Below, in pieces: positions 1 through 64,000 of a DNA stretch of 64,000 bases; within the stretch, counting starts at the first letter, position 1, and each line of letters opens with the position of its first letter. Both the position numbers and the translations under genes were made by a program. This stretch comes from Mustelus asterias (taxonomy: Eukaryota). Where the stretch lies: the NCBI RefSeq assembly GCF_964213995.1, contig NC_135830.1:4712001-4776000 (forward strand), given 5' to 3'. The notes beneath the pieces were generated by a model that was given only the letters and a program-made list of their open reading frames with translations, searched no databases and was not told the origin of the DNA.

Positions 1-1299
1 GATCATTCTCAGCAATATATCTATGTTACTAACTGCACCTCCGAGTTTATTTCATGTTCTATGTTTGAAAATATTATGCATTTTCTTCATTGTCAGACGC
101 TCGTTTAGTCTGCTTTAATTTTGTACCGACTATCAGCAAATATATTCTGAAGACCAAGCGAGGGAAGTTAACTGAGCTGAGTTGAATAAATTAGGTCAAC
201 ATTCTCTCGAATGTTGAAGAATGTGAGAAAATCCTCGTTGAAACACCAAACAATCGGAAGGGGTTTGACAGGGCAGTCACTGTTTCTGCTGGTCGGCGAA
301 AGCAAAACAAAAAACGGGGATGCAGTCTTTTGATGTGTGAGCGTCGTTTAGGACTGAGATGAGGAGACTTTCTTTCAATCGTGGTTTTGAATCTTGGGAA
401 TTCTTCACATTCGTTGGTTGGGGTAGGGTAGATGTATCTTTGATTTTTTTCAAGAAATCAAAGGATATGAGGAATGGATGGGAAATTGCAGTGAGACCCA
501 ATATCCGACATTATTCTATTGAATGCTGAAGAATTGCACATTGCGTCTATGGTCTAGTCCTGAAAGAAAGTCTTATGTTCTTACGATTTACAATTTTTGA
601 GAAAAATTCAGGTTACTACTGTGAAATATTATCCATGATGATCAGATGAGTTATATTTTTGGTTCGTTTGTGTTGGGCAAATTATTAATTTATCTAGGTT
701 TCTGAAGGAAAACATGGTTCCGTCTTTGACAGACCAACATGTATTAGAATCAGGTTTTACAGAATGTGCCCATTAAAAATACACTTTGAATTAAATGCCA
801 CCTATAGCCTGACGTTCCTGACTGCTTGGGCTTTAGTGTTTGCAATCGTAGGACTACAAAATGTGAAGGGGATTACAAGTTATTTTTAATAAGAAGAGAG
901 TGTTGATTGGTTGGCAAATGGACTCCGATGGGTAGAGATTTTCCAAGGTGAATGTAGTAGCTAAATGTTGACTCAATGTTAACTACCATGTTTTGTTTAA
1001 ATTCAAACCAGGCAGCTTGACTCTGAGAAATGAACCTGAGCACGGCTGTCGCCTATTTTGTTCAGAGGAAAGACACAATGTGTGTACATGTTCTTTCTGT
1101 CTCAATAGAACAGGGCTCTGAGTTTCAATGTATGCAACTTTATGGCGTTAGGTGCGCCACACTCACCACTATCATTAATTGATATATGTTTGGTGGTCGT
1201 GTGAATGTCCTGCTGAGTGCAAGATGTCTGTGACATATCTCTTTGTTCAGTGATGCTCAAGTTCTGTTCTAACATACGGGAGTATGAAAGATAATGTAC

Positions 1300-2060
1300 A
1301 TGTTTATCTGAAAATGAGGTATATTATGTGCATTATTTGCCTTCATTAATAAGTGTACTTTGTAGTTATTCATCGCTATGCATGCACTTGTGTGCTAATG
1401 TGTCAGTTTTTATGTGTGCTTATCATTGTTAGCAAGTGAGTGTTTATCGGGTGCGTTTATGTATCAATGTCTATGCTTCTGTATTAATGTACCTAATGAG
1501 GTGGGCTGATATGATCATGTGTTAGTGCTTATGGTTATGGAACAATTTGTGTATCGCTGTGTAAGTGAGCATCTTAATGTTTCTGTCTTCATGTGTGCGC
1601 TTGATATTCTATGTACATGAATGTCTATATGTACGTGTTGGTGAATGTTAATGTATCTCGGTGTGCTAGGAGGTATCTTTACTTGTGTTTGTTTTCTTGT
1701 ATCTGCGAGCATGCTCATGTTTGTGTCTCTGTTTGGGTCTGTGAATGTATTAATACATGGTGGCTTGTATTTGCGAATGCCCGCATTTCTTGATGTACGT
1801 GCATGTGTGTCCATGTCTGTGTCACTTTATATGACAGTTTTAACATGAATGTGTTTGAATTCATGAGAGGGGATGGGTTATTAATATTATCGGCTGTGTT
1901 TGCTCCTGAGTCTGAGTGTGTTTGTGGAGATGTATTTGTCGGTGTATCTGTCTATTTGTATTCCTGTATCAGCATTTCTATTATTCCTGCAAGTTTAGGC
2001 GAGCACTATGAACTCAAGGTGGCCCTGTCGGTTTGTGTTACTGCAATACTTGCCTTTTTC
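1300..2060. repeat. TG-rich low-complexity tract
   Basis: Decayed (TG)/(TA) composition that explains the spurious ORFs here. Confidence 0.6.
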
Positions 2061-2907
2061 TGGTCATAGATATATTTCAATGCGGGCTGTAATGTGATTT
2101 TAGCCGAATGAAATTAACAGTTCAGTCAGCAGCCCTCGGAATGTAAGTGGAAAAACAGAAGCAACTGGTAGGATCCAATCACCAGTGAATTATTGGGCCA
2201 TTCAAATTCAATTTATCATATGATTAGGAGGGACAAATGTAACCAGAAATGTTTGCATTATGTTGTGCTGCATACATATGCATGTTGCACATGATTCCCA
2301 TGAAGCACGTTTTAAATTTTCAGGCAGTGAGATGGAAGCCCATTTTGATGCCAATGGTAACTGAGTTCAGAGGGTAGTAAGCGGTTGCCGAGTCTGTGCA
2401 TCGTTGGTTAAGAATTGCCCTTTCTGCTCTCTGCAGAGTAATAATGAGTTAACAGTTGTTCTTTTCCCTCTCTCTGTCTGTTGGTGAAGTCAATGCAGAG
2501 TGGGTTTAAATTGTCATTTCCCACATCTGCAGTTGGGATTATAATTCAGGTTCCTATTCTTATTTAGTTCTCACTTTAGTTTTAATACTTTGATGGGATT
2601 GACAAAAAACTAGAAATGAGACATTTGTACTGAAAGGTTATGCATTTATTTCTCGGAAATTGAACTTTTTCACATCTCCCAGCAACTGGAAGAATGTTGC
2701 TGAAGTTCCTCAGTGGAATCACGGATTTACTAACCATCAGCCGTGTCCGCTTAGTGTTGTATCTCAATCTGGCGAACTGGCTCTCTCAGACTGGGGCATA
2801 AGTCTGACAACTATCCTACTTCAACCTAACAGTTCTCCCCTTGACAAATATGGGAAACAAAAGTAATTCGTCTGATGTATTTTAACACACAAGTAGAGCA
2901 AAATGAT

Positions 2908-2913
2908 TTTATT
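2908..2913 (-). terminator. Poly(A) signal of the secreted IgM transcript
   Basis: AATAAA on the minus strand ~33 nt after the tailpiece stop. Confidence 0.75.
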
Positions 2914-2945
2914 TTTTTAACGTCGGAAATGCAATATGGAGTTTC

Positions 2946-3316
2946 TCATTGAGAATAATTGGAAATGTTCACAAAACACGATTTACCGCTGGATTTATTA
3001 ACCGTTCTGTTGATGATCTTCAAAGGGATGGCTTCATGTCCCACCACACAGGAATAAGAAGTGCTGCTGTCCCACTCCTCTGCTGCAATGGACAACAGGC
3101 TGTACATGAAGAATGAGCGATTGCCATTCTCCGCCACCACCTCGGTGTTCTTGTAGTTCTCAGGATTCAGCGGCGTGTCATCGACGGTCCATTTGACGAA
3201 GATCTCTCTGGGAGAGAAACCTCTCACTAAGCAGCTGAGGGAGACGAATCTCTGAGCGGAGACTTCTTCTGCCGAGGGCAGGAGGACAGAGACGTACGGT
3301 TTCAGCGGATTTGGAT
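2946..3316 (-). CDS. IGHM: IgM heavy chain CH4 exon plus short secretory tailpiece ([13 protein letters not shown])
   Basis: [35 protein letters not shown]...[25 protein letters not shown]; acceptor GCAG at 3320-3317; internal G|GTAAA membrane-form donor at 2987/2986; TGA at 2948-2946. Confidence 0.95.
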
Positions 3317-3569
3317 CTGCAGAAAATGTTCATTAGATGTAAGCATACTGGAGAATTCCTGAGACAAAAGATGAAAGAAACATGCTTTGCAGCAAAATAC
3401 AAAACATTGCCATATTCCCCTCTGGTGACTGTTCTGTTTTCAAGCTGAGCGAGTGAATTCCTTCTCCCTGAGAAATTCTAGAGTTGAACTGGAAACTGGC
3501 ATTGTATGTTTGTATGTTTTTATCATGTCATTCGGCCCAACTGTTCAATGCTGGCATTTATTATTCACA

Positions 3570-4520
3570 GTAAGAAGTCTCACAACACCAGGTTAAAGTC
3601 CAACAGGTTTATTTGGGAGCAAATACCATAAGCTTTCGGAGCAATGCTCCTTCGTCAGATGGAGTGGTCTCTGTTCTCAAACAGGGCACAGACACAGAAA
3701 TCATTACAGAATACTGATTAGAATGCAAATCTCTACAGCCAGCCAGGTCTTAAATGCACAGACAATGTGGGTGGAGGGAGCATTCAACACAGGTTAAAGA
3801 GATGTGTATTGTCTCCAGACAGTACAGCTTGTGAAATTGTGCAAGTCCAGGAGTCAAGCTGTGGGGGTTACTGATAATGTGACATAAATCCAACATCCCG
3901 GTTCAGACCGTCCTCATGTGTGCTACGTAGCGTCCTCAGACGCTACGACAACGGATGAATGAACACCGCTCGACAATCACCAGGCAAGACTGTTCTCATC
4001 CTGTGGGGGAGCACTTCAGCAGTCACGGGCATTCAGCCTTGGATCTTCAGGTAAGCGTTCTCCAAGGCGGCCTTCACGACACACGACAGCGCAGAGTCAC
4101 TGAGCAGAAACTGATAGCCAAGTTCCGCACACATGAGGACGGTCTAAACCGGGATGTTGGATTTATGTCACATTATCAGTAACCCCCACAGCTTGACTCC
4201 TGGACTTGCACAATTTCACAAGCTGTACTGTCTGGAGACAATACACATCTCTTTAACCTGTGTTGAATGCTCCCTCCACCCACATTGTCTGTGCATTTAA
4301 GACCTGGCTGGCTGTAGAGATTTGCATTCTAATCAGTATTCTGTAATTTGATTTCTGTGTCTGTGCCCTGTTTGAGAACAGAGACCACTCCATCTGACGA
4401 AGGAGCATTGCTCCAAAAGCTTATGGTATTTGCTCCCAAATAAACCTGTTGGACTTTAACCTGGTGTTGTGAGACTTCTTACGGTGCTTACCCCAGTCCA
4501 ACGCCGGCATCTCCACATCA
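3570..4520. mobile_element. Penelope-like retroelement, 5'-truncated, with inverted pseudo-LTR and GIY-YIG C-terminal fragment
   Basis: ORF 3955-4182 (RMNEHR...VGEHFS...EQKLI...GLN); ~355-bp arms 3568-3923 and 4127-4484 inverted; flanking duplication CATTTATTATTCACA at 3555-3569 and 4519-4533. Confidence 0.88.
3626..3662 (-). ncRNA. Minimal type I hammerhead ribozyme motif (Penelope-associated)
   Basis: CCAT-CTGACGA-AGGAGC ATT GCTCC-GAAA-GCTT-ATGG. Confidence 0.7.
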
Positions 4521-4767
4521 TTTATTATTCACACCAGACACTTTCCATCTTGAAAGCAAATCCTGTCATTCCTTTCTGTTTCATATGCCTATCTTGATTT
4601 CCCTATAATTCATCACCTTTTGTCGCACAGCGCTCAGTTGAAGGAAGTACAAGTTGGCCCATCTAATTTGTCCACTAAATCAATCAAGTCCATCGGAAAG
4701 CTTCTCCTTTTATTGGCAACGTAAACAGACACAATGCATGACCTATTGCTTCAGTTTCGCCGCTCAC

Positions 4768-5076
4768 CTGTTTCCTTGTAGATGGATTTTCTCAAAGGAG
4801 TCGGCAGATCCTCGTGGCTCACCAAGCAGTCAAACACAGCTCCACTCAGCCAAGCTTGTGTCGAGATGCTTAAGTGGCTGCCCACGCTTTCTGGATCCTC
4901 TCCAAGCCGGACTGCAATCTCTGACGTCAAAGGCTTCGTTTCTTGGCTCCAGGACACCTTGACTCCATAAGGAGCATTAGCCACGATGCAGGTTAAGGTC
5001 ACGATCGCCTCCAGTAAAACCTGCTCTATTGTCGGAGGCAGCAGAGTGATTATGGGATCGCTGCACGTAGAATCAT
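4768..5076 (-). CDS. IGHM: IgM heavy chain CH3 exon
   Basis: [19 protein letters not shown]...W...[15 protein letters not shown]; acceptor ACAG, donor GTGAGC; 309 nt. Confidence 0.95.
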
Positions 5077-5529
5077 CTGTCAAACAGAAACGAAAATTAA
5101 TCCAAACATTATCTTCAGATTCAAATCACCGGTGTTCAGTTAACTCACTTTCAATGGGAATACATATTTGTTCTACTCATTCGCTTGGTATCGCGTAAAC
5201 GCCATTCTTATTTGAAGGACAGTGACTTAGAACAATTCCGGGAAACTCCATAATATTTCCTGCGTAGTTGCTCCCAGAGCGCCAGTTGAATCTCTGAAAT
5301 AAATGTCCCGTGTAACAAATGGAATGGATTTATGAGCACTTATGTTTCGGGCTGAATTTCGTTCGCCCCAAAATCAGGGGTTAAAGGATCATCGTATGAT
5401 TACAGCAAATAAGGTAGCTATTTAGTCTTCTAAAGCTTTTGCCTTTGAAGTCAGAGGTTGGAAAGGCAGCTTGTCCCATTACCACATCCATTCCCTGTAG
5501 TCCCTGTAGTCCCTGAATAACTGGAAATT

Positions 5530-6590
5530 GGCGAATGTGCTGTACTTGGAGCTCCAGATGGTTTTGCGTAAAATTAAAGCCTATTATTTCGGGATAACTC
5601 ATTGGCAAAGATAGAAGATTGGCTATCAAGCCGGAAAGAGAGTTGGCATCAATTCGTCTATTCGTGTTTGGCAAGGTGTAAAGAGGCGTGCACCATAGGG
5701 ACCATTGCTGGGGTCCAAATAATTTAGAAATTGTATGTGAATTGGATGGACGTGTTGAAGTGGTGGTGGCTTAATTTGCTACTGGCACAATTATAGCTTG
5801 AAAACTAAGTTATGCCGAGCAGGTAAGGAGATTACAAAAACATATAGATAGGTTAAGTGAGTGGGCTAAGATCTGTTAAATGGAGTGCAATGTGGGAAGC
5901 AATGACATTGTCCATTCTGGCAGGCGGAATAAAAAGATACATGTTATTCAAATGTTACCAGATTGTAGAGCTCTGAGGTGCAGATGAATTTTAATTTCGA
6001 AGTGCATGAATCACAAAAGGCTGCTATGCAGCTATAGTAACTAATTCGCAAATGTAATAAATGTTTTCATTGACTGCGAGTGGAATTCAATCCAAGAGCA
6101 GGATTGTTAAGTTTCAGGTGGTATGGGCAGTTAGTGAGACCACATCTGGAGCATTGTGTACACTATTAGTCTCCCTATATAAAGAGTTATGTTAACGTGT
6201 GATTAATAGTTCAGGGACGGTTTACTAGACTAATTCCTAAATTGGGTGGGCTGTCTTTTGAGGAAACATTGGAAGGGCGAGCCTTGCATTCACTGGATTT
6301 TGGAATAGTAAGAGTTGACTTGATTAAAACCTTGAATATCCTGAGCGATTTGAGAAGATTGATGTGGAGGAAATGCCTGACTCTGTGGGAGACTCTAGAA
6401 TTGAGAGTTACTGTGTGAAAACAAAGGGTTGCTGATTAAGGCACAGATGAGGATATTGTTTTTTTTATTCTCTCAGAGGGTCGCGATTATTTGGAACACC
6501 TCTTGAAAATGCAGTGGAAGCAGTGTCTTTTAATATTTTTAAGGCACAGCAAGACAGATTCTTGATAAACAAGGCAGCGAAAGGTTCACG
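5530..6590 (+). mobile_element. Old CR1 LINE fragment in the CH2-CH3 intron
   Basis: Degenerate RT/3' motifs (GTGAGACCACATCTGGAGCATTGTGT). Confidence 0.7.
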
Positions 6591-8393
6591 GAGGAGTCCC
6601 AGCCTCAACACATCTAGTGGAATGTACTGTTTTAAGGGATTTGTATCTGTACTGTAAAGATTAGAAACAAGCTGTTCAGGAATAAGTTCGTTTAATGTCG
6701 TCTTTCTGTGCAAGGAAACATAAAGCTAGATTTAGATGCACGCGAGACAGAGTTGTTCAAATGTGTGCGGGTTTTGGTTTCTATTCAAACTCTGATTCTA
6801 TTGTGCTTAGAATGGTTACAGCGTGAAAAGCTGACAGTTGCTTAGTAATCACTTTTTAGATTGAAGGGGTCTCTTTTGTTTTTAATTTAACTGGAAGCCA
6901 AAGAAGTTGGAGATAGGTCACTGGGGAGTGAACGCCGATCAACTCTACGGGAAAAATAAAGCTGGACAGGGCAAGGGGGCTGCAATAGGCAGACTTCCCA
7001 ATGAACCTGATAAAGTGAACAGGCAGCAGGTGAATTAGGACAGAGGGAAGGTCTTACAAAGACTGAGGTTAACGGAACAGAGACCAAGGTCCTGTTCAGG
7101 GGAATTCAAGGGAAAAGCAGGTAACTTATTCTGAGTTGAAGAGACAGTCGCAGTAACAAGATTTAAGATGGGAAGGCAGTCTGCGGAAGTAAATCAAACG
7201 TTCCATGCCATTTTCATGGAGTATGGAAAATGATAGTACAAGTAACTGTGAAGAATTCTTACAATAGTAAAGACAAATAAAAAATCCTAAAGAAAGCGAT
7301 GTAAAACCTGGATGCGGAATTCATTGTTAAGCTTTCTTCGAAACAGTAGTTTAGAATAACTGGAATGGTTTTGCAACGCAAACTGCTGGTGGAAACCAAT
7401 TTTTTGAAAGTCGATTTTAAAGCACTTTGGGAGAGGAGTTTGAAAACGCTGCTTTGACAATTACTGGGGAATTTGAGGCGAAATTCACAGAATGTCGCTT
7501 GGGTTCAGAGTGGATTACCCATTAATCTTTTATACCCAAGGGAATGCAAGCTTCATCTGTGAACTTATCATGCTGGGGCTTAAACTGAACACAGAAGTGG
7601 AATGACGTGAGAAATTGCAAGTGGAATCATGGACAATTTTAATAAAGGTTTGCAGGTATCTAATATCGTCCAATGAATTTCGGGGAAAACTGAAACCCAC
7701 GATCCTCAGTCATCATGCAGCATTGGAACAAAACATCGCCTCATTCTGTGAGGTAATGGAATCCAGAGCACTGAAGAATTCCATTCAGAAAGATCTGTTG
7801 TTACTTCCCTTCTGGATGTTTGAAAAGTGAGCTGACACCAGCAATGTACTAATGAGCAAGTATTGTATCCTGCCAATTGCCAACTTTGACATCAGACATT
7901 ATGCCGAAATCGGCTTCGTTGTTGTCACATTAAAATTCCCAGGGCAATGGGAAGAAAACCAGGCTAGGTCTTTCAGCTATTAAAGTGAAATACTGCAGGT
8001 GCCGGGAATCTGGAAAATAGACACAGAACGCTGGAAAACATCGACACATTTGATTGTTTCTTCGTCAAAATACGTTCCTCAACAAATGAGTGAAACAAAA
8101 GGCTTTTTCTGAGAGTTTTCTCCACAACAGAGAGATGCTAAATTGTCCACACTGCAATGAGCTCATCTCTAAATTAGACTGTGAGTATTTTGGGACAACC
8201 TGATGTTTGTAAAGACGCTGTAAGAAAGGAATGTACTGTATTTCCTTTTACATTGGAAGGGAAAAGGACCCGCACGATTGTAAAGGAAATGAATTAATGG
8301 TGGGAATTGCTTTCATTATTCCAATAAGAATCTTGCGTGTGACTGAGATTGGCGCTCCCTATCACCCCAAATTTCAAGGGTTGTGTCTCTTAC

Positions 8394-8705
8394 CTTGAGA
8401 TCTGCTGATGTTACGATTTTGAGTGAGCCCTTGATGAGTGACCTGGCAGGTATAGACCGCTTTTCTGAACCATTCCCCAGCGGGGACTGTGAGCCGGCTG
8501 CTCGCCGAGAAGTTCCCGTTCACGTTAAAGGCGGGGGAGGTTACAATTCCTGAATCTATGGGTTGTCCATTCTTCAGCCACTTCACCGTCATTGACTTTG
8601 GACAAAAATCAACGATGGAACAGACGAGGGTTGCAAGTCTGCTGCTTGTGATCTCTTCACTGGAACTCAACGTGAGGATTACAGTTGGATAATAGATCAC
8701 ACGAT
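8394..8705 (-). CDS. IGHM: IgM heavy chain CH2 exon
   Basis: [15 protein letters not shown]...LVCSIVDF...WLKNG...YTCQVTH; acceptor GAAG, donor GTAAGA; 312 nt. Confidence 0.95.
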
Positions 8706-9374
8706 CTTCAAGAAAATACATGTTATTGGCATTTAATCTTGTTGCAGACCAAACAATTTACAAACATAAGATAAAGGCCAAACAATTAAAAAATGTAGGT
8801 TGGTTGTCAAAACGACTGTAAAGCAGATCACTCGGTCCATCATTTCAATGCCAGAGTTTATGCTCCATACAAAATTCTTCTCGCCCTACTTTATCTGGCA
8901 GTATCAAAATAACTTTCTTTACATTTTCCCTCATGCATCTGTTCAGTTTCCTCTTCAGAGCATCGATGTAACTGCATCGACTTATTCGACCGCAATCAAA
9001 TCTGCCATGATCTTGTCACGTGGTGGGGGAAACTCGAGGGGTTGAATGACCTACACCTGTTCCGAACCACGTGTTCTGCGTTTCTAACGCCCCAACTGCT
9101 ACAAGTGTTACTTGACGGGTTGCATTTTTGGTGAGTAATTTTCTGAATTGCTAACCTGTAGTTTAAAATCATTCTGTTTTCTCCATTAGCTCTAGTTTTG
9201 GTAAACTGCTGACCACCTCGATTTCATCACACCTCAGAATTCTCTTCTGCAGAGAAAAGACCAACAACTTATTCACCCCTTATTGATATTATACATGATC
9301 AGTTCTGGTCTCATCGTAAATAGGCAAGCATCTACTCCATGGCCCCTGTATCAACTTCCCAATGTGGAAGCCAC

Positions 9375-9712
9375 AACTGTACATAGGATTCAAGGTGTGA
9401 CATGAAGGCACCAACTGTACACAATGCACCGCGTGTGATCTGGAGACCATAATTGTACACATGGCACTGTGTGGTCTGCAGACTAGAACTGTACACAATT
9501 CACTGGGAGCGATCTGCAGTCCAGAACTTTACACAACGCACTGAGTATGATCTGCAGTTCAAACCTGTACACAACGCACTGAGGGTGATCTGCAGACCGG
9601 AACTGTGCACAGTGCACTGACTATGCGAAGGGACTGAAACTGTACACAGTGCATGTGTGCGTTGAGGACACCGGAACAGTACATGGTGCAGAGTGTGATG
9701 AGGAGACTGCAC
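9375..9712. repeat. ~38-bp degenerate minisatellite (about 8-9 units) in the CH1-CH2 intron
   Basis: Unit such as AGAACTGTACACAACGCACTGAGTGTGATCTGCAGACC repeated. Confidence 0.8.
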
Positions 9713-9888
9713 TGAATGTCACAAGGAAAGTAGGATTATCCAGAGTAAACCAAGTATAAGTACACAGATTTCACACAATACAGACCTTCAATTCATAATC
9801 ATATACTCCAGAATTAGTACCTGTCTGCTTACAATTCACCCCCATAAAATCACCAACACCGAATCCACTGCATGTGTCTCAGACTAAC

Positions 9889-10188
9889 CTGGCATTTCCT
9901 TTTTCCAGGCCGACTCACTGCGTCGCACCTCGCAGTAAATTTTGCTGCTTCCTATATCAGACTCTTTTATGGTTAACTGGCTGCTCAGCGTGTGGGATCC
10001 CTTGTTGTTTAACACTGATGGGTACGTCCTCAATCCAGTGGTGATCGCCACTTGATTTTTCTTCCAGACAAGGCTAGTGATTTCTGGGAAATAGTCCATT
10101 GCCAAACAGCCGTAGATCATGGTACCAGCTGCGTTTGTTTGTTCACTGGAGGAGAACAGTCCATAGAGGGAGGGCGGAGACGGTGAGG
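9889..10188 (-). CDS. IGHM: IgM heavy chain CH1 exon
   Basis: [17 protein letters not shown]...[10 protein letters not shown]...WKK...IYCEVRR, typical of shark Cmu1; AG acceptor 10190-10189, donor GTTAGT; 300 nt, phase 1. Confidence 0.95.
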
Positions 10189-10229
10189 CTGCGAGAACAA
10201 AAAATCAATTGCACAGGTTAGACACTGTT

Positions 10230-11340
10230 ATCCCTGTTTATTTGGATGGAGGTAAAAAACAGCAAGGAAAGAAGACATTGTTGGGAGTAGTGTATAGACA
10301 ACCAAACAGTCGCCACACCATAGGAAAGGGTATAACTTGAAAATAGTAAGTGCATATAAATATAATGGAGCAATAATTACGGGCCAATTTAATTTCATGT
10401 TGATTGGGCTCATCAGGTTGGAAATGAAAGCTAGGACAACGAACTCAGAGAGTGCCTAATGGATAGTTTCCTAGAGCAACATGTCATGGAACCAACCAGG
10501 GAAAAATCTACTATCGATCTTCCAAGGGGTAATGAGGCAAGTTTAATAAAAAACCTCAGACGAAAAGATTCCCGAGGAAGTAGTGATCAAAATGTGATCG
10601 AAATTAATATTCAGTTTGAGAGTGAAACATTTGGGTCCGAAACAACTGTGTTTAAGTTAAGTAAAGAAATAACAATGAAATGATGATAGAATTAGCTAAA
10701 GAGAACTAGATGAATAAATTAGCCAGAAATATAAGAAGCAAGAAGTGCAGATATTTAAGGAAGCAATTAATGACTCTCAGCAAAAATATATCCTAGAAAG
10801 GATGAAACAATCTCAGAGAGGGATAAACCAACCATGGTTAACCAAGGAGAGTATTAAGTTGCAAGATAAAAAGCATATAAGGAGGCAAAATTCAGTGATG
10901 GCACCGAAGACTGGATTAATTCGGAATGCATCAAAGGGGGACTAAGAAAATAACGTGAGAGAAATTAAACTATGAGGGCAAATTAGCGAAGAATATCAAG
11001 ACTAAGAATAGGATCTTCTTTCAATAAATAAAAAGGAAGCGAGAGGTCAAAGTGAACATAGGCCCCTCAGAAAACGAATTCAGGAATATGGTTATGTGGA
11101 ACCAGGAAACGGCAGAAGAGTTGAAAAGATATGTTGCATCAATATTTACGGTGGAAGAAATTTCGAACATTCCATTAACACTAAAGATACGGAGTGGAAT
11201 TAAATGCCATCACAATCACGAGAGAAGTAATATTAGAAAAGCTAATGGGACTAAAGGCAGAAATGTCCCCAGACCCTCAGGGCTTGCATCCTAGGATCCC
11301 AAACTTTGCAACTTCAGAAATAGTGAATGCATTGGTTGTA
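10230..11340 (+). mobile_element. Old CR1 LINE endonuclease/RT fragment immediately 5' of CH1
   Basis: DSFLEQHVMEPTRE, SSDQN, QPWLT, SPDPQGLHPRI motifs. Confidence 0.75.
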
Positions 11341-12879
11341 ATTCATTCGTGGGTCATGGGCGTCATTGGCTGGCAAGAATTCATTGCCCATCCCGAGTTG
11401 CCGTTGGAGGGAATTGAGAGTCAACCACATTGCTGTGACTCTGGAGACACATGCAGGCCAGACCAGGTAAGGAGGGCAGATTTCCTTCCTTGATGGACAT
11501 GAGTGAACCAGATGTTTTCTTTCGACCATGACAATCGTTTCATGGTCATCAGTAGTTTCTTAATTCCTGGTATTTTTCATTAAATTCAAATTCCACCATC
11601 TGCCATGGCGGGTTCCCAGAACATTAACTATGTTTCTGAATTAATAGTCTCGCGATAATAGCACCAGGCCATCGCCTTCTCTCAGTCTGAGAAAAAATGT
11701 TTTAAAGCTTGCTTTTGGGACCGTCGTGTGGGAATTCTCATGTGACAATCATCTGATGGGGGGCGGTGGAAGGATTTGGGCCGGGGGGGAGGGGGGGAAG
11801 CGGCGGGGGGGCGGGGGGGGGATCCTGAGGAGAATTCCACAGACATTCACTTGGATATCATTATCATCTTGTGTGCTTAAGAAGGACTTTATGTGTTTAT
11901 GAGAACAATGAGTACAATGTACCTTGTAATCTGTGCTAATCTTGAAATCTGGATGCATTTGTTAAAATAAGAGGGGAGTAAAGGTGTATTGTACCATCAT
12001 CCAATTTTTACACGTTTCTTTATTTTTTTAATCGGAAAAACAGATTAGCTGTCCTGTGACTCTGTTCCTCCACGTTTTAATTCTTTTAAAAACGTAAATA
12101 TTAATGGGGGGTTTTTTGCGCCAGAATTCTATTCTGGAATCTTCCCATCGAGTTATAACATCAATTGGGATCGTAACAAATCATGCCTAAATTTAAACAT
12201 TTGGCGAATTTGCGATCAGTAATACTGCCGCTTCCTTTTAATGACATTATTTTATATGCTCCTCCTGCAATTCTCACAGTCATAGAATCATACAATCATG
12301 TCTACAGTGCAGAAGGAGGCCATTCAGTCCATAGAGTCTGCACCGACTCTCAGGCAAAGCATACAACAAGGCCCTATTCCCGAAATCTTATTAATTAATG
12401 ACTGAATTGTGTGATTTATTAAAAGGAGGTCCAAATGAATATTGTACAGGTGAATGGGAATAATTCACTCTAATTATCTGCTGCACTGAGAGCTCAGGAG
12501 AAAATGGAGTTGAGATCTTGTTGTTCAATTTCATATTTAAGAATAATTAATTATTAAGGCTAATTTTATTTCGATCTTTATATATAATTCTATCCTATGT
12601 CTGGCATAGCTTTGGGAGACAAGATATTGTTGTTAAGTTCAAAACAAATTTTAGACTTTAGTGATTAAATTTGTCTTTCAGAATTCCAAATATTTCTTTG
12701 TTAATCTTACACTGCCTTCACCTTCCTGCATTTGAAACTATCATATGAAAGACAACGACATTCAGTTCTCAGATTTAAAAGAAGATAAAAACAGTATTTA
12801 ATGACTATGTAATTGGATGCAAATTGAGAGAGGTGGATATTCAGTAAAACCTTGGTTTCCTCGTGCATCCGTCGCTGAA

Positions 12880-13565
12880 AGTAATGCACTGGTACAGCAG
12901 GCAGTAAAGAAGGGAAATGATTTGTTGGCTTTCATAGACAGAGGATTTGAGTGAAGAAATAGGAAAGTTTCACTGCAATTGCACAGGGACTTGGTGAGGC
13001 CACACCTGGAGCATTGTGAGCAGTTTTGCTGTCCCTATCTGAGGAAGGATGCCCTTGCTATAGAGGGAGAACAGCGAAGATTTACCAGGCTGATTCCTGG
13101 GATGGCATGTCTGTCATATGAGGAATATGAGGAGAGACTGAGTCGGTTAGGATTGTATTCGCTGGAGTTTAGAAGAGTGAGAGGGGATCTCATAGAAACT
13201 TATAAAATTCTGGAAGGGTTAGACAGGATAGATTCAGAAAGAATTTTGCCGTTGGTGGGCGAGTCCAGAACCAGGGGTCATTGTTTGAGGTGAGGAACAT
13301 TTTCTTCACACTGAGAGTGATTTCTTTTGTGATAGTGAATTTTGTGAAATTCACTACCAGAAAAAGTAGTTGATGTCAAAATATTGTGTGATTTCAAAAG
13401 GAAATTAGAGAGAGCTCTGGGGCGAAACGGGTCAAGAGATATGGGGAAAGCGGGGATCAAGATATTGAATTCGATGATCAGCCACGATCATAATGGATAG
13501 TGGTGCAGGATCGAATGGCCGAATGGCCAACTCCTTCTTCTAATATCTATGTTTTTATGTTTCTA
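12880..13565 (+). mobile_element. CR1 LINE 3' fragment
   Basis: RPHLEHCEQF...RGDLIETYKIL; TTTCTATG tail. Confidence 0.82.
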
Positions 13566-14454
13566 TGTTTACTATTATCTTGCAATGGAAAAATAAATGA
13601 CATTGAAGGAATTACATGGTTGCGGCTGCGACAAAGTATTGAAGAGCAGGAGATATTCACCAATGGAAATTTATGACTTATATTTATGATCTGAGTACCT
13701 GCAAACATTAATTCAGCTCCCGTGATCAGGAATACGTCAATTAATTCAACACAGCTCACCAACCGGAAAACAACGGTGGAATCAGCATGTTTTATTAAAA
13801 TTATTTCAGAAATATTTCAAAATTCTCCTGTCTATAACAGTCTTCACTCACGTCAGTTATGCATAATGAACTGCAGAATTGTAAAACAAATGTTAAATTA
13901 TTAACAGATGGCGATTTTTAAAAATTACATATTTAATTAACGTTGAGAGACTTACCATACTTTAGTTGTTTCAATTAAATTCATTTTACTCTCCAATTTG
14001 CAAATTATACAGATTGTAATTGTATTCAAAATCACGTGCTAAATGAACGCTTAATGATCCAACATGCCATTTTCACTAATATTTCAATCATGCATGGAGG
14101 CATCATTTAAAACATAATTTTTCACTCTGAAACCGGCCCCTTTCATTCAACCAATCGCCTTTAAAAAGGTGCAACATTTGCATTTGATCAGAAAATATGC
14201 AACTGCTCCATGTCACTGTCTTTAAACAATGCAAAACCGCCAAAGAATTTCACAAACATTCATCATGCAAAGCAGGTCCGGAGCACACACTTTTCAAAAA
14301 CTAAACAACAAACCACTGCCTTATTCCCTTTCAAAGAGGAGCAACATGATTCTAAAAGGAGACTGCCAACAGCATGAAATATATTATGACAAGCAAATCG
14401 CAATGCAGCAGCCAGAAAGACATTGGTCACAGAACGAATGAATAATTCAAAAAA

Positions 14455-15269
14455 GTAAGAAGTCTCACAACACCAGGTAAAAGTCCAACAGGTTTATTTG
14501 GCAGCAAAAGCTTTCGGAGTATTGCTCCTTCTTCAAGTGAGTTAAGAGTTTTGTTCAGAAACAGGGCATACACAGACACAGATTCAATTTACCAGATCAT
14601 GGTTGGAATGCGAGTCTTTACAGGTAGTCAAGTCTTTACAGGTACAGACAATTGAGTGGAGAGAGGGTTAAGCACAGGTTGAAGACGTGTGAATTGTCTC
14701 CAGCCAGGACAGTTAGTGAGATTTTGCAAGCCCAGGCAATTCATGGGGATTACAGATAGAGTGACATGAACCCAAAATCAGAGGCTGAATGCCCGTCTTC
14801 GGGTAAGCGTTCTCCAAGGCGGCCTTCACGCCACATGACAACGCAGAATTGCTGAGCAGAAACTGATAGCCAAGTTCCGCACACATGAGGACGGCCTCAA
14901 CCGGGATCTCGGGTTCATGTCACACTATCTGTAACACCCACGACTTGCCTGGGCTTGCAAAATCTCAGTAACTATCCTGGCTGGAGACAATTCACACCTC
15001 TTTAACCTGTGCTTCACCCTCTCTCCACTAACATTGTCTCTACCGTAAATACTTGATTACCTCTAAAGACTCGTATTCCAACCATTATCTTGTAAATTGC
15101 GTCTGTGTCTATGTATGTCCTGTTTGTGAACGCAACTCTTCACTCACGTGAATAAAGAGCAATACTCCGAATGCATACGCTACCAAATAAACCTGTTGGA
15201 CTTTAACCTGGTGTTGTGAGACTTCGTACTGTGCTTATCCCAAATCCAACGCCGGCATCACCACATCAT
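14455..15269. mobile_element. Second Penelope-like element with inverted arms, in the J-CH1 intron
   Basis: Same termini (AGTAAGAAGTCTCACAACACCAGG...CCAACGCCGGCATC) and GIY-YIG tail (EQKLIAKFRTHEDGLNRD); more diverged. Confidence 0.82.
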
Positions 15270-16222
15270 AATTTTTTTTTAAAAACAGAGAATGGGAATA
15301 TTGGCGACAGCACTGTGAAAAACACAGAAACAAAGATAACAGGAGCAGGATTGGATGATTCGGCCCTTCGAGCCTGCAACGCTCTTCAGTCTAATCATGG
15401 TTGATTACCCAACTCCTGGTCCCTACCACAACGCCTCCCCACCCCCCCCTCCCCCCCCCTCCCCCTCCCCCCCCCCCCCACCACATATCCTTTGATGACT
15501 TTCGTCTCAGGAGCTATATTTAACTCCTTCTTGAAAACATACGATCTTTGGTCCTCAACTACTTTCTGTGAGTCGACGAAATATGTTTAACAAGCTAATA
15601 TTGTGACATTATAATTATTTATTAATATCTTATCATATAACCACAGTATGAGCATTATGGATATTGCAGTTTTATATAAATGTATATCTGAATAAGGGCA
15701 CCTAATAGAGCCTTTAATTGCGTTGAGATTTTTAATATTGCATGTGAGCATTCATGAGCGTTATATTAACACATGCTAATCCAATTATCACAAAAACTAC
15801 TTGATGAGAGAAATCTAACTGCTAAATATTTCTGACGACAGTGATATTGAAAACATATTTAAACATTTTGCTGTTTTCATTAGATCGGAAAAACTGTAGC
15901 AATCAGACGTCACCGAGGTGGCACACTGTAGAAACAACAATCTGTTTAACAGATATTCAAAGTAACCCGGACACAAAGCATACCCATAGATAAACACCAA
16001 GTCACAACAGTCAGGGACCGGATAGGTCAGCAGCACCCGTTGTCCACAAACAACGCACTTCTATAACCCCTTTCAGCAGAATCACATGCAATTGTAAAAA
16101 CAAATCTCAATACAGTGTCCACCAAACACACATTTCAGTGAACAAATGAAATTTCAAAATAGAGAAAAATATTTTAAAAAGACTCAAGCAGAACAGTAAC
16201 TAAATAAATGCGATGCGCTTAC

Positions 16223-16594
16223 CTGCAGTGACTGTCACTGCGGTTCCTGGTCCCCAGAAGTCGACGAAATTCGTCGCAGGTAATGATGTCTGCCATGCAC
16301 AGTAATAGATGGCGGTGTCTTCGCTCTTCAGGTTATTCATATCCAAAGTGAATATATTGGTTGAAAGCTCTTTGGACGCAACGAATCTATTCTGAATCCC
16401 TGGGGCGTACTTGTTGTTGGAGGAAGAAAGATAGAAAACCAACCACTCCAGCTCCTTTCCGGGAACGAGTCGGACCCAGTACATGTAAGCGTGAGAAAGA
16501 GGGAAGACGCCGGTTTTACAGGTCAGTCTCAGTGATCCTCCGGGTCGCCCGGTCGCTGCCTCCGGCTGAGTGAACACAACCTGCGTCTGGACAC
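16223..16594 (-). CDS. IGHV: Germline-joined IgH VDJ exon (VH + CDR3 [14 protein letters not shown] + [13 protein letters not shown])
   Basis: TTACAG acceptor; SLRLTC...WVR...LEW...EDTAIYYC runs directly into WGPGT with no intervening RSS; donor GTAAGC at 16222-16217; 372 nt in frame. Confidence 0.96.
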
Positions 16595-16720
16595 CTGTAA
16601 AAATATCAAAAACCCCGAGGATTAATCCGGGGGAAATAATTCCTGACTCTGAAACAATCCAGCAATAGAATAACACTGAGACAGTAACAGTGGGAGATTT
16701 GGACAATAACAACTACTCAC

Positions 16721-16766
16721 CGGATAAGAAAGTCAGCAACAAACTGAGAGAAATCGCCGAGCTCAT
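16721..16766 (-). CDS. IgH leader exon (MSSAISLSLLLTFLS-G; in-frame upstream ATG at 16778 adds MTRR)
   Basis: ATG at 16766-16764, hydrophobic signal peptide, phase-1 donor GTGAGT at 16720-16715, 126-nt intron to the V exon. Confidence 0.9.
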
Positions 16767-16853
16767 CCTTCTTGTCATTTGGAGGAAATGGTTTTGTCAA
16801 AAACTCAGTGAACAAACCAGCTCCCGGACTGTTGGATTCCCGTCCCAGTGAAC

Positions 16854-16883
16854 GGTATTTAAATACCCGGCAGAAGGGGGCGG
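16854..16883 (-). promoter_or_regulatory. Putative VH core promoter: TATA-like TATTTAAATA inside the palindrome GGTATTTAAATACC, plus GC box
   Basis: ~90 nt upstream of the leader ATG; GGGGGCGG at 16876-16883; no octamer nearby, as expected for shark VH promoters. Confidence 0.6.
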
Positions 16884-17219
16884 TTTCCCAGGCGCCGCCT
16901 GTTGATTCCCTGCTGGAGGCGGTGACTGGATCCAGGTCCTATTTTCCACACCCTCAACAAAATGGACTCCGAGATTTACATTAGGTTAATATTAAACTGG
17001 ACATTTTAGCTGTATTTTGATATTTGTTTGGATGAATGGACTCAGTGTAATGTCTTCATTATTTCGAATGGTGACATTGTAATTCATAATCTCTTCACAA
17101 AATAAACAAATTCCATTGTATCTATAGTCCATTTATTTCCACACTGCTTAGCGAGCAAGCAAAACTAAAAATGATTAAAGTACATTTTCAGAGAACAAAG
17201 AGACTGTCAGTCTATTTTA

Positions 17220-17900
17220 CAACAATTCCGGATCTCTAAAAGGTCGGATAATGTAGTCAAGAAAGCATACGGCATTCTTGCCTTCATCGGTCGGGGCATT
17301 GTGTTGGGGAATTTGCAGGTCATGCTCAGCTGTACAGAACCTTATTAGGCCTCATTTAGAATATGGTGTACAATCCTGGTTCCCCACTGCATGAAGGATA
17401 CTGATGCTTTGGAGAGGGTACAACAAATGTTTACCAGGACGTTGCCCGGATTGGGAGGGTATTGTCTATGAGGAGAAGTTGGATAAACTCGGCATGTTAT
17501 CATTGGAACGACGGAGGTTATGGGGTGACCTGAAAGAGGTTTACAAGATTATGAGTGGTATGGGCTGAGTGGATAGTCAGATGTTCTTTCCTAGGGCAGA
17601 AAAGGTAAGTACTGGGGACATAGGTTTAAGGTGCGTGGGGAAAGATTTAGAGGAGATGTGCGAGGCACATTTTCTACACAGAGGGTGGTGAATGTCTGCA
17701 GCGCGCTGCCCGGGGAAGTGGTGGGAGCAGGTACGATAGCGGCATTGAAGGGTCAACTTGACGTTGAAATACATGAATAGGGTGGGAATGGAAGGATATG
17801 GACTTCGTAAGTGCATACGATATTAGTTTAGGCAGGCATCATGATCGGTGCTAGTTTGGAGGGACGAAGGGTCAGTTCCCATGCTGTACTTTTCTTTGAA
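17220..17900 (+). mobile_element. CR1 LINE 3' fragment upstream of the VH promoter
   Basis: Degenerate CR1 C-terminal coding region and 3' UTR. Confidence 0.75.
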
Positions 17901-20900
17901 CTTTGTTCCATCACGTGAAAATAATTGAGAATAATTTATCCGAGAATCCGTTTCGATCTCTGTGACTAAATGCGGGGGGTGAACAAAGTCATGGTATTTA
18001 CAGTGTAGATGCCTGTCACTGTGACATTTGGATTTGGAGATAAGAATAAACTTTATATTATACAGTGTCTCCTGTCATTTCTCAAAATGCCCCTGAGTGG
18101 AAGACAGTCCTGTGAAAATTCACGGTAAAAGAAAACCGCCTCCCTGATAAGTCAATATTGAGTTGCAGAGAATCATAAAATTGGCTTCGACTTTGACAGA
18201 GAATTTAATGAATCAGAATGGAAACGGCGATCAGCAAAGTTCTCCCTCAGCATCCAAATCATTGCAGCTCACTTTATTGGCCACCATCTGTCTACCATTC
18301 ACTGGTATTGGGAACGCTGCATATCAGACTTTGCAGCATATTACACAATATCATAAGAATAAATGTTTCATCTTCCATTGAACCAGGTTATGAACTGGTC
18401 ATTTCTCCACTCTTGGCAGCTATGAGATGAACTGCTATATGATCGAATTCAAGCTATACTGTAGAACAGAGCAAGGTGCTCATCAGCTGTATGAGACTCT
18501 GCTGTTGAAGTGAGGTGCAGAACTTGCAGAATATTCCAGGATGCCCCACTGTTCAAGGCAGTTTTATGATTGACTTTTAATTTCTCTTGTTTTCATTTTT
18601 CTTTTCCATGACACTGATCTCATTAGACTGGTTAAGTCCAACATCTCTCTGGCACTTGATGAAGTTGTTTACAAACAGGGTTTAATTATTGGAATAACAT
18701 TTGCTTTAAAGTTGTAAAAATGAAATAGAATCTGCTCAGTTTACTATATTCTGATACTATTTTATCGCATAATGAACAGTGCATTCATTTAAAATATCTG
18801 TCTCGATAGAACACATCTGAAGTATATCTTCCTTGAGGAAATGAACGTTTAAATGGGCGAATCCCATTTTATCCATTCAGATTCACGCTAATCTGTCCCA
18901 AACAGTATTTGGCAGCAGTCCAGCCTGCCGCCAAGTGCACATAGTAATTTACAGGAAGCATCTGGGGATTTTGTTCGGTAAATCAAAAATCTGTTTCCAC
19001 AGTTCTGTCCGCTTGGCAGCAAGCCAACTTCAAACTCTTCACATTGTCAATGAGGCCTATTTATAAACAAATCTACGCAGCAACAGTACTGAGGGCAATT
19101 TAATCTTATCAAGTTGTAAACTAATGCGAGCTGTTCCCATTTCTCAGGAAAGGGACGTTATGCAGATTCTCTGGCACATTGTTAGCCGCAATGATAATCT
19201 CTCCAACACATCAGGACATTGTGATGGATGGATAGAAAGAAATACAGGCAGACTGTGGGAGATGATTCAGCGAGAGGAGATATGTTGTAATACATAAACA
19301 TATATATGTGTGTTTTATTTCCCTTTATTTTTCCATGGGATGTGGGATCACAGTCAGGACAAGTATTTCTTCCTTGTCTTAATTGTTCTTGAGCTGAGTG
19401 CTTTGCTACGGCATTCGAGAAGGCATTGAATGGTGAGCCGTTTTGCTGTCCATCTGCAGTCACACCATGATGACAACGGGTCAGCATGGCAGATTTCCTT
19501 CATTGGGGAATCAGAGAGGTTTCCCTGGTTGCTATTAGTATGTATTTCAGATTGATGAATTGCCATGGTCGGAGATAAACCCCTGTCCCCACATCATTGG
19601 CCTGGGCTTCTTGATAACTGGTTCAATTACTTTAATATTACGCCACCATCAGCCCAATAATTGAAAACGTCTTTCTGTATGTTATAATACGTTATGGAGT
19701 ATTTACTTGCAGATCCAATGCCGCAGTCAAAATCTAAAGGTAATGAATTGCCTTGGGCGTCCTTGAAATTGATGTACAGCTGGCCACTCCGCTGCCAAGG
19801 CAATGCATCTTTCAAATAACTGACTGAACTTCTCTCCTCTCTGTCTGTATCTCAGACTGTACCGAAATCAGATAACCCTTCTTCATTCTCTCAGTCTCCA
19901 TTAATTCACTTATACAGGTACCGAAGAGCCGCACCTGGCAGCTGGTAGGAAACAATGTTCATGGTTTTGCTTCTGGCATCTTGTGACGAAAAAGGTTGAG
20001 TCACAAAAATTCCATTAGAGGAAAATTCAGTGCCAGAAATAGACCAGGTCACCCACTTCACCTCTGGCCGCTCTTTCTCTCACACAACCCCGAACGCACG
20101 TTCTATTTTGGAATAACTCTGTCGGCAAAATTATTGCTTGAATGTTCTCTCTATTCTACCAGTCATTGTGTTCAGTCCCCTTCAGTTAATATATTAAAAC
20201 CCAGATGTTATCATTTCGTTTATTGTTTAAAATGGGAATGGGGGTGAATATAATGCTGAGACCCGCAGCAATCTGTGTAGCTGTTTTTCATGGTTTCAGG
20301 GTGAGTTCACCCTAACAGGCAGGAAGACTGTTCATGGTGATAGCATCAAACGGACACCACCTGTTTCATTCTTAGGTAATAGAACTTCCTGTTTCTCTGC
20401 TACCGGTTCCAAACCACACATCTCACTTTTGAGCACAAAATAAATCCAGGGGTCCCAATCTGGTATCAACATCTGTCAATGCGGCATATATCTGCCCACA
20501 GAATCAGGGCAGAGTCACATTGATCACATAACGGTGACATTTACAAATAAGCCAGTGGTGATCTGTTTAATGTTTCCATTCCTGGACGTAACTCGATGGT
20601 CAGTGGATGTTTCATTGAATTTTCTCAGTTCTCTGAAGGCGGGAAATGTTGGCTTGCTACCTTTCATTATTTGATCATGTCCCTTTCTTTGTTACTTCTT
20701 TGTTTCTCAGTTTTTATCTGTCAGCACCCCTTCTTTCGTTGTCATTTTAATTCTCCTATCTCCCCCGGTATCTCTCTCCATCTCCTGTGAGTACATGTAA
20801 TGAATGTGTTGAAAATAGTGAAGGTGTCAGTGGGGTAATTAAAGAGGGACCTTTTTAAATTTGCAGAAGAGTTGGTAACCAGTGGGCACAGATCCATGAT

Positions 20901-22028
20901 TTGAAAGGAAGGCAGAAGAACAATTGTGAACAGATTGAAAGGGTGATGGAATCAGGTTCAACAGTAACTTTGTAAAACAAATAAGGTAAATATTTTAATG
21001 GAGGTAAACTTCGAAGGATTATCGAAAATGGGACCATTTGAATGGTTCATCTATCTTATTGTCCCAGCATCCTTTCTGTATATATCCCTGGCTTCAAAGA
21101 ATTTGCATAAAATGCAATATTTATACAGCTGTCGTCTTGTGCTCACCCTGCCTTTTGACAGAATTTGACAGCATTTGTGTTCTGTGCACGTTGATAATTG
21201 CCAGAACCATTAATTATCACATTATTATTTACAAATCATCACTTTGAACATAATAGCACGAGCGAGAACTTGTTTGCGAAAAGCAGAAGTGCCCTTAACA
21301 CTTCTTGCACTGTTGTTTTTTCATCTGATGAATATTTGATGTTTAAACTTTTCAGTCATCATATGTCCCAAGTTGAAGAATTAAACTTTGGTTTCTACAA
21401 GCTGCCGGATGAAACCCTTCTCTGCCTGTTTCAACCGGGAACTGTTGATAAGAATGAGAAGGAACAGATCATTTTCTGTTCCTTTGACAGATTCAGCACT
21501 GTCACCTCCAATGTCAAAAATGCCTGTAGTCTGCCATGATTGTCCTCCTCTTGGGTATAACAGATTTTAGTCAGGTTGCGTCAGTCACTCCTGCACCTGT
21601 CATCATGAATCCGCTCCACGTTTGTCACACAAATCCCCATATCATTCAACATGACAAAGAAAACTGCACTAAGACCCTAAGAACCGTTGCTTCCCTATAT
21701 CAGACTCCCATCTGAGCCTGGGCCCAGCTGTCTCTGTTCTTGATGCACTGGAGCCGGTCATTCAAATACTGATGCTCGATTATTCTTTTTGGAAACCGTT
21801 ACACAATCAGTTCTGAATAAGAACCTTTATCTGGTATCCATAATTTGACTCGTACCTGTTATTATTGGACGAAGTATTTTTTTCGAGAAAGATCACACAA
21901 ATAACGGTTTATTCCAGTGTTATATCAGGTATTGTCTCTTATTCTATGTAGCCCGTATATTTGTTTAAGTTACTCTCACGGACAGTTTATGTCATCATTA
22001 CGTTAGTATATCTGTCTATATTAGATGA

Positions 22029-23020
22029 GTAAGAAGTCTCACAACACCAGGTTAAAGTCCAACAGGTTAATTTAGAATCACGACCTTTCAGAGTGCTGCG
22101 CCGTCATCAGGTGAGTGAAGGAACGGTCAAAAGCACGGCAAATATAGGCAAAGACGCAATTGCAAGATAATTACAGATTGAAATGTGAAGAATGCTTATA
22201 ATACAAATCTTTACAGGTAATCATGTCTTTACAGGTACAAACAGTGTGTGTGGAGAGAGGGATAATCATAGGTTAAAGTGGTTTGAATTATCTGAACGCA
22301 GGAGAGTTAGTAAGATTTTGCAATCCCAGGCAGTATGGTGGGGTTTCCAAGTAGTAGTGACATGAATCCAACATCCCGGTTGAGGCCGCCCTCATGCGTG
22401 CGGAACTTGGCTATCAGTATCTGCTCGGCGATTCTGCATTGTCGTGTGTCTTGAAAGCCGCCTTGGAGAGCGCCTACTCTAAAATCGGAGGCTGAATGTT
22501 GAATACTGCTGAAGTAAACATAAAAATAAAATGTATTTATTAGTCACAAGTAAGGCATACATTAGCACTGCAATGAAGTGCTGCCAAATTCCCCGAGTCG
22601 CCAAAGTCCAGCGTCTCTTTGGGTGAATGCACCTAACCAGCACGTCTTTCAGAATGTGGGAGGAAACCGCAGGAAACCCACGCAGAAACGGGGAGAACAT
22701 GCAAGTTCTACACATACAGTGACCCAAGCTGGCAATCGAACCCGGGGTTTCTAATACTATAGGTTGTGCTAACCACTGTGCTACCATGCGTCCGCTGAAA
22801 GGGTGATTGTTGTGCGGTGTCCATTCATCCATTGTCGTAGCGCCAGTATGGTCTCGGTTCAGGACGTCCTTTCCTGCAGCGTATGAAACAGACAACGTTG
22901 GCAGTGTCGCATGAGTATGTACTCTATACCTAGTGGGTGGTGTTCTCACCTGTGATGATGGTATTCGTGTGGATGATCCAGCATGTGGAGAGAGTGTCTC
23001 GCATAGTAAAACTGACACGG
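22029..23020 (-). mobile_element. Penelope-like element fragment interrupted by a SINE (~22520-22790)
   Basis: Same family terminus and reverse GIY-YIG sequence; the SINE core splits it. Confidence 0.7.
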
Positions 23021-23209
23021 GACCTATTCTATTTTGACCTAATTCTGGACATTGTGTAACAGAAGCTGAGACAAATTCTTGTGCAGTGAATGCAGACTAA
23101 GGCCTTAGATTAATAAAAATTTCGACATGGACAAGTACAGCAACACAAGAAACATCACACAGCACAATAAAAGCAAAGACAGGGGGTTGTTTGGTACAAA
23201 CAGGGAGGA

Positions 23210-23490
23210 GGCTACACTGCTGCCTCACAGTGCTAGGGACCCGGATTCGATTCCCGCCTTGGGTCACATTCCATGCAGAGTCTGCCCGTTTTCCCTGTGT
23301 CTGTGTAGGTTTCTGCCGGGTGCTCCGGTTTCTTCCCACAGTCGTGCCGGTTAGGTGCATTCGCCATGCTAAATTGTCCCTCACTGTTCCCGAACAGGCG
23401 CCGGAGAGTGGCGACTAGGGGATTTTCACAGTAACTTAATTGCAGTTTTAATGCAAGTCTACTCGTGACACTAATGAATACATTTTAAAA
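23210..23490 (+). mobile_element. V-SINE copy (others at ~24925-25150 -, 37425-37710 +, 50305-50600 +, 62490-62730 +)
   Basis: Shared tRNA-like head and V-domain core. Confidence 0.75.
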
Positions 23491-36342: not shown

Positions 36343-38883
36343 GGTGGTTGTCCTTTTATTTTCCCCACAAGTATTCAGTGTCGCGCAGTTCCGGCTTGTG
36401 AACCTAGGCAACAATAAAAATATTTCTCAAGTGTTGCCGCTCGACTGTTGTCAGGTGTTGTCAACATTATTTATTTAATGAATATTCATATCATACATAT
36501 CACATGGTATAATATATATTGATTTCAAATATGCAATTAAAGTTAAGAATTAGAGTCTTGGCTGGATGGGTTTGTGTGTCAGTTCTCCGATGCGTCCTCA
36601 TCTGAGACTGGGAAACAATCTCTCAGTATTCTGTCGGTTCAATAAGATTGCCTCTCAGTATTCTAAACTCCAGGGAATTTCAGCCCAATTTACACAGACT
36701 CTCATCCCAGGAGAACTCTCTCATCACAGGAACCCATCAGGGTTTCCAAATGAAGGGTAGCCTTTAAAAAAGAAGCATTGTGGATATCAAAAACGCACCG
36801 AATATTTCACACTTGCTCCCAACAAAATCCTGTATAAATGTAAGTTGGCGTTTTTATTCTTATACAGCAATCTGTTGGCAATAAGGACCAAAATGCCATT
36901 TCCCTTCCTATTGTTTGCTGCACCACCATGCTATCTTCCTGCGTTCCTTGTACAAACACACCCAAATCTCTTTCAACATAAAAGCTTATAACTAGGAAAG
37001 ACGATGGCCTAGTGGGATTAACGGGAGACTATTAATCCAGGACCTCACCCAATTTTATGGGATCCCGGTTTTGAATCCTGCCACGGCACGTTGTGCAATT
37101 TGTATTCAATAAAAACTATCTGGAATTAAGAATCTACTGATGACCATGAAACCATTGTCGATTGTCGGAAAAATAAACATGGAGTTCGGTAATGCGCTTT
37201 AGGGAAGGAAATCTGCCGTCGCTTATACGGCATGGCCAACATTGATTCCAGAGCTGCAGCAAAGCGGTTGACTCCAAACTGTCCCAGGGCAACCAGGATG
37301 GACCATAAATGCTGGCCAGCCAGCGACGCCCATTTCTAATGAATTAATAAAGAACTAGGTCACCTTTGCAAACATTGCCTGCTCTTTCTCCATTTACGAA
37401 CAAGAGAATATATTTTTGGGCAACATGGTGGCACTGCTGCCTCACAGCGCCAGGGACCCGGTTTTGATTCCCGGCATTGGTTACTGTCTGTGCAGAGTCT
37501 GCATGTTTTCCCCGTGTTGCGTGGGTTTCCTGCGGGTGCTCCTTCTTACTCCCACAGACTGAAAGATGTGCTGGTTAGGTGCATTTGCCATGCTAAATTC
37601 GCTCTCAATTTACCCGAGGAGGTGCCGGTTCTGCCGACGAGGGAATTGTCACAGTAACTTCATTGCGGTGTTAATGTAAGCTTAATTGTGCCACTAATAA
37701 AAAACCTTTAAATTGCTCAACATTATACCCGATGTGCTCCAACCACTGAGCCACGGAGCCAATTCCTGCGCCTCGTGCGGAGTTAGTGTATCATCATCAG
37801 TGGAGCGAAGAAGAGGTTGAATTTTCAGGTGGGTGATATTTGATGGATGTGGAAATATCCGAGGTGGAGAACAAGGAGTTAATCGATGCGATTTGAAAGA
37901 GGAAGGATTTGACATGTGTGACAGTTGCTTTTGTGGTAAATGTCTGCCGTGTCATTCTTCTTCAGAGTTTATTGCTGTTGTTACATCTCTGATTTTTCCA
38001 GCTCTGATACAATTCATCTCAGTGGTTGGAACACATCGGGTATAATGTTGGACAATTCGTTTACTGAAGAGTTAAATAAGAAGTTATTCACTACTTGCCT
38101 GGCAGTCCAACGCGGAACATGGCGCCGAGTCCTAACCACGGGACGCCAGGAAAGCAGATATCAGAGATTTGAAATTCGTTGATAACCATCTCTGTCTTCA
38201 CTGCTCCGTTTCAGGTCACTTTCGTTACTGACATTGTCACACAGTCATTCCAACATCATGTAACCAACTGAAGTAAATTATGTCTTCTTCCTTTATTTTC
38301 AGATACTTTCAACTCCAGAAATTCAGTACGTGCTGAGCAAAGTGCTCTGTTTAGTTAACAGTTTGTCATTAATTCCGGGCCATAGCGGTGGAAACATTGA
38401 CTGTGAACCACTAGACCACCCAGGCCGTACTATCACTGGCTCAATGTTGCCTTGCCCACCATTCCTGGTGTCATGAAATTCATCCTACCTTCTGATCTAT
38501 CACAGAAATTCCTTTTGTTCCTTTCACTGAGTGATTCCTGACTTTGCAATCAGAAAATACTGGGAACACTCAGTAGGTCGTTTCATTTCTTCGTGACAAA
38601 CGCGCAACTAATTCCAATACTCGAATCCTCTGAAATTAAAAGCATTTGGAAATGTTTCTGTGAAGGCAAAATACTGCGGATGCTGGAACCTGAACAAAAA
38701 TAAAAAAATGCTGGAAAATCTCAGCAGGTCTGACAGCCTCTGTAGAGAGAGAATAGAGCCAACATTTCGAGTCCGGAGCTCTGACGAAGGGTCATCCAGA
38801 CTTAAAACGTTGGGTCTATTCTCTCTCCACAGATGCTGTCAGGTTTGTTTAGATCTTGCAACCTTTTCTCTTTATGATGAAAG

Positions 38884-38955
38884 TATTTCTGCCGGAATCA
38901 AACGGGGGACCTTTCGCGTATAAGGCCAATGTGACAACCACTACACCACAGAAAC
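38884..38955 (-). pseudogene. tRNA-Val pseudogene
   Basis: GTTTCTGTGGTGTAGTGGTTGTCACATTGGCCTTATACGCGAAAGGTCCCCCG... on the minus strand; related copy at 59990-60060 (+). Confidence 0.65.
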
Positions 38956-40251
38956 ATTGCGATGCAATGATTCAAGGAAACTGGTTCCAACAATTGCCAA
39001 CAATAATTTGCATTTGAGTTGCATGGAATTCGTGTGATAACAAAGGTATTTCGCAAAGTTAATTAACTGGACATATAGCAGTGGTGAGATTCGAACACAC
39101 GCTTCAACTAATATTACTGTTCTGTAAGTAGTCTCACGGCACCAGGTTAAAGTCCAACAGGAAAGCTTGTGCTACCAAATAAACATGTTGGATTTTAACC
39201 TGGTGTTGTGAGACTACTTACTGTGCTTACCCTAGTCCAACGCCGGCAACTCCACACCATTACTGCCCTGAACTCTACCAGCAGAACCTATTGATGCCGT
39301 ATCTGGTGTTGCCAATGAATAGAGTCAATGGAGTAGAATTGGGTCACATGTTCCATTGTGCCTCCTCCACGATTGAATAAAGGCAGATCCATAGCCTCAA
39401 CTCCAATTTCCCAGTTTATCCCGATTGCCCTTCATTCAATTAGATTCCAACAGCTCTCCACCTCAACCTTCAACGTCTTCATCAACTGAAGATCCACAGA
39501 CCTCTGTGCGGCTACAGAATTGATGCAGGATGGCGCCCGAGCGAGGCTACCTCTTGCAAGCTGTGCCCTGCATACCTTCTAATTCTATCTTTCACTCTCG
39601 TTCTATGCTTCTAAAACTTCATTCTAACTATTTTAAAGTCTCCAACAATGCTTTAAATCAATTTCTTACAATCTAGCTTTGATTGGAATACTACATTCTG
39701 CACTCTCTCATTTCCTTCTCTATGAACGGTATGCTTTCTCTGTGAAGCACGTAAGAAACAATACTTTTCACTGTATGCTAATACATGTGATAATAAATCA
39801 AAGAATTCCAAAGATTCACAAGCCTTTGAGTGAAAAAATGTCTCCGTACCTCATTCAAAAATAGCTGAAACATCATCCAGAGAATATTAGCCCAGAGTAC
39901 CTTACTGAGGCACTTTTTGTCACCGTATAACCGTAACATCACTCACTTGCCATGGCAAATCCATCTAGCCTACATCAACTGCACCGTGAGTGTGACAGTC
40001 GAAGTAGAAAAGCAACAGTATGTCAGTGGCGACTTTGCTGAGGGCATTTTTTAAATAAATGGTGAAGAACAAATTAACATTTTGTCTGCTCCAATCCAGT
40101 TCATATGCAACACCGACCTAGAATCAGGGAAATTTTTTTTAAAATATTAATTTTGATTATGTTTCCACCTTATTTTGAATCGAGGAGCCCATCGTATATG
40201 AAATGAACATGTTAACTCCTCCAATCCAGGAACTCTGCTCATGACCAATGT

Positions 40252-40570
40252 ATCAAGTCTTTAAGAAACAAAACAACGTGAGTAGAGAGAGCATCAAGAC
40301 AGGCTAAAAAGATGTGTATTGTCTCCAGACAAGACAGCCAGTGAAACTCTGCAGGTCCAGGAATCTATTCCAACCATTATTCATGTAAATTGAGTTTGTC
40401 TCCTTATATGCCCTGTTTGTGAACATAATTCCCACTCACCTGAAGAAGGGGCTTGGAGCTCCGAAAGCTTGTGTGGCTTTTGCTACCAAATAAACCTGTT
40501 GGACTTTAACCTGGTGTTGTTAAACTTCTTACTGTGTTTACCCCAGTCCAACGACGGCATCTCCACATCA
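40252..40570. mobile_element. Short Penelope-like insertion with hammerhead motif (40437-40473, +)
   Basis: Flanking duplication TCATGACCAATGT at 40239-40251 and 40568-40580; CAC-CTGAAGA-AGGGGC TTGGA GCTCC-GAAA-GCTT-GTG. Confidence 0.75.
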
Positions 40571-41591
40571 TGACCAATGTGACCAGCCGAGAATATCAGA
40601 TTGCAATGTAAATACTTGTTTTGTAGAATTTTAATTCTGTTGAATACCTTACCCATGTGGCAGAGTCATTGATCTAACATAAGATTCAGAAAGTAACATT
40701 TGCCCCGAATTTTATCTCTGTCTCCATGACTGCAGTTGCCGAATATTATTCAAGTATTGGGCAAGTGTAAGTGCCGCATGGCTGTGAAATAATGTGATGC
40801 CTTAATATTTAATAACACTTAGCGATGTGACAGCTGCTTTGAAAAGGTTTTGTCAGTTTTTTTGAACACTATAGTCAGTATCCTTCAGGAACACAGGTGA
40901 CATATGGAAGTGTTTAAAATTTGATGCGTGTCCACAGATTCTGCCAAACCTGCTGAGAATTTCCACCATCTGATGCGTGTATTATAAATAAAGGTTTTGT
41001 CAGAACATAAAACACACCGCAAGACGGCAATGATAAATGAAATAGTCCCACAAGCTGTTCACGCGTAACTTTCAATTTCCAAAACACACCAATCTCATCA
41101 TTGCTGATCCTGTGAAACTTATATAAAACACGGCAGGCATTCTTCTCTCAAAGAAACTCAAATGTGAATTATCTGCTCTCAATCTCAGGACGTTGCAATT
41201 ATAAAAACAGCATTCTGGTGAAAGTTTAGCTCAGTCCTCATTCCACTGATTATTGCCGACTTGCTGTGTATTTCCCTCGTTGAACACATTTCAGGTTGGG
41301 ACAGACAAATTCCTGATCTATCTGAGAAAGAAGGGGAGTGTGCAGGATAATGGCAACCCAAGATCAAACATGGGTTAAAGTTTCGAGTTCAGTTATTGAG
41401 TTTAATAATATTTGAAATATATAAATTGTTACAAATAATATGTTAGAGATAAATGTTCAATAAATTAACGTCGGCTAACAGCAGAGGCAGAAACACACGA
41501 TAAGCTTTTTTTAGTGTTGCCCAAGGACTCAGTGACACTCAAAACCGAAGAGACAATGAAAGCAGATGGAGAGAAAAAAAGGTGAAATCAC

Positions 41592-41665
41592 CGACCCTGG
41601 ATGGATTCGAACCACCAATCTTTCGGTTAACAGCCGAACGCGCTAACCAATTGCGCCACAGAGAC
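41592..41665 (-). tRNA. tRNA-Asn(GTT), near-canonical
   Basis: GTCTCTGTGGCGCAATTGGTTAGCGCGTTCGGCTGTTAACCGAAAGATTGGTGGTTCGAATCCATCCAGGGTCG; a few substitutions; T-run terminator. Confidence 0.85.
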
Positions 41666-42679
41666 TGACACAATGGGCACCAACATGGCATCCTTAATCA
41701 GGGTGGCAGCGTGTTGGCTGCAAATTCGACGCCAATGCAATTTTCACGAAACCTGACACAGAAAGACCAAATGATGGTATCGTTTACAAATCTAAACATG
41801 TAGATTTTACTATTTTACCCCACAGTGTTCACGTTTTACCCCAAGTACTGTTCACGTTTAGTTCAAAATTGCACTCAAATTAATTACCTGTAATAAACGC
41901 TTCAAACATTGCACAGATACCGAATAACCACATTGCTGTTTGTCTTTACGCCTATTTACTTAGAAACCTGCAGACACTGACAATATGTCACCGCTGGTTC
42001 TACCAGTATTGAGGCTCGGTGTCTCCTGTTCCCGCTCATATGTCATGACATTCTGTGTTTGGCGTAGGGTACAGCCACCAGTCTCCTGACAATCGGACAG
42101 TAACTGATCCAAATGCACAAACTGCAAAGATTGAAATTTCAAACGGGATAATGATATTCAGAAGGAAGTAACATTTACCATTCAATGACATCAATGCACA
42201 ATGCCGCAATTCACACACTGAGTGTGTGTGAACGCACAGTAATCGCTGACACTGCTGAAAACTCGAATTCCTTTTGTTTAACAGCAATATATTGAAGTTC
42301 ACTGACGTCGTATGTACGTCATAGCGAACACAGAATATGACACACATTGATAACTTGCAGGGAATATATTATAAATAACGGATCTTTCATCAATGTTTAG
42401 TTCATGCAGGATTTTTAGAATCCGGGATTAATATTACACACATTCAAAGGGATTTATAAGTTTCTAGTTTGACTTATGGACAATTCTGCTAAACTTTCAG
42501 TTAGCAATTGTCCAGCAGAGTTTTTTTTTTACCTTACGTCCTCGCTGTGAACATAACTTGCAAAATCAGTCTTCCAATGAATGAAATGCTCACTCTGTCA
42601 CCTTTACGGGAATGAAGATTCCTTGAGGAAAAAAAAGTGCACCGTTGTCAGTTTAACCGCTAACGTTATTATAAATTAT

Positions 42680-43527
42680 TTGGACCAACTAGAAAAATGG
42701 GCTGAAAAATGGCAAATGGAATTTAACGCAGACAAGTGTGAGATATTGCACTTTGGAAGGACAAACCAAAGAAGAACGTAGGATGGTAGGACTCTGAAGA
42801 GTGCAGTTGAACAGAGGGATCTGGGAATACAGGTACAGAATTCCCTAAAAGTGACGTCACAGGTGGATAGGGTCGTAAAGAGTGCCTTTGGTACATTGGC
42901 CTTTATAAATCGGAGTATCGAGTATAAAAGTTGGAGTGTTATGGTAAGGTTATATAAGGCATTGGTGAGGCCGAATTTGGAGTATTGTGTACAGTTTTGG
43001 TCACCTAGTTACAGGAAGGATGTAAATAAGATTGAAAGAGTGCAGAGAAGGTTCACAAGGATGTTGCCGGGACTTGAGAAGCTGAGTTACAGAGAGAGAT
43101 TGAATAGGTTGGGACGTTATTCCCTTGAGCGTAGAAGATTGAGGGGAGATTTGATAGAGGTGTATAAGATTTTGATGGGTATAGATAGAGTGAATGCAAG
43201 CAGGCTTTTTCTGCTGAGGCGAGGGGAGAAAAAAACCCGAGGGCATGGGTTAAGGGTGAAAGGAGAAAAGTTTAAAGGGAATATTAGGGGGGGCTTCTTC
43301 ACGCAGAGAGTGGTGGGAGTGTGGAATGAGCTGCCAGATAAAGTGGTAAATGCGGGGTCACTTTTAACATTTAAGAAAAACTTGGACGGGTTCATGGATG
43401 AGAGGGGTGTGGAGGGATATGGTCCAAGTGCAGGTCAGTGGGACTAGGCATAAAATGGTTCGGCACAGACAAGAAGGGCCAAAAGGCCTGTTTCTGAGCT
43501 GTAATTTTCTATGGTTCTATGGTTCTA
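42680..43527 (+). mobile_element. CR1 LINE 3' fragment, near-identical to 54311-55157
   Basis: ORF 42851-43447 (RPNLEYCVQFWSP...RGDLIEVYK...VWNELP); (TTCTATGG) tail. Confidence 0.92.
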
Positions 43528-44559
43528 AAGCGAGGTCGGGAGGTGGAGCTTCTCGCTGCTGCCATAACCTGAGATTGGCAGTTGCGGTCCCAGTTACCTC
43601 AGTCAGATACATGTGCACTTCCGGTTCTAACGGAAGTTTCCCATCTACATGTAACTCCTGATAGAAACAGTGACCAGGTGTAAGGATGTGTAATTCTCTA
43701 CTGAAGATGATTCATGGAAAAATATTCAGCTACTGCAAATGCTACTGAGACCACAGATTTCCGCTCCTAAGTTCATTCTGATGATCAGATTATCTAATTC
43801 CATTTGAAGCAATTGAAACATAAAGTAGACGAATCAAAATCAGAACAGAGAAGGGGAAATGTTTTAACAGGGCATATGAAACACCAACACTTCGTGTGAC
43901 GTCAGCTTTCGAGACGAAGAAAAACTTTTAGCGCTTTATAGTGTTCATTATCTGCAGCAAATTCCTCAGATAAATCATTAAAAGTTTATCAATTTTGGAG
44001 AATTGGAAACTGGAAACAAATACATTTGAGCACCACGAGTTATCCTAAAGCACGTGACAGCCAATCTGGTACTTTCGCAATGCAGTCACTGTTGCAATGT
44101 CTCGAAAATAACTTCCCTTATCGAGGAGACAGTGGGCATGTGACAATGTCACTCCGCACATTAGTCAGAGGGCCACGTTAATCTTCCACACCAATTGATT
44201 CAATTCTAACATTTGAAACTGGTAAACGTTAAATTAACACAGTCTGTGATTGAAAATTAACACCAATAATGGTGATCGTGAATTTTCATCGTTTGACTTG
44301 GAAAATTAATTTACTCAGCAATGTCCTTCAGGGCGTCAGACGAGGACATCGCCATCTTTCCTTAACCTGACCGACATGCGACTCCAGATTGACTCTTCAC
44401 TACTCTCTGAACCCAGTAGCAAGCCATTTACTTTCAGGACAATTAGGGATCCATGGAATGCATGCGATCCCTGCAGTGCAGATGGTGGCCAATTGGCCCA
44501 TCGCGTCTGCGCACATTCTCCGAAAGAGCGTGTAATGTCACACATCACCTGGAACTGTT

Positions 44560-44598
44560 AGTTTTTGTACGAGTGTTAAGGCTCGATGTAACGTGGTG
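44560..44598 (-). other. 23-spacer recombination signal sequence of the TCR V
   Basis: Heptamer CACCACG (non-consensus, CAC kept) + exactly 23 nt + nonamer ACAAAAACT. Confidence 0.75.
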
Positions 44599-44906
44599 CT
44601 TCATCGCCGCGCAGTAATACACGGCTGAGTCAGAAATCTGAGTGTCTGTGATGTTCAAAAGGATGTTTGTGTTCATTTTATCCTGTACAGCAGAAAACCG
44701 CTTTCCAAATGTAGGCGCGTTCTCTTCATTACCAGCAGTATGTCTGACCAGCATGTACTGATGGCCCTGTCCCGAGTACTGTACGTACCAATATAGGTAA
44801 GCTGCTGTGTATGTGGTGGGGTAGTGACAGGACAACATCAGGGGACTCCCTTCACTCACTGCTACTACTGTGGGCTTTTGGAAAAGTTTATCCAGCTGGC
44901 TCTGCG
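44599..44906 (-). CDS. T-cell receptor alpha/delta-type V gene segment, unrearranged (functional or pseudo)
   Basis: Pyrimidine tract + CCAG acceptor; open frame QSQLDKLFQKPTVVAVSEGSPLMLSC...YLYWYVQY...RFSA...SDSAVYYCAAM; followed by an RSS. Confidence 0.85.
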
Positions 44907-45099
44907 CTGGAAAAAATAACAGAATGTGACAAACATAACTCTTAGATGTGTTTTTGATTTAAAATGAAATACGTTTTGAGCACAATTTTTCTCTCTCTCG
45001 AACGCATACACTCTTACAGTCAAAACTACACACATTATCTCTCCCTCTCTTTCTGTCACATACAATCACAAAAAGATATTCTCTCTTTCGCCACATAGG

Positions 45100-45261
45100 T
45101 TCCCTCCTACAGACAAAAACAGGTGCAGTTACACACCGACACGCACAGAAACTCACAAAACGCAGGGACACAAACAAAGACACACAGACATCCACACATA
45201 GTCAGGCACGCGCAGACACACAGCCAAAAACATATGCACAGACAGACAGACAGACAGACAC

Positions 45262-45301
<40 letters not shown>

Positions 45302-45310
45302 AAAACACAC
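45100..45310. repeat. (CA)n/(CAGA)n microsatellite and CA-rich tract
   Basis: Direct inspection; also (GT)n(GA)n at 45980-46020. Confidence 0.9.
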
Positions 45311-45705
45311 TTAGACAGATATACAAATAATAACGCGGGCTCTTATTCACTAATCTACTGAAATTTAGCGATGGACTGCATTCCGTGAGTGAAATTAAAA
45401 TGGGGGAATGTTCAGAGATTTATTTCCTGAGCTAACTGGCCCCAGACGATTAACGTTGCAATTTTCTTCTGGGTACATTCATCAGCCAAGGCTGCCCTTC
45501 TCGGGGAAGCAAAACCCCTCCCCCAGACCGGCCGTTCTGACTGAGATAGTTCAGTTTGATTTTCCATTAAATGGACTCGGGGCATTCATGGGTCCAAGAG
45601 CAAAACTCGAGGAGCCAGGCCTCCCCAATGAGGGGAATAAATATTAGAGGAAAATCGAAAAAACATCAACGAAATAAAACGGTGATAATCGCCCGAAATA
45701 CTCAC

Positions 45706-45751
45706 TCGTTTGAAGGATCATGAGCAAATGTAATAGGTTGGCGGATAGTGT
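45706..45751 (-). other. Candidate leader exon for the TCR V, expected start codon absent
   Basis: (T)LSANLLHLLMILQT then phase-1 GTGAGT donor compatible with the V exon; ACA where ATG would be expected; upstream in-frame TAA. Confidence 0.4.
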
Positions 45752-45979
45752 TCGGGGCCGGCAATCACAATGAGGATCAGAAGGCTTGTTTGTGCTGAAT
45801 ATTACGTCCAAATTCTATACTGTATGGAAATGTACGATGCACATTCAATCAATTTGATACGTCCTATTACCGCATTTACCAGCACATGACCATGAATCCC
45901 ATACACAACATGCAAACTGCGATTGCCAGCTAACTTTTCTGACGTGTTCAGGCAGCCAATTGGTGCGGTGTTGCGGCTT

Positions 45980-46020
<41 letters not shown>

Positions 46021-46079
46021 TTGGGCGGGTGGTGGAGGCGGGCCTGGAGCGGTTGGGGGCTAGAGGGATGGGCTTAAGG

Positions 46080-47050
46080 GTAGTCATGGCAGGAGAGCTT
46101 GCACCTACGAATGTTCGATATGGCAACAGTGCAAGTTTCAGGTGTCACTAGGTGACCAGGTGTTCAGGAAGTGTGTCCAAACGTAGCAACTGGCTAACCA
46201 CATTTCGAAGCTGAGGCTGAGAAGATTCAATGTGGGGCATCCCCATAGCTGAGCAAGTCGTCGATAACACGTTCCGAAAGTGACCAAACCGCAGGTGAAG
46301 GTTGAAAAGGCAGAAAGCCCATGGGTGACCACGAGGCGGAGTAGAGGAAGGAAGGTAGTTCAGGACTGGCCTGTGGTCATCTGGCAGCTTTAACGTTTTG
46401 GCTACTGTTTCTTTCGCGGCGGAGGGTGGGTGGGGGGGGGGGGGGGAGGTGGGGGAGGGGGGCGGGGGGACTGCTCTACTGATTCTTTCGCGGTGGAGCG
46501 GGAGGGGGGCTGAATGTGCCGGGGAAAGCAGTGAAAGTCAACGTCGTGGCAACATGCATGGGTCTGCTGCACAATAGGTGAGGAGGAAAATGGCATTGCT
46601 ATAGAGGGAGGGATTCAATCCTATGGAGAAAAGACTTAACATTTCTGGGATGGTTTGCTGCCTCACTAGTGCCAGGGTCAGAATGTCAGTAAACGGCTGC
46701 AACTTTTTCTGAAGGTGGAGGGGGTGGGGGAGGGTGGAGGGGGTGGAGATGGCTACAGAAACCGTGGTAAGTATTGATTTCAACTAAATAATAGAACAAG
46801 CGAGGAAATTCTGCAAGCAGAGTTCAGGGAGTCAAGAAGTAGATCAAATAAAAAATAAAAAACAGAAGTTCGTAATCACGGTGCCACGTGCCAGTGAGTG
46901 TAGAAATAGGTGGTTACTTCAGACGAGTGCACGTCTGGAGAATAGGTGCAGAAGTGAGGCCTTCAGACTTCCAGAGCTCTGGAACTGTTCTGGGAGACGG
47001 CAGGACCTGTGCAAGGAGGTCGGTTTGCAACTGAACCGAAATTGGAATGG
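46080..47050 (+). mobile_element. Degenerate CR1 ORF1 (esterase-type) fragment
   Basis: Remnant GDS and VCCL..ARV-like motifs (GGGATTCAATC; GGTTTGCTGCCTCACTAGTGCCAGGGTC). Confidence 0.45.
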
Positions 47051-47679
47051 CTACCAGTATATTGGTTTCAATAGTGTAAAATTCCCTCGATGCAGGAATA
47101 GTTGTGGTGGATTGAAAATATGCAAATACAACGTCCTAACTCTTTAAACTCGGTTTGACGGACATCGTCAAATCTGAAAATGTTTCTCTCACTCACGGGT
47201 GCAGCTTATTTTGTTTCAAGTCAGAATCCTAAATGCATTTATTTTTCTCAATTAAAGGAGCTTCTCATTATCAATCCACACCAGACTGGAATGTAAAACT
47301 GTGAATCTCATGTCCCCAGCAGATCAGACTTGGCTCTGTGAAGAGAGAAACAGATGATCAGGTGACCTTTCATCTGAACTGAAAGAGAAATGTAATACTT
47401 TATTACCAAATGAAAAGGGGACACGTTAAAGCCAGGAGAAATCAAAATTGAGTTCAACATTTGATATATTAATCTGTCTTATTTTCATTCGCACTTCTTT
47501 CCCCATTCATTTGTCTCTTACTTTATGTTGCTTGAATCCCTTCCCGCAATCCCCGCATTATCACAGTTTCTGCTCAGTTTGGTTGTGCCTTTTGTTTCCT
47601 TGATAGGTCGGATTATCAGCAGAGGCGTTGGTCACTGACAGAGGACATGTTGCATTTCTCCTCACTGTGAACTGTGCTT

Positions 47680-48880
47680 AGTCATAGAGTCGTACAGCGC
47701 AGTAGAGACGGTTTGGCCCATCGAGTGTACAACAACAATAACTGCCACGAACATCGCGCTAATCCCATTTTCTAGCACGTGTCCCATATCCTTGAATGCT
47801 ATGATTTTTCAAGTGTTCATCCAGATACTTTTTAAAGTTTATAACTTTTCCGGCCTCCAATAATACCTTCCCAGGCGCTGTACTGCATATTCCCCCAACC
47901 TCTTCGTGAAAAAAAAATACTTGCTGAATCTCTAGCCCCTTAGCTTAAAACTATGCCCCCTCGTGATTAACATCTCAACAAAGGGGAAGAGCTGCTTTCC
48001 CTTCACCCTGTCCATGAACCTCAAACATATACGCCACAATCAGCCCCCGCAATCCCTCAGCCTTCTCTGTTCAAAGGAAAATAATCCAACCCTATCCACT
48101 TCCCCCTTTTCGCTCAAATGTTCCGTCCCAGGAAAAATCTTGGTGAATCTGCTCTGTTCCCCTATTCGTATAATCACATCCTTCCTACAGTGAGCTGGCC
48201 AGAACTGCGCACAGTATTCCAGCTCTGGCCTAACCACCGCGCTGTACAACTCCAACGTTAACTCCTTGCCCTTATATTCTATGCCACGACTGATAAAAAC
48301 AAGTGTCCCTTATGCCGTCGTAGCTATCCTATTCAACTGCTCTGCCACCTTCAGGGATCCGTTTATAAGTATTCCTAATCCACATGTTCCTCTGAGCTTC
48401 CTAATGTCCTGCGATTCATTAAATAGTCACCTGTGTTATTATTTCTTCCAAAGTGCATTACCTCGCACTTATCCGGTTTATACACCATCTGCCACTGTTG
48501 GTTCCATCTGACCAACCTATCGAGACCTTCCTTGAACATAGGGTTTTCGTCTTCAATATTAACCACGCCAACAATCTTTGCACCAGCTGCAAACTTGCTT
48601 ATAATTCCCCTCAAATTATCATCTATATTATTTATGCATGTAACAAACAAAAAGCGTCTCAGCACTGAAACCTATAGTAGGCCACTTTGCTCTAACCTCC
48701 ATTCATTCGAACAGACTTCTACCACTGCCCTATGTGTCCTATTATGAAGACATTTTCGGATCCATCTCGCCCAGTTTCCTGAATTCCAAGTGCTCCTATA
48801 TTCTCAATCAGCCTCCCCTGTGGGACCTTCTCAGTGCTTTGCTCGAACAAAACAAACTAGATCAACTGCACTTCCCTCAA
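47680..48880 (-). mobile_element. Degenerate CR1 LINE RT/3' fragment
   Basis: RPELEYCAQFW, ISKFA...KCEVMHFG motifs. Confidence 0.8.
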
Positions 48881-51261
48881 TCACAGGGGAAGGAAGTTAA
48901 AATATGCAACTTGAAAGTGGCAAGATTTGACATGTGCGTCGTGTGTATCATCTGACTCTTCTTCAGAGTTTATTGTCAAAGTTACACGTTTGATTTTCCC
49001 AGCTCTGATATAACCCCATCCAGCTGGAAGATTAACCTTGTTTCTCCCTTCACAGGCGCTGTGAGTCGTGTTTTCAGTAAATGAAGAATTGAACAAAAGA
49101 TGATTGACTCCATGACTGGGAATTGAACGTGGGGCCACTGCGCCGAATCCTGATCATTATGCTCTCAGGGAAGCTGACGTGACACATTGGTAATGAGATG
49201 ATCATCTTCGTACCCATTGCTTTAATTCAAATGACTTTCCCTAAAAACATAGTCACAATGAGGAATGATGGGAAGCGTACAGGACAGGATTTGAACTTCA
49301 CTTGGAAAATCTAAATTCGTCACATTTGTCCCTGGAACCAAATGAGAAAATGTTGGAAAACCTCAGCAGGTCAGGTAGCATCTGTAAGGAGAGAAAAGAG
49401 CTGTAGCTTCGAATCCAGATGACTCACTTTCAGAGATTCCAGCATCCGCAGTAATTTGCTTTTATCCAGAACTTAACCCCTGGGCCGGGAATACAGTCTC
49501 ACTGTTTGCAATACTGTTGCTTATATCGGCAGCCAGTCATTCAGCCGGTGTTTCCGTTTGTTCCCCCTATAGGAGCAACTGCACTCCTTCCACACATTTT
49601 CCTTTCCCCCAACAACTGTTTCATTGGCACTGTTCCTCCTCTTTTTTCCTACCAGGAACGACACCGCCCACACTGCTACATTCAGTCTGAACTGTTTATC
49701 TTCAGCTGCAAGGGCCAAAGCAAACAACAATTCTGTCAATTGTGGGATTCGAAGAAACTTTTTTGCAGAAACTGGAGTATTATTTCCAGCGCCGTAGATC
49801 ACTCGGCCACGCTAAACAACATGGTAAGCGTGTTATTTACTGTTATTGTTACTGAAATACATTAGAAGCAACGGAGCTGGGAAAGGCCATCAGAAGGCTT
49901 GAATCTGCTCCTTCGCTGAATCTGGTAATCCTGAACTGTGTAACAAATAGAATCCATCTCCAGTCTGAGACAAAATGAGCTGCAGTGAAGGGTCGACACG
50001 ATTTAAACTACCTTAACCTCGCCTGTTTCCCAATCTCCTGCGAAATGAAAATAAAACTTCCTGTTGAATTTGATCACGGTCTTCACTTCAAAAAGGACGG
50101 ACACGAAGCGAGACTGAGATTTCTCTGTTCTTCCAAGAAATAGCCGATATTTATTTTCACGGTTAGGACGAGAGCAATAAATCTTCATTTTCTGACCTGC
50201 AATTAACACAGCAGGGAGGGAGCGGGAGGGGTGGGTACTGAACACAAACCACTTAACTCCAAGGGTAACGGGTGAACTGTATTTTTAAACTGACGTACCC
50301 TATGGGACGGTGGTGTAGTGTTTGGTACTGTTACCTCACAGTGCGAAAGACAAGCGTTCGATACTTGGCTTGGATCATTGTCTGTGTGGAGTCTGCACGT
50401 TCTTCGTGTCTCTGTGTGGGTTTCCTGCGAATGCTCTGGTTTCTTCCCAGAGTGCAAAGATGCGCACGGTAGTTGGATTGGCTATGCTAATTCTTCTGCT
50501 AATTACCTAAACAGGCAGCCAAGTGTGGCGACCAGCAGATTTTCACAGCAACTTCACTGAAATGTTAATGCAAGCCTACTTGTAACACGACTAAATAAAC
50601 TTTAAAATACATCTCTCTGCTTATTATTTTCATCTCAGATCATTTTCATCAGCGACAAGTATTTCCTTCAGAATATCCTGTTTAGAGGGACACACTTGGT
50701 TCTTTCAGCGAATGACAACACTTACTGTATTTGCCAGGACATGACGTCGACAGCGAGGTGAAATAGTCTCATACGTTGCTGAAGTTATCGAGGTGTACAA
50801 AAGTCTAAAGGGAACAAATGGAATAAACGTCGACCAAATGATTCCTCAATGGGGCAATGTAGAACAAGAAGACGCAGGTATAGATTGAGAGGCGGTGGAT
50901 TTAAATCTGAAATGAGGAGGACGTACTTCTCGCAGAGAGTGTTCTCGCAGAGTGGCGAGTGTCTGGAATTCGTTGCCCCAGAACGCGGTGGGTTCTGAAA
51001 GATTGAATGGTTTCAAAAGGAGATAGATATATTTCTGATTTTTTCAAAAAATGTTGAAAGGGAAATGAGGAACAGATGGGGAAGTGGACTTGACCTCTTT
51101 TTAAGGAAACAATGGGGAAGTGGACTTGAGACCAGGGAAAGATCAGCCATGATCTGATTGAATGACGGAGCAGGCTCGAAGGGCTGAATTTGCCTCTTTG
51201 AGCTCCTGATTCCTATGTTTCCATATTACTGAGTGGAACTTGCAAAACTCAATGTGGCTCC

Positions 51262-51870
51262 AAAGAACAAAGAACAATGCAGCACAGGAACAGGCCCTTC
51301 GGCCCTCCAAGCCCGCGCCGCTCTCTGGTCCAAACTAGACCATTCTTTTGTATCCCTCCATTCCCACTCCGTTCATGTGGCTATCTAGATAAGTCTTAAA
51401 CGTTCCCAGTTTGTCCGCCTCCACCACCTTGCCCGGCAGCGCATTCCAGGCCCCCACCTCCCTCTGTGTAAAATACGTCCTTCTGATATCCGTGTTAAAC
51501 CTCCCACCCTCACCTTGAACCTATGACCCCTCGTGAACGTCACCACCGACCTGTGAAAAAGCTTCCCACCGTTCACCCTAACTATGCCTTTCATAACTTT
51601 ATACACCTCTATTCGGTCACCCCTCATCCTCCGTCTTTCCAGTGAGAACAACTCCAGTTTACCCAATCTCTCCGAATAACTAAGCCCTTCCATACCAGGC
51701 AGCATCCTGGTAAACCTCCTCTGCACTCTCTCTGAAGCCTCTATGTCCTTCCGGTAGTGTGGCAACCAGAACTGGGTGCAGTATTCCAAATGCGGCCAAA
51801 CCAACGTTCTATACAACTGCAACATCAGACCCCAACTTTTAAACTCTATGCCCCGTCCTATAAAGGCAAG
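51262..51870 (-). mobile_element. CR1 LINE 3' fragment
   Basis: ORF 51385-51921 with HLEYCTQFW...RGDRIEVYK. Confidence 0.85.
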
Positions 51871-52260
51871 CAATCCAGTGTAATCTATGTACATTACATT
51901 CACCGGTTCCCCTTTATCCACAGCACATGTGTGTCCTGGAAAGAACTTCGGAACGGCCTAATTCTGTGGTTAATCGCTTTGTGTTTCTTTGTTTCCCTCA
52001 TCTCACCTCTCCTGACTTCCACCCGACAGGATGTTATGTTTCCTCCCTCCTGCATCTCATTTGCTCGAAACGTTCTACATTTTTAAGCATCCCCAGTGTC
52101 AGTTAAAGGGTATAGAGGTGAAAGATGAGCTTTGTTTCTCTGTGCACACACACTCTCTGACTTTCTGAGCGATTCCAGCATTTTCAACTTTCACTGCAGA
52201 TGTATGATCAATTTTGGATGACAATGAAAATATAATTATTTGGCAAATATTTGCAACGAA

Positions 52261-52338
52261 GGCTCGTTGGTCTAGGGGTATGATTCTCGCTTTGGGTGTT
52301 GAAATTCGCAAGCTTGCGAGAGGTCCCGGGTTCAAATC
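52261..52338 (+). pseudogene. tRNA-Pro(TGG) with 18-nt insertion at the canonical intron position; 3' end missing
   Basis: Exact Pro 5' half GGCTCGTTGGTCTAGGGGTATGATTCTCGCTTTGGG, insert 52297-52314, then TGCGAGAGGTCCCGGGTTCAAATC; lacks CCGGACGAGCCC. Confidence 0.85.
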
Positions 52339-52537
52339 AATTTCTGCTGTTTTGAATTGGACAAGGTACTGGTTCTGTAAATTTATTTTCCGTGTACACG
52401 GCGGGATTGCTTCATATGGGCTTTGGGTTGAGAACCTGAACACATTCTAACGCCATAGCAGGCTCACAAGTAAATCAAAACATTTTCAATGGCTGACTCT
52501 GCTTGCAGACACGAATTGAGAGGACCTCATTCCTTCG

Positions 52538-55157
52538 ACAGAGGCCCTATGGGTGGAGCTGAGAAACAGGAAAGGTATGACCACATCAATGGGCTTGTAT
52601 TATAGACCACCCAATAGTCAGCGAGAATTGGAGGAGCAAATCAGCGGAGAGATAGCAGACAACTGCAAGAAACACAAAGTTGTGATAGTAGGAGATTTTA
52701 ATTTTCCACATATAGATTGGGACTCGCATACTGTTAAAGGTTTAGACGGGGTAGAGTTTGTAAAATGTGTTCAGGAGAATTTTCTACATCAGTATATAGA
52801 GGTGCCAACTAGAGAGGATGCGATATTGGATCTCCTATTGGGAAATGAGTTAGGGCAGGTGATGGATGTGAGTGTGAGGGAACACTTTGGATCCAGTGAT
52901 CATAATGCCATTAGTTTCAACCTGATCGTGGAGAAGGATAGACCTGGTCCTCGGGTTGAAGTTCTGAACTGGAAAAAGGCCAAATTTGATGAAATGAGAA
53001 GGGATCTGGGAAGTGTGGATTGGCACAGGCTGTTCTCTGGTAAGGATGTAAATGGAAAGTGGGAGGCCTTCAAAGGAGAAATTTTGAGAGTGCAGAGTTT
53101 GTATGTTCCTGTCAGGATTAAAGGCAAAGTAAATAGGAATAAGGAACCTTGGTTCTCGAGGGAGATTGTAACACTGATTAAGAGGAAGAGAGAGTTGTAT
53201 GAAATGTACAGGCAGCAAGGAACAGATCAGACGCTCGAGGAGTATAAAAAGTGCAAGAAGCTACTTAAGAGGGAAATCAGGAGGGCAAAAAGAAGACATG
53301 AGGTTGCTTTGGCAGACAGAGTGAAGGAAAATCCAAAGAGCTTCTATAGGTATGTTAGGAGCAAAAGGATAATGAGGGATAAAATTGGTCCTCTTGAAGA
53401 CCAGAGTGGTAGACTGTGTATGGAACCACAAGAGATAGGGGAGATACTAAATGGGTTTTTTGCATCCGTATTTACTGAGGAAACCGGCAAGGAGTCCACG
53501 GAAATAGGTCAAACTGGTAGGGAGGACACGGAACCATTACAGATTAAAGGGGAGGAGGTGCTTGCTGTCTTGAGGCAAATCAGAGTGGATAAATCCCCAG
53601 GACCGGACAGGGTATTCCCACGGACCTTGAGGGAAGCTAGTGTTGAACTTGCAGGGGCCCTGGCAGACATATTTAAAATGTCAGTATTCACGGGGGAGGT
53701 GCCGGATGATTGGAGGATGGCTCATGTTGTTCCGTTGTTTAAAAAAGGTTCCAAAAGAAATCCCGGAAATTATCGGCCAGTAAGTTTGACGTCGGTGGTG
53801 GGCAAGTTATTGGAAGGTGTGATAAGGGATAGGATCTACAAATATTTGGATAGACAGGGACTTATTAGGGAGAGTCAACATGGCTTTGTGCGTGGTAGGT
53901 CATGTTTGACCAATCTATTAGAGCTTGTCGAGGAGGTTACCAGGAAAGTGGATGAAGGGAAGGCGGTGGATGTTGTCTACCTGGATTTCAGCAAGACCTT
54001 TGACAAGGTCCCTCATCGGAGGTTAGTTAGGAAGGTTCAGTCGCTGGGTATACATGGGGAGGTAGTAAATTGGATAAGACACTGGCTCAATGGAAGAAGC
54101 CAGAGAGTGGTTGTGGAGGATTGCTTCTCTGAGTGGAGGCCTGTGACTAGTGGTGTGCCGCACGGATCGGTGTTGGGTCCATTGTTGTTTGTCATCTATA
54201 TCAATGATCTGGATGATAATGTGGTAAATTGGATCAGCAAGTTTGCTGATGATACAAAGATTGGAGGTGTAGTGGACAGTGAGGAAGGTTTTCAAAGCTT
54301 GCAGAGGGATTTGGACCAACCAGAAAAATGGGCTGAAAATGGCAAACGGAATTTAACGCAGACAAGTGTGAGATATTGCACTTTGGAAGGACAAACCAAA
54401 GAAGAACGTACAGGGTAAATGGTAGGACTCTGAAGAGTGCAGTTGAACAGAGGGATCTGGGAATACAGGTACAGAATTCCCTAAAAGCGACGTCACAGGT
54501 GGATAGGGTCGTAAAGAGTGCCTTTGGTACATTGGCCTTTATAAATCGGAGTATCGAGTATAAAAGTTGGAGTGTTATGGTAAGGTTATATAAGGCATTG
54601 GTGAGGCCGAATTTGGAATATTGTGTATAGTTTTGGTCACCTAGTTACAGGAAGGATGTAAATACGATTGAAAGAGTGCAGGGAAGGTTCACAAGAATGT
54701 TGCCGGGACTTGAGAAGCTGAGTTACAGAGAGAGATTGAATAGGTTGGGACTTTATTCCCTGGAGCGTAGAAGATTGAGGGGAGATTTGATAGAGGTGTA
54801 TAAGATTTTGATGGGTATAGATAGAGTGAATGCAAGCAGGCTTTTTCCGCTGAGGCTAGGGGAGAAAAAAACCAGAGGGCATGGTTGAAGGGTGAAAGGA
54901 GAAAAGTTTAAAGGGAATATTAGCGGGGGCTTCTTCACGCAGAGAATGGTGGGAGTGTGGAATGAGCTGCCGGATAAAGTGGTAAATGCGGGGTCACTTT
55001 TAACATTTAAGAAAAACTTGGACGGGTTCATGGATGAGATGGGTGTGGAGGGATATGGTCCAAGTGCAGGTCAGTGGGACTAGGCATAAAATGGTTCGGC
55101 ACAGACAAGAAGGGCCAAAAGGCCTGTTTCTGAGCTGTTTTTCTATGCTTCTATGCT
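52538..55157 (+). mobile_element. CR1 LINE, young 5'-truncated copy (partial APE endonuclease + RT)
   Basis: 621-aa ORF with YRPP, GDFNFP, SDH, KSPGPD, NYRPVSL, QHGF, FADD; frameshift ~54340, stops at 54628 and 54886; (TTCTATGC) tail. Confidence 0.93.
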
Positions 55158-56688
55158 TCAGACGACCTCCCACGTTATGGGAGACTCGGGGAAATTGCGG
55201 GTCCCCTTGCAGAGATATCTGAATCATCGAAAGCCACAGGTGATCTGCCTGAAGACTGGAGGGTGGGAAATGCCGTGCTTTTGTTTAAAAAGGGTTGCAG
55301 GGAGAAGCCTGGGAGCTACAGGCTGCTGAGCCTCACATCTGTAGTGGGGACGTTGTTCGAAGGTAGTCTGAGAAACAGGATCTGGAGGCATTGAGAGAGG
55401 CAAGGACTGATCAGCATGGTTCTGTGAGTGGAAAATCATGTCTCACAAATTTGATTGAGTTTTTTGAAAGGGTAACCAAGAAGGCCGATGAGGGCAGTGT
55501 AATTGATGTTGTCTGCATGGACATTAGGAGGCATTTGACAAGATACCGCATGGCAGGTTGTTGCATAAGTTTAATCTTACGGTATTCCGCGTGAGGTAGC
55601 CAAATGGATGTAAAATTGGCTTGATGATAGGAGACAGAGGGTGGTTGTAGAGAGTTGCTTTCAAATTGGAGGCCTGTCACCAGCGGTGTGCCTCAGGGTC
55701 GGTCCTGGTTCCACTGTTATTTGTCATTTATTTTAATGATTTTGATGAGAATTTAGCAGGCATGGTTAGTAAGTTTGCAGATGACACCAAGATTGGAGGC
55801 ATTATGCACAGTGAAGAAGGTTATCGAGAATTGCAGCGGGATCTTGATCAATTGGGCTAGTGGGCTGACGAATGGCAAATGGAGTTTAGTTTAGATGAAT
55901 GCGAGGTGATGCATTTTGGTAGATCGAACCAGGACAGGACTTGCTCAATTAATGGTCGGGCGTTGGTGAGAGTTTTAGAAAAAAAGATATCTTGGGGTAC
56001 AGTTCATCGCTCCTTCAAAGTTTAGTCACAGGTGGACGGTGGCGGAGAAGGCATTCAGCATGCTTGGTTTCATTGGCCAGAACATTGAATAGAGGAGTTG
56101 GGATGTCTTGTTGAAGTTGTACAAGACATTGGTAAGGCCACACTTGGAATACTGTGTACAGCTCTGGCCACCCTATTCTCGAAAGGATATTATTAAACTA
56201 GAAGGAATGCAGAAAAGATTTACTAGGATGATGCCGGGACTGATATTTTGAGTTATAAGGAGAGGATGGATAGACTTGGACTTTTTTCTCTGGAGCATGG
56301 AAGACTGAGGGTGATCTTATAGAGGTCTATAAAATAATGAGGGGAATAGATCAGCTAGATAGTCAATATTTTTCTCAAAGGTAGGGGAGTCTAAAACTGG
56401 AGGGCATAGGTTTAAGGTGAGAGGGGAGAGATACAAAGTGCCCAGATGGTCAATCTTTTCACATGGAGGATGGTGAGTGTCTGGAATAAGCTGCCAGATG
56501 TAGTAGGAGAGGCGGGTACAGGTTTGTCTTTTAAAAAGTGTTTAGACAGTTAAATGGGTAAGATGGTTATAGAGGGATATGGGCCCAACACAGGCAATTG
56601 GGACAAGTTTAGTGTTTAAAAAAGTGGCGGCATGGACAATGTGGGGCGAAGGGCCTGTTTCCATGCTGTAAACCTCCATGACTCTATG
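55158..56688 (+). mobile_element. Older CR1 LINE RT/3' fragment adjoining the young copy
   Basis: Degenerate KSCLTNLIEFF, FADDTKIGG, RPHLEYC motifs and CR1 3' tail. Confidence 0.85.
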
Positions 56689-57305
56689 CTTGTAATTCGG
56701 ACAGCTGGCTGTGTGTTTATTATGATTCATTCGTGGGTTGTGTGTCCATCCCAATCTCTGTCACTGTCTGTCTCACTTTGTCTCTATAACTGTCCCATTC
56801 TTTTCTCCCCTCAGTCTCTCTGTCTGTGCATCTATCACTGTTCATTTTTTTGCTCTTTTTTTCTGCTGTGTCTGTGTGAGCTAAATTCCCTGGATTGATT
56901 TCTGTGATGAGGCGGTTGTCCAGGGAGGAGATATTCAGTGGGATGAGTCTGTTCTTTCTATAGTTCAGAATAACCAGAAGTAATCTGATTAAAAATTCTG
57001 AAACTGGGAGACAGTTTTACAGTGTCCATACCGAAACGTTGATTTCACCTAGCCGGGAGACTTGGAACAAAAATATTAAGGCGAAACATGTAAGAGGAGT
57101 TTGCTATGTTAGGATGGAGATGAAACTAAGAAGTGGAGGATGTGAATGAAATTATTGATGATTGAGAGGAATACATTGAAACCTCGGGGATTCTGTCGGT
57201 CGATTAATTGTAAACTTTGCAATCAGAATAAACTGAGACAACAAATGGACAAAAAAAAGGTTAGTCTTCACATATTTTAGGATATGGAGTGCCGCTTCTT
57301 CCGTG

Positions 57306-57370
57306 TTCCTGTCTAGCTCAGTCGGTAAAACATGAAGCTTTAATTTCAGGGTTTGAGCCCCAGTTAGGTG
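57306..57370 (+). pseudogene. tRNA-Lys pseudogene (paralog of the 33005 gene)
   Basis: CTAGCTCAGTCGGTAAAACATGA...TCAGGGTTTGAGCCCC; internal deletion; homologous flanks. Confidence 0.7.
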
Positions 57371-58790
57371 TCATTACTTTTAAACTTTGCTGCTTTCCTG
57401 GGTGAACTCCAGCTCCACTTTCCCCCGGCAGTGTCAACGTTCAAACTGAGACTTTCTCCATCCCACTTTGTTCACATCACATTTATTGCTTTCTGCTTTA
57501 AAGCTGTCTCTGTTTCCCTGGAAGTCGACGAGTTTAGTGCTTTATTCAGCGAGAAGGATTCTTCCAATTTTGCGCCAAATTTGAAACCAAATCTGGGATA
57601 TTGTGTCAGTGGAAACAATAATCATTCCCGTTGTAATTCAATCACTTCAGCCTTACATTTTACCGTAAGGACGTTTGATCTTTCCTCCTCTCATGCTCTG
57701 TTTTCCTTGACTCTGTATTCGTTGTAAACCATTAAATCTCTAATTTCTTCCAGTTTAATCCCACATCGTATCTGTTTCTCTGCATCTCCGTCGGTTACAG
57801 GACCACAAGTTTTTTTCCAAGTATTCTATTTTCAAAACCAATGGAGAGTTGTGCCTCATCACAGTTCAGGCTGTGAGTTCTATAAGCCACCGTCTGGGTG
57901 AAATGCATTACTGAACCACTCCCACTAATCCTGCCATTAATTCTGTTACATTAAATAGTTTAATTTCCTGTGACTCTGTTGGTAACGATTTTGGAATGTC
58001 ATTAGGCCAAATTGCATTACTGTGACTTGAACACAACAATATAGGTTAAAATTCCGGAATAACTGAGAGATTGCTGCACTAACGGATATTTTAAACTGAG
58101 GTTCCCTCTGCCCCATCAGGTGTGAAGGGAATATCCCATGAAGGAATATTTGTTCGGCTGCAATGATAAACGTGTTCCATTTACTCCCAGTGAAGTGGGG
58201 GGCAGTTTTCACTGACAGCTTCAGTGGATTGATAAACAGAGCCAATCGAGTTGTGCAGCGACACAATGCAATTCCAATGGAAGAACATAGACTAGAAATG
58301 TAAACAATGTTTCGCTCTTCACAGAAGCACTCAGATTGGCTGAAAGTTCCAGGATTTACTGCTTTTATTGCAATGTAAATCATCTGCAGCAGGATCACTG
58401 TTTCCGAGTTGGAAATGTTACATGGGTGACAGGCTGAGATCAAACACAGATAGTCAAAGGCAGTGATGGGCTCCAAAGCGCTGACGATGGAGATGGTGAT
58501 ACAAGCTAAAATCCGGGTGGTATTAGGTCAGATTTAACCGTTTACACTGACAGAAATATCACTAATTTCTGGATAAAAATCTCGGGCTAAATGACTTCTA
58601 AAAAACTTCTCCCTGAATGAAACACTAAACTATTTGACTTCTACTGATTGCAAATAGTTTTTATTCAGAAATCTGTAATTGTGAGATGAACAATGCGAGA
58701 TGGAGAAAGCCTCAGTTTGAGTGGTGTCACTGCCGGAGGAATGGAGAGCTGGAATTTAACCAGGAAATCAGCAAAGTTTAAAAACAATGG

Positions 58791-58861
58791 CGCCTAACGT
58801 GGAACTTGAACCCAAGACTCTGCAATTACATCTGCCATGCAACCGACTAAGGTAGCCAGGC
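58791..58861 (-). pseudogene. tRNA-Lys pseudogene
   Basis: CGCCTAACGTGGAACTTGAACCC...ACCGACTAAGGTAGCCAGGC is a degenerate reverse complement of Lys-CTT. Confidence 0.6.
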
Positions 58862-61553
58862 TACTGCTGTGATAACCCTTGTCCGACTCTTAATACCCAA
58901 ATGTTGTTCGAATCTGGTGTCTCAGTTTGTTCTGATTACAAAGTTTACAATTAACGGGCCAACAGCATCCCCAAGGTTACCAAAAGAGAAAATGCTGGAA
59001 AATCCCAGCAGGTCTGCCAGAATGAGAAAGGAGCTGAAGTTTCGAGTCCAGGTGACACTTTTCCAAAGCTCAATTTGAAATGTCAGCTTTGAAAAGGGCC
59101 ATCTGGACTCGAAGCGTCAGCTCATTTCTCTCCTTACAGATATTGCCAGACCTGCTGAGATTTTCCAGCATTTCCCCTTTTGGTTTCAGATTCCAGCATC
59201 CGCAGCAATTTGCTTTTATCCCCAAGGTTACAATGCGTTCCTCTCAACCATCAATAACATCACTCAAATCTTCTACTTTTTAGCTGCAGTTCTTTCAAAC
59301 ATTACAAACTCCTCTTACATCTTTCATTCTGCTCTTTTCTCTGTAACATTTCAAGATTCAACTTTTGAACGAGTATGAATCATGTTGTGACGGTAACAAG
59401 CTGTTCGTTTCCATCGGGAACTGAAGCACACTGAGACACAGAGAAAACGAAGCAAATACACACACCTGAGAGACAGGGGCCTAAGGAGAGACAAACACAA
59501 TGAAAACAAGGCTGACACTAACATGGTTCTGATGGTGTTCCAGTTCCGGCTGCAGCATCCGTGAATGTTTCTGTGAATTAACGGAAATGGGAACACGCCC
59601 GAGTTTTTGCATGGATTTGATTTAATTGACTCTGTAGACATACAATTAAAAGCAGGAATAATAAAAAGCGGGAAATCCCAATGGATTTTAACTCGATCAC
59701 GTTAATCACTCGGACATGATTACTAGTTTCTAAGATATTAAGCCAACCGCAGGTCCAATGTATCAGTTACTCTACAATTTACTTGAAACGTCATTACTTT
59801 TAACGTCATTAATCGAACATGTAATCACTAAAAATTCATGCAGTAGAATGTAGCATTATTCATTTTGACAGGAGGAACGAGCAGAGGCAATGCAAATATG
59901 AATTACTGTGCGCAATTGATAGGCTTGTGGAACCAGCTTCGTTCCTCCTCCAGCAAAGTAGATCCGCGAGTTCAAAACCCGTCATCGTGTATGTGCAGTG
60001 TAGTGGTTATCAAATTCGCCTCACACGCGAAAATCTCTGTTTCGAAACCCGAAACAAGCACTTCCAATGCTTCAGTTTCAGAATAGCTCCGATTTCAGTA
60101 TGATTTGCATTCGTCATTAAGCATCAATTGCGTTGCTGCGCGTAATCAGCATTTTCTGCTTTCAGTCTGTGTCTGTGAAGGGCAAAACAAGACTCACCTT
60201 CCAGCTGGATATCTTGTGTCAGACTTGGAAAAGTCAGAGATGTAACAACAACAACAAGCTCAGAAGATAAATCACATGGCCCAAACATTGTTCACCCAAG
60301 GATCTGATACCTGTCCAAATCTGCCGCTCTCAAGTCAGATTTTTTTATCTCCCTGTTCTACTTCTCAGACATTTCCACACCTATCAAATATCAACCAACA
60401 AAAATTCAGTCTGCTCCTCACTCCACAGTTTATGGTAAACTTTCTGATCTTCGCAAGTAGCTGCCTTCATTACAGCACAGTTTTTTTTTGTAAACCAATA
60501 GTCGCGAGTCAAATTCTCGCTGGAGTCTGAGGTTACGTTTGAGATTCCGGTAACAAGTTAGATGGTGAAGTAAGTTGTGGGGAGGAGACAGATTAATGAG
60601 CAAGAAAATTTAGTTACGGAGAGAGAGAAGTAGAAGGAACAGGACCTACTTGAAAAAGTTGAGAAAGTTATGTGTTGATGCTCAAAGTGGTGAATGGGAA
60701 TTTTGGTTTTCATTATCAGGGAAATGAAATGCAAGAATCAAGAAGTCTGCCACAATTGTAACCTGGTTCTCCTGAGACCACAGCTGCAACACTCTGTGCA
60801 GTTTTGATCCCCACGATGGAGAACTGATAGACTTGCATTGGAAGTTGTCGAGGGAATGCTCGAAAGATTGGATCCTGAGATGAGGGAGTTGTCCTATGAT
60901 GAAAGGCTGAGTAAATTGGGTGTTTATTCTCTGGAGTCAGACGAAAGAAAGGAGATTGTTTCCGCTGGTCAGAGAATCTAAAGGACGGGACACAGTCTCA
61001 GGATGTGGGGCTGATCATTTTGAACTGTGTAAGATGCTATATCAGAGAGTTGGTTCAGAATTGATGTCCTGATTCTGCATTGCGGGAACACAATGATAGG
61101 AATAGATTTAGCAATGTCGAATTCAAATAAAATTAGACAAATTATATTCGTCCTGCACATATTATCAAGCCTATTGTCATTCTCAGTAACTGATAGAAAT
61201 TGATGCTCTGATTGTAGATATAGAACTGTAACGCACCATCACACCGAGTAAATCCACTGCCCGTTTAAATGTTGATGAGTGAAATTTTAATCAGCTTCCG
61301 TTATGAAAACATGCCGGAACTGACTCAATAAAGTCTCCATTCAAAATAAAACGTCATTTCCTCTTACAACTTCAAAGCTTTTGTTATTTTTGTACCATTT
61401 AGCGTGAAGATTTATACAGCAATTGAACAGAGATTTGATGCTAAAATATGTCGACATGTTCCCTCCGGGTACATAACCACAGTGACGCACACAGAGGAGC
61501 AAACGTAAACATAGACGTTGAGCGTGACAGACGCTTGAGGAACGACAAAGGCG

Positions 61554-61626
61554 GAGGCTTGACGCTCAGTTGTCGAGAATTTGACTGCACATCTAGAGGT
61601 TCCTTGTTCAATTCGGGATGTCCTCT
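61554..61626 (+). pseudogene. tRNA-Cys pseudogene (paralog of the 35810 gene)
   Basis: GCTCAGTTGTCGAGAATTTGACTGCACATCTAGAGGT...GTTCAATTC; downstream flank matches 35.9-36.5 kb. Confidence 0.6.
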
Positions 61627-63088
61627 TCAGTATTTAACTGGATTTTTTTGTAATTCTGACAGTCCTTCAGTGGTTGTAAAGTTATTTATGACGTCCGCTG
61701 GTTGGAAGAGGCTCTATATAAATGCAAGTCTGACTGTATTTAACGATCTTCAATCCCAGTCCTCTGGTTACTGACTCAAGTCAATGGGAATAGTTTGTCC
61801 ATATCTGCTCTATCAAACGGCCCTTTTTCCATTTTTGGCAGAAGGATTTAACCACTGCATCAAAACAACACTGTGGAGGTAAAGTAGTCGAAGGAACTTG
61901 TTTAGATTTGTAAACTATATCATCATGTGGTCTTCCTGTATCAGGTTTGGTGCAAATCGAACTGGCGTCAAATTTGCAGAGAAAAAGCTTCCAGCCTGAT
62001 TAAGAATGTCGTGCGTTGCTTCAGCCGTGTCATCCTCTCTGGCGCGATCGGTCAGCGAACATGATTATGAACCGAAAGAGTGGTGATTCGCGACCGTCCG
62101 GAGACGGCACTGCCGCTGTGTTTCAGTTTCCCCCACCAGCTTTTATTGTTACATAGTTTTTCTTTAACATTTCGTCCATGGGCCTCAATGAAAGTATTTC
62201 TCATGTGCTTCCAGCTCTGCTGTTAACCGGTGTTATCGACATTACTAATTCAGTGAATATTCATCCCAAACACATTTGTAGTAATTTATATATTTCAAAT
62301 ACTATTAAACTTAATAACTGAACGCGAAACTTTAACTCATGGTTAATCCTGGGTTTCAATTTAATTTTCCCACCCACTCCACTTCATTCCCGGTTCAATC
62401 AGAAATCTGTCCATCCCAGCCTGAAGTGTGTTCAGTGAAAGAGCTAGTCTCATTCCAAATCTCTTGCTAGTGGTTCTGGAGAATAGAAGAATGGTTAGTG
62501 ACTAGCGCCACTGTCACACAGCTCGCTGGACCCTGTTCGATTCCTGGCTGGAACCATTGGCTGTGTGGGTTTTCCCCATGTCTGTGTGGGTTTCTTCTGG
62601 GTGCTGTGGTTTTCCCCCGCGTTCTGAAAGACGTGCTGATTAGGTGAATTGACATGAACTGTGACGACTCGGGTAGCTTCACTGCAGTGTTAATGTAAGC
62701 TGGATTTGTGACGAAAAAATGAATTAAAGAATGAGAGGGGATGTCACTGAAACTTACACAATTTTGACAAGGCTTTATAGACTCGAGAAACTTATGAATG
62801 TTGATACTGATTTGGTTGCGTTTGTACAAGAAATGCAGTTTTATTCCATTTCTGACGAGAAGTTTGTAAGTAGCTCAGATTTCATGCAGCAAAATGAATG
62901 GTATTCATTTTGACAGGAGGAACCAGCAGAGGCAATAAGTTGCTGGGGGTAATTGACAAGATTGTGAAAATGAGCGATTTTGTTTCTCACCGCAGTTCAA
63001 ACTGGGTCAACTGTTATTCCTGTTTTCAATCAGGAAATAATTCCAGCTCCTCTTCATTCATCTGCTACACGCATTCAATAAATTTTCA

Positions 63089-63160
63089 TTTCCTGACCGG
63101 GAATCGAATGCTGGTCGTGGCAGTGGGAGCGCCGAATCCTAACCATTAGACCATCAGAGA
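63089..63160 (-). pseudogene. tRNA-Glu(CTC)-derived copy, anticodon changed to CCC
   Basis: TCTCTGATGGTCTAATGGTTAGGATTCGGCGCTCCCACTGCCACGACCAGCATTCGATTCCCGGTCAGGAAA; T stem disrupted. Confidence 0.75.
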
Positions 63161-64000
63161 AGATAACGACGCAACGTTTAGCCTGACTTTTCCACTTCAG
63201 CATTTTTTTAAATACACAAGAAATATTTGTTGGACAAAAATCACATCCAGAATTAACACGAGTGACTCCTTCAGCCAATGAAACACTAATTGTTGCTGTC
63301 TGGAACAAGGAATCAACAGTGAGGTCTCACAGGATGTTCATGTGTATCTTGCAATTTCCAAAACCGACTCATCTCATCACTGCTGATCCTGTGAAACGGA
63401 TGAGGTAACACACAGCAGATGTCCATCGCTTCAACCTATCTGCTTTCCACCTCAGCATTGTGTAGCTTTAAAAGCACCGTTCTTTAAAAGTTTAAGACTA
63501 TCGTCATTCCACTGATCATTACCGACTTTCTGTGTATTTTATATTGTGATAAAACCTGTATTTATAATATAGACAGCTGATGGTAGACATTCTCTGCTGA
63601 TTTGGCAGCATCTGTGGACACATAAAAATCTAAATATTTCCATGCGTTAGCTGTTTCTGAATTATAGCGATTATTGCGTTTGTAAAGCGGCAAAATATTT
63701 TCAAAACAACTGACTCATTTCAAATTGTTTTTGTTAAATATTAAGGCATTAAATTGTCTCACAGCCATAGGACATTTACACTTCGCCAGGTCTTGAATGA
63801 TATTGTACAACTGCAGTCATAGAGAAAGGAAACAAATTGGGACAAATATTATTTTCTGAATCTTACGTTAGATCAATGAATATGCCACATTGCTAAGGTT
63901 TTCAGCCGAATTGGAATAGGAGAAAACAAGGTTCCACATTGCAATCAGACTGCACGGTTTGATATTCTCGGCCGGTCACATTGGTCATGAACAGAGTTTC

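What the first reader, a model, noticed from the sequence alone, without database searches (positions are those of the whole stretch)
10145..10147. CH1 lacks the light-chain-bonding cysteine
Seen: [10 protein letters not shown] with codon AGT. I recall shark Cmu1 as ...SCEQ/SCQQ, where this Cys forms the H-L disulfide. CH1 here keeps only its two core Cys. Inference: light chain is bound non-covalently or not at all.
Basis: partly seen in the sequence, partly recalled or inferred. Interest (0 to 1): 0.75.

Follow-up and report, generated by a model that had tools for sequence, protein, structure and literature searches.

The report
Pre-joined shark IgM with rewired cysteines
This shark antibody heavy-chain gene has a fixed, inherited binding site and has lost the cysteine that normally ties it to the light chain and the one needed for pentamers, so it likely makes a single-unit antibody whose light chain is held without the usual bond.

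Summary
Codon 10147-10145 (minus strand) is AGT (Ser) where 68 of 71 IgM CH1 loci read in this genome have TGT. The two Ser loci are this gene and its near-identical copy; one locus is truncated. It is not an assembly error: contigs of four other organisms keep AGT. The gene is a germline-joined VDJ IgM with an open 573-aa frame. Two relatives have spliced VDJ-CH1-CH2 contigs. Its secretory tail is 7 aa short and lacks the polymerisation Cys; extra Cys sit in CH2 and the tail. 'No light chain at all' is unlikely (about 0.10): CH1 is kept and spliced in, its CL-facing residues are mostly conserved, and VH has one of four camelid hallmark changes. Nurse shark IgM1gj lacks the same Cys but carries two other CH1 Cys; trees reject orthology (p 0.015, 0.029). 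Best reading: a separately evolved, invariant, probably monomeric IgM, with light chain bound non-covalently (0.45) or through the CH2 Cys (0.30). Cys loss alone has precedent (IgM1gj, squamate IgM, IgA2m(1)). I found no description of this gene, but the key shark papers were not readable.

The parts
16721..16778 (-). Leader exon (ATG at 16778), phase-1 GT donor
16223..16594 (-). Germline-joined, in-frame VDJ exon; 12-residue CDR3 between Cys-Ala and Trp-Gly; no RSS found inside
   Evidence: Pfam V-set E 7.5e-15; same joined region in spliced contigs of organisms B and E
16467..16469 (-). FR2 Leu where 18 of 18 paralog V and 14 of 14 database V have Gln (Kabat 39; numbering recalled)
16452..16454 (-). 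FR2 Glu where those 32 V have Gly (IMGT 49 / Kabat 44), one of four camelid hallmark sites
   Evidence: hallmark definition from PMC12591594 passages
9889..10188 (-). CH1 (C-mu-1) exon, two core Cys only
   Evidence: model pLDDT 81.6, top fold hits are Fab heavy chains
10145..10147 (-). AGT (Ser) at the AB-loop site of the light-chain-bonding Cys: the finding
8394..8705 (-). CH2 exon (AAG acceptor), spliced in; lacks the D-strand Cys found in 28 of 49 CH2 loci read
8602..8604 (-). Non-canonical Cys278 in the CH2 BC loop (D-F-C-P); candidate alternative light-chain partner
   Evidence: 3 of 49 loci (this gene, its copy, pseudogene L004)
4768..5076 (-). CH3 exon; N-terminal Cys352 (5063-5065), inferred heavy-heavy bond
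   Evidence: shared with paralogs; role inferred
2946..3316 (-). CH4 plus secretory tail and stop
2946..2987 (-). Secretory tail 7 aa shorter than canonical; penultimate Cys replaced by Ser (TCT, 2952-2954); new Cys564 (TGT, 2976-2978)
   Evidence: same length in organism B (X10 record 1)

Best explanation
This is a germline-joined shark IgM heavy-chain gene that has lost the CH1 cysteine and the tail polymerisation cysteine; it likely makes an invariant monomeric H2L2 antibody whose light chain is likely held non-covalently through the CH1-CL and VH-VL faces. Shown: the open frame, the Cys changes, conservation of Ser in four other organisms, and splicing of VDJ-CH1-CH2-CH3 in relatives. Inferred: CH1 still needs CL to fold and leave the ER; the heavy chains are joined through Cys352 and perhaps Cys564; the light-chain terminal Cys is capped or bonded light-to-light as in IgA2m(1); no J chain or pentamer forms. 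By analogy with IgM1gj it would be an innate-like antibody of fixed specificity. Light-chain pairing of either kind: about 0.75.
For: Intact 573-aa frame, all introns GT-AG. TM exon 208 nt beyond the window end. Spliced contigs join VDJ to CH1 to CH2 at the exact exon ends in X10 (organism B) and X14 (organism E), and CH3 to CH4 in both. Of 7 distinct differences listed in the CH1 stretch 10030-10200, 5 are synonymous (expected share 0.28, P 0.022). At 11 CL-facing positions (mapped through the IgG1 alignment; interface list recalled) 9 carry the commonest shark residue and 2 are bulkier hydrophobics, Phe11 and Ile24. No Cys between the CH1 core and the CH2 core. CH1 blocks secretion without light chain (PMC6167435 passage). 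Precedents: squamate IgM lacks this Cys and is presumed non-covalent (PMC4279169 passage); IgA2m(1) has L-L instead of H-L bonds (PMC6963396 passage). The tail Cys is critical for multimers (PMC8692893 passage); 44 of 49 tails read keep it.
Against: No protein data at all. CH2 Cys278 offers another partner. No Cys-less light chain was found: 55 of 59 distinct CL exons read encode the terminal Cys, and the other 4 loci carry stops or frameshifts. IgM1gj, the closest precedent, carries two other CH1 Cys and is considered H2L2 (PMC10331284 text; covalent linkage recalled from the Rumfelt 2001 abstract, not seen). VH has two unusual interface changes. The second copy has a broken V exon. The selection test rests on 7 changes; up to 3 further differences per contig near the ends were not listed. 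IgM1gj forms dimers and keeps its tail Cys, so 'monomer' here is inferred from sequence only.
Confidence: 0.45

Rival explanations
1. The H-L bond has moved: the light-chain terminal Cys bonds to Cys278 in the CH2 BC loop, which should face the CH1-CH2 junction where CL ends. The antibody is a covalent H2L2 with Fab arms tied to C-mu-2.
For: Cys278 is the only spare Cys near the junction and is absent from the other shark CH2 proteins found. All intact light chains read keep their Cys. IgM1gj shows loss of this Cys with gain of others. Human IgA uses two different heavy-chain Cys for this bond. Geometry is argued from recalled Ig C1 topology, not from a model.
Against: The same TGT occurs in pseudogene L004, which keeps the CH1 Cys, and paralog L035 has CGT, so the Cys may be simple CpG decay. 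Its conservation in organisms B-E could not be read (table was cut). No structure of the junction could be built.
Confidence: 0.3
2. Heavy-chain-only antibody: the chain folds and is secreted without light chain although CH1 is kept.
For: No H-L Cys; VH Gln39 to Leu and Gly44 to Glu against 32 of 32 other V. The genome holds a decayed germline-joined VDJ-CH3-CH4 gene with FR2 changes and no detectable CH1 or CH2, so such forms do arise here.
Against: CH1 is retained and spliced in; CL-facing residues are conserved; Val37, Leu45, Trp47 and Trp103 are kept, only 1 of 4 hallmark sites changed; camelid heavy-chain antibodies skip CH1.
Confidence: 0.1
3. A transcribed but decaying cluster: the Cys losses and tail deletion are drift, and no useful antibody is made.
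For: Many IgM clusters here are pseudogenes. Copy 2 has a 155-bp inverted insertion in V. The CH1 end branch is fairly long, 0.31.
Against: Frame open over six exons; orthologous contigs without gaps, and spliced forms, in relatives up to about 4-8% diverged per exon; excess of synonymous changes; the short tail is shared with organism B.
Confidence: 0.12
4. Assembly or sequencing error (true codon TGT).
For: AGT and TGT differ by one base.
Against: AGT in both assembled copies, in another sample and in four other organisms.
Confidence: 0.01

Closest known systems
Nurse shark IgM1gj (AAK07642.1, P0015)
   Same: Germline-joined VDJ on a mu-type constant region; the canonical CH1 Cys is absent too (Asn).
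   Different: IgM1gj lacks C-mu-2, has two extra CH1 Cys and a canonical tail. This gene keeps and splices CH2, has no extra CH1 Cys, a short tail without the penultimate Cys and a different CDR3. CH1 identity 50/98; one clade rejected, p-AU 0.0145 and 0.0285.
Conventional shark IgM (horn shark P23088, Triakis BAJ20180.1, Scyliorhinus torazame scyTo_0014240)
   Same: Leader-V-four C-sec-TM layout; CH1 68/98 to 70/99 identical to horn shark and catshark, CH4 101/118 to Triakis.
   Different: They keep the CH1 Cys and, where the secreted form is in hand, the tail Cys; this genome's paralog V segments mostly end in an RSS.
Squamate IgM and human IgA2m(1)
   Same: CH1 kept, H-L disulfide absent, light chain held non-covalently (presumed for squamates).
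   Different: Those are rearranging isotypes in other lineages; here it is one invariant cluster among about a hundred that keep the Cys.
Heavy-chain-only antibodies (camelid HCAb, shark IgNAR)
   Same: No H-L bond; one FR2 hallmark change (Gly to Glu).
   Different: Camelid HCAb skips CH1 and usually changes several FR2 sites; here CH1 is spliced in and three of four sites are conventional.

Membership tests
Shark IgM heavy-chain cluster gene | Leader, V, four C1-set domains, secretory tail, TM exon in one cluster | tested here: met
Shark IgM heavy-chain cluster gene | Constant domains of mu type by sequence | tested here: met
Canonical shark IgM | AB-loop Cys in CH1 for the H-L bond | tested here: not met
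Canonical shark IgM | Penultimate tail Cys for J chain and pentamer | tested here: not met
Canonical shark IgM | RSS-flanked V, D, J that rearrange somatically | tested here: not met
   single joined VDJ exon
IgM1gj | Germline-joined VDJ | tested here: met
IgM1gj | C-mu-2 absent | tested here: not met
   CH2 exon present and spliced in
IgM1gj | Orthology (one clade, shared VDJ junction) | tested here: not met
   p-AU 0.0145 (CH1+CH3+CH4), 0.0285 (CH1); CDR3 differs in length and sequence; trees otherwise poorly resolved
IgM1gj | Two additional Cys in CH1 | tested here: not met
IgM1gj | Neonatal expression bias and a germline-joined sigma-2 partner | not testable with these tools
   only contigs with coded samples were available
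Heavy-chain-only antibody | CH1 deleted or skipped | tested here: not met
   VDJ-CH1 and CH1-CH2 joins in X10 and X14; a rare skipped form is not excluded
Heavy-chain-only antibody | FR2 hallmark changes at IMGT 42, 49, 50, 52 | tested here: inconclusive
   V-E-L-W: 1 of 4, plus Gln39 to Leu
Heavy-chain-only antibody | Secretion without light chain | not testable with these tools
   needs protein work

The most novel reading that the evidence does not exclude
A second, independently evolved invariant IgM subclass in this shark lineage, converging on IgM1gj by losing the same CH1 cysteine, hard-wired as a monomer, with its light chain stapled to C-mu-2 instead of C-mu-1: an H-L linkage I know from no other antibody (recall, not a search result).
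Probability: 0.25. Interest if true: 0.72.

Novelty: new variant of a known kind. Interest (0 to 1): 0.5.

Why it matters
Germline-joined shark heavy chains were long of doubtful function; IgM1gj is the main expressed example. Here a separate germline-joined IgM is conserved and spliced in relatives, and has lost the same CH1 Cys. Two such losses would suggest that invariant antibodies favour an altered H-L linkage, though a catshark germline-joined IgM keeps the Cys. The tail change gives a gene-level route to monomeric IgM, whereas shark 7S and 19S IgM are reported to come from the same loci (PMC5192425 passage). The gene is a ready natural test of how CH1-CL pairing works without its bond, and a possible early step towards heavy-chain-only forms.

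Tried and rejected
Assembly error: rejected. Orthology with IgM1gj: rejected by two AU tests, with the caveat of long branches and exon exchange between clusters; the CH2 tree puts this gene with majority-type paralogs, the CH1 tree with horn-shark-type ones, all weakly. CH2 skipping as in IgM1gj, suspected from the AAG acceptor: not seen, CH2 is spliced in. No database protein of this gene or an ortholog turned up. No RNA holder of the own organism was listed; not evidence either way. Contig depth was not used to rank expression. The CH1 model and fold search only confirm a C1 fold. Complex prediction was not run: CH1-CL and VH-VL are textbook pairs that pass by likeness, and the spliced CH1-CH2 junction could not be submitted. 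Earlier scan findings: none in three look-ups. Ten paper searches showed no description of this gene in the listings. Rumfelt 2001, Rumfelt 2004, Castro 2013, Zhu 2012, Hsu 2016, Matz 2021 and Anumukonda 2022 were not held; Smith 2012, Crouch 2013 and Honda 2010 were not tried. No supplements were read. Novelty is therefore provisional.

Full report
Observation. Window 10145-10147 reads ACT, so AGT (Ser) on the minus strand, in ...[10 protein letters not shown].... The exon runs 10188-9889 with AG and GT borders and encodes only the two core Cys. Pfam calls it C1-set; a model from a five-row alignment has pLDDT 81.6 and its top fold hits are Fab heavy chains. A search of G000 gave 98 mu-CH1 matches. 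I read 71: 68 Cys, all printed codons TGT, 2 Ser, 1 truncated. The two Ser loci are this gene and an inverted copy on the same contig. Among 38 database mu-type CH1 proteins of cartilaginous fish, 37 have an AB-loop Cys. HMMER aligns the site to the AB loop of IgG CH1, where IgM and IgG2/4 carry the H-L Cys (recalled).

It is not an error. A contig from another sample of the same organism and study matches 10026-10225 exactly. Contigs of organisms B, C, D and E, from four studies, cover 10147 without a difference. The B and E contigs run on into this gene's J segment (loose ends), so they are orthologs and not paralogs. All are assembled contigs, not raw reads.

The gene. Leader 16778-16721, a germline-joined VDJ 16594-16223, CH1, CH2 8705-8394, CH3 5076-4768, CH4 with secretory tail 3316-2946; the spliced frame is open for 573 aa. 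A TM exon lies 208 nt beyond the window. The majority CH1 paralogs group with Triakis IgM, so the genome is probably a carcharhiniform shark. X14 record 9 joins VDJ, CH1, CH2 and CH3 at the exon ends; X10 record 4 joins VDJ, CH1 and CH2; both show the CH3-CH4 joint. The RNA status of these runs is a guess on record, but the joints fall on GT-AG introns. Of 7 distinct listed differences in the 5' half of CH1, 5 are synonymous against an expected share of 0.28 (P 0.022): modest evidence of selection.

Other Cys changes. The tail is 7 aa shorter than the canonical one, has Ser for the penultimate Cys and a new Cys near its start. Of 49 tails read, 44 keep the Cys; the exceptions are this gene, its copy and three other altered tails. 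An organism B contig spans the tail with a net difference of 2 bases, so the short tail is shared. That Cys is described as critical for multimers in all three shark isotypes (PMC8692893, passages). CH2 has Cys278 in its BC loop, seen in 3 of 49 loci: this gene, its copy and pseudogene L004, which keeps the CH1 Cys; L035 has CGT there, one CpG step away. VH has Leu for Gln39 and Glu for Gly44 against 32 of 32 other V, and keeps Val37, Leu45, Trp47 and Trp103.

Light chains. 55 of 59 distinct CL exons read encode the terminal Cys; the other four loci have stops or frameshifts. So any partner brings a Cys that CH1 cannot take. At 11 CL-facing CH1 positions (list recalled, mapped through) 9 carry the commonest shark residue; Phe11 and Ile24 are rarer and bulkier.

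Mechanism. CH1 is retained, spliced in and keeps its CL face, and CH1 holds unpaired heavy chains on BiP (PMC6167435, passage; shown for mammals, extended to sharks by inference). Light-chain pairing is therefore likely (about 0.75). With no Cys in CH1 or the junction, the simplest state is non-covalent pairing, the light-chain Cys capped or bonded L-L (0.45). Precedents are squamate IgM (PMC4279169, passage) and IgA2m(1) (PMC6963396, passage). The rival is a bond to Cys278 (0.30): by recalled C1 topology the BC loop of CH2 faces the end of CH1 and CL. Against it, the Cys may be CpG decay, and I could not read it in orthologs. Heavy-chain-only (0.10) fits the two VH changes but not the kept CH1. 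Decay (0.12) fits the broken V of copy 2 but not the conservation. Monomer secretion follows from the tail and is untested.

Comparison. Nurse shark IgM1gj (AAK07642.1) is the closest known case. It is germline-joined and also lacks this Cys (Asn), but has two other CH1 Cys, no C-mu-2 and a canonical tail. It is considered an H2L2 tetramer (PMC10331284, whole text read, citing Rumfelt 2001) and prefers a germline-joined sigma-2 light chain (PMC4279169 and PMC5192425, passages). The window gene is not IgM1gj: CH2 is present, CDR3 differs, CH1 is 50/98 identical, and one clade is rejected (p-AU 0.0145 on CH1+CH3+CH4, 18 rows; 0.0285 on CH1, 28 rows). Those trees are poorly resolved, IgM1gj is a long branch, and domains of this gene group with different paralogs, so independence is likely, not certain. 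A catshark germline-joined IgM keeps the Cys, so the link between germline joining and Cys loss is two cases out of three.

Verdict. The Cys loss alone is not new. The combination of germline-joined VDJ, four C domains, no spare CH1 Cys and a non-polymerising tail, conserved and spliced in relatives, did not appear in ten paper searches (listings, plus passages of the papers cited), but the primary shark papers were not readable, so it may have been described. New variant of a known kind; interest 0.5.

Noticed in passing
G000:C71:17395-17405 kb (L272, L256) and C221 (L277): A second germline-joined VDJ followed by CH3 and CH4 with no detectable CH1 or CH2; FR2 reads ...EQRLELL (Arg at 44, Leu at 47). 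A stop in FR1 makes it a pseudogene here. It looks like a decayed heavy-chain-only IgM; related CH3-CH4 copies lie on C112 and C138.
   Followed up: partly
G000:C71:10996001-11026000 (L031, L032, L036): Inverted second copy of the gene, 98.5-99.8% identical over about 19 kb, with a 155-bp inverted copy of the leader region replacing 16 bp of the V exon. Several other C71 loci also occur as inverted pairs, so both haplotypes may be in one scaffold.
   Followed up: partly
L036:7470-8010 (L217) versus L033: The TCR-type V pseudogene downstream of copy 2 is joined at its coding end to a D segment, followed by J segments; it is unrearranged beside the window copy, and the same D has its 12-RSS in L216, L218, L219. 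L221 holds another V-D joint. Somatic or germline origin unknown. D-J cassettes of this type recur on many IgM contigs.
   Followed up: partly
window 44598-44906, minus strand: TCR-alpha/delta-type V exon with an open frame and a 23-spacer RSS with a poor heptamer; fits the reported IgH-TCR linkage (PMC12227049 section 6).
   Followed up: no
P0013 and P0033: Two catshark species share one apparently germline-joined VDJ (near-identical CDR3 in genome-derived models) that keeps the CH1 Cys, so germline joining does not always go with Cys loss.
   Followed up: no
L188-L215 and other CH2 loci: The D-strand Cys of C-mu-2 toggles among clusters: Cys 28, Trp 8, Tyr 8, Phe 5 of 49.
   Followed up: no
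L039/L040, L048, L053/L054: V segments that run into D-like sequence without an RSS: partly joined (VD) clusters.
   Followed up: no
window 25565-27556, 42782-43444, 52520-54885: Fragments of a DNA transposase-like frame and of LINE reverse-transcriptase frames; ordinary repeats (family names not tested).
   Followed up: no
P0024, P0087, P0094: Shark IgM fragments labelled as Aeromonas or Salmonella hypothetical proteins, probably contamination in bacterial assemblies.
   Followed up: no

Follow-up and report, generated by a model that had tools for sequence, protein, structure and literature searches.

TCR alpha/delta-type V exons have been described between the IgH clusters in the antigen-receptor complex of elasmobranchs (Flajnik et al. 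2025, PMC12227049). In Table S1 of that paper the white shark IgM gene (minus strand) ends at 14,950,866 and a TCRadV segment (minus strand) starts from 14,979,261. The segment lies 28.4 kb upstream of IgM and is co-oriented with it, as in the stretch of 64,000 nucleotides analyzed here (the window; positions 4,712,001-4,776,000 of the 20.4-Mb contig C71). The likeness is one of layout. Shark TCR loci have been described as translocons (PMC12227049, PMC6795676), and Ig/TCR hybrids such as TAILV and NAR-TCR have been explained by close linkage together with interlocus recombination in the course of evolution (PMC12227049). Germline-joined Ig genes are known as well. The germline joints of the nurse shark showed little TdT activity (Lee et al. 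2000, PMC2193156), and somatic TCR-alpha joints of this species mostly carry N/P bases (PMC5931798). The IgM gene of the window is a germline-joined gene too, as in the sharks of PMC2193156.

An earlier sequence-only reading had described an open TCR-type V segment, with a 23-RSS facing the IgM gene, about 28 kb upstream of IgM, co-oriented with it and located among tRNA repeats. This description was correct. The features of the window were as follows:

2946..10190, minus strand: exons C-mu1 to C-mu4 of IgM, approximate bounds (four Pfam C1-set domains)
16223..16594, minus strand: IgM VDJ exon, pre-joined and in frame, with no RSS and no free D
16721..16778, minus strand: IgM leader exon, with the leader ATG at 16778
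33004..41665, no strand assigned: tRNA genes Lys, Cys, Ile and Asn (ARAGORN), a repeated block between IgM and V
44560..44598, minus strand: 23-RSS with the heptamer CACCACG (44598-44592), a 23-nt spacer and the nonamer ACAAAAACT (44568-44560)
44599..44906, minus strand: TCR alpha/delta-type V exon, open frame with Cys/Trp/Cys intact (Pfam V-set, PDB matches, tree)
44907..45705, minus strand: leader intron, GT...AG, phase 1, with the AG acceptor at 44908-44907
45706..45748, minus strand: leader exon, beginning with CTA and without a start codon

IgM and V lie on the same strand, and the leader ATG of IgM is located 27.8 kb downstream of the RSS of V. Besides the IgM VDJ exon the window contained no recognizable D or J and no second V, as had been stated before. 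Mobile-element sequences were present on the plus strand, namely a LINE endonuclease-reverse transcriptase frame of 632 codons (52520-54418) and a hAT dimerisation fragment (27062-27559).

The V exon matched the Pfam V-set domain (E 1.7e-18) and the conserved Cys, Trp and Cys were present. Its top single-domain PDB matches were TCR alpha chains with about 58 bits, and the antibody multi-domain constructs among the matches listed reached about 25 bits per domain. In a tree of 67 rows the family of the segment was a clade by itself (100/100) and lay outside the VH clade (100/98). It adjoined Vs of gar and trout and the array Vs, with a weak support of 81/77 at an open fork under midpoint rooting. 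The possibility that the segment groups with non-TCR IgSF domains was thus not borne out. The RSS begins 12 nt past the second Cys (9–13 nt in the array Vs). A CAC with a 23-spaced nonamer (at most one mismatch) is expected by chance 0.45 times per window (100 simulations) versus two observed. The motif by itself is therefore weak, and it is the position at the end of the V that makes the 23-RSS real. The segment has a split leader, a 3' 23-RSS and constant genes in cis, and its heptamer is non-consensus. By domain, tree and PDB matches it is classified as a TCR alpha/delta V.

The segment had been called a lone V, which does not hold beyond the borders of the window. Left of it, TCR-type Vs were located at C71:4,708,233 (3.5 kb) and 4,704,260 (7.5 kb, frameshifted), and 40–45 kb upstream of the V three further ones were found at 4,796,863 (stop), 4,800,045 (stop) and 4,801,384. 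Contig C71 bears many IgM clusters, C-delta genes at 7.14, 11.04 and 12.27 Mb and a J-alpha array with C-alpha at 18.39–18.43 Mb. Annotation of the flanks for TRAV/TRDV, TRDC and TRAC, as the sequence-only reading had proposed, hence yielded all three kinds of element on this contig. Since V groups flank the window IgM on both sides and C-delta and C-alpha are on the same contig, the IgM gene sits within the TCR alpha/delta V field, one of the two options considered before. The other option, an orphon V far from its locus, was rejected in view of the cognate C-delta and J-alpha/C-alpha in cis.

C-alpha was found as two genes that differ from each other and have a J array each (C71:18.42–18.43 Mb and C546:240–242 kb), and no C-delta match was detected near either of them. 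Word-index protein searches for full-length TCR chains gave no match. The search for C-alpha with Pfam PF09291 was negative, a profile that was silent in the controls too, and a gapped J-alpha pattern gave 0 matches even though J segments exist.

The IgM gene had been regarded as complete. Its VDJ exon is pre-joined without RSS or D, and its secretory tail is seven residues short and lacks the penultimate Cys when compared to two paralogues. The TM exon is located just left of the window. Apart from the duplicate, no other VH exceeds 72% identity with the VH of this gene. A search of the 344 kb around the window was negative for D, J-delta and C-delta. Some of the 28 VH loci inspected belong to IgM clusters that are partly joined (V-D).

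The V segment belongs to a family of at least 24 loci with 65–100% identity, the next sequences being at about 43% (genome search, 150 of 1658 candidates scored). These loci represent 17 distinct sequences, and six of them are located on C71. Stops or frameshifts were found in 19 of the 24 V exons, leaving five open. None of the 22 alignable leaders starts with ATG; 19 carry ATA and three, including the window copy, CTA. The leader donor GT was lost in nine of these 22 copies, among them two of the five open ones. The sole in-frame ATG of the window leader is internal (45721) and yields a stub of five residues, and no in-frame ATG was found upstream in the window copy. The window leader therefore does not encode a signal peptide behind an ATG. 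It has also drifted further, from ATA to CTA and from Leu to His in the hydrophobic core. The family heptamer is CACCACG in 20 and CACCATG in four of the 24 copies. Our heptamer survey drew on a motif search of the fetched stretches, which gave 43 open Vs followed by a good nonamer, including six rows of identical copies. Here, CACCACG occurred in 0 of 40 non-family Vs, which use CACACTG, CACAGTG, CACAGAG or CACGCTG instead. The dN/dS values of 11 chosen pairs were about 1 (0.53–2.71, with the minimum versus the most diverged copy), based on about 100 codons and non-independent pairs.

The window V is likely a pseudogene, since no ATG is found in 22 leaders, the heptamer is aberrant and dN/dS is close to 1. 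The ATG and the consensus heptamer were probably lost once, ahead of the amplification of the family. The open exon, the intact splice sites and the RSS-critical CAC speak against a dead segment, which may still rearrange on rare occasions. Could it then be a functional TCR alpha/delta V of low usage, whose translation begins at a codon other than ATG or in an upstream exon that escaped notice, and which rearranges over megabases by inversion? The intact GT/AG, CAC and nonamer and the open exon would agree with this, as would the presence of C-alpha and C-delta on the same contig. Moreover, ATA at the leader start was also found in contigs of two other organisms, so the non-ATG start is old. 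However, 19 of the 24 copies are broken, close copies show no sign of purifying selection, and the leader has drifted even in its hydrophobic core. We therefore regard a functional V as improbable. In addition, 2.38 Mb separate the V from the nearest C-delta and 13.66 Mb from C-alpha, and each of them is on the opposite strand. Still far less credible is a V that is part of the IgM cluster and recombines with the D or J there to form a TCR-V/IgM chimera. Only its orientation, shared with IgM, and the 23-RSS facing IgM speak for it. With its VDJ joined beforehand, the IgM gene offers no 12-RSS, so the V is without a partner there, and a D was not found in the surrounding 344 kb. The family also has copies that are situated downstream of the nearest C-mu4 match or opposite to it. 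Use of the V by the IgM cluster was rejected because of the missing 12-RSS; with no free 12-RSS left, the window IgM would not be served by this V. We are thus fairly confident that the segment is a TCR alpha/delta V without a start codon, a likely pseudogene. It would stand beside IgM because in this animal, an elasmobranch judging by its genes, TCR V groups, IgM clusters and D-J-C-delta cassettes interleave on one chromosome, probably through segmental duplication and RAG activity in germ cells.

The block of the window recurs in inverted orientation at C71:10.89–11.02 Mb with 97.9–99.4% identity over at least 113 kb. Mirrored VH and C-mu4 matches with equal scores suggest a duplicate of about 300 kb. 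The tRNA block recurs here as well. When compared to the window copy, the duplicate carries an extra repeat of 18 kb, an inverted insertion of 152 bp and an extra psiV. The linkage of V and IgM is found again in this structurally different copy (10.95–11.01 Mb), which speaks against a misassembly between IgM and V. A misassembly between 17 and 44 kb, which the sequence-only reading had named as a possible cause of the linkage, was therefore rejected. The duplicate may represent the other haplotype placed on the same contig. The 152-bp insertion (C71:10,998,853-10,999,005) is located within the duplicate IgM VH. It is an exact inverted copy of the gene's own promoter-leader-intron stretch (window 16847-16696), replaces 17 bp and leaves the frame open.

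Homology between both copies stops at C71:11,023,768. At this point the coding end of the psiV, trimmed by 4–5 nt, meets a D-delta trimmed by 3–4 nt, with an overlap of 1 nt and no N bases. The 23-RSS of the D, six J-delta matches and C-delta follow. The unjoined V parent is the psiV at 4,704,260 in the window's copy, which has kept its own 23-RSS, and this RSS occurs once in the assembly. The unjoined D-J parent cassette is located on contig C90 and is 100% identical over 661 bp from the joint. The breakpoints accordingly lie at the RSS coding ends of two identifiable trimmed parents, as in RAG joints. The assembly contains the joint itself a single time, and a search for the reciprocal signal joint was negative. 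The duplicate contains, all co-oriented, a 99% copy of the window V (71 kb from the joint), IgM, psiVs, D, J and C-delta. Judged from this order, the joint encloses the IgM gene in a V...D-J-C-delta unit. Contigs listed from two further public samples match the D-J side exactly. They begin at the joint and lack the V side, in agreement with the unjoined form. None of the contigs listed from four public runs bridged the joint, in a comparison that comprised short-read contigs only and was blind to long-range contiguity. We consider the V-D-delta joint of the duplicate to be probably germline.

C-delta genes were searched with the C-terminal part of the basking-shark C-delta P0028, since V matches swamped the search with whole P0028. 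All 47 candidates were scored. In total, 19 C-delta exons and 19 TM exons without internal stops were found, and the same search returned two C-alpha TM exons. Among 12 C-delta exons compared (89.6–100% identical) eight were distinct. On small contigs many copies recur identically in twos or threes, so that the copy numbers may be inflated about twofold. The C-delta exons sit in D-J-C cassettes among IgM clusters, and the segments found ahead of D-delta in these cassettes are NAR-V, supporting V-delta and TAILV-like ones. The state of the last D could be read in ten cassettes: three were free, six were joined to a V and one to an IgM D1. The contig of an eleventh cassette ended before its D, and this cassette was left uncounted. 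One junction was common to three contigs, although divergence among their C-delta reaches 5.6%; this joint at least thus predates duplication. At C138:217,400-218,470 an IgM VH with an intact RSS is followed by its D1 fused to D-delta, J-delta and C-delta. In the assembled DNA this appears as a fixed Ig/TCR hybrid gene, and a probable type of its IgM parent was identified among the VH loci inspected. The 5' RSS of D-delta had 11 exact matches, nine before a free D and two in head-to-head signal joints. These perfect 12-RSS/23-RSS signal joints contain the RSS of a TCR V (C71:14,376,803) and of a NAR-V (C110:113,696).

The interleaved V groups, IgM clusters and D-J-C-delta cassettes were likely spread over the chromosome by segmental duplication. 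RAG in germ cells would have made the coding joints and duplication would then have spread the products. In the duplicate, the inherited joint would have put V-IgM-psiV directly before D-J-C-delta. For the wider proposal we see about even chances: instead of forming a single translocon, TCR-delta would be organized in Ig-like D-J-C-delta miniclusters (at least four, perhaps around ten per haploid genome) among IgM clusters. RAG would still join them in germ cells, fixing V-D-delta genes, the IgM VH-D/TCR-delta hybrid, signal joints and an IgM gene inside a TCR-delta unit. Alternatively, at the joint of the duplicate and at some others the assembler could have captured haplotype switches or rearrangements of somatic T cells, and the number of C-delta could largely reflect uncollapsed haplotypes. 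The V and its neighbours would still be real in this case. Both parents and the product are present in one assembly, the joint of the duplicate is single-copy, and one type of D cassette is found unjoined, coding-joined and signal-joined. Together with the many copies that are 100% identical across small contigs, these findings would suit such captured rearrangements. We nevertheless regard them as rather unlikely. The three joints with both parents identified need no N bases and fit the nurse-shark germline joints better than the somatic TCR-alpha joints. A joint from a single cell would, as we expect, rarely be built into a 20-Mb contig. Furthermore, one junction is shared by three diverged cassettes, the eight distinct C-delta, with three C-delta on one contig, exceed two alleles, and the duplicate differs by its 18-kb repeat, the 152-bp insertion and the extra psiV. 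A germline origin is likely.

The intermixing of Ig and TCR loci, to which the sequence-only reading had related the V, is real. It is not new, since a V beside IgM is an already known layout (PMC12227049). The same reading had overlooked this publication as well as the probable pseudogene state of the V and the pre-joined IgM. More telling than the V, which is ordinary in itself, are its surroundings with the RAG-joined duplicate and the multiple C-delta cassettes. The TCR alpha/delta locus is presented as a translocon in PMC12227049, whereas 19 C-delta exons in D-J-C cassettes were found here. The table of that paper gives one TCR-delta constant model (stingray) and one IgWV-TCRD (catshark). 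A second C-alpha and fixed V-D-delta joints set the present loci apart from those described there. The germline-joined shark Ig genes of PMC2193156 are alike in their RAG-type joints with trimmed ends and little sign of TdT. However, the joints considered there are V-J joins of Ig light-chain genes, whereas the joints found here belong to TCR-delta and bring a V block and a separate cassette together; one of them connects an IgM D1 to D-delta. Somatic trans-rearrangement of IgM or IgW V with TCR-delta, TAILV and NAR-TCR (cited through PMC12227049 and PMC5931798) likewise bring IgM V together with D-J-C of TCR-delta. Such trans-rearrangements are made per cell, whereas the IgM VH-D1/D-delta-J-C-delta gene on C138 is fixed in assembled DNA. 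No literature report of many C-delta genes or of fixed IgM/TCR-delta hybrids was found, and Deiss 2019, Ott 2021 and Criscitiello 2006 and 2010 may already contain them.

The surroundings of the V bear on the origin of Ig/TCR hybrids such as TAILV and NAR-TCR. With parents, coding joints and signal joints available base by base in one assembly, the idea of interlocus recombination becomes directly testable. Germ-cell RAG joining of miniclusters, if true, would be a mechanism by which Ig and TCR loci intermix. With several open C-delta genes, one would in turn have to ask by what means a gamma-delta T cell keeps to a single delta chain.

Other TCR V segments of the assembly were found in multiple copies as well. 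One of them encoded an identical protein in all six copies fetched and gave the same score at 13 places. On C71, near-identical TCR V segments are arranged in tandem with a spacing of about 2.45 kb (19.363–19.379 Mb).
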